A stretch of DNA of 47,322 bases from an uncultured Bacilli bacterium. Its GTDB lineage: Bacteria > Bacillota_I > Bacilli_A > RF39 > UBA660. A program made the translations under genes and the position numbers. How positions within the stretch are numbered: the first letter of the stretch is position 1; each line of letters begins with the position of its first letter. Shown piece after piece: positions 1 through 47,322 of this stretch. A model generated the notes under the pieces. It had not been told where the DNA came from. It worked only from the letters and a program-made list of their open reading frames with translations, and did no database searches. The DNA lies in assembly GCA_947587115.1 (NCBI GenBank), contig CANPXY010000001.1, positions 1-47,322 of the forward strand, in the 5' to 3' direction.

Positions 1-1078
1 TCATACTATTTGAAAAAACTCCATATTCTATAGATTTTACACTTGAGGGAATTATTACACTAGTTATGTTATTATCTGCAAAAGCCTGATTTCCTATCGA
101 AGTGACACTTGAGGGAATTGTAGTACTTGTTAATTCATTCCCATAAAAAGCTCTTTGGGCTATTTCGGTTACTCCTTCTGGTATTACTACACTCGTGATA
201 CCTAAACCATTGTTATGAAACGAAAAAGGAAAGCCACCGTTTGAGCAATAATTATTACTTTGGCATTTTTCATTAGCAGAATCAGAATATCCTATACTTT
301 TTACAGCAGTCCCTTTAATTGTATTCGGAATAACAACATCTGTAATAATCTCTCCCGCTGGACTTTGTTCATCTGTATTAGGACGCAAATTGGTTGAATC
401 AATATCTCCTAGATATGTCCCACACAAATATGCAATAATTGTTCCTGAACTTTCATCAAATTCAAAACAATCTTCTGGCGTTGGGATTAACTGTTTTCCT
501 ACTACCTTTATCTTTCCATTGAATACTTTTCCAGCAACATCTTCTGGATTTGTGACTTCACTATCTATCCATAGTCTTAAATCATAACTATAATTTTCAC
601 TTGGGTATATAATTCCGGTATCTAATACCCTTTGTTCTCCTTGCTTGGTTTCAGACAATAATTTATGTAGATTAATGTAAGGTCCAGTGCTATAATCAAT
701 TTTTCCAATCATTGAAATATTTATTCCGTCCTTGCTTAACCCAAGTCTAATTATTTCATCTTTTAATTTTGGCTTTTCTACATCTACATCTTCTAGATAA
801 ATCGTATATCTGGATGGTACATTTCCGTTATTTGTTAACGTAAAGTGATAGGGATCCTTACTTAGTCCTACCTCATCACTCATCGGTAAGGCTTTTCCCA
901 TAGTGATACCATTACTCTCTTTATCATCCAACTCTAATGAGAGATTACCAGCCTTAAGCGTATTACCGTTTTTTCCATTTAAAGTTAGATGTAACCAAGC
1001 ATAACTTACTCCTACTAATACTATTAGTCCTATCGTTATTGGAAGTATCCACGCCAATATCCGTTTCCTTTTTTCCAC
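1..1078 (-). CDS. BspA-type leucine-rich-repeat surface protein, N-terminal 359 codons (3' end runs off the window). Paralog of 21008..22312.
   Basis: Absent from the ORF track because there is no stop in the window. My translation from GTG at 1078 reads VEKRKRILAWILPITIGLIVLVGVSYAWLHLTLNGKNGNTLKAGNLSLELDD...PEDCFEFDESSGTIIAYLCG...VVIPEGVTEIAQRAFYGNELTSTTIPSSVTSIGNQAFADNNITSVIIPSSVKSIEYGVFSNSM. It has the same TM anchor, N-module and LRR_5-like repeats as the 434-aa ORF. The start codon choice (GTG) is tentative. Confidence 0.8.
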   Translation of the reverse strand, partial: MEKRKRILAWILPITIGLIVLVGVSYAWLHLTLNGKNGNTLKAGNLSLELDDKESNGITMGKALPMSDEVGLSKDPYHFTLTNNGNVPSRYTIYLEDVDVEKPKLKDEIIRLGLSKDGINISMIGKIDYSTGPYINLHKLLSETKQGEQRVLDTGIIYPSENYSYDLRLWIDSEVTNPEDVAGKVFNGKIKVVGKQLIPTPEDCFEFDESSGTIIAYLCGTYLGDIDSTNLRPNTDEQSPAGEIITDVVIPNTIKGTAVKSIGYSDSANEKCQSNNYCSNGGFPFSFHNNGLGITSVVIPEGVTEIAQRAFYGNELTSTTIPSSVTSIGNQAFADNNITSVIIPSSVKSIEYGVFSNSM

Positions 1079-1100
1079 TTTTTCACTACCTTTCCCTTTT

Positions 1101-1132
1101 ATTATAAAAATACAACCCCCCCCCCCTGTCAA
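1101..1132 (-). promoter_or_regulatory. Sigma-A-type promoter with a homopolymer in the spacer: TTGACA-G11-ttgtatttt-TATAAT (20-nt spacer)
   Basis: On the minus strand, -35 TTGACA is + 1127..1132 and -10 TATAAT is + 1101..1106. The spacer is 1107..1126. It lies 22 nt upstream of the GTG at 1078. Confidence 0.6.
1116..1126 (-). repeat. Homopolymer G11 (C11 on the + strand) inside the promoter spacer
   Basis: Counted directly: tacaa-ccccccccccc-tgtcaa. Confidence 0.95.
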
Positions 1133-1184
1133 TTTTTACACAAAAAAAGCTAAGATAAGAAAGTAAAACAATGTAAAGCATTTA

Positions 1185-3260
1185 TCAAAAAGGTGGATAA
1201 AGTTCAAAGTATTTATCGCTGACGCGCTTGGTAATGGTCCTCGTAACCATACTACTGTAACTACTTCGACCGTTGGGATTGTTGACATCAGGACTCATCA
1301 CAACGATACTCATCTTAGGATTTTCACTAGGGGCATAACCGACAAAGGCCGTACTGATCGTCTCGGTATCGATGATGCCATCACCATCTTGATCCATAAA
1401 ACTTTCACTCGTACCAGTTTTCCCACTCGGATCATAACGATTGTCTATATAATTGTGCCCAATTCCATAACTGGCCATAGTTACCGCATGAAATCCTTCT
1501 TTGACCCGATTTAAAAATCGTTCCTCCGTATCAATTTTATTTAATTCGACTGGTTGCACTTGCTCAAGTAAATCTCCTAGTGCACTTCCCTCTGTCGCCG
1601 CATGAATTTCTTTTAATAGATGAGGTTGCAATCTTGATCCACCATTGGCAATAGTCGAAACATATTGTGAAAGTTGAATTGGTGTATAAGTATCATATTG
1701 CCCCATTGAAAAATCAAGCAAATGTCCTGGTAAAGTCGAGGTCCCCTTGTATCCTAAACTTTCTAAAGGCAAATCAATCCCTGTTTTGACTCCTAAACCA
1801 AACTGCTGATACGTATTGCGATAAATCGTAAAAGCTTCTGGATTAATTTTTAGTGGCTGATTATATTGATATACAGCTCCCCCAACCTTCATTGCAATCT
1901 TAAATTGATAGATGTTCGACGACAGTGCCAATGCCTGAATATCGTTGATCCTTCCCAGCGTCTTCCAAGAACATTTTATTGGCGTCGATAGAATCTTAAT
2001 ACATTCATCTTGTTGATATTCACCAATTTGAATGACCCCCGTATTGTATCCCACCAAAATGGAAGCGCCTTTGACGACACTCCCGACAGTCATTGGCGAA
2101 GTGACAACGCCAGGTGTATAATCATAGAATTCTTTTTGTCCATTCTTAGTAAGTAACTGTTTCCCACTCATCGCTAGAATTTCTCCCGTATTAGGATCTT
2201 GAATGACGACAAAACTGCGATTATAAAACTCAGTATTTGGAGTCAATTTGGCCATAGCAATTTCTTCTTTTAATATTTCTTCCACGGCCTGTTGGAGATG
2301 AATATCGATCGTAAGAACGAGATCTTGACCACGCTCTTCTTCTTCCACCAACTGAAGCTTATAACGATTTACAACCTGATATTTCGCTTTTTTCCCACGT
2401 AAAAGTTCTTCATATTGTTGTTCTAGATAACTGATACCTACACGATCATTTAAAGAATAACCTTTTTTCAAATACATATCGACCAGTTCCTCAGGAATTC
2501 CCTGATTTTGATTGCTCACCGTTCCTAAAATTGTTCGAAAAGTATCTCCATATAAATAGATCCGCTCCCAATCCAGCTTTACATGAAATCCACCCAATGA
2601 AGAATTGTGTTCAGCTACATAAGCATATTCTTCTTCACTGACTGAGTCGCTCTTAATAATCTTTTCGTCATAAGAAAAACCTCGATTCATCAAGTAATAA
2701 AGATACGCCGTCTTCCTCTCTTCTTCTTGATAGATACTTAAATCTTCCTCCGTGATTCGATCGATTTTCAAATTTTCAATATCGCTCTCTGAAAGCCTTC
2801 GTTCCTCAAGTTTTCGCCACTCTTCTTCGCTGATCTTGGCATTTCCTTCTTTTGGATGTTCTGCCAACCAAAATTCTTTAAGATTCCGTAGAGCCAATTT
2901 AGAAGTATCTAAGGTAAGATGGGGACTGACTTGATAGGCAAGCTCCAATTCCTCTTCGGTCGTGCGATCTTTATCTTTCTGATAATAGATCGTCTTCATG
3001 CCCTTATTATCGACCAACAGATTATAATTCCGATCATAAATTCTCCCTCTTGGGGCACTGTTTCCTTCCACGATCACATGAGCAATTTGATCCAATTTTT
3101 TTTGATAGACTTCTCTTTGAATATAGATCATGTCATAAAGACGGAAAAAAAGTATCAAAAAAAGTCCTACAACCAAAATAGTCAAAAACAAAAAACGTCG
3201 CGATGATTGTTCGGCTTCTTTATTTTTAGCGATTAAAGTGCTTTGGCTCTTACTTTTCAT
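1185..3260 (-). CDS. Class B penicillin-binding protein (PBP2/PBP2B-type transpeptidase)
   Basis: N-terminal TM anchor; SxxK (SVVK), SxN (SSN) and KTG (KTGTS) motifs in the correct order. The track start at 3272 is a TTG. The ATG at 3260 (MKSKSQ) has a GGTGA SD upstream. Confidence 0.9.
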   Translation of the reverse strand: MKSKSQSTLIAKNKEAEQSSRRFLFLTILVVGLFLILFFRLYDMIYIQREVYQKKLDQIAHVIVEGNSAPRGRIYDRNYNLLVDNKGMKTIYYQKDKDRTTEEELELAYQVSPHLTLDTSKLALRNLKEFWLAEHPKEGNAKISEEEWRKLEERRLSESDIENLKIDRITEEDLSIYQEEERKTAYLYYLMNRGFSYDEKIIKSDSVSEEEYAYVAEHNSSLGGFHVKLDWERIYLYGDTFRTILGTVSNQNQGIPEELVDMYLKKGYSLNDRVGISYLEQQYEELLRGKKAKYQVVNRYKLQLVEEEERGQDLVLTIDIHLQQAVEEILKEEIAMAKLTPNTEFYNRSFVVIQDPNTGEILAMSGKQLLTKNGQKEFYDYTPGVVTSPMTVGSVVKGASILVGYNTGVIQIGEYQQDECIKILSTPIKCSWKTLGRINDIQALALSSNIYQFKIAMKVGGAVYQYNQPLKINPEAFTIYRNTYQQFGLGVKTGIDLPLESLGYKGTSTLPGHLLDFSMGQYDTYTPIQLSQYVSTIANGGSRLQPHLLKEIHAATEGSALGDLLEQVQPVELNKIDTEERFLNRVKEGFHAVTMASYGIGHNYIDNRYDPSGKTGTSESFMDQDGDGIIDTETISTAFVGYAPSENPKMSIVVMSPDVNNPNGRSSYSSMVTRTITKRVSDKYFELYPPF

Positions 3261-3328
3261 GCTTCTCACCAATAATAGTTTGGCTCATATTTAAAAAGTT
3301 ATTGCATATATTTTAACGGAGGAAAAGA

Positions 3329-3586
3329 ATGTACGAAAAAATCATTGAAAACTATATTCAAACCATTCAAAAAGAAGATATCAAAAAGTTTGCTCAACAA
3401 AAAGGCGTCGAACTAAGTGATGCCGATCTTGAGACGATTTATTTCTATCTTAAAAATTATTGGAAAAACTTTTACCAAGGAGATCCAACCGTTCAACTCA
3501 AAGAGTTAGAACAAAAATTAGATCCGTATGTTTTTGCAAAATTAAAACAACTTTATATTGAAACAAAAAACAAGTTCTTATCTTAA
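3329..3586 (+). CDS. Small conserved protein, YqfT/DUF2624-like (tentative)
   Basis: 85-aa ORF with a GGAGGAAAAG SD. It converges on nfo, as yqfT neighbours nfo(yqfS) in B. subtilis. The family assignment rests on memory of synteny and size only. Confidence 0.5.
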   Translation: MYEKIIENYIQTIQKEDIKKFAQQKGVELSDADLETIYFYLKNYWKNFYQGDPTVQLKELEQKLDPYVFAKLKQLYIETKNKFLS

Positions 3587-4485
3587 TGAACTTGTTTTTT
3601 CATGATTTCTTCTTGTAATTTCGGATCAAAAGTGCGTGCTCTGATCATTTCAATCTCTTCTTTATAAGGAGGATACAAGCGATCAATATAAGGGGTCTCT
3701 AAAATCTTGGGAATATCTTGAAGTTTCGGATGTTCAATAATTTTTAAAAGTGCTTCAAAACCGATGGCCCCAAAACCAATATTTTCATGACGATCTTTGT
3801 GAGAAGCTTGCGGATTTTTACTATCGTTGATATGAATGCAATGAACATATGACAATCCGACAATTCGATCAAATTCATCCAATAGATGATCAAAATCTTT
3901 TACATCATAACCTGCATCATGCAAATGACACGTATCAAGACACACCCCAATACGGCTCTGCTCATGAACGCCAGCAATGATTCGATGAAGTTCTTCAAAT
4001 CTACTGCCAATCTCGCTCCCTTTACCAGCCATCGTCTCTAGCAAGATCATGACGTTCGTATCTTTTAAAATTTGATTGAGCCCATCAATAATCTGTTCAA
4101 TTCCAAGATCGATTCCACTGCCAACATGACTTCCTGGATGTAAGACCATATACTGAATTCCTAATTGTTCACAGCGCTTTAATTCTTCTTTAAGAAAACG
4201 AATAGAAAATTGATGTTTTTCTTCATCGACATTTGCCAAGTTGATAATATAAGGTGCATGCACAATGACCGTTTCAGGATCGATTCCCTGCCGCCTCATT
4301 TCTTCTCGTGCAGCTTTTGTAATTTCTAAATCGATCGGATACCGTAGGGTATTCTGTGGCGCTCCTGTATAAAACATAAAAGTCGTCGATTGATATTGCA
4401 GTGCTTCCTTTAAACTACCTAACAGTTGATCCTCTCGACGAAAAGATACATGCGATCCAATCAATAATTTCTCTCTTTTTGCCAT
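3583..4485 (-). CDS. nfo: Endonuclease IV (AP endonuclease family 2)
   Basis: 300 aa. Typical Nfo segments: LLIGSHVS, VIVHAPYIINLA, YMVLHPGSH, LLETMAGKG, VCLDTCHLHDAGYD, IHINDSKN. Confidence 0.93.
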   Translation of the reverse strand: MAKREKLLIGSHVSFRREDQLLGSLKEALQYQSTTFMFYTGAPQNTLRYPIDLEITKAAREEMRRQGIDPETVIVHAPYIINLANVDEEKHQFSIRFLKEELKRCEQLGIQYMVLHPGSHVGSGIDLGIEQIIDGLNQILKDTNVMILLETMAGKGSEIGSRFEELHRIIAGVHEQSRIGVCLDTCHLHDAGYDVKDFDHLLDEFDRIVGLSYVHCIHINDSKNPQASHKDRHENIGFGAIGFEALLKIIEHPKLQDIPKILETPYIDRLYPPYKEEIEMIRARTFDPKLQEEIMKKQVH

Positions 4486-4530
4486 AACTTCACCTCTTTT
4501 ATTCGAGAAAAAAAGTTCTCGACCGAGAAC

Positions 4531-5049
4531 TTATGAACTTGTACCAAGAGTACAAGTCGTCTCACCAACTTTTGGCGTTGCAAGAATTTGACTGCTCAAA
4601 TCTGAACTACGACGTTTTACATCGTTACGAACCATAGCATTCTCTTCCGTCTGAGCAATACCATTGTTCTCTGAATCAATACCCGCAAAATAATAAGTAT
4701 AGCGATCTTGTCCATTATCTTGTGGAACATTGCTAATTACAACATAAGCTTTTCCCTCAACCCAAGGTTTGTCATAGACACTCTTTGTTGAACTTCCTTT
4801 TTCAAGTTCAATTCCATTGATTGGAACATAGACACAAGCATTCTGCCCTGGCAATTCATAATCTCCTTGAAGAGCATAATAACGTACTTGTGTAATATAA
4901 TTTCTAGCCGTTGAAATAAATGCGTCTTTCTTTGCACCTTCGATAATTCCCGTCATCGCAGGAATAGCAATCAATAATAACACACCTAAAATGATGATAA
5001 CTGCCAATAACTCAATTAATGTAAATCCTTTTTTATTTAATCTTCTCAC
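4531..5049 (-). CDS. Type IV pilin / pseudopilin-like protein (prepilin N-terminal cleavage/methylation motif)
   Basis: N-terminus MRRLNKKGFTLIELLAVIIILGVLLLIAIP matches the class III signal (G/FTLIE plus a hydrophobic helix). Confidence 0.85.
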   Translation of the reverse strand: MRRLNKKGFTLIELLAVIIILGVLLLIAIPAMTGIIEGAKKDAFISTARNYITQVRYYALQGDYELPGQNACVYVPINGIELEKGSSTKSVYDKPWVEGKAYVVISNVPQDNGQDRYTYYFAGIDSENNGIAQTEENAMVRNDVKRRSSDLSSQILATPKVGETTCTLGTSS

Positions 5050-5125
5050 TTTATTTTCCTCCTACCATTGATATTATCATTGTAACACAATCATAACTAT
5101 GCGTCAAGAATAAACGCCCATATTT

Positions 5126-5638
5126 TTAGCACTTATATTGGACGATTCCAAGACCGGACAACGTACTTCCCACATCGGTTCCATACTGGGTCGTAAGATT
5201 CATGATATGATTGCTGGCCGTCGTTTTATTTAACTCGTCCTGAGAAATCAATTCCAAACCTTGCGGATCATTCTTAGTAGTCTCTCTAAGTGTAACATAA
5301 TATTGATACCGATTACCGGAACGTGTAATAGCTACAAAAGATTGATCACGAATATAATCTCCACCCTCAGGACCCGTCTCGATATCAGAATTTCCAAGGC
5401 AACTCAAACTAAAAACAATAACATTTCCCGTGGTGGGTTTACGAATGGTACTATCAGAATTCAGCTTATATTCCGCAAGCGCAATCATCTGTTTCGCATG
5501 TTGAATATACGTATTCTTCTTATTCTTATCAAGAATTCCCATCACATTCGGAATTGCCACCAACATAATGATACTAAGAATAGCGAATACTCCCAACAAC
5601 TCAACTAAAGTAAAACCTTTTTGATTCAAACGTTTCAT
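5126..5638 (-). CDS. Type IV pilin / pseudopilin-like protein, paralog of 4531..5049
   Basis: MKRLNQKGFTLVELLGVFAILSIIMLVAIP. I prefer the ATG at 5638 over the track start at 5665 because it gives the usual short leader before G/FTLVE. Confidence 0.85.
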   Translation of the reverse strand: MKRLNQKGFTLVELLGVFAILSIIMLVAIPNVMGILDKNKKNTYIQHAKQMIALAEYKLNSDSTIRKPTTGNVIVFSLSCLGNSDIETGPEGGDYIRDQSFVAITRSGNRYQYYVTLRETTKNDPQGLELISQDELNKTTASNHIMNLTTQYGTDVGSTLSGLGIVQYKC

Positions 5639-5703
5639 CTTATCACCACTATTATTATACCGCAATCTTCTGCTTTGGAAAAGAGAAAATAAAAAGATTT
5701 CCC

Positions 5704-6534
5704 TTAGTTTGGAAAATCTGCTTTTTTAACTTTTTGATCCCCTTTGGCATTTTCCTGTCCCTTAAGGTCTGGTAAAATATCCAAATCATAGATCGCATCA
5801 CAAATCTTATAGTAATAAAATTGTTGTAAATCAACATAGTCTCTATTTTTAAAAGCTTTCATTAAAGCGTCTTTATATTCTTTACGTTCTCTCGTTTTGA
5901 CATAAATTGGAGGCAAATTATACTGTTTAAACATTAAATTTAGTAGTGAACGGAAAGTTCTTTTGTTCCCATCTGAAAAAGGTTGGGCTTTCGTTAATTC
6001 GGTTGTAACATAAATACAAGCATTGATGTAGTCGAAAATAGAAATAGGATTGTCAAGATCAACTTTAGGAAGAACTTTCCCAATATAAGATTGAAAATAA
6101 GCTCTGGCTTCTTCTGCAGGAGGGACTTCGACTTCCGAATTCATAAGAAGTGCAGAAGAAGTACGCAAACTTCCTCCAAAACTAGGTTCTGGACAAGCGG
6201 AATATAAAAGTTCATGAATCTTTAAAGCTTCGACAAAAATATCGAACTTTTGCTTGCTGAAATCATAACTTTTAATATAATCATAAACCCTTGATAAGCC
6301 TGCACGCTCTTCGTCACTCAAATCCTCATCAATGCGGCTTTCATTATACAAATAATTTCTTTTAAAGTTATTATAAATGATATTGAAATAAGGATTTTGA
6401 ACCGTATGATAATAAAGTGCAATAATCATCTGCGGAATTTCACTATCTCTTTGATATAATCTTTTTTCTGCTTTACGCTTCAAGTATCCTTCAAAAATCA
6501 ATGCAATAAAATCTCTTTTTGCGTGATCCTCCAT
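5704..6534 (-). CDS. Fic/DOC family protein with a degenerate active-site motif (QPFSDGNKRTFR)
   Basis: The Fic core motif position reads QPFSDGNKRTFR instead of HxFx(D/E)GNGRxxR. The preferred start, ATG 6534 (MEDHAKR), is preceded by AGAGGGGAAG. The track start at 6606 would overlap the upstream gene. Confidence 0.75.
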   Translation of the reverse strand: MEDHAKRDFIALIFEGYLKRKAEKRLYQRDSEIPQMIIALYYHTVQNPYFNIIYNNFKRNYLYNESRIDEDLSDEERAGLSRVYDYIKSYDFSKQKFDIFVEALKIHELLYSACPEPSFGGSLRTSSALLMNSEVEVPPAEEARAYFQSYIGKVLPKVDLDNPISIFDYINACIYVTTELTKAQPFSDGNKRTFRSLLNLMFKQYNLPPIYVKTRERKEYKDALMKAFKNRDYVDLQQFYYYKICDAIYDLDILPDLKGQENAKGDQKVKKADFPN

Positions 6535-6589
6535 AATTCTTCCCCTCTTTGGAGCCATATTATACAACATTTTAGAGTATTTGTCAATG

Positions 6590-7795
6590 TTATCGAATAA
6601 TTTCATTCATATGTTCAATTTCTTTGAGGGTCGTCTGTGTATAATAGTCTTCACTAAAAAGATAGTCATACCGAAATAATGAAAAACCTGCATATTGACT
6701 TAAATTTCTGCTCACTAAGATTTCTTTTTTGATGATGTCATCATTTTCAATCCATTCCATCGCTCCACTTTTGGCATTTTGATCTTCTGTTCCTACTTTA
6801 TAAAAAGCTAAAGCGGGGAGCAACTTGACATCGGGCGCCGTAATAAGATCATTCCACATGGTAACTGTCTCTAGAAAAGGACGTCGCTCATTTTCAAACC
6901 CAAAATAAATCTGTGGCATCAAGTAGTCAACATAGCCTTCGACGCTGGCCCAGGTTCTAACATCTGCATAATTAGAAGCATAATTGTTATCGATATTGCC
7001 CTCCGGAGAAACTCCAAAGACCAACGTTTCATCTTTCGTTTTGATCGCTTGATAGACGTCATGAATTAATTTGTTAACATTCTCTAGACGATATTCACTT
7101 AAAGTTTTGGTGCCTCCTTGTTTTTGATAGTCTTGATAAGAATCTAGATCGATCGTATCGTCTGGATAAAAATAATCATCAAAATGAATTCCATCGATGT
7201 CATAGCGATTGATAATTTCTTGTACCCCTGCGACAATCAAAGACCGTACTTCTTCGCTAGCAGGATTATAAAAGATGCCCTTCTCTGGGATTACTTTGAC
7301 ATTGGAGGTTGAAAGCCAAGCAAAAGCTGGATTGTCTTCGCTGATCGAAGCAATATCCGTCGTATTGCGAATACGATAAGGATTGATCCAAGCATGCACT
7401 TCAATCTTGTGGGCGTGCGCTTTTTCAATCAAATACTCTAAAGGATCAAAAGAAGGTCCAATGCCCTCTTCCCCATAAAAAGAAGAACTCCAGGGAAAAA
7501 TGGTGGATTGATACCAAGCATCTGAAAAGCCCCGAACATGAAAGATCAACATATTAAAACCACTGTTGACCATATTTTCAATAATATAATCCATATTTTT
7601 TTGTTGTTCCGCAGTCGTCTTATACCCAAAATATTTCTCATTTTCAATATAGGAGAGGAACATCGCTCTTTTCTCGGAAACAGAGGTCTCTTCTTCTTTT
7701 AAAGCGAGCGTCTCCTCTTCTGTGGTGTGTTTTCGATCGATGATAAAAAAAGTAGCTACTACAAAAATGAAAGCAATTACCAACAACTTTTTCAT
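6590..7795 (-). CDS. Membrane-anchored glycoside-hydrolase-like protein (YngK / GHL10, DUF187-like)
   Basis: N-terminal signal/anchor MKKLLVIAFIFVVATFFI. TIM-barrel-like segments (GFNMLIFHVRG, HAWINPYR, GIHFDDYFYP, LMPQIYF) are typical of the family as I remember it. Confidence 0.55.
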   Translation of the reverse strand: MKKLLVIAFIFVVATFFIIDRKHTTEEETLALKEEETSVSEKRAMFLSYIENEKYFGYKTTAEQQKNMDYIIENMVNSGFNMLIFHVRGFSDAWYQSTIFPWSSSFYGEEGIGPSFDPLEYLIEKAHAHKIEVHAWINPYRIRNTTDIASISEDNPAFAWLSTSNVKVIPEKGIFYNPASEEVRSLIVAGVQEIINRYDIDGIHFDDYFYPDDTIDLDSYQDYQKQGGTKTLSEYRLENVNKLIHDVYQAIKTKDETLVFGVSPEGNIDNNYASNYADVRTWASVEGYVDYLMPQIYFGFENERRPFLETVTMWNDLITAPDVKLLPALAFYKVGTEDQNAKSGAMEWIENDDIIKKEILVSRNLSQYAGFSLFRYDYLFSEDYYTQTTLKEIEHMNEIIR

Positions 7796-7911
7796 GTATG
7801 ATCACCAATATATCCTATGAAGCAGTATAAAGAAAAAGGACCGCAAACTTTGTCGAGTTTGACACTGTCCATGTTTTATGATAAAATAAGCACTCAAAAG
7901 GAGAGGATTCC

Positions 7912-8226
7912 ATGAAAACATATAAAGTTAAAAATCTCTTCGTCGCCGATATTCAAAATTCAATATTAAAAAAACCCCTCATTGTACGACGTCAGCCATT
8001 CTTCAAAAGATTGATAGCGAACATGTTCGATTTTGATTATGATACTTACAAAGCGATTGGTACAAACGCACCCGTATGGGTCGATCATCGTGATCTTCTT
8101 GCTATTACCTATTATCTTTCAAAAGAACAGATGAAAAAGAAAATGACGTTAGAAGAGCTTCTCAACTGGCGAGAAGAATATGATTTTTCAACACCCCCAA
8201 AAACAAATAAAAAAATCGGATTTTAA
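7912..8226 (+). CDS. Hypothetical protein (104 aa)
   Basis: ORF with a GGAGAGGA SD 7 nt upstream, followed by a hairpin terminator. No recognisable motif. Confidence 0.5.
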   Translation: MKTYKVKNLFVADIQNSILKKPLIVRRQPFFKRLIANMFDFDYDTYKAIGTNAPVWVDHRDLLAITYYLSKEQMKKKMTLEELLNWREEYDFSTPPKTNKKIGF

Positions 8227-8228
8227 AG

Positions 8229-8256
8229 TAAACGCTTAACGGCGTTTATTTTTTTA
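8229..8256. terminator. Bidirectional hairpin shared by the convergent genes 7912..8226 and 8246..8902
   Basis: aaacgc-ttaacg-gcgttt followed by a T run. It overlaps the stop of the minus-strand gene. Confidence 0.5.
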
Positions 8257-8902
8257 TTAATTCACTATTCTTAATAATATATAATTGTTTTTCTCGGTAA
8301 AAGCCATAAAAAATATCTTCTAACCGCACTCGTTCTCGATCGAGCATCGAATGTAACCAAGCTTCAGTTTTAGAAATTTGTCGAAGCGTATCGGGTTGGA
8401 TCTTGCCATCTAAAATGAGCGCCAGAGGATAGTCGTGCCCCGCTTTGCCATCTTTCGAAAATACCGACAATTTTCCATTCGTTTCCAAAATGGCGTAGTC
8501 CACTTCTTCGATATTCTTGATTCCCTTCGAGCGCAATTTTTTAAACAAATCGTCCAAATGATAATGTTGCTTAACTAGTTCACTAAAATGTACCTTCCCT
8601 CGATCGATGAGAACGGATGGTTCCTTCTCAAAAACATTTCGAACTTTTCTATTTTTAAAAGAACGATAAAGGATGCTTTTCTGCATTCCGATCAACAACA
8701 AAATGGGAACAATCGATAAAAAAATACTCTGGTCCAAATGTTCAATCGAATGCGATGCTAAAATAGCAATTAAAATAGAGATCGTCCAATCTATAACACC
8801 AAGATCACGAACAGCTCTTTGATCGATAAATCGATAGACGATAGTAATCAAAGCATAAATAAGAAACGTCCTGATGATCACTGTAGCATACATAAACATC
8901 AC
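8246..8902 (-). CDS. DUF421 / YetF-family membrane protein
   Basis: N-terminal TM helices plus a C-terminal YetF-like domain (EPSVLIDRGKV...LDDLFKKLRSKGIKNIEEVDYAILETNGKLSVF). Confidence 0.75.
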   Translation of the reverse strand: MMFMYATVIIRTFLIYALITIVYRFIDQRAVRDLGVIDWTISILIAILASHSIEHLDQSIFLSIVPILLLIGMQKSILYRSFKNRKVRNVFEKEPSVLIDRGKVHFSELVKQHYHLDDLFKKLRSKGIKNIEEVDYAILETNGKLSVFSKDGKAGHDYPLALILDGKIQPDTLRQISKTEAWLHSMLDRERVRLEDIFYGFYREKQLYIIKNSELIKK

Positions 8903-8970
8903 CCATTATATTGTGATGGAAGTTCTAACGTTTTATTCTATAACATAGAGTATAACAGGATGTGATTCAT

Positions 8971-9333
8971 ATGATTCAAAAATATTTAAAAAGTTTTCTC
9001 GTAATTATGCTCTCATTTTTACTATTGATCTTCCTGACGACCGTCTTTCATCATTTCAATTTTTTAAATAGTACCGTGGCCGGCTATATCAAAATGATCA
9101 TTCCCATCGTATCGATGCTTTTAGGAGGATGGTTTATTGGCCGACACAGCAAAGAAAACGGTTGGCTAGAAGGATTAAAAATTGGCTTGATCTTCTTAGT
9201 ATTTCTATTTCTTCTTTCCTATCTTGGCTTTCAAGAAGGAATGCATCTTAAGACGTGGCTCTATGATGGGATCTTACTTATCTCCTCGATCCTAGGAAGT
9301 ATGATTGGGATCAATCATAAAAAGACCACATAA
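8971..9333 (+). CDS. Small integral membrane protein (about 4 TM helices)
   Basis: Hydrophobic ORF. I prefer the ATG at 8971 to the GTG at 8962 on SD spacing. Confidence 0.55.
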   Translation: MIQKYLKSFLVIMLSFLLLIFLTTVFHHFNFLNSTVAGYIKMIIPIVSMLLGGWFIGRHSKENGWLEGLKIGLIFLVFLFLLSYLGFQEGMHLKTWLYDGILLISSILGSMIGINHKKTT

Positions 9334-9356
9334 AAAGGGAAATCACAGCATTTCCC

Positions 9357-10025
9357 TTATTTTTTTAATTCTTCTTCGATCCATTTAATTTCCCGACGAA
9401 GGAGATAATGACGACGCCAATATTTTTTAGGAAGCAATCGTTGATTGATCTTCTTTTTCTCGAGTTCACGATCGAAATAGACCTCAAATAATTTTGGACG
9501 TTCTTGTAACAGAAGTGGTCCAAAATAGATCTCGCGCTTCGAATATTTTTGCCTACCCTTTTCAAATTTCAAAAGATGATAGAGGATTTTGTGATCTTCC
9601 ACCAATTCCTCTTTCGTCAAATGATATCCTAAATGAGAGGCAATACTTCGAACAAGTGGAACATCGCTGTTCGGTGACAAAATTAACGTTTTTACACCAG
9701 CCAACAAATTTCGCTGGTTTTTTAATATGCCATAGATCGTTCGACCACCCATACCGGCAATGACGACCGTATCCGTCTGTGGAGTGATCGCCGCTAACCC
9801 ATTGCCTTCTTTAATTTCAATTTGATCCGTCATTTTCCAACTGGAGACATTTTCTCTTGCATGTTCCAAAGGTCCTTTGGCAATATCGGACGCAATCGGA
9901 TGAATATCTTGATCTCTTTGAATGAGATAAATGTCCAAAAGGGCATGATCACATCCGACATCGAGCACCCGACTGTGCTTAGGCACCAAGTCACCGACTG
10001 CTTGAATGCGCTTACTGATCTTCAT
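9357..10025 (-). CDS. trmK: tRNA (adenine22-N1)-methyltransferase
   Basis: VLDVGCDHALLDIYL...IASDIAKGPLEHARENV...IKEGNGL matches the TrmK/YqfN pattern. It lies immediately downstream of sigA, as in Bacilli. Confidence 0.85.
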   Translation of the reverse strand: MKISKRIQAVGDLVPKHSRVLDVGCDHALLDIYLIQRDQDIHPIASDIAKGPLEHARENVSSWKMTDQIEIKEGNGLAAITPQTDTVVIAGMGGRTIYGILKNQRNLLAGVKTLILSPNSDVPLVRSIASHLGYHLTKEELVEDHKILYHLLKFEKGRQKYSKREIYFGPLLLQERPKLFEVYFDRELEKKKINQRLLPKKYWRRHYLLRREIKWIEEELKK

Positions 10026-11113
10026 TAATCGGTCAAGAAATCCTTAAGTTTTCGAGAACGAGAAGGATGACGCAACTTGCGAAGTGCTTTGGCTTCAATT
10101 TGACGAATACGCTCTCTTGTAACACCAAAAATTTGGCCAACTTCTTCCAGTGTCCGACATTGTCCATCATCTAACCCAAAGCGAAGACGTAACACCCGCT
10201 CTTCACGATCGGTCAAAGTAAGCAAAACACCAGAAAGCTCTTCTTTTAACATCTCCACTGTCGCATACTCTTCCGGACTCATCGTTCGCTCATCACGAAT
10301 GAAATCGCCTAGATGGCTGTCCTCTTCCTCTCCGATCGGAGTCTCAAGTGAGACTGGATCTTGACTGATCTTATAGACCTCGCGAACTTTTTCGACCGAG
10401 ATATTAAGTTTTTTAGCAATTTCTTCATCGGTTGGCTCCCGATTTAACTCTTGGGTCAACTGACGTTGCACACGAGCAAGCTTGTTGATCGTCTCAACCA
10501 TATGAACAGGTACACGAATGGTACGTGCCTGATCGGCAATCGCTCTAGTGATGGCTTGACGAATCCACCAAGTCGCATAAGTCGAAAATTTATAACCCTT
10601 CGTTGGATCAAATTTATCGACAGCCTTCATCAGACCAATATTCCCTTCCTGAATCAAATCTAAGAACAACATGCCACGTCCTACATAACGTTTCGCAATC
10701 GATACGACCAAACGCAAATTCGATTCTGCAAGCATCCGTTTCGCATATTCGTCCCCTTGTTCCGCAAGACGCGCATACTCAAACTCTTCATCAGAAGTAA
10801 GCAAATTGATCCGTCCAATTTCTTTTAGATACATACGAACAGGATCGTTGATTTTGACATCTTTCGTAAGCGTTAGGTCCTCTACGTTTCCACCCGTTGG
10901 ATCCTCTTCATCATCCGCAACATTTCCATCTTCGGATACGATTTCAATCTGTTGCTCTACAAAACTATTATATAGATCATCTAGTGTATCACTATCAATT
11001 TCAAGCCCCTTTAATTCATCTGCCAACTGTTCATAAGTGATGAATCCTTGCTCCTTACCTAAAGCAATTAATTTACTTTTACGCTCTTCAAGCGTCTTAA
11101 TTTCTTCGACCAT
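10025..11113 (-). CDS. sigA: Primary RNA polymerase sigma factor (sigma-70/SigA)
   Basis: Regions 1.2-4.2 are recognisable: [19 protein letters not shown]-type, [79 protein letters not shown]. Confidence 0.97.
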
Positions 11114-11136
11114 GATTTCTTCAGCTCCTTATATCC

Positions 11137-12861
11137 TTAGTTCCCTATTCTTAACTTCCTTATGCGCTCCGCAATTTTTGCTTGTTCGAGTGGATCGACT
11201 TCTTTTTCCATCATACCCTGTAACCTTTTCATTTCTAGGTTCAAATTATACGCCCTTACCACTTTAAAATAATCAAAAATTGTATCTTTAGAAACCTCAT
11301 CTTCAAAAGATTGCGCTAAAATTTCATTGAATAGAGCCAACAGTTCTGTTTTATCTTGTAAATACGTATAAAAATCTGCAATTACAATTGTACCATATTT
11401 CTTATAATAATACGAGATCTCACTTGCTAAGAACCGACATTTCTCATCCGGAAAATACAACCCTTCTTTCTCATATTGATCGATCACAAAAGAATCTTGC
11501 AACATATAATAAAGAATCGCCATGATCGCCTTCTGATATTTATCATACTTTTTCTTTGCGGGCTTTTCCGGAATCTGAATCTTAGAAAGCGTTTTTTGCT
11601 CTTTAAACTCCTGAAATCTTTTTTCTAGGGTATTATAACCGATATCGAACTCTTTTGCAAGTGTTTTTAGCATAATTTCGACACGAATTGGATCCTCAAT
11701 TTTTCCCGCTTCCGCCAAAACTTGATTGATATAGTTGGCTTTTTCTTCATCACTTTTGAAGTTGACTTGATCTTTTAAAACTTTGATTTTATAATCACTA
11801 AAATGTAGAGCTTGATCGATGAGACTTTGAAAACGCTCTTTACCAAATTCTAAAATATAAGAATCAGGATCATAGTCATGATCGAGCGCAATCACTTTGG
11901 GCTCAATTCCAGCCTGCATCAAATGCTCTCCTACCGCAAGAGTCGCCTTCTTTCCTGGAGCATCGCCATCAAGACATAGAAGAATCGAAGGTGACAAGCG
12001 TTTTAAGAGTTGTACTTGATCATCGGTCATGGCCGTTCCCATCAAAGCAACCGTATTGCGAATACCGATGGTAGAAGCACGAATCACATCCATAAATCCT
12101 TCCATGACGATGACTTGTTTTTGCACTCTTGTCTCTTCTTTCGCAACGTGATAATGATAGAGGGTCAACCCCTTCTTAAAGATCGGCGTCTCTTTCGTAT
12201 TGAGATACTTATTCGCACCCGTTTTTTCGTAAATGCGACCAGAAAAACCGACAATCCGTCCAGCAACATCATAGAGTGGAAACATGATTCGATCAATAAA
12301 AGCATCGCGACGATCCGCGGACAAACCGATTTTATTGAGCGTCGTCAAAGAATAATTTTTCTGTGTGAGCAACTTGGTCAAATCATCACTATTCGCAAGC
12401 GAAAGACCAATTTCAAATTCTTTGATGACCTCTTCCCCCAACTGTCTAGAGGCAAGATAAGCACGCGCCTTTTTCCCTTGGCTCGTATTGATATTATTTT
12501 GAAAATATTTCGCACTTAAACGATAGATATCATACCATTCATCATAAGCACTGGACTGCTTTTTGACCTTGATATTGCTAAGAGGAACACCCACTCGATT
12601 GGCTAAAATTTCAAGAGCACTTCGAAAATCAATATGTTCATAATCCATCAAAAACTGAAAGACGTTTCCTGTCGCATGACACGAAAAGCAAGTGTAGATC
12701 TGCTTTTCTCTAGAGACACTCATCGATGGATTGGTATCATCGTGAAACGGACAGACTCCAAAAAAGTTCTTGCCCTTTTGAACAAGAGGTATCTTTTCTC
12801 CAATGACGTCGACGATATCTACTTTGCTTCGTACTTCTTGAATTACTCCGTTCTCTTGCAT
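11137..12861 (-). CDS. dnaG: DNA primase
   Basis: Zn-ribbon CPFHDDTNPSMSV...FSCHATGN plus a TOPRIM domain (VIVMEGFMDVI, LCLDGDAPGKKA). The ATG at 12861 (MQENGVIQ) follows GAGGAGGA. The track start at 12918 overlaps uvsE. Confidence 0.95.
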   Translation of the reverse strand: MQENGVIQEVRSKVDIVDVIGEKIPLVQKGKNFFGVCPFHDDTNPSMSVSREKQIYTCFSCHATGNVFQFLMDYEHIDFRSALEILANRVGVPLSNIKVKKQSSAYDEWYDIYRLSAKYFQNNINTSQGKKARAYLASRQLGEEVIKEFEIGLSLANSDDLTKLLTQKNYSLTTLNKIGLSADRRDAFIDRIMFPLYDVAGRIVGFSGRIYEKTGANKYLNTKETPIFKKGLTLYHYHVAKEETRVQKQVIVMEGFMDVIRASTIGIRNTVALMGTAMTDDQVQLLKRLSPSILLCLDGDAPGKKATLAVGEHLMQAGIEPKVIALDHDYDPDSYILEFGKERFQSLIDQALHFSDYKIKVLKDQVNFKSDEEKANYINQVLAEAGKIEDPIRVEIMLKTLAKEFDIGYNTLEKRFQEFKEQKTLSKIQIPEKPAKKKYDKYQKAIMAILYYMLQDSFVIDQYEKEGLYFPDEKCRFLASEISYYYKKYGTIVIADFYTYLQDKTELLALFNEILAQSFEDEVSKDTIFDYFKVVRAYNLNLEMKRLQGMMEKEVDPLEQAKIAERIRKLRIGN

Positions 12862-12874
12862 CGAATCCTCCTCT

Positions 12875-13828
12875 CTAGACAATAAACGTCGTCTGATCGA
12901 TGAACAAATAATCTTCAAGATAACGTAATTGTCTCACTAAATCAAATAAAGCTCGATCTTTTTCTTTCGCTTCCAACATGATATCGACATCCTGATCAAA
13001 AGGTTTAAGAACCTTCAAAAACGTAACAAAGGCCGCACCATCAATATACGCACTGTGACTACGAAACTCTTTTTTAGTCTTATTTTTAGGAGATGAAAAA
13101 TGAATTTTAGGTAACAATCCGGTCCCTTTCCAGGTATCAAATATCATTCTTAGATAATCTTCGATTTTTTCCCCCTTATTATTACACAAAAAATGATGAT
13201 AATCAAGTACCATTGGTACCTTTAACTCTTGACAGAGCTTCAAAACATCTAAAACATCAAATACTTTATCATCGTTTTCGATGACGATCCGGTGTTGAAT
13301 CGCGATCGGCAATTTATAAAACTGATCCTTAAATCGCTTGAGGGCCGCTTCTTTACCACCGGTAGAACTTCCCACATGCAAAATCAGCTTTCCTTGCGGA
13401 AGCGCAAGCATCGTAAGTAATTGATGATGGGCTTTAAGAATCCGAAAAGTATTTTCTACTACTTCCCCTCGCTCACTATTTAAGACCGCAAATTGATCGG
13501 GATGTAGATCTAGACGCAATCCAGCCTGATCAATCAAAGCTCCCAACTCCCGATAGAGCGTTTGATAAGGTCGATAATATGAAAAATGCACTTGCTCGTG
13601 CGTCACCAAAGGCAACAATTTAGAAGTGAGCCGATAAAAATGAATCTCGTTGCGCTGATTATACAAAAGCACCTTCTTTAAATCCGCAAGATTGGAACGA
13701 ATCAATGCATCCAATTTTTGCCGTTGTTCAACTTTCGATAATTTTTGATAATTCGTATAAGTAATGGTGCTAGAACAAGTGATATCAAGCGTCAAAGGAA
13801 TCGCTACATAACCAAGTCTTACTTTCAT
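12875..13828 (-). CDS. uvsE: UV damage endonuclease (UvdE/UvsE)
   Basis: MKVRLGYVAI...FYRLTSKLLPL...LDLHPDQF...LILHVGS...IENDDK...DYHH is typical of the UVDE TIM barrel. Preferred start is ATG 13828. Confidence 0.85.
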   Translation of the reverse strand: MKVRLGYVAIPLTLDITCSSTITYTNYQKLSKVEQRQKLDALIRSNLADLKKVLLYNQRNEIHFYRLTSKLLPLVTHEQVHFSYYRPYQTLYRELGALIDQAGLRLDLHPDQFAVLNSERGEVVENTFRILKAHHQLLTMLALPQGKLILHVGSSTGGKEAALKRFKDQFYKLPIAIQHRIVIENDDKVFDVLDVLKLCQELKVPMVLDYHHFLCNNKGEKIEDYLRMIFDTWKGTGLLPKIHFSSPKNKTKKEFRSHSAYIDGAAFVTFLKVLKPFDQDVDIMLEAKEKDRALFDLVRQLRYLEDYLFIDQTTFIV

Positions 13829-13919
13829 AAGATCACCATCTATAGTATCGGTCCAAAAAGAAAAAGCATACAAAAAAGCTCCTTGTTGCTGACACTTTTT
13901 GCTTTACTTTTTTGAAAAG

Positions 13920-14570
13920 TTATTCTGCCCTTGCCTTTTTTAGCCATTGGACTAGTCCATAGACATTGATCAATAAATATCCAATGGACACCAATAACAT
14001 CATGACGGCATTGGGACTTTGGTGGATCACATTGATGATCCATATCGATAAATCAATCGTATTATTAAATAACCATACCCACCAACACTCTTGAAATCTT
14101 AAATTCATAAGGATGATCCCACACAGATTAATGATGTTACTACTAGAATCTAAGAACGCTAATTGCTGATTTGGTATTTTAGTTAAGAATAGTCCTAAAA
14201 GGATGCTCCCTAAGATACAACTACCAACGATCATGATAGAATTTTTTAAAGTAAACTTTCTAATATTTACTTCATGACGAGCATCTTTTTTCTTGAGCCA
14301 ACTAATATATCCTTGAACTTGTAAAGGAAAATAGACAAATAATGATAAAATGGCAATACCGTATAATCCATTGATATAGCTAACATAAGCGCTTAATACA
14401 CAATATAGAGCCCCAAATATATAGTTGTAAGTTTTGCCAATACTAGCATAATAAGCATTTAAAATCCCACAGATAAGGATGGCTGTACCCAAATAATAAT
14501 CTTTGGAAATTATTCCACAAATAATAGAAAAGAAGATGATCAAAATCGTATAGATTTTATTTTTATTCAT
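13920..14570 (-). CDS. pnuC: Nicotinamide riboside transporter PnuC family
   Basis: About 7 TM helices, with the characteristic W-rich segment QECWWVWLFNNTIDLSIW. The ATG at 14570 overlaps the upstream stop by 8 nt (ATGAATAA). Confidence 0.8.
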   Translation of the reverse strand: MNKNKIYTILIIFFSIICGIISKDYYLGTAILICGILNAYYASIGKTYNYIFGALYCVLSAYVSYINGLYGIAILSLFVYFPLQVQGYISWLKKKDARHEVNIRKFTLKNSIMIVGSCILGSILLGLFLTKIPNQQLAFLDSSSNIINLCGIILMNLRFQECWWVWLFNNTIDLSIWIINVIHQSPNAVMMLLVSIGYLLINVYGLVQWLKKARAE

Positions 14571-15102
14571 AAGGATCACCAAATCTATAAGAGACGAATT
14601 CACAATTATCTTGCCGAAATTTGTGAATATCTTGAGTATGAGGATGAAAATACAAATAGATCGCTTTACATACATCCCCATGTGTAATGATCAAAACATT
14701 TTGATCTTGGTAATTATTTTTGATCTCTTCTAATATAGAATGAACTCGATTGATAATACTTTGAAAGCCTTCGGCATCTTCATATACAACATTCTTTGTT
14801 GGATCATACCAAAGATCTTTATTTAATAACTGAACAGCCCTACCAACCATGCTGTTGGCATTCCGCTCTTTGATTCGATCATCATAGATGACAGGAACAT
14901 TTTTGATGTTTAAATAATCATAAGTTTGTTTTGTCCTTAATAAGGGAGAACAGAAGATAACATCAAACGGAATATTTTTAAGGTCTTGTCCAACAGCAAT
15001 GGCTTGCTTTATTCCTACTTCACTTAAATGCTCTTCATTCCAGCCATTTATTTGTTTTTTAACATTCGTATCCACTTGTCCATGTCTTAGTACGTACAAC
15101 AT
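14563..15102 (-). CDS. Histidine phosphatase (phosphoglycerate-mutase-like) family protein
   Basis: N-terminal LYVLRHGQ (RHG motif) and a distal ITHGDV histidine. Confidence 0.8.
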   Translation of the reverse strand: MLYVLRHGQVDTNVKKQINGWNEEHLSEVGIKQAIAVGQDLKNIPFDVIFCSPLLRTKQTYDYLNIKNVPVIYDDRIKERNANSMVGRAVQLLNKDLWYDPTKNVVYEDAEGFQSIINRVHSILEEIKNNYQDQNVLIITHGDVCKAIYLYFHPHTQDIHKFRQDNCEFVSYRFGDPYE

Positions 15103-15183
15103 TTTACGGATTTCCTTTCAATCGTTCGATCATATTTTTAAATTCATGTAATAAATTATAGAGCGAATCACTATTATCTAATT

Positions 15184-15732
15184 TTACTCCTCACAAAAAT
15201 ACTCTTTTACCAGTTCATTAAATCGATCTAATAATACATTACTAGATATTTTCTCATTAAAGATTTTTTGTAATTCTAAATAATAGTTTTTAAAATTCTC
15301 ATAACTATCTGCTTCAGTAATTAATGCGTTTTTGCCATTCTTTAAATACAAGTCATAATCAGAAACTAAATTTTGTAATTTACCAGCAACCTCTACTAAT
15401 AAAACATTTTTATCTGCATTTTTTAATTGTGAAACAAAGTTCGCTTTCCTTTCCGCGTAATCTTTAATGCTCTGATCTTCAGATAAAATACGTACCCCAT
15501 CAGCAATCTTTTTTCCATATTTATTTAGTAAGTCATCATAGGTATATTTTGTATCTTCAATAACGTCATGAAGATATCCTATATAAACGGTATCTTCATC
15601 ACAAGAGACATTTTTCAACATAATACCAACCATAATACTATGGAACACCATATCAATATCTTCCTTTTTTCTTTTTAAACCATTGAACGCAACGAACAAA
15701 AAATGAATAATTTCTTCCTCTTTAGTATACAT
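15184..15732 (-). CDS. HD-domain hydrolase of the RelA/SpoT (Mesh1 / small alarmone hydrolase) type
   Basis: FHSIMVGIML...IGYLHDVIEDT...GVRILSED matches the SpoT hydrolase HD...HDxxED signature. It is single-domain at 182 aa. Confidence 0.7.
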   Translation of the reverse strand: MYTKEEEIIHFLFVAFNGLKRKKEDIDMVFHSIMVGIMLKNVSCDEDTVYIGYLHDVIEDTKYTYDDLLNKYGKKIADGVRILSEDQSIKDYAERKANFVSQLKNADKNVLLVEVAGKLQNLVSDYDLYLKNGKNALITEADSYENFKNYYLELQKIFNEKISSNVLLDRFNELVKEYFCEE

Positions 15733-15742
15733 ATTACACCCC

Positions 15743-16318
15743 CTAAATTTTATTAATTAATACACACTCACGATTATTAATTGCACCTAATGAAAAATCT
15801 TTTTGACTTTCTGAAAAAAGTCTTTTTAATGATACTTTTCTATTATGCGTAAAAGGTTTATTTAAAATAATCTTTACTTCTCTATCTTTATCATACTCCC
15901 TCTTATCTAAATAATATGGATCAAATATATAAGCATAATTTTTGTTAACTCTTGTTATTATTACATAATGCTCGCATAATTGCCAACACCTTATGAAAAC
16001 ACAACCATTATGATCAAGACATTTTTTTATATTTTCTAGATTTACTTCTTCTTTTTCTAATCTTTCGCATTTAACATTAAAATTTTTAGAATTCGCATAT
16101 CTAGTTATCCAATGAGTAAGTTTATTTATAGCTTCCTTACTTGTTCCACCTTGACCTAAATTTCCTTTTTCATCATAACAATCAAGTGTATATTTATGAA
16201 TAGCTTTAATAAGCTCTGCTGGTATTTCTTTTCTTTCAAATAAATAACTAAAAGCATTTTGTAAAGAAACAGTACCACAATCAAATTCGGTAATTTGAAA
16301 TCTTAAAGGCGTTTTCAT
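15743..16318 (-). CDS. Cytoplasmic papain-like cysteine peptidase, C39-like domain
   Basis: QITEFDCGTVSLQNAFSYL (Q...C), EHYVIITRV (H) and IFDPYY (D), in C39 order. No signal peptide. Confidence 0.55.
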   Translation of the reverse strand: MKTPLRFQITEFDCGTVSLQNAFSYLFERKEIPAELIKAIHKYTLDCYDEKGNLGQGGTSKEAINKLTHWITRYANSKNFNVKCERLEKEEVNLENIKKCLDHNGCVFIRCWQLCEHYVIITRVNKNYAYIFDPYYLDKREYDKDREVKIILNKPFTHNRKVSLKRLFSESQKDFSLGAINNRECVLINKI

Positions 16319-16503
16319 TCTATCACCCCATTTATTACATTATCTTGTCCAATCAATCTTTTTAAATTGTTTATAAACTGAGTAACTACATCATCATATT
16401 TTTGTGATTTTACTAAGTCATCGATCTTTTTTAAGACGTGCCTTGTATTTTCGTTCACAAAATCATTTTGAACATCAATTACCAATAAAAGACTTTGCTC
16501 CAT
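16315..16503 (-). CDS. 62-aa isochorismatase/nicotinamidase-family N-terminal stub (truncated or remnant)
   Basis: MEQSLLLVIDVQNDFVNE is the family's beta1 motif (lLvIDvQnDF). The ORF ends after about 60 aa, before the catalytic Lys and Cys. A strong GGAGG SD precedes ATG 16503. An ATGA overlap couples it to the peptidase gene. Confidence 0.5.
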   Translation of the reverse strand: MEQSLLLVIDVQNDFVNENTRHVLKKIDDLVKSQKYDDVVTQFINNLKRLIGQDNVINGVIE

Positions 16504-16543
16504 CGCTTTCCTCCAATAAAGATTCCGATCTTGATTTAATATA

Positions 16544-16571
16544 ATTATATCAAAATTAGCCATCAATTCAA
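16544..16571 (-). promoter_or_regulatory. Sigma-A promoter for the stub-peptidase-HD operon
   Basis: Minus strand reads TTGAAT-16 nt-tgaTATAAT (extended -10 TGn), just downstream of the rnj terminator. Confidence 0.55.
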
Positions 16572-16589
16572 AATATTTATAAATTTTTG

Positions 16590-16613
16590 TAAAAAAAGAA
16601 GGAATTGCTTCCT
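16590..16613 (-). terminator. Rho-independent terminator of rnj
   Basis: Minus strand: agaaggaa-gcaa-ttccttct followed by a T run. Confidence 0.7.
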
Positions 16614-16614
16614 T

Positions 16615-18267
16615 CTATACTTCTTGAATAACCGTAATGATCATGGGCTTACATTCTGTTTCTTTATAGAAAAATTTTCCTAATTTTTCTCTTACTTCCA
16701 TTTTGATTTTTGTATAGTCAATTCGCTTCGTATCTTCTTCTACATGTTCTTGAATGATGGCCTGGGCGATCTGTTTGGTTTCTTCTAACAAATCTTGATT
16801 ATCTCTCACAAAAATAAACCCACGTGTCAAGATCTCAGGACCTGCCAAAATCTGTTTTGTTGCGCGATCGAGCGTACAACTCAAAATAACGATCCCATTT
16901 TCGCCCAACATCTCACGATCTTTCAATACTAAGTCTCCGATATCTCCTTGGCTCTTACCATCGATTAGAATCTCATCCACTTCAACATGTTCGAGTGTAT
17001 CCGTTAAAACTCCATCGACAAATTCTGCCACATCGCCATTTTGCTTAAGCAAAATACGTTCCTTAGGAATTCCCAACTCTTCCGCAATCGCAGCATTGGC
17101 ATATTGATGACGGTATTCACCTTTCACTGGAAAATAATATTTTGGATTCATCAAGTTGATCATCAACATCAAATCTTCACGGGAAGCATGATGAAGCAAA
17201 TGCTTCTTACTGGATAAGGACACCGCATTGACATTCATCTTGGCAATTTCATCCATGACAACTGCCAAACGCTTTTCGATTCCTTCATAAGGGGGCTCCG
17301 TAATGAAGATGGTATCCGTCTCTTTTAACTTGATATATTTATCAAAACCTTTCATAATTCTCTCAAGGTTCGCAAAAGGTTTCTGTTTCTCATCTGAAAT
17401 CAACACAACGACGTCCTTGTCATTTAAATTAGATAGATCCCCAATACGATCAGTATCGATCATAAGATAGTGCATTGAAATCGCTTTCCCGATGGTCTCT
17501 TGTAACATTTTTCCCATGATGACAATCTTGCGATGGGTCTTGCTCACTTCGTTAAAGATCTCTTGAATCCGATAAATGTGCGCTGGAAAAACGGTGGCAA
17601 TAATTCGATTTTCATTTTTCGCAAGAATATCACGAATAAACTCGGAAACACGATTATTTGGACTCGTATGTCCCAAATGCTCTGCATACATCGATTCAGA
17701 TAGTAGACAAAGCACTCCTTGTTTTCCGACATAAGCAAGTTTTCCAATATCCGTCTTATAATTGCCCATCATCGTCGAATCAAAAACAAAATCTCCAGTA
17801 TAGACGATCGCTCCATCTTCCGTATACAATACATAACATACTGCATCAGGAATGGAATGCGTCACACCGATTGGAAAAATGGACAAATTTCCAAATTCCA
17901 ACTTGCTGTGTGGTCGAATTTCCTTTAAGTTGGCCGTCTTTAATTGTTCTTCTGATAAATCTTGTTTTAACATTTCCATCGTAAATTTAGTCGCATAGAC
18001 CGGAACCTTTGGAAGTTCCATCAAAATATCTGGAACGGCCCCAATATTACTGTCATGTCCATGTGTCAAAAAAATTCCTTTAATATGTTCTTGATTTTGA
18101 ATTAAATAGTCAAAGTTAGGAATGATATAATCAATTCCAAGAGTTCTCTCATTGTCATATTTAAGTCCTGCATCAAACACAAAAAGGTCTTGGTCGACTT
18201 CAACGATATACATATTTTTACCATTTTCGTTCAGTCCACCCAAACTAAATATTTTAATTTTACTCAT
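16615..18267 (-). CDS. rnj: Ribonuclease J (metallo-beta-lactamase / beta-CASP) with a degenerate motif II (HGHDSN)
   Basis: 550 aa. KIFSLGGLNENGKNMY, THGHDSNIG, THSIPDA, YTGDF and HHASRED are in RNase J order. Motif II lacks the Asp-His pair of HxHxDH. Confidence 0.88.
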   Translation of the reverse strand: MSKIKIFSLGGLNENGKNMYIVEVDQDLFVFDAGLKYDNERTLGIDYIIPNFDYLIQNQEHIKGIFLTHGHDSNIGAVPDILMELPKVPVYATKFTMEMLKQDLSEEQLKTANLKEIRPHSKLEFGNLSIFPIGVTHSIPDAVCYVLYTEDGAIVYTGDFVFDSTMMGNYKTDIGKLAYVGKQGVLCLLSESMYAEHLGHTSPNNRVSEFIRDILAKNENRIIATVFPAHIYRIQEIFNEVSKTHRKIVIMGKMLQETIGKAISMHYLMIDTDRIGDLSNLNDKDVVVLISDEKQKPFANLERIMKGFDKYIKLKETDTIFITEPPYEGIEKRLAVVMDEIAKMNVNAVSLSSKKHLLHHASREDLMLMINLMNPKYYFPVKGEYRHQYANAAIAEELGIPKERILLKQNGDVAEFVDGVLTDTLEHVEVDEILIDGKSQGDIGDLVLKDREMLGENGIVILSCTLDRATKQILAGPEILTRGFIFVRDNQDLLEETKQIAQAIIQEHVEEDTKRIDYTKIKMEVREKLGKFFYKETECKPMIITVIQEV

Positions 18268-18354
18268 GAATTTGCTCCTTTCTTTTTATATAGAAGTAAA
18301 AGACCAGTACATTATATCAAATTTTTAAAATAATTTCAACAAAATATATAAGAA

Positions 18355-19038
18355 CTATACGTGTTCTTGGGTACTCTTAGCAAGTTTTTGAAGTGCATCT
18401 TTCGCAGCTTCCTGTTCCGCTTCTTTTTTGCTGCCAGAAGTACCGATTCCAAAGACCAAATGATCGATCATGACATGGATCGTAAAACGCTTATTATGGG
18501 CAGGTCCCGTCTCTTCCACCAATTCGTAATGTACACTTTTTTGATTGGTCTGTACATATTCTTGAAGGGCAGATTTATAATCACTGAAGAAGGTAATTTG
18601 AGGATCTTCAATATAAGGTACAACAATCGAAAGAACTACTTTTCTGGCAGTAGCGTATCCTAAGTCAATATAGATGGCTCCAATCAGTGCTTCAAAAATA
18701 TCGGCTAAGATCGGTTTCCTATACTTGCCCCCTGCACTCTGCTCTCCATGACCTACTTTAATATAATTAAAAAGTTCCAGTTGCATCGCATATTCATAAA
18801 GAGCATTTTCACAGACATAACTAGCTCTTAACTTCGTCATTTCTCCTTCGTCCGCATCCATATTAGAATATAGATAATCCGCCACGATCAAATCCAAGAC
18901 AGCATCACCCAAAAACTCCAATCGTTCATAATCTTGCTTTTGTCGATGTTCATTGACATAAGAAGAATGGGAGACCGCCCGTTGATAAAGTTCCTTAGAT
19001 TTAGGCTTGATTCCCAATTTTTTAAATAATGTTTCCAT
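18355..19038 (-). CDS. rnc: Ribonuclease III
   Basis: Signature ERLEFLGDAVLDL plus a C-terminal dsRBD (GPAHNKRFTI...GSGSSKKEAEQEAAKDAL). Confidence 0.95.
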   Translation of the reverse strand: METLFKKLGIKPKSKELYQRAVSHSSYVNEHRQKQDYERLEFLGDAVLDLIVADYLYSNMDADEGEMTKLRASYVCENALYEYAMQLELFNYIKVGHGEQSAGGKYRKPILADIFEALIGAIYIDLGYATARKVVLSIVVPYIEDPQITFFSDYKSALQEYVQTNQKSVHYELVEETGPAHNKRFTIHVMIDHLVFGIGTSGSKKEAEQEAAKDALQKLAKSTQEHV

Positions 19039-19135
19039 GATATCACCATGATCATTATATCAAATTTTCATTTTTTCGCATAGTAGAAGTTGAAAGAAAC
19101 AACTTTTTATAGTAAAATAAAACTACGGTGATTAC

Positions 19136-19360
19136 ATGAAACAAGGTATGATATGGCTGATTCAACTTTATCAAAAAGTGCCCACAAGATGGCATTTATA
19201 TTGTCGACATGTGCCCACCTGTTCAGAATACGCTATTACAGCTTTAGAAGAATATGGTTGCATCAAAGGAAGCTTCTTGGCCATCAGACGCATTTTACAT
19301 TGTAACCCCTTTACTCACGGTGGCTATGATCCAGTTCCTAAAAACCCAAAAAGGAGATAA
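19136..19360 (+). CDS. yidD: Membrane protein insertion efficiency factor YidD
   Basis: [11 protein letters not shown]...[18 protein letters not shown] is the YidD signature. Confidence 0.9.
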
Positions 19361-19362
19361 AA

Positions 19363-20223
19363 ATGAAAAAGTTAAAAATTATATTATGTTTATGCTTACT
19401 TATCATTGTCACTGGCTGTACCAAAGACAATATGGAAGATATCGAAATCATTACCACTTCCTACCCCATTGAATACATCACATCAAGGCTTTATGGAGAA
19501 CACGCGTTGATCAATTCCATCTATCCAGATGGCACCGATATTCGCAATTATAAGATTACCAAAAAACAACTGAACGATTTCAGTAAAAAAGGTCTATTCA
19601 TCTATAATGGGCTTGGAGAAGAACGTGAAATTACCATCGAATTACTCGATCGAAACAAAGAATTAAAAATCATCGACAGCACTTCGGTATTGGAGCCTAC
19701 CTACGGCATGGAAGAGTTATGGCTCAATCCTTCACACTTATTGATGATTGCTCAAAACATTCGCAAAGGTCTCAATGAATATATTTCAAGTAACGTCTTG
19801 AAAAAAGAGATCGATGATAACTATGAACAATTAAAAGTTGAACTCTCAGAGTTGGATGCTGAGTTAAAAGTGGCCAGCGAAAACGCAACAAATAAGACGA
19901 TTGTCGTTGCCAACAGCGTTTTAAAATATTTAGAAAAATACGGTTTTGAAGTCATCTCATTAGATGAAAGCGACGAAGTCTTAGAAAAAACCATCAGTAC
20001 TGTGCGTTCGATGATTTCTGATGGATCCATCGATTACATCTTCGTATTAGAATATGACCAAATAAGTGATACAGTCCAAAAAATTCTCGATGATACGGAT
20101 GCTGAAAAACTTACGTTCCGACGCTTAGATAATATCACCGATCAAGAACGCGATAACAAAGATGATTACTTGACCATCATGAAACAAAACATTGAACTAT
20201 TAAGACAAGAAACGTATCAATAA
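19363..20223 (+). CDS. Lipoprotein of the ZnuA/TroA (cluster A-I) solute-binding fold. Metal ligands are apparently missing and there is no adjacent ABC permease or ATPase.
   Basis: Lipobox LIIVTGC. The family pattern IITTSYPIEYI...LFIYNGLGEE is present. The usual dpH-x-ye, H-x-W-l and H-d-a positions read DIRNYK, EELWLN and ANSVLKY. Confidence 0.65.
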   Translation: MKKLKIILCLCLLIIVTGCTKDNMEDIEIITTSYPIEYITSRLYGEHALINSIYPDGTDIRNYKITKKQLNDFSKKGLFIYNGLGEEREITIELLDRNKELKIIDSTSVLEPTYGMEELWLNPSHLLMIAQNIRKGLNEYISSNVLKKEIDDNYEQLKVELSELDAELKVASENATNKTIVVANSVLKYLEKYGFEVISLDESDEVLEKTISTVRSMISDGSIDYIFVLEYDQISDTVQKILDDTDAEKLTFRRLDNITDQERDNKDDYLTIMKQNIELLRQETYQ

Positions 20224-20232
20224 AAGATCCAT

Positions 20233-20934
20233 TTAGGATCTTTTCATTTGTCGTAAAATTTGTTTTTCTTCTGGACTGACACGATTGGACTCAATAATCT
20301 TTTGAATCGTTTTGTTATAAGTAAACCGATCGAGACGATTATTTTTAAGATAATCAAGGGTCAAGTCTCGATCATGAATATAACAGACGCTAACGAGCCA
20401 AGCAACAGCCATCTCAATATAGTACTCTTTTCTTTGAAGACGATCGCACAACGCAAAAATCTTAGGCAAATAGTCGTCTTCCATATAATAGTCTAATAAT
20501 AAAATCAATCCCACGCGCACAACAAAAGGTGCATCATCTTCTAAAAAAGACAAAATCTTAGGCCAATAAAAAGTTTGTTCTCGACGAACAATTTTCATGC
20601 TACCTACAACTAGATCACAAATCGCCCAATTATCGATCTTATAAACAAAATCTTGAAAGTAAGAAAAGGAAAGATTGACATCGGTAATCTTAGCAATCAC
20701 AAATCCTTGTAGCAACACTTCTTCATAGGTTGCATCCTTGGCATAAGCAAGAAAACTCGTAATATCTGTCTGTGCAACCTTGGAAGCAATCGACCGCAAG
20801 ATTGGAGTTCTAATTCCCATCATAGGTAATTTTGTATTGATGATGCGTTCATTAAAACGCCGATAATCTTCATCCTGATAGGACTGCATTTCTCGTATTA
20901 AATCTTTATACTTTTTAGTTGTCCAACGTTCCAC
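20233..20934 (-). CDS. DNA alkylation repair protein (AlkD-like HEAT-repeat family)
   Basis: 233 aa. The N-terminal RRFNERIINTKLPMMGIRTPILRSIA pattern and helical repeats are typical of PF08713 as I remember it. Confidence 0.65.
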   Translation of the reverse strand: MERWTTKKYKDLIREMQSYQDEDYRRFNERIINTKLPMMGIRTPILRSIASKVAQTDITSFLAYAKDATYEEVLLQGFVIAKITDVNLSFSYFQDFVYKIDNWAICDLVVGSMKIVRREQTFYWPKILSFLEDDAPFVVRVGLILLLDYYMEDDYLPKIFALCDRLQRKEYYIEMAVAWLVSVCYIHDRDLTLDYLKNNRLDRFTYNKTIQKIIESNRVSPEEKQILRQMKRS

Positions 20935-21007
20935 AGTCTCACCTCTTCTTTAGTTTAACATAAAATAATCACACAAAAAAGAGGGAGCTCCCTCAATTAT
21001 TTTTTAT

Positions 21008-22312
21008 CTATGGTTCCCAGTGGATGCATGGGTTAGTATCGTCTCCAGTAACTTGCCCAATATCTTCCCAGTGGTTATATGAATGTGTCCTACAGACGCT
21101 TCCTTCAAGCCACCCATCTTCTCCCTGCATGCCAGGATAAAAAGGCCCATAACCACCATGAGGATAAGGGTCGATTTCGAATTTTTCACCATAACTTGTG
21201 AATTCTGAAACGCTACTTTTTCCTTTGATGGTAACAGAAACTAATGGATTATCGCGAAAAGCGAAGTTGCCTAACGCTTCTACATTCTCTGGTATTACAA
21301 CAGAAGTTAATTTATTACTCCAGAATGCCTCGTAATCAATAGTTTTAACTGTTGATGGCAATACAATACTTGTTAATTGATTATGACTAAAAGTAGAATC
21401 GTGTATTGTTGTAACCCCTTCTGGTATTACTACACTTGTTAATTGATTACTATAAAAAGCATACATTCCTATTTCCGTAACTCCTTCAGGTATGATGACA
21501 CTTGTGATTCCAGTGAAAGCAAAACTATCGCGTGGTGGCGTGGTGGTACCTTTAATTGCTTTTACAGGTATCCCACCAATCGTCTCTGGTATCACAACAT
21601 CTGTGATAAATCGTCCTGCCGGACTGTTTTCTACTGTATTGTCCTTTGTTACTTCTTCATATCCTTCTCTAAAAGTTGGTCCACATAAATATTTCGTAAT
21701 TGCCCCTTTTCCATCAAACTCAAAACATTCTTCTGGTGTTGGTGCATGTTCTACTACTTGCTCTGCTTCTACTCGGATCTTTCCTCGAAACGTCTTCCCT
21801 GCTGCCATAGTACTCGTCGCATCTTGATCAACCCACATTCTTAAGTCATAACTAAATGTTTCTCCACCTTTGATTACTCCGGTATCTAGTACTCGGTCGT
21901 GATCTTCTTCTGTGACATATGATAACAACGTTCGGATTAAAGTAGTATCATCCTTTTTTAAATCAAACTTGATCGCATCATCTGGTAACTGTGTTTCTCC
22001 TTCTTCTAAACTTACATTATCTAGGTAGATGGTATATTTACTAGCAGTTGTCCCGCCCTTGATCAGTTTAAATGTGTAAGGATCTTCCTCTAAACCTACG
22101 GCATCTAATACGGGCAAAACACCATCGCCATTGATCGCTACTCCGTTTGTGTCATCAAGCTCCAAGCTTAAATCTCCTACTTTTAAGACATTGGTTTTAG
22201 TACCATCTAAAGTTAATTGTAACCATGCATAACTCGCGCTTAACAACAAAATTGTACCTAATATAATGGGCAATCCAAAACCAAAAAGTTGTTTCTTCTG
22301 TTCTTTCGTCAT
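21008..22312 (-). CDS. BspA-type leucine-rich-repeat surface protein with an N-terminal membrane anchor and signal
   Basis: MTKEQKKQLFGFGLPIILGTILLLSASYAWLQLTLDGTKTNVLKVGDLSLELDD. It has 5-6 LRR_5-like repeats (IPEGVTEIGMYAFYSNQLTSVVIPEGVTTIHDSTFSHNQLTSIVLPSTVKTIDYEAFWSNKLTSVVIPENVEALGNFAF). A GGAGG SD is present. Confidence 0.9.
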   Translation of the reverse strand: MTKEQKKQLFGFGLPIILGTILLLSASYAWLQLTLDGTKTNVLKVGDLSLELDDTNGVAINGDGVLPVLDAVGLEEDPYTFKLIKGGTTASKYTIYLDNVSLEEGETQLPDDAIKFDLKKDDTTLIRTLLSYVTEEDHDRVLDTGVIKGGETFSYDLRMWVDQDATSTMAAGKTFRGKIRVEAEQVVEHAPTPEECFEFDGKGAITKYLCGPTFREGYEEVTKDNTVENSPAGRFITDVVIPETIGGIPVKAIKGTTTPPRDSFAFTGITSVIIPEGVTEIGMYAFYSNQLTSVVIPEGVTTIHDSTFSHNQLTSIVLPSTVKTIDYEAFWSNKLTSVVIPENVEALGNFAFRDNPLVSVTIKGKSSVSEFTSYGEKFEIDPYPHGGYGPFYPGMQGEDGWLEGSVCRTHSYNHWEDIGQVTGDDTNPCIHWEP

Positions 22313-22339
22313 ATTCTTCCTCCTTTATTTTCTACTTTC

Positions 22340-22371
22340 ATTATAATTCACACCCCCCCCCCGTCTGTCAA
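22340..22371 (-). promoter_or_regulatory. Sigma-A-type promoter with a homopolymer in the spacer: TTGACA-gac-G10-tgtgaat-TATAAT (20-nt spacer)
   Basis: On the minus strand, -35 is + 22366..22371 and -10 is + 22340..22345. It lies 27 nt upstream of ATG 22312. Confidence 0.6.
22353..22362 (-). repeat. Homopolymer G10 (C10 on the + strand) inside the promoter spacer
   Basis: Counted directly: ca-cccccccccc-gtctgtcaa. Confidence 0.95.
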
Positions 22372-22402
22372 CGGGTGGATGGGTGTGATATGTAAATTTG
22401 TG

Positions 22403-22427
22403 TAAAAAAAAACTAGATTACCTAGTT
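22403..22427 (-). terminator. Rho-independent terminator downstream of tRNA-Glu
   Basis: Minus strand: aactag-gtaat-ctagtt followed by T9. Confidence 0.7.
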
Positions 22428-22437
22428 AAATTCTATA

Positions 22438-22514
22438 TGGTGACCTGTATGGGGTTTGAACCCATGAATACCACCTTGAGAGGGTGGCGTGTTGAACCAC
22501 TTCACCAACAGGCC
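22438..22514 (-). tRNA. tRNA-Glu (anticodon CUC), CCA encoded
   Basis: Minus strand reads GGCCTGTTGGTGAAGTGGTTCAACACGCCACCCTCTCAAGGTGGTATTCATGGGTTCAAACCCCATACAGGTCACCA. It folds by hand into a cloverleaf: acceptor GGCCTGT/ACAGGTC, anticodon stem CCACC/GGTGG with loop CUCUCAA, and T arm ATGGG-TTCAAAC-CCCAT. It closely resembles Bacillus tRNA-Glu. Confidence 0.9.
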
Positions 22515-22673
22515 AAGAGAAAGTCATTACACATGACTTTTTCAGTTTATCATACTTTTTTTTGTTTGACAATACTAGCTTTTAAAAAACGTTTCTTGTA
22601 TTCGATTCGCATGCGCTCCGATACATAGTAAAGATTTAGCGTGTGAATCCAAAGCAACTTTAACGAAATAATA

Positions 22674-23666
22674 TCAATAGACCCCATCTAATATATCCAT
22701 AAATGCTTGATAGCGATATAGATAAGCATACTTAGAAAGCAAACGCACTTCTTCACACAGTGGAGCATGAATTCGTCGTTCCACCTTTTGAAAGATTTCG
22801 TCCATATCGATTTTTTGACGAAGAACAGAATTACAATAATCGTATACTTCATCATCTTCGATCAAAGCTTCCAAAGTGTCCTTCCATAAAGACTCAAATC
22901 CGCCCTCGCTAGAAGAGACCCACTTGCCAATGCGCGGTTGGGCGATCGAAGTAGAAAGTTTTAGATTTTGATAATCTCCTAGCAACAAACGTACCGTTGT
23001 AATATCATTATCTAAAAGTAAAGCAGCTTCACTATCATAATTGGGACTAAGTTCCCAATGATGAGAGCTCTCGATAAAAGAGAAATTTTCAACATGCTTA
23101 TCGGTTTCCAACATCAACAGCGAAAAAGCCAACCGCTTCTTATATTCCACGAGCAAGCGCTCTACCTCTTCTTTAGAAATTCCTTGTTGCGTAAAATATA
23201 ACTTTAACTTTTGAATCGTATAATCATAGTCTGTGGCATCGGCAAAGTTTCCTTGATCTTCATCACCGATCATCGAACGCAAAGAGTGAAGATGCTCTAG
23301 AGGCGGATCGATCATCGCGACCGACAAGACACCATGCGTCAGTTTTCCTTGTTGGTCAAGAAGCTGAACAAGATCATAATGGGCCATCGAAACTCCCAAA
23401 GATTTCCCTATTTCTTCGACGATGAGTTCCGAATAAATTCCATAGTTTGCTTCCGTATCCAACTGAATCTCGCCCTTTATAAGAACGAGATCATCTCCAA
23501 AACGAACCCAGTTTTTAATACGATTTTGATTGCCCATCGGCTCTTTGGAGCGATCAGTTAAAACAAGATCGGTCAAAGAAAGATCTAAAAACCCTTCTTG
23601 GGTACGAAACGTCTCTAAGTCTTTCAACGTATATTTACATTTTTCAAAACATTCTTCTTTTACCAT
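22674..23666 (-). CDS. HipA-like kinase-domain protein (HipA_C type)
   Basis: ETDKHVENFSF...WELSPNYDSE matches the HipA catalytic loop (D-x-H-x-x-N) and the Mg-binding (a)PaYD motif. At 330 aa it is about the size of HipT-type short HipA proteins. Confidence 0.6.
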   Translation of the reverse strand: MVKEECFEKCKYTLKDLETFRTQEGFLDLSLTDLVLTDRSKEPMGNQNRIKNWVRFGDDLVLIKGEIQLDTEANYGIYSELIVEEIGKSLGVSMAHYDLVQLLDQQGKLTHGVLSVAMIDPPLEHLHSLRSMIGDEDQGNFADATDYDYTIQKLKLYFTQQGISKEEVERLLVEYKKRLAFSLLMLETDKHVENFSFIESSHHWELSPNYDSEAALLLDNDITTVRLLLGDYQNLKLSTSIAQPRIGKWVSSSEGGFESLWKDTLEALIEDDEVYDYCNSVLRQKIDMDEIFQKVERRIHAPLCEEVRLLSKYAYLYRYQAFMDILDGVY

Positions 23667-23695
23667 ACTTTTACTACTTCCTGAAAGAAGGTTTT

Positions 23696-24748
23696 CTAAT
23701 ACGAATCGGAATCAAAGAAATCATCATCTTCTTCTACTTCCTCTCGCCTTCTTTTCTCCTCTTCTTCGTAACGGCGCATATGCTCTTCACGATCTTGGTA
23801 ATGTTCTTTGATACTTTCATATTTATTTTCTAAATCATCTAAAATTTGAACATAAGTATCGTTAGGATTATGGGAATAAAAGTTTAACAATAAATTGCTG
23901 TAATATGGATAATGTTCCACCACCTGTAACCGCAAACGATTAACGTCTTCTTTAGGATCATAGGCTGCTCCAACAAAATCGAGCATTTCTCGAAATAACT
24001 GCGCAAATTTTACCTCTTCTTGCTGATAAAGATCCTCATACGTCTCTCCCTCTTTGAGATCAAAGTCGCGGTAGTAATTGGCGTATTCCTTGTAATCATC
24101 ACCTTCACAAGTCAACTCATTATATAAATCATCCAAAAACATAATTGCTTCAACATCATTTACTAAAACACTATCTTCTTCTATGTCAAAAGATACAAGA
24201 TGACAAGATATGGCGCTTTGCGCATCGTATAAAGATGCACTATAAATGTTATAGTAACGAGCAACCAGTGGCAAAAGACTATCAAAATCAGCATCTTTTG
24301 GATAAGGTTTCTTTTTATAGTCCAACATTTCCATAAAGAGTTTTCGTAATTTTTCTATTCGTTCTTCGATTAAAGTAAAGTAATCTTTCTCCTTTAATTC
24401 TTTTTGAACACTTTGATATTGCTTCAATTCATAGATCAACGAATTATACTGACGAAAGAGGGCCTCCAACTTTTGCTCTTTTGTATCACAGAAGAAATCG
24501 TTCGCACAATCCCAAAGCGTAAGATTTCGCATCAGATAGATCATCTCTCGAAATTGACCAAATTCGCTTTTAAATGTATATTCGATGGTATAAAGAATAT
24601 CCTCATCTTCCTTAGGAAAGTCAATTTTTTTGAGTTTCATAAGTGCCTTTGCTAAATCGATAGAACGCTGTACTAGTTCCTGATAAATATCTTCATATGC
24701 TTCTTGATCTAATTCCTTTTGAAAGTCTTTCATTTTGATATACTTCAT
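23696..24748 (-). CDS. Hypothetical helical protein with internal repeats and a poly-acidic C-terminal tail
   Basis: The ATG at 24748 is preceded by AAGAGGAA. Repeats: KLFMEMLDYKKKPYPKDADFDSL and QLFREMLDFVGAAYDPKEDVNRL (plus QFREMIYLMRN). The tail is EEEEKRRREEVEEDDDFFDSDSY. No family recognised. Confidence 0.6.
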   Translation of the reverse strand: MKYIKMKDFQKELDQEAYEDIYQELVQRSIDLAKALMKLKKIDFPKEDEDILYTIEYTFKSEFGQFREMIYLMRNLTLWDCANDFFCDTKEQKLEALFRQYNSLIYELKQYQSVQKELKEKDYFTLIEERIEKLRKLFMEMLDYKKKPYPKDADFDSLLPLVARYYNIYSASLYDAQSAISCHLVSFDIEEDSVLVNDVEAIMFLDDLYNELTCEGDDYKEYANYYRDFDLKEGETYEDLYQQEEVKFAQLFREMLDFVGAAYDPKEDVNRLRLQVVEHYPYYSNLLLNFYSHNPNDTYVQILDDLENKYESIKEHYQDREEHMRRYEEEEKRRREEVEEDDDFFDSDSY

Positions 24749-24864
24749 TTTATTCCTCTTTTCTCTATTAGAATATCTCATAGTTTTCTAAAATTACGCG
24801 ACTTCTTCACTTGTATTATCAAACGTCGTACCTTCTTTTATTCATTCATCATTCAATTCAATAA

Positions 24865-26319
24865 TTACGCTTGGGTTGCTTTGGCTTCTTCTCTTTTTTT
24901 ACGCACTTCGACCGCTTTTAAGGCCTCTTCAATATCATTAAAGTAGATGGTCTCATCCTTAAGTTTTTCATACGTCTCATTCCCTTTACCTAAGATCAAA
25001 ACCATATCTTTTTCTAACGCAAGATCGATGGCTCTTTGAATCGCTTCGTGTCGATCGACAACGATCTCATAATTATCGTGAGTATCTTTAATTGTACTTA
25101 CCAACATATCGATGATATCTTTAGGATCCTCACTGCGTGGATCTTCATAAGTAAAGATCGCATAGCTTGCATTATTGACTACGGTCTCCCCCATGATAGG
25201 ACGTTTTAAATAATCCCGCTCTCCAGCAGAACCGATGACCACGATCGACCGATGAATATCTAAAGTATGCACAAAATTTAATAATTTTTGAATTCCATTG
25301 GGCGTATGCGCATAGTCCACCATGACGTAATATGGAGTCTTCGTATCCAAGAGTTCGAGTCGACCACTGATTTTGACGTCAGCAAGTCGAGGAAGCATCT
25401 GTTCGATCGAATGCCCCATACTAATTCCAATTAAAAGCGCTGCCGCTAAATTATAGACATTGAAATCACCTAAAAGAGGACTGTCAAAAGAAAAATCATT
25501 CCCTTGATATCGATAAGTAATTTCTGTTTTATGTGGCAAAACATGAAAATCGACGATCTGTAAATCATTTTCTTCTCCCTTGCCATAAGTTAAAATTTTT
25601 CCATTACAAGCATCCCGAACTACTTCGAAAAATTCATCATCGCGATTGAGGATACAGAAGCCATCCTTTTTAGTCTGACGAAACAATTGACATTTACAGT
25701 CGATATAATTTTCAAAAGACCCATGAATGTTGAGATGCTCTTTCGTAATGTTGGTAATTGCCGAAACATCATAAGAAATTTGTTGAAGACGGCCTCTAAA
25801 AAATGCTTCGCTAGAAGCTTCCATGACCGTACAATTACAGCCGGCTTGCACAAATTCATCGAGATAACCATAGAGTTTATCTGCATCCGGTGTCGTATTG
25901 TTGGTATCCCGATCAAAAGCAGCACAACGTCTGCCGTTGGTACCAATATAGCCACACGCATCAAAACCAAGCAAATACTGACTGATCGTCGCCACACTCG
26001 TCTTGCCATCCGTTCCTGTAACACCGATCATCTTCATTTTCTTTTCTGGATGATCGTAAAATCTAGCACACAATTTCGGAAGTTCCTGATTGGTATCTTC
26101 TACTTCGATTACAGGAACAGGAGCCGTAATCCCTTTTCTGCTGACGACTAGAGCACTGGCACCTCTCTTGAGTGCATCAGGTATAAAATCATGGCGATCC
26201 GCCGTTACACCTTTCGTACAAATAAACAAATCACCCGGCTCTACTTCCTTAGAATTAATCTTGATCGCTTTAATTTCTACATCGCTTGTAACATCATAGA
26301 GTGCACTTAATTTTTTCAT
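24865..26319 (-). CDS. murE: UDP-N-acetylmuramoyl-L-alanyl-D-glutamate--(meso-DAP or L-Lys) ligase
   Basis: Mur ligase P-loop GVTGTDGKTS, central and C-terminal domains, and EDPRSEDP at the DNPR position. The retained Arg hints at a DAP type but does not prove it. Confidence 0.9.
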   Translation of the reverse strand: MKKLSALYDVTSDVEIKAIKINSKEVEPGDLFICTKGVTADRHDFIPDALKRGASALVVSRKGITAPVPVIEVEDTNQELPKLCARFYDHPEKKMKMIGVTGTDGKTSVATISQYLLGFDACGYIGTNGRRCAAFDRDTNNTTPDADKLYGYLDEFVQAGCNCTVMEASSEAFFRGRLQQISYDVSAITNITKEHLNIHGSFENYIDCKCQLFRQTKKDGFCILNRDDEFFEVVRDACNGKILTYGKGEENDLQIVDFHVLPHKTEITYRYQGNDFSFDSPLLGDFNVYNLAAALLIGISMGHSIEQMLPRLADVKISGRLELLDTKTPYYVMVDYAHTPNGIQKLLNFVHTLDIHRSIVVIGSAGERDYLKRPIMGETVVNNASYAIFTYEDPRSEDPKDIIDMLVSTIKDTHDNYEIVVDRHEAIQRAIDLALEKDMVLILGKGNETYEKLKDETIYFNDIEEALKAVEVRKKREEAKATQA

Positions 26320-26382
26320 TTAATCCCCGCCTAACTATATTTTTATTATACCGTATATTTCTGTAAAATCCTAGTAAATTGA

Positions 26383-26411
26383 TTGAAATAGACATTTGTT
26401 TACGATACAAT
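26383..26411 (+). promoter_or_regulatory. Sigma-A-like promoter for the arginase gene
   Basis: TTGAAA-17 nt-TACAAT, 18 nt upstream of ATG 26430. Confidence 0.45.
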
Positions 26412-26429
26412 AAAAACAAGGTGAAACAT

Positions 26430-27311
26430 ATGAAAGTAACATTAATCAAAGCTAGTTGTGATCTAGGAACGCATGTCGATGGAGCAAGATTTGGCCCAGA
26501 TCAACTGCTTGAAAAATTAAATTTACCATTTGAAATAGAAGGGGTCGATTGTCCAGAGGTTCAAAAAAGTCACAATCCAATGGACCTTCATAAAAACGAA
26601 CAGGCGATCAACGAATTCAATCAAGAACTCTATACCAAAGTGTCAAAGGTCATTCAAAAGAAACATTTTCCAATCACCATTGGTGGCGATCACTCGATTG
26701 CCATTGCCAGTGCCCTTGCGAGTGGAAAAACGCATTCCAAGATGGGAATTCTTTGGTTCGATTCTCATGCCGACTATAATACATTTGAGACGACCATCAC
26801 GGGCAATATTCACGGATTACCTCTCGCTACGATCAACGGACTCAATCGTGAACTATCCAAATTTCATCATGGACCTTACTACGATCCAAAACATACGGTC
26901 ATCGTGGGCTATCGGGCACAAGAAGCAAATCAACAAGAGGAACTACAAAATGTTCAAAAGATGGGCGTAACGGTTTTTACTACAGAAACCATTAAACAGC
27001 TCGGAATGAAAAAAGTCATGGAACAGGCGCTTGAAATTGTGGGCACTAATACCGACGGCATCCATATCAGTTATGATCTAGATGCCTTAGATCCTACGGT
27101 AGCTCCCGGCGTATCCATTCCGGAGCCAAATGGACTTACTTTGGAAGAAGGCATTCAATTTATCGATGCCTTAACCCCTTATCAAGAGCAAATTACTTCG
27201 TTCGATCTTGTCGAGTTGAATCCCCTTTTCGATCATGAAGACCAAACCATCCTCGTGGCCGAAAAAATCCTCAAACGTTTTTTAAAGAATAAAGAAATTA
27301 GTGATCACTAA
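26430..27311 (+). CDS. rocF: Arginase (ureohydrolase family)
   Basis: GGDHSIAI, WFDSHADYNT, GNIHGLPLA and SYDLDALDP motifs. It is collinear with B. subtilis RocF as recalled. The ATG at 26430 follows a GGTGA SD. Confidence 0.85.
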   Translation: MKVTLIKASCDLGTHVDGARFGPDQLLEKLNLPFEIEGVDCPEVQKSHNPMDLHKNEQAINEFNQELYTKVSKVIQKKHFPITIGGDHSIAIASALASGKTHSKMGILWFDSHADYNTFETTITGNIHGLPLATINGLNRELSKFHHGPYYDPKHTVIVGYRAQEANQQEELQNVQKMGVTVFTTETIKQLGMKKVMEQALEIVGTNTDGIHISYDLDALDPTVAPGVSIPEPNGLTLEEGIQFIDALTPYQEQITSFDLVELNPLFDHEDQTILVAEKILKRFLKNKEISDH

Positions 27312-28383
27312 CTTCTTTTTTTTGCAATATCAACGCTCGATTCTCTTTTAAACGCTCATCCTTTGGATTGATCGCAATGGCCATATCGACATATTTTAAA
27401 CTTTCATCGATCTTTCCCTGATAAAAACAACTAAGCGACAAAAGATCATAAATCGTCTCATTCCAACTGAAAGGCTCATTGATGTAAGTTTTCGCATGAT
27501 TCTTAATTTCAAGTGCCTTAAGACAATATTCTTCGACACTCGCCCAATCTTCAAGATGATAATCTAAGAGAGCTCTTTCGACATAAGGATCTCTTAAATA
27601 AGGTGCTTCCTTGATGGCTTTATCAAGCCACATTTTCGCTTCATCATAACGTTTTAACTCTTTGTAACAGCGGGCAATAAAACGCATTGATGCACATCGT
27701 TCATCTTTCCAGGTGGCTCTTGGAAGATGTAAATGACCAATCAAAGTATCGATCGCTTCATTCCACTTGCCATAAAACATGTACTCTCTTCCCAAATAAT
27801 GCCTAGAACGATCATCGTCCGGATCTTCTTTGACCGATAACTCTAAAAGCGGCAAATAACTTCCCCTCGATTTCGTGGAATCTGGATAATGATTGACGGT
27901 AATGCGATCGGTCGTAACGATGACCTCTTCCCCTCGATCATAACTTAATATTTCATGAACTGGATGCGTCCAACGATATCCAGAAAGTGCATGAATCTTC
28001 TCAATATAGAAATTGACCGCCGGATTCCCCAAGTCATCAAAACTCCAATTATAGTTATATCTTAGCCGCGTTGTATGTTCTTGCCAAACTTCTTCTAAAG
28101 TTTTTCTCCATCCCGGAAGAAAGACTTCATCCAAATCAGTACAAACACAAATATCGGTATCAGAAGGAAGCAACTTTAATGATTCGTTGCGTGCGACGTC
28201 AAAGCGCCATGGCCGAATAATCTTCTTCTGGACATGAACCCCTAACGCTTTTAATTTTTGAACACTTCCATCTGTCGACCCGGTATCTAAAACATAAATT
28301 GCATCTGCCTCTTGCATCGACTGTACCCAACGCTCAACAAATTGTTCTTCATTTTTACAGATGGCATATACACAAACTTTCAT
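27298..28383 (-). CDS. Family-2 glycosyltransferase fused to TPR repeats
   Basis: N-terminal GT-A pattern VYAICKNEEQFVERW...VLDTGSTDGS...CTDLDE (DxD). The C-terminal half has TPR-like W/Y-A-I/L periodicity. Confidence 0.75.
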   Translation of the reverse strand: MKVCVYAICKNEEQFVERWVQSMQEADAIYVLDTGSTDGSVQKLKALGVHVQKKIIRPWRFDVARNESLKLLPSDTDICVCTDLDEVFLPGWRKTLEEVWQEHTTRLRYNYNWSFDDLGNPAVNFYIEKIHALSGYRWTHPVHEILSYDRGEEVIVTTDRITVNHYPDSTKSRGSYLPLLELSVKEDPDDDRSRHYLGREYMFYGKWNEAIDTLIGHLHLPRATWKDERCASMRFIARCYKELKRYDEAKMWLDKAIKEAPYLRDPYVERALLDYHLEDWASVEEYCLKALEIKNHAKTYINEPFSWNETIYDLLSLSCFYQGKIDESLKYVDMAIAINPKDERLKENRALILQKKEVSDH

Positions 28384-28448
28384 AATTCCTCTCTTTCAAT
28401 ACTAGAATATGTAATGCCAAAGAAAAAAAGACACCAATGTCCTTTGCT

Positions 28449-29003
28449 CTATGCCCTGGATCGCACTGTACTAAATTGTTTTGTTTTCGACCCGATCGAT
28501 AAGACATACTTCTCAGATCCTACCACATGTTCCTGTAAAATAGAAGTCCTTTTAATGTCACCATTAGAATTGTAAGTAGGTACGATGATATATTTAGAAT
28601 TTAATAGATACGGTAAATTCTTCTCATTTAAATGTACTTTATATTCAGAGTGATATACTTCTGAATCTAACAATAATTTATAACTAGTATCTACATAAAG
28701 ATTTTTAAGACGTGGAACCAAATGCTCTAAACGATCTTTCGCAATTTTAGCATAAGGATCTCCTGCATGTTGATATAAAAGAGAGATGCTGAAGATTTCA
28801 AATCCTAATTCTACCGCCACTTGAAAAGGTAAAATAATTAAAGATTGTAAAACATCTTGACTGAGAGCTAATGTAATAGAAAACATCAAAGGGACACTGA
28901 GTGCTTTAAGATGCTTATTTTGACGCACTATTTTAAAAGGACCAAAAGGTTCTTTTGCATTTTGAATTTCTTGAATCAAATCATAGTCGATAACTAATTT
29001 CAT
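28449..29003 (-). CDS. Hypothetical protein (184 aa, central hydrophobic segments)
   Basis: ORF with an AAGGAG SD and a TTGACA-18-TATAAT promoter upstream (minus strand, about 29020..29050). No recognisable motif. Confidence 0.55.
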   Translation of the reverse strand: MKLVIDYDLIQEIQNAKEPFGPFKIVRQNKHLKALSVPLMFSITLALSQDVLQSLIILPFQVAVELGFEIFSISLLYQHAGDPYAKIAKDRLEHLVPRLKNLYVDTSYKLLLDSEVYHSEYKVHLNEKNLPYLLNSKYIIVPTYNSNGDIKRTSILQEHVVGSEKYVLSIGSKTKQFSTVRSRA

Positions 29004-29161
29004 AAAACATCTCCTTGATAATTTATTATAACAAGTCCTGAAAACTTATGTCAAACAAAGGCATCATTTTCTTTTTTTTCTGTTGCATTTGTTATAGGTG
29101 TTTTTTCCCTTCTAACATAAATTAAATTGAAGACCATTGTCAAAAGAAAGAAGGGAAATGG

Positions 29162-29518
29162 ATGGAAAATATTTCTTTAGGACAAATCGCTGGCATCATC
29201 ACCTTTATCAGTGTCTTAATCGGTGGAATCACGGGCTTGATTGCTTATTCACGATCCTTCATTGCCAAAATACTAAAACCGCTCGATCAAAAAATCGATC
29301 GTCTCGAAGAAAGGTCGATGACCAGTCGTAACAACATTGAATTAGAACTTGTCAAAATGTTCTTGGTCAACTTTGTCAACGATATCGAACAAGGTACTTA
29401 TAAATCTCCCATACAAAAGAAAAACGCTTATGAGCTCTACGATCGTTATCTTTCTTTAGGAGGCAACTCTTATGTTCATGATCGTTGGGAAAAATTGATC
29501 CAAGATGGAAAGATCTAA
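29162..29518 (+). CDS. Hypothetical membrane-anchored protein (118 aa; N-terminal TM plus coiled coil)
   Basis: GAAGGGAAA SD. The N-terminus GQIAGIITFISVLIGGITGLIAY is followed by KIDRLEE. It has a loosely holin/XhlA-like layout, which I cannot verify. Confidence 0.5.
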   Translation: MENISLGQIAGIITFISVLIGGITGLIAYSRSFIAKILKPLDQKIDRLEERSMTSRNNIELELVKMFLVNFVNDIEQGTYKSPIQKKNAYELYDRYLSLGGNSYVHDRWEKLIQDGKI

Positions 29519-29525
29519 TGATCAA

Positions 29526-29563
29526 AAGAAAACTACTTTTGTTTTTGAAAGTAGTTTTTTTTT
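29526..29563. terminator. Bidirectional hairpin terminator between convergent genes
   Basis: aaactacttt-tgtttttg-aaagtagttt, flanked by an A run and a T9-10 run. Confidence 0.75.
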
Positions 29564-29573
29564 GTCAAAATAT

Positions 29574-30539
29574 TTATTTTAAACGCTGAATAATGATCGT
29601 GACAACTGAATTTGTAAAAGATGAGAGATTATCATCTATTTTAGGACTGTCCAAATACATGGGATAGTTTCCTAGATTGACGAGTTCAAAGACGTCATTT
29701 TCTAATACAGTCGACACAATTCCTTGTCCTGTGAACTGAACGGGAATTTGATGATTATTCCAAACGGTCGCTCCGGCATAGACAGGATCTTCGCCAACCT
29801 TTTTAAAACCTACGACAATGATATCGCGGTCTTTTACGACAACGGTATCGTTGATAGCACTTGCTTGCACTGTAAATTGAATGCGATAAATTCCTGGATG
29901 AACAAAAGTAATCGTATGGTCATTCTCGTTAAAAATAAAGTTATTTTCCCAATCCGAAATTTTGATATCGAGCGGAATACGCGCTTTGGGCTGAACTTTG
30001 ATGCCAGTTGCGCCATCGGAATCGTCATAGAATGTGACAAAGAAAGCAGCTGGAATTTCGAGTGGTCCTGGCGGTCCCTCTGGACCCGGTTCCCCTGTCT
30101 CACCTTTTTCACCACGCCAACCTGTAGGTCCAGGAGCTCCTTCTGGTCCTGGTGGCCCTGGATTTCCTTGCTCCCCTTTTGGGCCACGAATATTTCCTAC
30201 ATCTATCCATTCATTTTTGCTTTCAGACCAAACATATAAATGCTCTCCTACGAGATAAGAAGCGCCTTTTGTCTCCTCTGGATGATCTTGTTTTAAACTT
30301 TCCAAAGAATCATAAGACCCCAAGATCGTAACACCTGTTCCATCTTGTCCCCTTGGAATGACAAAGTCCAAAGTATGTAAAGATCCCTCGTGATGATCGA
30401 TGACCTGGGCTTCACTTCCCGCATCTCCCGTTTGAATTTTTCCCAAAGCGATCGTCTCTGTAGTACCAGGAGCCCCTTGTGGACCCGTCGGTCCTTGGGG
30501 AATCGTCAAATTCAGTAAAAATTGAGGCCGGTCTTTCAA
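29574..30539 (-). CDS. Collagen-like (Gly-X-Y) protein with a C-terminal BclA/C1q-like globular domain
   Basis: TTG start with an AAGGGGGA SD. Contains [10 protein letters not shown], then 14 uninterrupted triplets [41 protein letters not shown], then a beta-rich tail of about 150 aa (FVTFYDD...[10 protein letters not shown]...VFELVNLG...VVTIIIQRL). Confidence 0.85.
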
Positions 30540-30637
30540 TGTATTTCCCCCTTTCTTTCTTATACTCTACTGTACTATATGCAAAAAGAAAAAGAAGCGC
30601 TAGTAAAAATAACCTCCATAAAAATAGTTCTGATCAT

Positions 30638-31351
30638 CTAGACATCGGGCCTACCTAAATATTCAATGACGATGGTCACAAGAGAATTCGTAAAATAAGA
30701 AGTGCTTGCTGTATTTTCCAATATAGGCGAATTCAAATAGATGCTTTTTTTCGCCAAATTGACAAGTTCATAGGTATTAGTAGTATTTTCGATCGCAATC
30801 ACTCCTTGCGCAACGACCTGTTTTGCAACTCCAGTCTCGATAAATTGACTCGCACCAATATAGACATTATCTGTTCCCGTTCTACGAAAACCTATCGCAA
30901 TAAAATCCTGGGTAGGATCAAAAGGCTGTGATGGCGTCTTTATATAAGCATTGGCTGTAATCGTTATTTTATAATAACCAACTTTGTTAAACTTGACCGT
31001 ATTTTGATCTTCATCGACTTCACATAAATCATCAATATCTAACTCTACTCGTCGAATAGGAATACGGCCCAACGACAAAATCTCCAAGCCCCCTTCTGGA
31101 TAGTCAATTTGGTGGTATGTCACAAGATATGCCGTGCTAATTTTAAGTGGTCCTGGAACTCCCTGTGGGCCCCGTGGTAAAACAAAATTTAAAGTGTGTT
31201 GACTCTCTACTTGATCATCTGTTACCTTAGCTAGTTCGGGATCATCCGTAACACTTGTTGCACCTACTTGAATTGTATCCGCCCTGCCAGCTGGCCCGGT
31301 TGGTCCTTGGGGAATTGTCAAGTTTAAAAGATATCTGGTTGCATCTTGCAT
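30638..31351 (-). CDS. Short collagen-motif protein with a BclA/C1q-like globular domain (paralog of 29574..30539)
   Basis: The ATG at 31351 ([22 protein letters not shown]) follows GGGAGGA. Only short GXY runs are present. The C-terminal domain is collinear with the previous gene (YYKITITANA...TYELVNLA...LVTIVIEYL). Confidence 0.8.
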   Translation of the reverse strand: MQDATRYLLNLTIPQGPTGPAGRADTIQVGATSVTDDPELAKVTDDQVESQHTLNFVLPRGPQGVPGPLKISTAYLVTYHQIDYPEGGLEILSLGRIPIRRVELDIDDLCEVDEDQNTVKFNKVGYYKITITANAYIKTPSQPFDPTQDFIAIGFRRTGTDNVYIGASQFIETGVAKQVVAQGVIAIENTTNTYELVNLAKKSIYLNSPILENTASTSYFTNSLVTIVIEYLGRPDV

Positions 31352-31435
31352 AGGTAATTCCTCCCTTCTATCATAATATATGTAAAAATAAAGAAAGCTC
31401 TTCCACTCTAGCATAGAAACTGTAGACTTTATCTA

Positions 31436-31470
31436 AAAACAAACAAAAACTGAGAACTGAATCTCAGTTT
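31436..31470 (-). terminator. Rho-independent terminator after the first collagen-like gene
   Basis: Minus strand: aaactgaga-ttcagt-tctcagttt followed by tttgtttgttttt. Confidence 0.7.
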
Positions 31471-31481
31471 AATAGGAACTA

Positions 31482-32207
<726 letters not shown>

Positions 32208-32316
32208 CTAACATAATATATGACGAAAGAAAAAAGATACTTACACACTTTACACAAAAAAAGAAAATTATGTGACACAAACAAGACGTTTTTTCTACTT
32301 CTATAGTCTTCTACCA

Positions 32317-32346
32317 CAAAAAAACCAACAGAAAGGTTGGTTTTTG
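32317..32346. terminator. Hairpin terminator ending the ileS-thyX-like-tmk-like transcription unit
   Basis: A run, aaccaac-agaaa-ggttgg(tt), T run. On the minus strand it is followed by T7. Confidence 0.65.
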
Positions 32347-32416
32347 TATGAACTATTTTTATCATTTATCAAAGTAAGTGGAACACTCATCTGAAAAAAA
32401 TGAGTGAAAGATAAAC

Positions 32417-33085
32417 TTAGGCTTTCTTTACCAACTGATAAATTTCATCATGAATGTTCGCGATACTTTTCATGTGATGCGCTTGATCACATTGGACTTG
32501 ATCCCAGTTTAAATAATCAGCAATAAACATGGCATTGTCATAGACACGTCTCATAAAGTCCAAATCCTTTTCATGAATATCGTTACTGACACCCGCATTT
32601 TCACGTCTCGCTTTTCTGATATTCGTAATCAAATCAAAAGAAGCAGTAAGAAAAATCACTTTATCAGGTTGAGGAAGTTCTAACTTGTCATATTCAAAGT
32701 CCACAATATAATCGATAAAAGCCTTGCGACGTGACAAATCTTCAATCAACGCCGACTGATAGATCAAACTAGAAGTCGTATAACGATCAAATAAAATCGT
32801 CTGTCCTTCCAAAAAAGATTGTTTAAGTTCCGTATGCCAAGTGATCGCACGATCGGTGGCATAGAGTGTATTGATGAAATAAGGAGATAGATCTTTAATC
32901 TTTCCATAGGCACCTTGTAAATACATCTCTACTGCTTTTCCTTGATAAGTATCATAAGACGGAAAATGATGCGTGACAACCCTTTTCCCTTCAACCATTA
33001 GATGATCTTTTAATAAGGTAAACTGCGTTGTCTTCCCGATTCCATCGCAGGCACCTTCAACAACAAATACCTTTCCCTTCGCCAT
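32417..33085 (-). CDS. tmk: Thymidylate kinase family protein
   Basis: P-loop VVEGACDGIGKTTQ, the DRY motif region FDRYTTSSLIYQ, and a lid region RKARRENAGVSNDIHEKD. Confidence 0.65.
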   Translation of the reverse strand: MAKGKVFVVEGACDGIGKTTQFTLLKDHLMVEGKRVVTHHFPSYDTYQGKAVEMYLQGAYGKIKDLSPYFINTLYATDRAITWHTELKQSFLEGQTILFDRYTTSSLIYQSALIEDLSRRKAFIDYIVDFEYDKLELPQPDKVIFLTASFDLITNIRKARRENAGVSNDIHEKDLDFMRRVYDNAMFIADYLNWDQVQCDQAHHMKSIANIHDEIYQLVKKA

Positions 33086-33086
33086 T

Positions 33087-34280
33087 TTAAATCATCCTCG
33101 TGAGCGTCTTGCCCTCTTTAAAATGGCAATCTGCATTACATGTATAATCTGGGAACGTACATCTTGCGCCATGTGGATGCTGACTCTCTTGCAATGCTTT
33201 TTGATATTCGAGAAGAGTCGCCCGAGTTTGAAGCATCGTCTCAAGTTGAACACCGCTACATAGGCGTTCTTTACATTTTAAGATAAAGCTTTCATAAGTT
33301 CCTCGTTCATTAATTCTTACAAGTTCCCCTTGAGGAATGACATCTTTGACGAGTGCACAATCCCCGAGCCATTCATCAACCAATGCTAGATCATCACTGA
33401 TAATGGGCGGAACAAAATATTGTTTTTCTTCCAAACGTTCTAGTTGATTGCTGTTTGGTCGATATCGTTGCACTTGAGCAAATTGAGCAAACGATCCAAG
33501 ATAGGTCGTGGAATAGACATCTCCAAAATAGGTTTTCCGTTGTTGCAAATCTTTTCCAAAGAGTGAAAAACTACGTTCCTTTTCATTCTGCATGAGTCCA
33601 TCCACTAAAATATTCTTTTCGTCCAAAGCTTCATAGAACTCCTCCATGCTGTAAGCAAGCGCCGACTCTAAGTCGCTAAGACTTTCCATAGGAGCAACCC
33701 AATGGGCATTGATCACATATTTTTCCATCCAAGAAGCTAGATAGTTAATTTGACGTAGCGAAGTCGTATAAATCATCTGGGTAGGCATCAATACTGTAAC
33801 CAAATATCGAGCGTTTTCTTGCGCTAAACGACGAATTCGAACCTCACTCAAAATCCCACCATAACGTTCAGTAATTTTCATTTTAAATAATTCCAACCAT
33901 TTTTGATATAGACGTTCTTCCCGTTCACTGATAACAGAATCATCTTCACGAACGATCGGTGTAAAACGAGCAGATTTTTCACTCGTGTCATACTCTCGCT
34001 CATTATTTAATACCATGGCCAAGATTTTAGGAATATTTTGAATATTCAAATGTACTTTCACATGACCATAAACGCTATGATGCCCATTAGAAAGAGTACG
34101 ATCGATTCGTTTCATCGTCCGCTCTTCTGGCTCATTTTCTAGATGAGAAAAACCTTCTTCATCATAACAAACTCCGGCAATTTTACCACAGAGTTTCAAT
34201 GCCTCTTGTTGATCAAAGGTGCCATCTTCTTTACGAAAGTTGCTTGGTAACAAATCAATTTTGATTTTTTTACTTTCCAT
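33087..34280 (-). CDS. ThyX (Thy1) family protein, divergent long form
   Basis: Hand alignment to T. maritima ThyX: GHHSVYGHVKVHL against GHETPFEHIVFTF, and LNNEREYDTSEKSARF against WFRHRIASYNELSGRY (R78N, H79E; R80, S88 and R90 kept). There is an extra C-terminal region of about 170 aa. The ATG at 34280 follows AGAGGGAGAGGA. Confidence 0.6.
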   Translation of the reverse strand: MESKKIKIDLLPSNFRKEDGTFDQQEALKLCGKIAGVCYDEEGFSHLENEPEERTMKRIDRTLSNGHHSVYGHVKVHLNIQNIPKILAMVLNNEREYDTSEKSARFTPIVREDDSVISEREERLYQKWLELFKMKITERYGGILSEVRIRRLAQENARYLVTVLMPTQMIYTTSLRQINYLASWMEKYVINAHWVAPMESLSDLESALAYSMEEFYEALDEKNILVDGLMQNEKERSFSLFGKDLQQRKTYFGDVYSTTYLGSFAQFAQVQRYRPNSNQLERLEEKQYFVPPIISDDLALVDEWLGDCALVKDVIPQGELVRINERGTYESFILKCKERLCSGVQLETMLQTRATLLEYQKALQESQHPHGARCTFPDYTCNADCHFKEGKTLTRMI

Positions 34281-34316
34281 ATTTTCCTCTCCCTCTAAGA
34301 CCCGCACTTATTCTTT

Positions 34317-37300
34317 TTATTGTTCCATTCTTTCGATTTCTATTTTGACAAGTAGACCATTCATATCCACTTCTTCCGCTTCAAGTTCCCTTTGCTCGAT
34401 CACTTCCGCTAAAGTTTCGTTTTGAATGTAATCACGATATGCTTCGACAGTGGCAGCCATCTTTTCATCGCCAGAATAGTAAATCTTGATATGATCTGTA
34501 ATCACGAAGTCTGCTTCTTTACGCAAAGCCTGCACCTTACGAACGAACTCTCTAGCAATTCCTTCCATGATCAAATCATCCGTAAGTTCCGTATTTAAGA
34601 TTACAAAAGTTTGTTGATTGCTGCTAGAAGCGTAACCTTCTTTGACTTTGATCGTAACTTCGACCATATCTGCAGTAACTTCAAAGTCTTCTCCCTCTAA
34701 GGAAATGGTAAGAGCAGCATCTTTCAAAGTCTCAATTTCCTGATTGGATAATTTGGCAAGCGCCTCTTGAAAAGCCTTGATTTTTGGTCCTAAAATCTTT
34801 CCAACAACACGGAAGTTTGGCTTGATCACATAGTCCATATACTGGGTCATGTCTGAAATGAACAACACGTCTTTGACATTTAATTCTTCTTTGATGATCG
34901 ATACAAGTTCCCCGATGATGGCCTCTTCTTTTTGAGGTAAAATCACTTCCCGAATTGGTTGACGAACTTTAATTTGGACTTCTTCTCTAGCAAAGCGACC
35001 CAAACTACAGATATCTCGTACCAAATCCATACGTTCCTCGATCACCTCATCGATAAGTGCTGCATCATAGGTTGGGAATTGTTCCAAATGAACAGATTCT
35101 TTGTCTGTCAAATTACGATAGATTTCTTCCGCGATAAACGGCGTCACTGGCGCAATCAATTTAGTTAAAGTAAGAAGGGCTTCATAGGTAGTCAAATAGA
35201 CAGCTTTTTTATCTTCCGTAAGTTCACTTGCCCAGAATCTACGACGATTACTTCGAATATACCAGTTAGAAAAATCATCGTTTAAAAACTCAACTACCGG
35301 TTTGACCACACCAGTCAAATCATAGGCTTCATAACTCTCTGTCACCGTCTTGATGAGACGATTTAATTTAGAGAGTAACCATTGATCCGTAATATCACGC
35401 TGAGCGACTGGAATATCATATTCTCTTGGATCGATACCGTCAGCATTCGCATACATCTGGAAGAACGAATAAGCATTGCGGAAAGTACTGATGTATTTAG
35501 AATAAATTTCCTTAAGGCCTTCCACATCAAATTTAATTGGCGTCCATACTGGAGAGACATATGGTAAGTAGAATCGTACCGTATCGGCACCATACTCTTC
35601 CATGATCTTAAATGGATCGACGGCATTTCCACGACTCTTGTGCATTTTCTGACCCTTAGCATCGAGTAATAGATCATTGACTAAGACATTCTTATATGGA
35701 GCTTCCTTCATAAGGAAAGTCGAGATAACGATCAAGACATAGAACCATCCTCGCGTCTGATCGATTCCTTCTGCGATAAAGTCCGCTGGAAAATGTTTTT
35801 TAAATAATTCCTTATTTTCAAATGGATAATGATACTGAGCAAAAGGCATACTGCCAGAGTCAAACCACACATCGATTACATCTTTAATACGATGCATCGT
35901 CTTCCCACATTTTGGACACTTCAAATGCACATTATCGACATAAGGTTTATGTAAATCGATCGTCTCATCGATCTCTTCGATCGAACGATCGACAAGTTCC
36001 CTAACCGAACCAATCATCTCTTTGTGATCACATTCTTCACAAATCCAAAGCGGAATTGGACATCCCCAATAACGATTTCTTGAAATTCCCCAATCTTGAA
36101 GATTTTCAAGCCAGTTATTAAAACGTTTTTCTCCAACATAACTTGGATACCAATGCACTTTTTTATTTGCCTCAATAATTTGATCTTTAAAGTCCGTTAC
36201 CCGAATATACCAACTTGGTTTCGCAATATAAATTAACGGTGATTTACATCTCCAACAATGAGGATAATTATGTGTCATTTTGATCTTCTTAAATAACTTG
36301 TCCTGCTCTTTTAAATATTTCAAAATCTCAAGTTCAAGATCTGGATCCGTTACCAAACGACCTTTCCATGGGCCATCGCTATAACGTCCTTCTGAATCTA
36401 CTGGACATAATATTGGTAGATCATATCTCTTTCCAACCAAATTGTCATCCGCACCAAAAGCAGGAGCAATATGAACGATTCCTGTACCATCTTCCATCGT
36501 AACATACTCATCACACGTAATATAGAATCCTTTCTTATCGACACTTAAGAATGGAAGTAATTGTTCATATTCTTTGTACTCTAAATCTTTTCCCTGATAA
36601 GTCTCTAATACCTTGTAGTCATCCCCTAAAATCTTAGAAGCAAGAGCTTTCGCAATAATAAAGTGATACCCTTTGGATTCTACTTTGATATATTCTTCTT
36701 TTGGATGTACACATAGAGCGACATTGGCAAGCAACGTCCAAGGCGTCGTCGTCCATACCAACACATAGGTATCTTCATCTTTCAATTTAAATGGCACGAC
36801 AACCGAATTGACACTGACTTCTTTGTACCCCTCTGCCACTTCATGGGTCGCTAACGCCGTACCACATCTTGGACAGTATGGCAAAATACGATAATCACTA
36901 TAGACTAGTCCAGCATCAAAGAACTGTTTCAAAATCCACCATTCAGATTCGATATACTCATTTTTAAACGTAATATAAGCGTCATCCGTATCGATAAACT
37001 GTCCCATCTCTTTGGTAAGACGAACAAACTCGCTTTCGTTCATACGCACGTTTTTCTTACATTCTGCGTTGAACTTTTCAATTCCATAGTTTTCGATATC
37101 TTTTTTACCGTTAAACCCTAAAATCTTCTCAACATTAACTTCGGTTGGAAGTCCATGGGTATCCCAACCAATTTTCCGGTCAACTCGATACCCTTGCATC
37201 GTCTTATATTTACAAAAAGCATCTTTAAGCTCTTTGGCCAAAACATGATGAATTCCTGGCAATCCGTTGGCATAAGCAGGACCATCGTAGAAGACAAAAG

Positions 37301-37418
37301 GCCTACTTTCATCGCGTGTTTCAATAGAGCGTTTTAAGATATCGATCTCTTCCCAATAATTTAAAATATCTTTCTCTACCTCATTAATTTTTCCCTTTTT
37401 TAAAGCTTTAAATTCCAT
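34317..37418 (-). CDS. ileS: Isoleucyl-tRNA synthetase, type 2 (eukaryote-like long form)
   Basis: GLPGIHHVLAKELKD (HIGH region), GWDTHGLPTE, KMHKSRGN (KMSKS), about 1030 aa. The start is ATG 37418 (GAGGGA SD) or ATG 37430. Confidence 0.95.
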   Translation of the reverse strand: MEFKALKKGKINEVEKDILNYWEEIDILKRSIETRDESRPFVFYDGPAYANGLPGIHHVLAKELKDAFCKYKTMQGYRVDRKIGWDTHGLPTEVNVEKILGFNGKKDIENYGIEKFNAECKKNVRMNESEFVRLTKEMGQFIDTDDAYITFKNEYIESEWWILKQFFDAGLVYSDYRILPYCPRCGTALATHEVAEGYKEVSVNSVVVPFKLKDEDTYVLVWTTTPWTLLANVALCVHPKEEYIKVESKGYHFIIAKALASKILGDDYKVLETYQGKDLEYKEYEQLLPFLSVDKKGFYITCDEYVTMEDGTGIVHIAPAFGADDNLVGKRYDLPILCPVDSEGRYSDGPWKGRLVTDPDLELEILKYLKEQDKLFKKIKMTHNYPHCWRCKSPLIYIAKPSWYIRVTDFKDQIIEANKKVHWYPSYVGEKRFNNWLENLQDWGISRNRYWGCPIPLWICEECDHKEMIGSVRELVDRSIEEIDETIDLHKPYVDNVHLKCPKCGKTMHRIKDVIDVWFDSGSMPFAQYHYPFENKELFKKHFPADFIAEGIDQTRGWFYVLIVISTFLMKEAPYKNVLVNDLLLDAKGQKMHKSRGNAVDPFKIMEEYGADTVRFYLPYVSPVWTPIKFDVEGLKEIYSKYISTFRNAYSFFQMYANADGIDPREYDIPVAQRDITDQWLLSKLNRLIKTVTESYEAYDLTGVVKPVVEFLNDDFSNWYIRSNRRRFWASELTEDKKAVYLTTYEALLTLTKLIAPVTPFIAEEIYRNLTDKESVHLEQFPTYDAALIDEVIEERMDLVRDICSLGRFAREEVQIKVRQPIREVILPQKEEAIIGELVSIIKEELNVKDVLFISDMTQYMDYVIKPNFRVVGKILGPKIKAFQEALAKLSNQEIETLKDAALTISLEGEDFEVTADMVEVTIKVKEGYASSSNQQTFVILNTELTDDLIMEGIAREFVRKVQALRKEADFVITDHIKIYYSGDEKMAATVEAYRDYIQNETLAEVIEQRELEAEEVDMNGLLVKIEIERMEQ

Positions 37419-37435
37419 AATATCCCTCATTTCTA

Positions 37436-38395
37436 TTAACCAAAGATGACATAGCTATAGTAAGCAACAAACAATAGAAGAAATAAAATGCCTTCTTTTC
37501 TTGTAATCTTTCGATCATTGATCGAGAATATAAACATTAAAAATGCCGATAGTAACATGACAAGAACATCGATCCAACCAAACGACATGTGCGCAATGCC
37601 CCCAAACAACGCTACCGGAATACCGATGACGATACCAATATTGAAAATATTGCTTCCTACAACATTTCCAATCGCAATATCATATTCACCTTTCCTCGTG
37701 GCAATGACAGAAGTTACCAATTCTGGTAGTGACGTACCTAGAGCAACGATTGTAAGACCAATCATACGCTCGCTGACTCCAAAAAGTGCTGCCAAATTGG
37801 ATGCTGCATCAACGACAAAGTTACTTCCAAAAACGATGGCTGCAATACCTAAAACAGTAAACAAAATCGCTTTTGGTAACGACATTGGTGGCGTATCATC
37901 TTCCTCTTCATCTTCATCCTTTTTATTTCGTATCATGGAAATGATATAGTAAATAAATACGGAGAAAGTCAAGAAAATGACAATTCCATCACTTCTCGTA
38001 AATTGATTGAGCGCCTTTCCATCAAACAACTGATCCGATAACAATACCGAAAACATCAAAGTCATCAACAACGTAATTGGTAGCTCTCTTTTTACTGTAG
38101 CATTCTTAACGCTCAAAGAATGTACCAACGCAGCACATCCCAAGATGAGCAAAATGTTCAAAATGTTACTACCAATGACATTTCCAAGTACCAAATCACC
38201 ACTTCCAGAAAGTAGCGACTTGACGCTGACCGCAAACTCAGGAGCACTAGTTCCAAAAGCTACAATCGTAAGACCAATCAACATCTTGGACAAATGAAAG
38301 TTACGCGCAACATCGCTAGAACCATCGACAAAAATATCTGCTCCTTTGATCAAAATAATGAATCCCCCGATTAATATCAACGTATTAATAAGCAT
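37436..38395 (-). CDS. CaCA-family cation/Ca2+ antiporter (YrbG-like)
   Basis: Two alpha-repeats, GNVIGSNILNILLILG and GNVVGSNIFNIGIVIG, with about 10 TM helices and an acidic central loop. The ATG at 38395 follows AAGGAG. The track's TTG at 38434 lies inside the leader terminator. Confidence 0.85.
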   Translation of the reverse strand: MLINTLILIGGFIILIKGADIFVDGSSDVARNFHLSKMLIGLTIVAFGTSAPEFAVSVKSLLSGSGDLVLGNVIGSNILNILLILGCAALVHSLSVKNATVKRELPITLLMTLMFSVLLSDQLFDGKALNQFTRSDGIVIFLTFSVFIYYIISMIRNKKDEDEEEDDTPPMSLPKAILFTVLGIAAIVFGSNFVVDAASNLAALFGVSERMIGLTIVALGTSLPELVTSVIATRKGEYDIAIGNVVGSNIFNIGIVIGIPVALFGGIAHMSFGWIDVLVMLLSAFLMFIFSINDRKITRKEGILFLLLFVAYYSYVIFG

Positions 38396-38413
38396 TTCTA
38401 CCAACTCCTTTTC

Positions 38414-38636
38414 ATAAAAAAAATCGTCCTGCAAAAAGGACGATTAAAAACCGCGGTACCACCTTAATTCATAATTATATTATGCATCTCAAACTATAAC
38501 GCGTTACCGTTTTTATCTTATCCATAAAACACAACTTGAAAGTGATCTTAGTAAAACTTCATCTCTTCCATCTCACCCACCAGGAAGTTCTCTTGGCAAT
38601 CCATTTTACTACGTCTTTCGCACTTGCTTTTAATAT
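38414..38636 (-). promoter_or_regulatory. T-box leader (tRNA-sensing riboswitch) with an AUC (Ile) specifier and a terminator/antiterminator
   Basis: Minus strand: Stem I GAAAgacgTAGTAAAA...AGAGA...TTTTACTAagAUCAcTTTC. The specifier AUC is + 38544..38546. The T-box motif AATTAAGGTGGTACCGCGG is + 38451..38469. The terminator is atcgtcc-tttttgc-aggacgat followed by T8. Confidence 0.85.
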
Positions 38637-38642
38637 GTACCT

Positions 38643-38671
38643 AATATAACATATTTATTTTCGTTTTTCAA
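38643..38671 (-). promoter_or_regulatory. Sigma-A promoter of the T-box leader
   Basis: Minus strand: TTGAAA-17 nt-TATATT. Confidence 0.6.
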
Positions 38672-38695
38672 GAAGAAAAAACAAGTATCACAGAC

Positions 38696-40249
38696 TTATG
38701 ATTTTTTTTGCATATTTTTCATAGGATCGTGTGCTCTTTTAGTTTGACGTAATCCAGTTTGATCCAATACATAAACAGTATCACATACTTCATCAATATA
38801 CTTACGATCGTGAGATACACTGATAATAGCTCCATTATAATTGCGTAGCATTGCCCTAATTACAGGATTTGAAAGAGGGCTGAGATTTCTAGTAGGCTCA
38901 TCTAAAAGTAATACATTACATTCATCTAAAATTAGTTTCATGAGTAAAAGTTTTGCTCGTTGTCCACCCGATAATTCTTTAATAGAAGCTAACATTTCAT
39001 CGCTAGTAAATTTCATGTTGCCCATCAAAGTTCTAACTTCACTCTCAGAAAGATGATCATTTTTTAAAAATTCAACTGATGATTGCTCTGTAAACAACAA
39101 ATCATTATAATCCTGTGGCATATATCCCAACTTTATATCTTTTCGGTCTTTAAGTAAATCATAAATATATTTAAGCAAAGTAGATTTTCCTACTCCATTT
39201 TGGCCAACAATAACGATATGTTGTGGCCCTTCTACACATAATGAAATGTTTTTAGAAAGTATTCGTCCATTGATCGACAATGATTTTAAATCTAAATTGA
39301 GAACCCCTTTGCCATTCGGAATAGAAACATCATTAAACCGAATGTTAATAGCCTCTTCGATGTCTGCTTTCTGTACTCTTTCCTGTTCATTCAAGCGCTT
39401 TTCTTGCGCTAATAAGGAATTCATTCGATTCGTTCTTCCAGGATTAGCCTGTTGTACTTTATTTTTTATCTCCTTTAACGTTTTAATTTCAGACCGATAA
39501 TTTCTATTATCATTAGCAGCTAAACGATTTTGAGTGTCTATTTTCTTTAATCGTTGATCCACATATTCACGGTACCCCATTTTTTCTATAGTATGTCTAG
39601 CGTCGCTTTTACGTTTTAATTGTTCAAGATGAATAATAACGTTCGCGGTGTTTTCCAACAATGTTTCATCGTGGGATACAAACAAAATTGGTTTCGTAGT
39701 ACTGTTAATAAAGTTTTCAAGCCACGTTAAAGTCTCAATATCTAAATCATTTGTAGGTTCATCTAATAACAAAATATCATCATTTTCTATTAATAACTTA
39801 GATAATTGTAGTTTGACGCGTTCGCCACCCGATAAAAATTGAATCAAATATTCATCGCTCAAGACCTCTTCACTTAAACCAACTTTATATAGAGATTGCA
39901 TAATATCTCCAAACAAATTATATCGTTCTAACTGAATTTCATCCTGTGGATGATCTTTTAAAAAGTAGTTAATTACGGGTTCCGAATCCCATTTAGAGTC
40001 TAAAAATTGTTCTAAATAACCAATCTTACCATGCGTAACTACTTGTCCTGAACATTGGCAATAACCAGTAACTAAAGATGGATTATATATAAACTTAAGC
40101 AATGTGCTTTTTCCATTTCCCTCTTCCCCAATGAGCGCCACTTTATCGCCTTTGTTCAACACGAAAGACAAATTTTTACCAAGAGCCCTATTTTTTTGTT
40201 TTAATATTAAAGAAACATGATCTAACTCTAACACATTATCACCTACCAT
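38696..40249 (-). CDS. ABC-F family ATPase (two NBDs, no TMD; translation-factor / ribosome-associated class)
   Basis: Two sets of motifs are present: Walker A (GEEGNGKST, GQNGVGKST), signature (LSGGERVK, LSGGQRAK) and Walker B (LLLDEPTNDLD, LLLDEPTRNLS). They are separated by a charged linker of about 85 aa. The start is uncertain (ATG 40249 has no SD; GTG 40234 follows AGGTGA). Confidence 0.85.
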   Translation of the reverse strand: MVGDNVLELDHVSLILKQKNRALGKNLSFVLNKGDKVALIGEEGNGKSTLLKFIYNPSLVTGYCQCSGQVVTHGKIGYLEQFLDSKWDSEPVINYFLKDHPQDEIQLERYNLFGDIMQSLYKVGLSEEVLSDEYLIQFLSGGERVKLQLSKLLIENDDILLLDEPTNDLDIETLTWLENFINSTTKPILFVSHDETLLENTANVIIHLEQLKRKSDARHTIEKMGYREYVDQRLKKIDTQNRLAANDNRNYRSEIKTLKEIKNKVQQANPGRTNRMNSLLAQEKRLNEQERVQKADIEEAINIRFNDVSIPNGKGVLNLDLKSLSINGRILSKNISLCVEGPQHIVIVGQNGVGKSTLLKYIYDLLKDRKDIKLGYMPQDYNDLLFTEQSSVEFLKNDHLSESEVRTLMGNMKFTSDEMLASIKELSGGQRAKLLLMKLILDECNVLLLDEPTRNLSPLSNPVIRAMLRNYNGAIISVSHDRKYIDEVCDTVYVLDQTGLRQTKRAHDPMKNMQKKS

Positions 40250-40382
40250 AAAACTTTAGAAGACAATGATGTTCTTCGTCGAAATAGCCTATCATTAAAA
40301 AATGAAATATACTACATCGCACCAAAGTATGATGGATCCATAATTAAATATAATTTATCACGTGTTGTTAATTTTTGCAACT

Positions 40383-40410
40383 ATAAAAACAGCTAAACAA
40401 TTAGCTGTTT
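40383..40410 (-). terminator. Rho-independent terminator of the GH25 gene
   Basis: Minus strand: TAA-aacagcta-attgtt-tagctgtt followed by ttttt. Confidence 0.7.
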
Positions 40411-41600
40411 TATACTTCATACATCACATCGATATCGACAAAGCCATCGATTCCTGGAACCTTGCCTGTATTGGATAACTGCCAAAAGCGATAACGTTTC
40501 TGATAAGTAGTCTGATCGGTATAGTGTGCCAACCAAACCTCATGTGCTTCAGTATCCCAAATGTTTTCTAAATATTTTTTACTTCCATAAAGAAGTGTAT
40601 CATAGCCTTGCTTTTGTAATTCGCTAGAAAAAGTAGTAGCAATCTTATTTAAATCATAAATACTGATGCCTAGTTCATTAAACAAAGACCAACATTCCCA
40701 ATCGAATGCTACCGGCAAAGTAAGCTGGTAAGGTTTTAATTGCTTTACTACCCATTTTGCCTGCTCCTTCACTTCTTTGATGGAAGAGGCATAGGAATAA
40801 TAATAGACTCCAACATCCAATCCTACAGCTCTTGCGCCCTCGACATTTTTTACAAAAGTATCATCCAATTTTGAATCTTCGCCAATTCCTTTCTGAGTAC
40901 CAAGACGCATCAAGACAAAGTTTACTCCCCCATCTTTGACACTTTGCCAATCGATCGATCCTTGCCACTTTGACACATCGATCCCAATTTTCGAATCTTC
41001 TGTCTGATAATTTTCAATAAAATGCGCTAACTCTGTTCCCTCTTCATTAGTAGAACTACCACCCGTACTAGGAGCACGAACAGTCAATGTGAACTCTTTT
41101 CTAGTAATATTGCCACTGTTGTCTACTGCTTGATAGACCAGTGGATAAGTACCAGGCGCATCGGCATTATATTCGCCTTCAATCGTACAAGTAGGATTTG
41201 GATCATAGTTATCTGCACACATGATCTCATCGGTAAGTTCTTCACTGCTGCCCAGTGCAATACGATAAGCATCATTTAAATCGATATAAGGCTCCGTCGT
41301 ATCTTGTACGAGAACCGTAACCTCGGTCGTCTTTTTGCGATGATTGGAATTCCAATACGTCACCTTCGTCGTCACTTCACCCAACTTGGTCGTATCGACA
41401 GATACATCCTTGACAAGTTCTCCTTCTTCAATCGTCAAAAATTCAGATACATACACTTTACTGTATACTTCTGCTACAGCCGGTTCTTTTACTGTAATGA
41501 CTGTCAAATCTGGTTGATTAAAAACAAGATGCCACCCTATTCCGCAACCTAAAAGTACAACAACACCAATTACCAACCACAAAATCCATACTCTTTTCAT
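40410..41600 (-). CDS. Membrane-anchored GH25 muramidase (lysozyme) with an Ig-like (DUF5011-type) domain
   Basis: N-terminal TM. Ig-like module CADNYDPNPTCTIEGEYNADAPGTYPLVYQAVDNSGNITRKEFTLTV. GH25 start IGIDVSKWQGSIDWQSVKDGGVNFVLMRLG and WQLSNTGKVPGIDGFVDIDV. Confidence 0.85.
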   Translation of the reverse strand: MKRVWILWLVIGVVVLLGCGIGWHLVFNQPDLTVITVKEPAVAEVYSKVYVSEFLTIEEGELVKDVSVDTTKLGEVTTKVTYWNSNHRKKTTEVTVLVQDTTEPYIDLNDAYRIALGSSEELTDEIMCADNYDPNPTCTIEGEYNADAPGTYPLVYQAVDNSGNITRKEFTLTVRAPSTGGSSTNEEGTELAHFIENYQTEDSKIGIDVSKWQGSIDWQSVKDGGVNFVLMRLGTQKGIGEDSKLDDTFVKNVEGARAVGLDVGVYYYSYASSIKEVKEQAKWVVKQLKPYQLTLPVAFDWECWSLFNELGISIYDLNKIATTFSSELQKQGYDTLLYGSKKYLENIWDTEAHEVWLAHYTDQTTYQKRYRFWQLSNTGKVPGIDGFVDIDVMYEV

Positions 41601-41613
41601 TTGATCCTCTTTT

Positions 41614-41646
41614 CTATGAAAAAATTAGAATACTGCTATTCTAATT
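41614..41646 (-). terminator. Hairpin terminator overlapping the divIVA stop
   Basis: Minus strand: attagaata-gcag-tattctaat followed by tttttt. Confidence 0.5.
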
Positions 41647-42079
41647 CTAATGTTTCTATTTCTTCAACAACTGCCATCTGTTGTTCAACGATAATCTTCA
41701 ACTTTCTCTTGAAGATCTTCATATTTTTCTGTAAAGTATCTGCCTCTTGCTCGATACGTTCGGCTTTGAGTAACGCTTCGTTTACAATGCGACTGGCATT
41801 ATGTTTCGCATCGGTCACAATCATTTCAGATTCCTCTCTAGCCATCCGTTTGATATTGTCACTGGCCACTTCTGCATTCATCATTGCCTGCTTCAACGTC
41901 TGTTCCATCACTTCATAATGCTCTAACTTTTGTTTCAACATTTCCATGTCCTTGGTCTGCGCTTGACACTTGGCAATGATTCCTTCTGTCTTCTGAATGA
42001 CGTCCTGGACGAACTGATTGACTTCGTGGCGATTATAGCCATTTTGTTCATAACTAAATTTTTCCACGCGTCTCACCAC
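41636..42079 (-). CDS. divIVA: DivIVA-domain cell-division protein
   Basis: N-terminal F..EQNGYNRHEVNQFVQDV (DivIVA lipid-binding domain pattern) followed by coiled coil. The start is GTG 42079 or GTG 42070. Confidence 0.8.
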   Translation of the reverse strand: MVRRVEKFSYEQNGYNRHEVNQFVQDVIQKTEGIIAKCQAQTKDMEMLKQKLEHYEVMEQTLKQAMMNAEVASDNIKRMAREESEMIVTDAKHNASRIVNEALLKAERIEQEADTLQKNMKIFKRKLKIIVEQQMAVVEEIETLELE

Positions 42080-42130
42080 CTACTTGTTTCCTAAGCCCTC
42101 GCTCCTACAAGAATTCCTAATTTCAAACTC

Positions 42131-42577
42131 CTACCAGTTAAAATCCTCGTCTTCTTCTTTATCTTTGAATTTTCCCTTAAAAGATTTTCCATTAGCGGAA
42201 GAAGCAGAATCATCACTGATTTTACCTTCTACATTGACATTATTAGGTGTACAAAGAAAGATTCCGCCACCTAGCTTTTGTAAATCTCCCCCGATTGCAT
42301 AGAGTGTTCCACTTAAAAAGTCGACAATGCGCTTTGCTTGATCTGGAGTTACTCTCTTCAAATTTACTACGACTGCATTTCTGTTTTTAAGATAATCGGC
42401 AATTTGTTGTGATTCAGAATAAGCGCGTGGTTCTAATAAGATCATCTTATTGCTCGTCATACCATGCTCCTCTTTAAAAGCATCTCTTGAAACTGCATAA
42501 TACTCTTCTTCTCCATTGACATCCTCTGATTCTTCTTCCGTTCCACCAAAAAAATTTTTTAATTTGTCTAAAGCCAT
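42131..42577 (-). CDS. sepF: Cell division protein SepF
   Basis: [31 protein letters not shown]...[31 protein letters not shown] is the SepF (DUF552) core. Confidence 0.9.
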
Positions 42578-42650
42578 AATTTTTCCTCCTATGTTATTCT
42601 TACTAATTATTATTCTAACATATTTTTATTTAAAAAGAAATATCTTTTCA

Positions 42651-43049
42651 TTATTTTTGCATTTCTAAAAGCTGATTACTAAGATATTTATAAATATCGA
42701 ACATGGTCTCTAGTGGAATTGGCTTACTGAAAGTCAAAACTAATTGATAACCACTATCTGTAATCAGTTCAATAGCCGTATTGAAGTTGTGAATATCAAT
42801 ACTATAAGTACTAACAGAACCATATGGAATCGAATAAATCTGTCGACGGAAACCACGTACACCCTTACGATCTAAAATCATAATACGTTTACTAGTCAAG
42901 ATCACCAAATCTCGTGTCGCTTTACAGACGATAAAAATGTCTTCTGACTTATCGATCAGTTGTGCCAACTCTGGTTCGATCTCATCTACTCCTACAACAG
43001 AAGTATAATTAAGTTCCGCCGTCAATGGTTTAAACTTCATATACGCCAT
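42651..43049 (-). CDS. Bacterial PH-domain protein (YokE-like)
   Basis: DLVILTSKRIMILDRKGVRGFRRQIYSIPYGSVSTYSI fits the bPH pattern. Confidence 0.6.
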   Translation of the reverse strand: MAYMKFKPLTAELNYTSVVGVDEIEPELAQLIDKSEDIFIVCKATRDLVILTSKRIMILDRKGVRGFRRQIYSIPYGSVSTYSIDIHNFNTAIELITDSGYQLVLTFSKPIPLETMFDIYKYLSNQLLEMQK

Positions 43050-43134
43050 ATACACCACTCCTATTTTACAATCAAATTATAGCACACTTTAAACGAAAAA
43101 AAAAGAAGTTATTACACTTCTTTTCTTAAACTTT

Positions 43135-46119
43135 TTAAGCTTCTACATGTATTCTTAATGGAGTATAAGCACGGTTACCAGAAGCATCATATACATAGAA
43201 TTCTACCAAATATACACCTGGTTCATTCATGTTAAGCCAATCTGGATGTAAGATATAAACCTTATCCGTAATATTTCCATCATTATTATCAATCGCTTCA
43301 ACTAATTCACTGATTTCTGGACGTTTATCGCCTACTTTATAGTAAATATCAGAAGCAACGATTTTATGAAGATCTGGTTTAATTTCATCTACTACTAAGA
43401 TACCTCTTGAAACACGTTCTGAAACATTACCAGCTTCATCAGTTACTGTATAATATTGATAATATTGTCCAGCTTTTTTAGTATCGATTGCATCTACTTC
43501 TGTATAAGTTGTAGTACCAACAGCTTTAAAAGTATACCATACTTGTACAGTCATGTTTTCTTTACTAGAATAATTATCAGAATATTCAATACCAAATTCA
43601 TCGGTGTATTCGCTTCCCCAATCAATCGTTACATTAGAACTTCCTAATAGACGAATCGTTGGAGCCGTTTTATCAATATTAGTTACTTTAATTTCAACAG
43701 AAGTTTCATTTCCATACAAATCTTTTATAATTACGGTTTCTTCCCAATTTTTAGGATATGCTTTACGGTATAACGTATCGCTCTTCTTTGCCCAATTTCC
43801 ACCAAGTTCTTGAATTGGCTCATTTGCTTCGATATAAGCATATACACCATGATTTGTTGGAGTATCAGGAGAGTACCATACTGTTACCTCTGGAGCCTTT
43901 GTATCTTCTACTTCATAAGACATGGATCTAGTAACAGAGTTACCAGCATTATCTATAACGGTGTAGGCACATTCATAAAGCCCTACTTTAGAAGTATCAA
44001 CCTTAGAACGTTCTTCTTGAAGTTCTACACTCTTGACACCTGAATGTTCATCAGTAGCAAAAGTCATCATTACTTCTGCTGTCGGGCAACTAAATTCAGA
44101 ATTTCTCTCAACTTTCGTACCCGTCCAATTCATAGGCGCACCACCAAGATCAAACATTGGGGCAGTTCTATCATAAATTAATGGCTTAGTAGCTTGAGTT
44201 TGGTCAACAATGACATTAGTATTACCAGCTTTATCAGTGTAACCACTAATTGTAAAGCTTAATGGTCCTTCAACTAAAACGGCTTCATTTGCATCAATAG
44301 TAATACGGGCTTGATAAATGATTTCTCCATTACCACCTGAAACTTTATTCATTGTTGCTGTATAACTACCAACGGTAAGTGTAGGTAGAGTTACTAACTC
44401 TTCGCTAAGAGTAGCATCAACAACAAGCGTTTCACCGTTCTTGATGTAACCACTATCAAAGTAATTCTTATTATAAATTTGAACCTTGGCAATGACTGGT
44501 TTAGCATTGTCGTAAATAACTTCTTTTTCTGGATTTCCATTATTAATTCCAGTTGAAGTTAATTCAGAAGATATACCAGCCAAATCAGTAACCTTGACTG
44601 CTACCGCTATAGTTTTATCCTCTTCAAGCTTCATTTCTTCACTTAATTCTACTTCATAGAACGTGTACTTATAAACTGTTGGGTGTTCTGCATCTTTAGG
44701 GAATGTTTCCTTATTTACTGATCCAAACTTTGGCGTAATGCCATTGATTTGCAATTCTGGATTAGATAATAAATCTTCATTGGTTTCAACCGTAATCATC
44801 AATTTATCAGTAATATTTGCATAATTTGTGTTTTTATGTTGTGTTTGTAATTTAATTCTAGTAATTTCTGGAGCTATCGTATCAACGACTTCATAAGACA
44901 TAGATCTAGTAACAGAGTTACCAGCATTATCTGTAACAGTGTAGTAGCATCCATAAGTTCCTACTTTAAAAGTATCAACTTTAGAACGTGCTTCTTGTAT
45001 TACTACACTCTTGACACCTGAATTCGCATCAGTTGCAAATTTTGTCATTTCTTCTGCTGTTGGACAACTAAATTCAGAATTTCTTTCAACCTTTGTACCT
45101 GTCCAATTCATAGGTGCACCACTAAGATTAAACGTTGGTGCAATAGTATCAATACCAAATGTTACAGTAGTTTCATTTCCTGCTTCGTCAGTAACTACAA
45201 GTGTATACCATTTTGCATCATTTGGATTCGCAATGATTTCTTCTTCACTTGTATATGCTACTTTGTTAAGTGTTGCTGTATAGGTAGTTAAATCTTCAAT
45301 TTGAGCTTTTAATGTTTTGTTGTACCATAATTCAGGAGCTACTATTTCTTCTCCTTTGTATAAGGTAACAACAGGAGCATCTTGATCGATTGTAAAGTTA
45401 ACAGTTACGCTATTTCCACTAGCATCTTCTACTGTTACTTCATACTTTCTACTGTCTGTGAAAGTAAGATCACCATCGTACTTTTCTCCATTGACAGTGA
45501 CTGTGTAATCACCTGCTTCATCGACTTCAAGTGTAACGTTTTCATTTGTCGCACCGCTAGGAACACCTCCTACAACTGGAGCCGTCGTATCAGAGATCGT
45601 TACGATGAAACTTTGGCTACTTGATAAGCCACGACTGTTGGTAACCGTATAAGTGATACGGTATTGTCCAATACGAGTAGTATCGAAAGAATCAGCGGCC
45701 TCGAATTCATCACTTTCCGTAGCGCGATATTCATAGGTAATAACCGCCGTCAACATCGTTCCATCTTCGTCTTGAACTTGTACGTCAGGCATTGTAAAAC
45801 TAGATGCGAATTCAACACGATCCACCTTTACATCGTCTAAAGTAAATACTGGAGGATTTGCTTGTACTTCATTTGTTTGTCCGTTTCCCCCAACTTGACC
45901 TAATACTGGTGCAGTCCATGTATTGTCATCTTCACCAGTAGAATCATCTGATGGCTCTATTGCGTTATCCTGATCTTTATCATGGCTGGATCCACCATTG
46001 TCAGTTACGCCATCACCATCAAGCTTTTCAATATCACCATTTCGTGTAAATGCAAATGTTCCAACAGACAATAACAAAAGCAAAACAATCGCAATGATAA
46101 TACCTTTTTTCTTATCCAT
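43135..46119 (-). CDS. Large N-terminally anchored surface protein built of Ig-like (DUF5011-type) modules
   Basis: TM anchor IIIAIVLLLLLSVGTFAF and an acidic linker. There are many modules ending ...Y.VTD..GN....F.I.D...P. No LPXTG motif at the C-terminus. Confidence 0.85.
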   Translation of the reverse strand: MDKKKGIIIAIVLLLLLSVGTFAFTRNGDIEKLDGDGVTDNGGSSHDKDQDNAIEPSDDSTGEDDNTWTAPVLGQVGGNGQTNEVQANPPVFTLDDVKVDRVEFASSFTMPDVQVQDEDGTMLTAVITYEYRATESDEFEAADSFDTTRIGQYRITYTVTNSRGLSSSQSFIVTISDTTAPVVGGVPSGATNENVTLEVDEAGDYTVTVNGEKYDGDLTFTDSRKYEVTVEDASGNSVTVNFTIDQDAPVVTLYKGEEIVAPELWYNKTLKAQIEDLTTYTATLNKVAYTSEEEIIANPNDAKWYTLVVTDEAGNETTVTFGIDTIAPTFNLSGAPMNWTGTKVERNSEFSCPTAEEMTKFATDANSGVKSVVIQEARSKVDTFKVGTYGCYYTVTDNAGNSVTRSMSYEVVDTIAPEITRIKLQTQHKNTNYANITDKLMITVETNEDLLSNPELQINGITPKFGSVNKETFPKDAEHPTVYKYTFYEVELSEEMKLEEDKTIAVAVKVTDLAGISSELTSTGINNGNPEKEVIYDNAKPVIAKVQIYNKNYFDSGYIKNGETLVVDATLSEELVTLPTLTVGSYTATMNKVSGGNGEIIYQARITIDANEAVLVEGPLSFTISGYTDKAGNTNVIVDQTQATKPLIYDRTAPMFDLGGAPMNWTGTKVERNSEFSCPTAEVMMTFATDEHSGVKSVELQEERSKVDTSKVGLYECAYTVIDNAGNSVTRSMSYEVEDTKAPEVTVWYSPDTPTNHGVYAYIEANEPIQELGGNWAKKSDTLYRKAYPKNWEETVIIKDLYGNETSVEIKVTNIDKTAPTIRLLGSSNVTIDWGSEYTDEFGIEYSDNYSSKENMTVQVWYTFKAVGTTTYTEVDAIDTKKAGQYYQYYTVTDEAGNVSERVSRGILVVDEIKPDLHKIVASDIYYKVGDKRPEISELVEAIDNNDGNITDKVYILHPDWLNMNEPGVYLVEFYVYDASGNRAYTPLRIHVEA
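43891..44163 (-). repeat. Internal duplicated module, copy 2 (pairs with 44866..45141)
   Basis: aa 653-743: APMFDLGGAPMNWTGTKVERNSEFSCPTAEVMMTFATDEHSGVKSV...VIDNAGNSVTRSMSYEVEDTKAP. Confidence 0.85.
44866..45141 (-). repeat. Internal duplicated module, copy 1
   Basis: aa 327-418: APTFNLSGAPMNWTGTKVERNSEFSCPTAEEMTKFATDANSGVKSV...VTDNAGNSVTRSMSYEVVDTIAP. It is roughly 80% identical to copy 2 at the protein level by eye, offset by 326 aa. Confidence 0.85.
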
Positions 46120-46143
46120 TTACATCCTCTCCTTTGCTAAGTT

Positions 46144-46172
46144 ATATTAGCACAAAATTTTTAAAAATTCAA
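46144..46172 (-). promoter_or_regulatory. Sigma-A-like promoter for the 994-aa surface protein gene
   Basis: Minus strand: TTGAAT-17 nt-(tgc)TAATAT, 24 nt upstream of the ATG. Confidence 0.4.
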
Positions 46173-46226
46173 TAATTTCATTAATTTAATATGCAATTTT
46201 TACACAATTTGTCCAATTTTTTTAAG

Positions 46227-46757
46227 TTATTTGACAAATTTGATCGAATTTAAGGGCCAAATTCTTAAAATGGTCTTTCCTAAAATGTCTTTTTTAGCCA
46301 CCAAACCTAATTCTCTACTGTCTGATGAATGTTCTCGATTATCTCCTAAAACCAAATAGTAATCATCGGGAATTTCACTATAGCCTAAGTCCTCTAGGGT
46401 GAAATCAGCGGTAACAACTCCATCGTCAAGATAAGGCTCCGAATAAGCCTCATGATTGATGTAGAGTTTATTATCGCGAAAAGCAACATGCTCACCTGGA
46501 AGTCCCACAACCCGTTTTACAAGATAGTTGGTATCTTGAAAACGTAACGCTACCACATCGCCTCGCTTGATATCTGTAAAGCGATAGTGCACCTTATTCA
46601 ACACCAGAATATCGCCATCTTTCAGGTGGGGATCCATCGACGAGCCAATGATTTGTTGCAGGGAGAATAAATACGTGATGATAAACAAGATGATCGCAAT
46701 TAAAATCGCATACTTCAAAAAATCTTTGATCGCTTCTTTTACGTCTAATAAGTCCAT
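46227..46757 (-). CDS. lepB: Signal peptidase I (S26A)
   Basis: GSSMDPHLKDGD (catalytic Ser), VKRVVGLPGE (Lys) and GDNREHSSDSR boxes. Confidence 0.92.
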   Translation of the reverse strand: MDLLDVKEAIKDFLKYAILIAIILFIITYLFSLQQIIGSSMDPHLKDGDILVLNKVHYRFTDIKRGDVVALRFQDTNYLVKRVVGLPGEHVAFRDNKLYINHEAYSEPYLDDGVVTADFTLEDLGYSEIPDDYYLVLGDNREHSSDSRELGLVAKKDILGKTILRIWPLNSIKFVK

Positions 46758-46772
46758 ATCGTTCTCCTACCT

Positions 46773-47322
46773 TTATGAATACCAAACCTTGCTGATGTTG
46801 GCATTGTTGCTAAGTGGCTCTGGATTTGGTTTTTCTATGCGCATCGCAATCGGCACTTTGAAAGCACTTCCAAATGCAATACAGTTTCCTGGCTGTAATG
46901 TTTTGAGTTGTTCGACCACTTCACTTGAGATATTGGGTACCATATTGCGAATATATTCGAGATCTTTAGGATGCAGCGTTCGCAAGATGACAAAGTTCGA
47001 ACATTGTGAAATGGCTGTATCAGATAGTTCGGATGGTCGTTGGGTGATGAGCCCCAAAAGTACACCGTACTTTCTTCCCTCTTTGGTAATACGCTCAAAA
47101 ATATTGTAACCTAAGATTTCAACATCCAAATCCTTTTGAACATAGCGATGAGCCTCTTCAATAATAATATGATAAGGATTGCTTCCGCGATTCGGATTGG
47201 TGGCAGCCACATCGAAGATCATCTTAGATAGAATCTTCGTCAAAGTCTTCGCCATCCGATCATCGACATAGTTGATATTAAAATTGACGATCTGACATTT
47301 CTTATTGTCACTAGAAGACATG
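46773..47322 (-). CDS. HerA/FtsK-like (DUF87) AAA ATPase, C-terminal about 183 codons. The 5' part lies outside the window.
   Basis: HIIIEEAHRY (Walker B, DEAH-like), GVLLGLITQRPSEL, CSNFVILRT. The reading frame is open to the window edge. Confidence 0.7.
   Translation of the reverse strand, partial: MSSSDNKKCQIVNFNINYVDDRMAKTLTKILSKMIFDVAATNPNRGSNPYHIIIEEAHRYVQKDLDVEILGYNIFERITKEGRKYGVLLGLITQRPSELSDTAISQCSNFVILRTLHPKDLEYIRNMVPNISSEVVEQLKTLQPGNCIAFGSAFKVPIAMRIEKPNPEPLSNNANISKVWYS

Follow-up and report, generated by a model that had tools for sequence, protein, structure and literature searches.

The window analysed here, a stretch of 47,322 nt with a G+C content of 36.9% that constitutes one entire NCBI contig, carries the 5' part of an LRR gene (gene 1) that is cut by the contig end and preceded by a promoter-like arrangement with a long homopolymer between its two hexamers (Table 1). 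Read from 1132 down to 1101 on the minus strand, the sequence is TTGACA-G11-TTGTATTTT-TATAAT with a spacer of 20 nt, while the plus strand of 1101-1132 reads ATTATAAAAATACAACCCCCCCCCCCTGTCAA. This is the layout and the spacing that had been described for these positions in an earlier observation, to which only the strand has to be added, since it had been omitted there and all elements of the feature lie on the minus strand. Inside TTGTATTTT, the letters TTTTAT can be read as a weaker alternative -10-like hexamer at 17 nt from the -35 hexamer. At the position where locus 1 has the Shine-Dalgarno-like GGTAGTGA, GGAGTGA or GGAGG is found in paralogs and orthologs. The visible part of the gene 1 product matches the Pfam family LRR_5 (PF13306) with 60.6 bits at a gathering cutoff of 27.7. 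Between the upstream gene for a penicillin-binding protein (PBP) and the -35 hexamer of locus 1 no intrinsic terminator was predicted, so that read-through from the PBP gene could express gene 1 at a basal level regardless of the tract.

A second promoter of the same design, TTGACA-GAC-G10-TGTGAAT-TATAAT, precedes a complete paralog (gene 2) elsewhere in the window. As had been stated in the original prediction, the spacer measures 20 nt at both loci although the number of non-G bases differs, with 9 at locus 1 and 10 at locus 2, and here again a weaker -10-like hexamer, AATTAT, is found at 17 nt from the -35 hexamer. The further claim that the genes behind both promoters are paralogous LRR genes also holds, as the two proteins share 44% identity (E = 2e-91) and the gene 2 product scores 86.4 bits against LRR_5, so that both lie above the gathering score of 27.7. 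The region immediately upstream of the locus-2 promoter holds a tRNA gene followed by a hairpin with a T-run, and a search against Rfam returned this tRNA as the sole match. A gene for a kinase-like protein with a HipA C-terminal domain (22674-23666) lies directly upstream of this tRNA-Glu(CTC) gene and thereby of the locus-2 promoter.

Table 1. Features of the two loci, the other perfect promoters of the window and the upstream tracts of one related MAG (window coordinates unless a relative is named; tract lengths in the window are to be read as +/-1-2, homopolymer lengths in short-read assemblies being error-prone).
Feature	Position	Strand	Evidence or remark
Gene 1, 5' part, GTG start at 1078..1076, 359 codons visible, cut by contig end	1..1078	-	LRR_5
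Region between -10 hexamer and start codon, 22 nt	1100..1079	-	Shine-Dalgarno-like GGTAGTGA at 1090..1083
-10 hexamer TATAAT, locus 1	1106..1101	-	sequence
Non-repeat part of spacer, TTGTATTTT, 9 non-G bases	1115..1107	-	sequence
Poly-G tract G11 (C11 on plus strand), upstream half of spacer	1126..1116	-	proposed slippage-prone element
-35 hexamer TTGACA, locus 1	1132..1127	-	perfect consensus; same hexamer in syntenic ortholog L067
Penicillin-binding protein gene upstream of gene 1	1185..3272	-	Transpeptidase, PBP_dimer; synteny anchor
Perfect promoter, spacer 17 nt	6559-6587		
Gene 2, complete paralog, 434 aa	21008..22312	-	LRR_5, AlphaFold model
Sister promoter, locus 2, spacer 20 nt	22371..22340	-	sequence
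-10 hexamer TATAAT, locus 2	22345..22340	-	sequence
Poly-G tract G10, locus 2	22362..22353	-	sequence
-35 hexamer TTGACA, locus 2	22371..22366	-	sequence
tRNA-Glu(CTC), then hairpin and T-run, immediately upstream of locus-2 promoter	22438..22514	-	
Perfect promoter, spacer 18 nt	29025-29054		
Poly-G tracts upstream of family paralogs in CAZJKO01	L004 2832-2840; L006 2828-2836; L005 6087-6095; L009 ~2766		~165 nt upstream of genes

Searching both strands of the 47 kb for GGGGGG returned the G11 and the G10 tract and nothing else, in line with the statement that these two are the only runs of six or more G or C in the window. On the plus strand, C runs of length 4 occur 55 times and those of length 5 occur 15 times, lengths 6-9 are absent, and lengths 10 and 11 are represented once each, whereas a first-order Markov expectation for the window amounts to 0.009 runs of at least 10 and 0.002 runs of at least 11. 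Both tracts are thus outliers in the run-length distribution, and both exceed the length of ~7-8 nt needed for slipped-strand mispairing. Perfect promoters of the form TTGACA-N14-22-TATAAT are observed four times in the window versus 0.16 expected from shuffles. The description of two tracts is accurate, and their occurrence is far beyond chance.

The window carries sigA, dnaG, ileS, murE and the genes for RNase J and the PBP, a gene content which identifies it as a chromosomal piece of a walled organism of the class Bacilli; the SigA-type sigma factor is encoded at 10025-11113. Among 5.8 billion proteins the closest relative of its IleRS is 69% identical, which implies that the collections searched contain no conspecific genome. 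The gene 2 protein forms a singleton protein cluster, a scan of metagenome contigs for the exact promoter with its flanks gave 0 matches, and a scan of genome contigs yielded only relatives with identities of 52% or less. Eight further paralogs with 36-66% identity are located on other NCBI contigs that probably belong to the same assembly as the window, whose genome apparently encodes at least 10 copies of the family.

Proteins of this family start with a basic stretch and a hydrophobic transmembrane or signal segment, after which comes an invariant SYAWLxLTLxG-like motif. Their N-domain is beta-rich and comprises ~190 aa, and in the window proteins it is followed by C-terminal BspA-type LRRs. 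Searches of Pfam and NCBIfam with the N-domain of the window proteins yielded no match, and for Peptidase_M73 (PF12389) in particular none at E up to 5; among family N-domains, 4 of 19 match Peptidase_M73 (camelysin/TasA), the best with E = 2e-6. A profile search against the PDB gave the archaeal bundling pilin AbpX as a weak match at E ~2, and a fold search with the N-domain likewise gave weak matches to donor-strand pilins and archaeal bundling pili (E ~1e-3). In the AlphaFold model of gene 2 (pLDDT 75) the C-terminal half matches BspA-type LRR cell-surface proteins by fold search. That the gene products are secreted or surface-located is a reasonable prediction from these models and matches, and the multi-copy family of surface proteins that had been postulated is supported, as a family of predicted surface proteins, by the LRR_5 assignments, the fold matches and the paralogs. 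Family ORFs are often ~180-235 aa long and then consist of the N-domain without a C-terminal head (L021-L026, L008, L011-L013, L015 and others).

The relative L067/L068 (ENA) keeps the order AP-endonuclease, DUF2624, PBP and family gene. Its intergenic region between the PBP gene and the family gene contains TTGACA-aagaaagaaaattctact-TATAAT, with a spacer of 18 nt, no tract and a distance of 23 nt to the ATG. Since TTGACA and TATAAT are kept in this syntenic ortholog, the hexamers in the window can be regarded as a genuine promoter, and by this comparison the tract is placed between the -35 and -10 elements of the predicted promoter driving the adjacent gene. In the same syntenic slot the PBPs of the window and of L067 are 80% identical versus 43% for the adjacent family genes, which indicates a much higher rate of evolution in the family gene than in the PBP gene beside it.

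An HMM was built from the N-domain, and 68 distinct upstream regions of family genes were surveyed. In 60 of the 68 the tract is absent, and the four repeat-free perfect promoters of the family (L067, L071, the second gene of L002 and the second gene of L029) all have spacers of 18 nt. Together with the 17-nt and 18-nt promoters of the window, this defines a norm of 17-18 nt, so that the spacers at both window loci are 2-3 nt too long and both loci are predicted to be weak or OFF as assembled, a prediction that builds on the established behaviour of sigma-70 promoters and on the precedents of porA and tp0126. A spacer of 17-18 nt, and with it the predicted ON state, would be reached with G8-G9 at locus 1 and with G7-G8 at locus 2. 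Owing to the weaker -10-like hexamers TTTTAT and AATTAT at 17 nt, the output could be graded rather than strictly on or off. The combinatorial ON/OFF states that the original prediction had envisaged are not what the assembly displays, as both loci were assembled at the same 20-nt spacing and fall into the same predicted weak/OFF class. Neither is the description of the second copy as independent established: the layout of promoter and 5' UTR is common family-wide and a tract could be inherited with duplication, so that the two tracts of the window may go back to one ancestral tract or to two origins.

Poly-G tracts at the corresponding position also occur in relatives. A distant family member from human-gut metagenomes, which has the same N-domain but a DUF6273-like C-terminus and adjoins tgt, has the promoter design TTGACA-T-G(n)-TTATTTA-TATAAT. 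In L074/L075/L076, three samples whose encoded protein is identical, the tract is G9, G8 and G9 with spacers of 17, 16 and 17 nt, and over 3.3 kb without SNPs it is the sole difference between them; the homologous tract of L066 is G7. In five samples with another identical ortholog (L080-L084) the lengths are G8, G7, G7, G8 and G9, and the tract is the only indel, alongside 13 SNP columns in ~2.9 kb. Since tract length partly tracks the SNP haplotypes in this second set, some of the variation lies between strains, and the pattern is compatible both with rapid switching and with a slower change at the level of strains. Length differences of this kind are what a hypermutable tract would be predicted to produce, read here from consensus assembly lengths to which some sequencing error may contribute. 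In L078/L079, an ortholog with 84% identity to the L066-type gene, the promoter is degenerate, CGGACA-18-TACAAT, with only G6, and a second tract, G8, lies ~90 nt further upstream, the tracts being located at -138 and -49 relative to the start of the gene.

Related loci amounting to 334 kb contain seven G/C runs of at least 9. Each of these reads as poly-G on the strand that encodes the family gene, and six are found between -170 and +30 nt relative to the start of a family gene. The third gene of L029 has the arrangement TTGACT-8-G10-3-TATAGT, and other relatives have G-rich spacers with interruptions (L002, tgggtaggggatacattt; L069, tgtggatggggtaactt), which suggests that tracts may be gained and then decay. 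In L010, two tandem family genes with identical 5' ends carry G9 in codons 7-9 (2989-2997 and 4446-4454) and are frameshifted in the assembled state; only G8 or G11 restores the ORF of 452 aa, which makes this a translational version of the switch. Four family paralogs of the MAG CAZJKO01 are preceded by a conserved module of ~200 nt that has a tract at its 5' edge (G9, G9, G9 and G6). After the tract, the module contains CAACTTACTAGACAAGTAAA, then a hairpin resembling a terminator (ACAGGGTAG..TATCCTGTATTTTT) and, proximally, TATACTATAAT. For three of these four paralogs, the tract is read through by a mini-ORF that has a Shine-Dalgarno sequence of its own (MKNCQE.. / MEKCQK..), and the module could represent a variant of the switch that works in an attenuation-like manner. 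In L036, an in-frame G9 (..EMGGGSN.., 793-801) is also found upstream of a family gene, within a coding sequence that is unrelated to the family.

Taking the architecture of the loci and the behaviour of homologous tracts together, we consider it likely that the G11 tract is a slipped-strand phase-variation switch in a promoter spacer, of the type known from porA and tp0126. Replication slippage would add or remove G's in the spacer of a sigma-A (sigma-70 type) promoter, and with each G gained or lost TTGACA and TATAAT would come to lie one base pair further apart or closer together. At a spacing of 17-18 nt, RNA polymerase would use the perfect-consensus promoter strongly, and at the assembled 20 nt the promoter would be weak or off. 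The gene under control would encode a fast-evolving, predicted secreted or surface protein that combines a putatively camelysin/TasA-like N-domain with BspA-type LRRs. For the window itself, we infer from the relatives and from the precedents that the tract varies in length, that its length would set the level of transcription and that the two loci would switch independently. The switch probably exists, but it belongs to an ordinary type, the mechanism itself not being new.

The same 20-nt spacing could alternatively be the outcome of decay, in that an accidental G run stretched the spacer, silenced the gene and left a frozen promoter behind which the gene drifts towards a pseudogene. The deviation of both loci from the 17-18 nt norm would be expected in that case, as would the GTG start of gene 1 and its GGTAGTGA, which has an extra T compared with the GGAGTGA of relatives, and decayed-looking interrupted spacers do exist in the family, namely those of L002 and L069 given above. 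However, the reading frames are intact over at least 359 and over 434 codons, both hexamers are still perfect, runs of 10 and 11 G's without interruption stand far outside the run lengths of the genome and are inherently unstable, and homologous tracts differ in length between otherwise identical sequences. We therefore regard a frozen promoter as unlikely.

Somewhat less probable still is a deterministic role, in which the G tract would be a protein-binding site or a rigid A-like spacer that tunes the promoter or answers a regulator. Such a role would account for the constant position of the tract close to the -35 hexamer (0, 1 or 3 nt after it) and for its constant orientation with G on the sense strand, and there is a precedent in T. 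pallidum, where a CRP homolog acts together with poly-G in tpr promoters (PMC7864442). It does not explain why the syntenic ortholog and other members of the family have unrelated 18-nt spacers, which means that there is no conserved operator, nor why homologous tracts are polymorphic in length, and the intragenic poly-G of L010 makes sense only as a frameshift switch. Two related ideas were set aside: a G-quadruplex or a role in reiterative transcription, because the tract consists of one run only and is located in a spacer that is not transcribed, and an A-form-like, physically shorter G tract with which 20 bp would behave as 18 bp, because porA and tp0126 obey the ordinary 17-nt rule.

That the tract is a sequencing or assembly artefact, arising from the poly-G known from some Illumina two-colour chemistries or from a chimeric join at a homopolymer where contigs of relatives also break (L077, L073), is very improbable, since it lies internally with perfect promoter hexamers on both sides, its 10-11 nt are below the assembly k-mer size, similar tracts are found at this position of the promoter in many assemblies obtained independently, and the PBP-to-family-gene junction is kept in an independent assembly; the conserved order of PBP, promoter and family gene in a related genome thereby agrees with the earlier argument against an artefact. 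As to the breaks themselves, L077 starts inside the promoter tract, with G8 as its first letters, and L073 starts beside the position where a locus-2-type tract would be, which points to a tendency of assemblies to break at promoter G tracts.

Beyond the phase-variable promoter spacer of the window, a broader reading is possible, which we put forward tentatively and hold to be rather doubtful as a whole: a lineage-wide poly-G contingency system in uncultured gut Bacilli, acting on an undescribed, secreted and possibly fibre-forming protein family, in which tracts were recruited repeatedly at three control points. The proteins would combine the camelysin/TasA-like N-domain with interchangeable C-termini (BspA-type LRR, DUF6273-like and others). 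The control points would be the promoter spacer, as in the window, in the L066/L074/L080 type and in L029, codons 7-9, as in L010, and an upstream leader with mini-ORF and terminator-like hairpin, as in CAZJKO01. If this were the case, commensal Firmicutes would run a surface phasome in the style of Neisseria or Treponema.

Simple-sequence phase variation has been documented mainly in pathogens and mycoplasmas, and the switches known so far from gut commensals are mostly invertible promoters. In Mycoplasma hyorhinis, each surface-lipoprotein gene of the vlp system has a poly-A tract in the spacer between its -35 and -10 elements, and the genes switch ON and OFF independently and in combination; the window differs in that the tract is poly-G, and vlp differs in its lipoprotein products and in an organism without a cell wall. 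The porin gene porA of N. meningitidis has a counterpart in opc, the promoter tract of which is poly-C instead of poly-G. In porA itself, a poly-G tract between the -35 and -10 elements controls transcription with an optimum of 17 nt (PMC7864442). Both porA and the window have a homopolymeric G tract in the spacer of a sigma-70-type promoter in front of a surface-protein gene. In contrast to porA, a single porin gene of a Gram-negative pathogen for which the dependence of expression was shown, the window comes from an uncultured gut Bacilli organism, has perfect hexamers, a multi-copy family and a spacing 2-3 nt over the optimum, and is known from its sequence alone.

Similar control has been described in T. 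pallidum, where tp0126 has poly-G between its -35 and -10 elements with an optimal spacing of 17 nt and where each of the paralogous putative surface proteins tprE/G/J/F/I/L has its own promoter poly-G, the lengths of which vary within isolates (PMC7864442). Unlike in the window, the tpr tracts are mostly located just upstream of the transcription start and not in the spacer of a clean consensus promoter. The two protein families have no relationship to each other, and variation was measured in T. pallidum by fragment analysis and reporters while that of the window tracts is inferred. The family most alike in its products is the BspA-like family of Ca. Mycoplasma girerdii, in which simple-sequence repeats were found; in the consensus genome, many of its members are in the OFF state, and metagenomic reads revealed the variation (PMC5476646). 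The features shared with the window are surface proteins with BspA-type LRRs that form a large family, a position in the Bacilli/Mollicutes lineage and control by simple repeats; in girerdii, however, these are mostly dinucleotides in coding sequences that act by frameshift, as opposed to a homopolymer in a promoter spacer with a transcriptional effect, and the N-terminal domain is different. A Gram-positive gut commensal with a poly-G tract is Bifidobacterium breve, in which replication slippage at poly-G reportedly controls a sortase-dependent pilus (PMC9187656). The likeness lies in poly-G slippage and in a surface structure, whereas B. breve is an actinobacterium and its tract appears to act on pilus gene clusters and not on promoter spacing. 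A literature search found no report of the family described here, nor of promoter switches based on poly-G in gut Firmicutes or in uncultured gut Bacilli.

The slipped-strand promoter switch proposed for the window is of value mainly because it allows simple-sequence phase variation to be tested directly in Firmicutes that live as gut commensals. If it operates as outlined, gut populations that are identical at the strain level would differ in surface adhesins, antigens or phage receptors, a heterogeneity which consensus MAG sequences would hide, assemblies sometimes breaking at the tract, and which could be measured directly from existing metagenomic reads.

Elsewhere in the window, two adjacent small genes (4531-5049 and 5126-5665) carry the prepilin N_methyl motif and can hence be classed as type IV pilin- or pseudopilin-like. 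In addition, two proteins with collagen triple-helix repeats are encoded at 29574-30539 and 31482-32192, and one of these collagen-repeat genes holds a 9/18-nt tandem array of ~15-31 copies (31760-32039), potentially a length-variable surface feature.

Follow-up and report, generated by a model that had tools for sequence, protein, structure and literature searches.

A poly-G tract in the promoter spacer of a predicted BspA-type leucine-rich-repeat surface-protein gene as a candidate phase-variation switch in uncultured gut Bacilli

The window analysed here is a stretch of 47,322 nucleotides (contig CANPXY010000001.1) from an uncultured Bacilli bacterium. Its gene content is that of an ordinary chromosomal region of a Firmicute with a cell wall and a low GC content (about 37%), with genes for PBP2, MurE, DnaG, SigA, RNase J, RNase III, IleRS, SepF and a signal peptidase. 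On its minus strand, downstream of a tRNA-Glu gene, lies a gene for a 434-residue protein whose promoter contains a run of ten G residues. The locus comprises the following features:

20981..20994, minus strand: intrinsic terminator (GAGGGAGCTCCCTC plus a T run), just past the stop codon
21008..22312, minus strand: coding sequence of 434 aa, with a signal or anchor, a β-sandwich, a BspA-type leucine-rich repeat (LRR) and a C-terminal NPCIHWEP
22319..22323, minus strand: Shine-Dalgarno sequence GGAGG, read directly, 6 nt before the ATG at 22312
22340..22345, minus strand: -10 hexamer TATAAT, 20 nt from the -35 hexamer
22343-22348, minus strand: alternative -10 hexamer AATTAT, 17 nt from the -35 hexamer with G10
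22346-22365, minus strand: 20-nt spacer, consisting of gac, G10 and tgtgaat
22353..22362, minus strand: G10 homopolymer (C10 on the plus strand), the proposed slippage tract
22366..22371, minus strand: -35 hexamer TTGACA, at the same start-codon distance in tract-free family members
22404-22427, minus strand: weak hairpin plus T9 after the tRNA gene, with a 6-bp AT-rich stem
22438-22514, minus strand: tRNA-Glu(CUC), the upstream neighbour of the 434-aa gene

Read directly, the minus strand from 22371 to 22340 is TTGACA-gac-G10-tgtgaat-TATAAT. This agrees exactly with the sequence-only reading, which had also given the 20-nt spacer and the 27 nt, GGAGG among them, that separate TATAAT from the ATG. 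At the level of sequence, the tract lies between a predicted -35 and a predicted -10 hexamer that are both perfect and that are kept in tract-free homologues. Within the same region, the alternative hexamer AATTAT (22348-22343) keeps the critical A-11 and T-7. Because the terminator directly follows the stop codon, the gene is taken to be monocistronic; upstream, the tRNA is followed by the weak hairpin and T9 (which the terminator scan did not call), and the surface-protein gene therefore needs a promoter of its own. Rfam matched only the tRNA in the window. A spacing of 17 ± 1 nt is the established expectation of sigma-70 biology, and the SigA encoded in the window matches that of Bacillus subtilis with E=4e-152 and near-identical regions 2.4 and 4.2, so canonical -35/-10 recognition at this spacing is to be expected here. 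Immediately upstream of the tRNA lies a gene with a HipA_C domain (toxin kinase-like; 22674-23666, minus strand).

Several other readings of the promoter region were considered and set aside. An extended -10 element (TGn or TRTGn) does not fit the promoter at 22340, as the TGTG in tgtgaatTATAAT stands 3 nt from TATAAT and not 1, and a sigma-H-like reading of GAAT is not shared by the second copy of the promoter described below, which lacks this motif. No upstream open reading frame crosses the tract at this locus, there being no ATG between the tRNA terminator and the tract. An invertible promoter was likewise rejected: the only inverted repeat is imperfect and lies at the -35 hexamer, no flanking pair is present and the neighbouring genes include no recombinase. 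A MerR-type long-spacer promoter would fit the length of 20 nt, but G10 and the AT-rich remainder of the spacer show no dyad symmetry, and no MerR-like gene was found among the neighbours of the 434-aa gene. Shortening of the G tract by an A-form geometry could compensate for the length but not for the twist, and is pure speculation. The imperfect repeat itself (22341-22362 and 22374-22395), 22 nt long with 73% complementarity, has the -35 hexamer at its centre, and its upstream C-rich stretch, cacacccatccacc, is complementary to G10 plus tgtg; the repeat is absent from the second copy and from the relatives.

The 434-aa protein begins with a lysine-rich stretch, followed by a hydrophobic segment and an invariant SYAW motif, together a predicted signal peptide or anchor. 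The motif resembles TasA/SipW-type signals to some degree; an assignment to TasA/camelysin (SipW-type signal) was dropped, as neither NCBIfam nor Pfam gave a match at E≤1. Next comes a module of about 190 residues predicted to form a β-sandwich, and the LRR region matches Pfam LRR_5 (PF13306, BspA-type) with E=2e-24 and 86.4 bits against a cut-off of 27.7; the C-terminal NPCIHWEP is conserved. The signal and β-sandwich part (window 21722-22312) has no Pfam or NCBIfam match. The AlphaFold2 (AF2) model of the protein has a pLDDT of 75.6. A fold search returned LRR cell-surface proteins of gut Bacteroides, Faecalibacterium and Eubacterium, and its β-sandwich matches were only weak and generic. 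The LRR_5 match, the N-terminal signal or anchor and the fold neighbours together bear out, as a prediction, the identification of the product as an LRR surface protein in the sequence-only reading, and we predict that it is surface-exposed or acts in host interaction.

The N-terminal module defines a large family. It occurs in 1915 cluster representatives, always at the N terminus of proteins of 180-3535 aa, and in relatives it also heads non-LRR C-termini (the C-termini found being LRR, DUF6273-like and others; for example, L075 1498-3408 and L018 1498-2772, where L numbers denote loci of the family). At least nine further paralogues apparently come from the same NCBI assembly, and the family has at least ten copies per genome. 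The relatives are gut metagenome-assembled genomes (MAGs) deposited as 'uncultured Tenericutes/Bacilli/Erysipelotrichaceae', many with 10-20 family copies, from the guts of rabbit, mouse, squirrel, sheep and human; some of these bins are evidently mis-labelled as Muribaculaceae or Phocaeicola.

One of the paralogues lies in the window itself, behind a promoter of the same design:

1..1078, minus strand: paralogous coding sequence with a GTG start at 1078, running off the window (44% amino-acid identity, E=1e-91)
1101..1132, minus strand: second promoter, TTGACA-G11-ttgtatttt-TATAAT, spacer 20 nt, with G11 at 1116-1126

The paralogue matches LRR_5 with 60.6 bits (cut-off 27.7) and stands directly downstream of the PBP2 gene (1185-3272); its promoter ends 22 nt upstream of the GTG. 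This copy has no comparable alternative -10 hexamer, since TTTTAT lacks A-11. Both G10 (22353-22362) and G11 (1116-1126) are uninterrupted homopolymers longer than the roughly 7-8 residues from which simple sequence repeats (SSRs) of this kind are known to slip. A 31-codon ATG-initiated open reading frame (1086-1181, minus strand) spans G11, and a G10 state would put it in frame with the main gene; this is probably a coincidence.

The co-occurrence of promoter and tract is more than chance. Perfect TTGACA-N14-22-TATAAT promoters number four in the window against 0.16 expected from shuffles, the other two having spacers of 17 and 18 nt. A G8 word is expected 0.21 times, and the window holds no G or C run of 6-9; its only runs above five are C10 (22353-22362) and C11 (1116-1126, both on the plus strand), each of them inside the spacer of a perfect promoter of one of two paralogous genes. 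These counts also bear on the idea of a static relic, in which tract and promoter are decaying, or the gene is constitutively silent or expressed by read-through from the tRNA-Glu and PBP2 transcripts, and no switching takes place. Transcription could indeed enter from upstream at both copies: the terminator after the tRNA is weak (a 6-bp AT-rich stem and T9), and the sequence from PBP2 to the second copy shows no obvious strong terminator. A relic would gather substitutions, however, whereas all hexamers are perfect in both copies, both open reading frames are intact and conserved, and G10 and G11 are unbroken in a genome of 37% GC with no other G or C run above five.

Homologous promoters in relatives show what the family promoter looks like without a tract. 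The syntenic orthologue of the second copy (L080/L081, located after PBP2 in the same gene order) has TTGACA-18-TATAAT and no G tract, a close relative (L082/L083) has the same tract-free TTGACA-18-TATAAT, and L162/L163, one of only two matches in a search with the N-terminal part of the protein alone, has a tract-free TTGCAC-17-TACAAT. In all of these, the promoter begins 53-59 nt from the start codon (at -53 in L080/L081 and L082/L083), as it does in the window. Because TTGACA-17/18-TATAAT stands equally far from the start codon in tract-free orthologues and paralogues, we take the hexamers to be the real family promoter. The two forms also occur side by side in a pair of homologues, with TTGACA-17-TATACT in L113 and TTGACA-ta-G7-tgtgtta-TATACT in L127.

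The module with a tract in the spacer is present in at least eight other assemblies, with tracts of G7-G11 that read G on the sense strand and begin within 0-5 nt of the -35 hexamer in nearly all tract promoters. The loci, with tract and spacer, are:

L039: G9, spacer 20 nt
L052: G10, spacer 20 nt
L107: G11, spacer 20 nt
L047: G8, spacer 16 nt
L049: G9, spacer 16 nt
L068, L075 and L078: G8, spacer 16 nt
L127: G7, spacer 16 nt
L073: G7, spacer 15 nt
L038: G9, spacer 15 nt

On the sense strand of the 163 family loci (451 kb), runs of seven or more G occur 34 times and runs of seven or more C not at all. An exact-pattern scan of metagenome contigs for the window promoter with G6-G14 gave 0 matches. 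Spacers of 17-18 nt are found in 11/14 tract-free promoters, a set defined by at least 11/12 hexamer matches, and in 3/25 G-tract promoters (Fisher p=6e-5), on account of which consensus assemblies appear mostly to capture G-tract promoters in sub-optimal registers, as is typical of contingency loci.

The sub-optimal registers are not evenly spread. Five independent promoters, the two of the window (WIN1 and WIN2) and those of L039, L052 and L107, have spacers of exactly 20 nt with tracts of G9-G11 and differing flanks; the remaining tract promoters cluster at 15-17 nt, and none is at 18-19 nt. If OFF states were purely random, this recurrence would not be expected, which keeps alive another explanation: that the G-rich spacer of 20 nt is fixed and functional, a deliberately mis-spaced promoter that a factor acting in trans, or DNA topology, would activate, with the tract as a structural or recognition element rather than a mutational counter, in the manner of activator-dependent or MerR-like promoters. 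The constancy of 20 nt in these five promoters despite their different tracts and flanks speaks for such a design, as does the position of the tract 0-5 nt from the -35 hexamer in nearly all cases. Other features speak against it. The spacer consists of a homopolymer and 7-11 AT-rich nucleotides and contains neither a dyad nor anything like an operator; the second copy lacks the imperfect inverted repeat at the -35 hexamer; no regulator gene is adjacent; and homologous promoters stand at 15, 16 and 17 nt, varying between samples with identical flanks. We therefore regard a fixed spacer as improbable. Alternatively, the repeated occurrence of 20 nt might reflect a defined 'parked' state and not a random OFF.

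Some promoters of the family depart from the common pattern. The closest relative in the genome collection, L001 (~1448-1477), has TTGACA-tgggtaggggatacattt-TATAAT with a spacer of 18 nt; it has the appearance of a G tract broken up by substitutions, which would have locked the switch close to its optimal register. Its interrupted-looking tract (tgggtagggga) indicates that tracts can decay, as the static-relic reading would have it. In L107 (~800-900), the promoter is TTGACG-t-G11-tattgtga-TAAAAT, to which a TGTGn extended -10 fits (tgtgaTAAAAT). Between this promoter and the family gene lie a hairpin and T8. The paralogue L106 has no G-tract promoter but shares the hairpin and the proximal TATAAT. 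Rfam found nothing in L107. About 120 nt upstream of the gene, L040 and L076 carry TTGATA-tcatgaagttatcttttttt-TATAAT, whose 20-nt spacer ends in T7, a possible poly-T analogue of the G-tract design.

Public assemblies also allow the same locus to be compared between samples, and tract length differs among them. For P0133, where the protein is identical, the tracts are G9 (L158), G8 (L159) and G9 (L160), with 0 SNPs in 2702 nt. In five samples of P0131, with G8, G7, G7, G8 and G9, the 2.4-2.7 kb compared contain 2-38 SNPs but no indels other than the tract differences, and four samples of P0122 all have G8. The spacers across the samples of P0133, P0131 and P0122 are thereby 15, 16 and 17 nt, where differences of ±1 G may in part be homopolymer consensus noise, some contigs having only 4-7x coverage. 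The sequence-only reading had proposed comparing tract length among related genomes, and the comparison goes its way: tracts range from G7 to G11 across relatives, and loci with identical proteins differ only in tract length. Such tract-only polymorphism among relatives also weighs against a static relic, an account that we hold to be unlikely, and the phase-variation reading is well supported by the comparison with relatives, as far as assembled sequences can show it.

Two contigs, L147 and L161, start exactly at or in the tract (position 1); L147 is the closest non-self relative of the window protein and has the same -10 hexamer and 5′ untranslated region. These starts suggest that G tracts break short-read assemblies. 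Poly-G artefacts occur in two-colour chemistry, so that the tract itself could be a sequencing or assembly artefact, either poly-G of two-colour Illumina reads or a homopolymer mis-call, and the breaking of relatives' contigs at the tract could be read in that sense. Against this, the tract lies well within a contig of 47 kb and is flanked on both sides by sequence that makes sense, it falls precisely between two perfect hexamers twice in the window, and tracts at the homologous position occur in independent assemblies from different studies and hosts. An artefact is thus a very remote prospect.

On this evidence, we consider it likely that G10 is a contingency (hypermutable) element in the sigma-A promoter spacer of a secreted or anchored LRR surface protein. 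During replication, slipped-strand mispairing would add or remove G residues at G10, and each gain or loss would shift the distance between TTGACA and TATAAT. A tract of G7-G8 would give a spacer of 17-18 nt and, presumably, maximal transcription; the maximum is placed there because all tract-free promoters of the family, like the other perfect promoters of the window, have this spacing. In the assembled G10 state, the spacer of 20 nt would leave the TATAAT register weak or silent, with residual activity possible from the AATTAT register. With at least two family copies each carrying its own tract, the combination of surface proteins on display would vary within a clonal population, and their biological role may lie in interaction with the host or with phage and the immune system. 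The promoter-spacer switch proposed in the sequence-only reading thus gains support in silico from the tract-free homologues at 17/18 nt, the second copy, the G7-G11 module and the tract-only polymorphism in relatives. Its description of the present copy as 'phase-OFF or low' may hold for low and is uncertain for OFF: AATTAT has an ideal spacer of 17 nt at G10 and retains A-11 and T-7, so the present state may be low rather than off.

Repeats within the spacer or near the hexamers are known from Neisseria meningitidis porA (poly-G) and opc (poly-C), Bordetella pertussis fim (poly-C), Haemophilus influenzae hifA/B (TA repeats; a hif reference is listed in PMC11868660) and Mycoplasma hyorhinis vlp (poly-A), the last a multigene family with one switch per gene. 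In these systems, changes in repeat number alter promoter geometry and yield ON, intermediate and OFF states of surface antigens. The window promoters resemble them in having a repeat between or beside the -35 and -10 hexamers ahead of a surface-protein gene. They differ from them in taxa and proteins, in having fully consensus hexamers with both window copies at 20 nt, and in that relatives place tracts of this family within genes and in upstream ORFs as well. SSR contingency loci have been described mainly in pathogens (Neisseria, Haemophilus, Campylobacter, Helicobacter, Treponema and mycoplasmas), and the cases of phase variation known in gut commensals are mostly invertible promoters of Bacteroidales and of a few Firmicutes.

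A close parallel in design is found in Treponema pallidum, where the poly-G of tp0126 (an OmpW homologue) occupies the region between -35 and -10, and the gene is transcribed best when these are 17 nt apart; the tprE/G/J/L promoters have poly-G tracts as well, and tracts of 7-11 G vary within strains (PMC7864442, citing Giacani 2007, 2015). Like those of tp0126 and tpr, the tract in the window would stand in the promoter of a gene for a surface or outer-membrane protein. T. pallidum, however, is a spirochaete pathogen with unrelated β-barrel proteins, whereas the present case concerns uncultured low-GC gut Bacilli and a family with a predicted N-terminal β-sandwich module and LRR or other C-terminal domains. 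For the protein family, the nearest parallel is 'Candidatus Mycoplasma girerdii', whose large BspA-type LRR family is phase-variable by SSRs, mostly CA repeats in or near the coding sequence that cause frameshifts (PMC5476646); most of its BspA-like copies are predicted to be 'off' in the consensus, as detected from metagenomic data (PMC5476646). Both cases concern a BspA-type LRR surface family in a low-GC, host-associated Bacilli/Mollicutes lineage; unlike those CA repeats, the G homopolymer of the window would act on transcription, from its place in a promoter spacer. In Campylobacter jejuni and Helicobacter, the hypermutable elements of an AT-rich genome are predominantly G8-G11 tracts, concentrated in genes for surface structures (PMC6321876, PMC2823697). 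Their tracts are mostly intragenic, in contrast to those of the window, and they are Epsilonproteobacteria without MutS/L-type mismatch repair.

The mechanism is thus already known, and what is new for it is the gene family and the lineage. A search of the literature turned up no case in gut Bacilli of a promoter-spacer poly-G controlling LRR proteins or the N-terminal-module family. The sequence-only reading knew of no description of its mechanism for BspA-like LRR adhesins in low-GC Gram-positives; this stands for the promoter-spacer poly-G form, but SSR phase variation of BspA-like proteins in a low-GC lineage has a precedent (PMC5476646). An uncultured, cell-walled, low-GC gut lineage would, in this interpretation, use a classical poly-G promoter switch on a multi-copy surface family, and public assemblies show its tract-only polymorphism between human samples. 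If this is true, the switch would provide stochastic surface diversification, which matters for host attachment and for encounters with IgA and phage; the lengths of homopolymers in the consensus sequences of MAGs would carry information on biological state as well as cause contig breaks, and the N-terminal module would flag a large unannotated family of variable surface proteins.

Poly-G tracts also occur at other positions in the family. In L020 (rabbit-gut MAG CANROU010000001; 1470-1500 and 2927-2957), two tandem genes each have a normal TTGAAA-17-TATAAT promoter upstream and a G9 at codons 7-9; G9 is out of frame, and G8 or G11 would give the full protein. Five loci of one MAG (L003, L006, L007, L012 and L018) have a G9 in a small upstream open reading frame (uORF) enclosed by a long hairpin, which is conserved and has an intrinsic terminator behind it (z=-5.2). 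The positions of this hairpin/uORF element of about 130 nt are:

L003: ~1284-1418
L006: ~1282-1416
L007: 62-192
L012: 1220-1352
L018: 2780-2910

One tract-length frame of the element extends the small open reading frame to a stop inside the terminator stem. Between two samples with about 1% SNPs, the tract in a small uORF reads G6 in L085 (884-889) and G10 in L086 (880-889); in the third frame (G8/G11), the uORF passes a terminator-like hairpin and ends at an ATGA overlap with the gene start. Rfam gave no match for the upstream elements of L018 and L086. L020, the uORFs of the one MAG and L085/L086 show an association of the family as a whole with hypermutable G tracts. The uORF-tract arrangement might be a phase-variable leader-peptide attenuator or a translational coupler, which is speculation; we know of no switch type of this kind, and none was found in the literature searched. 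The broadest reading, that a clade of uncultured gut Bacilli holds a large N-terminal-module surface family under poly-G tracts at the promoter spacer (as in the window), the 5′ coding region (as in L020) and a uORF before a terminator, is a tentative one that we rate as rather doubtful.

Elsewhere in the window, two genes encode proteins with collagen triple-helix repeats (29574-30539 and 31482-32192). One of them contains a unit of 18 nt repeated about 15 times (tandem repeat at 31760-32039) and is potentially another length-variable surface protein, perhaps exosporium-like.
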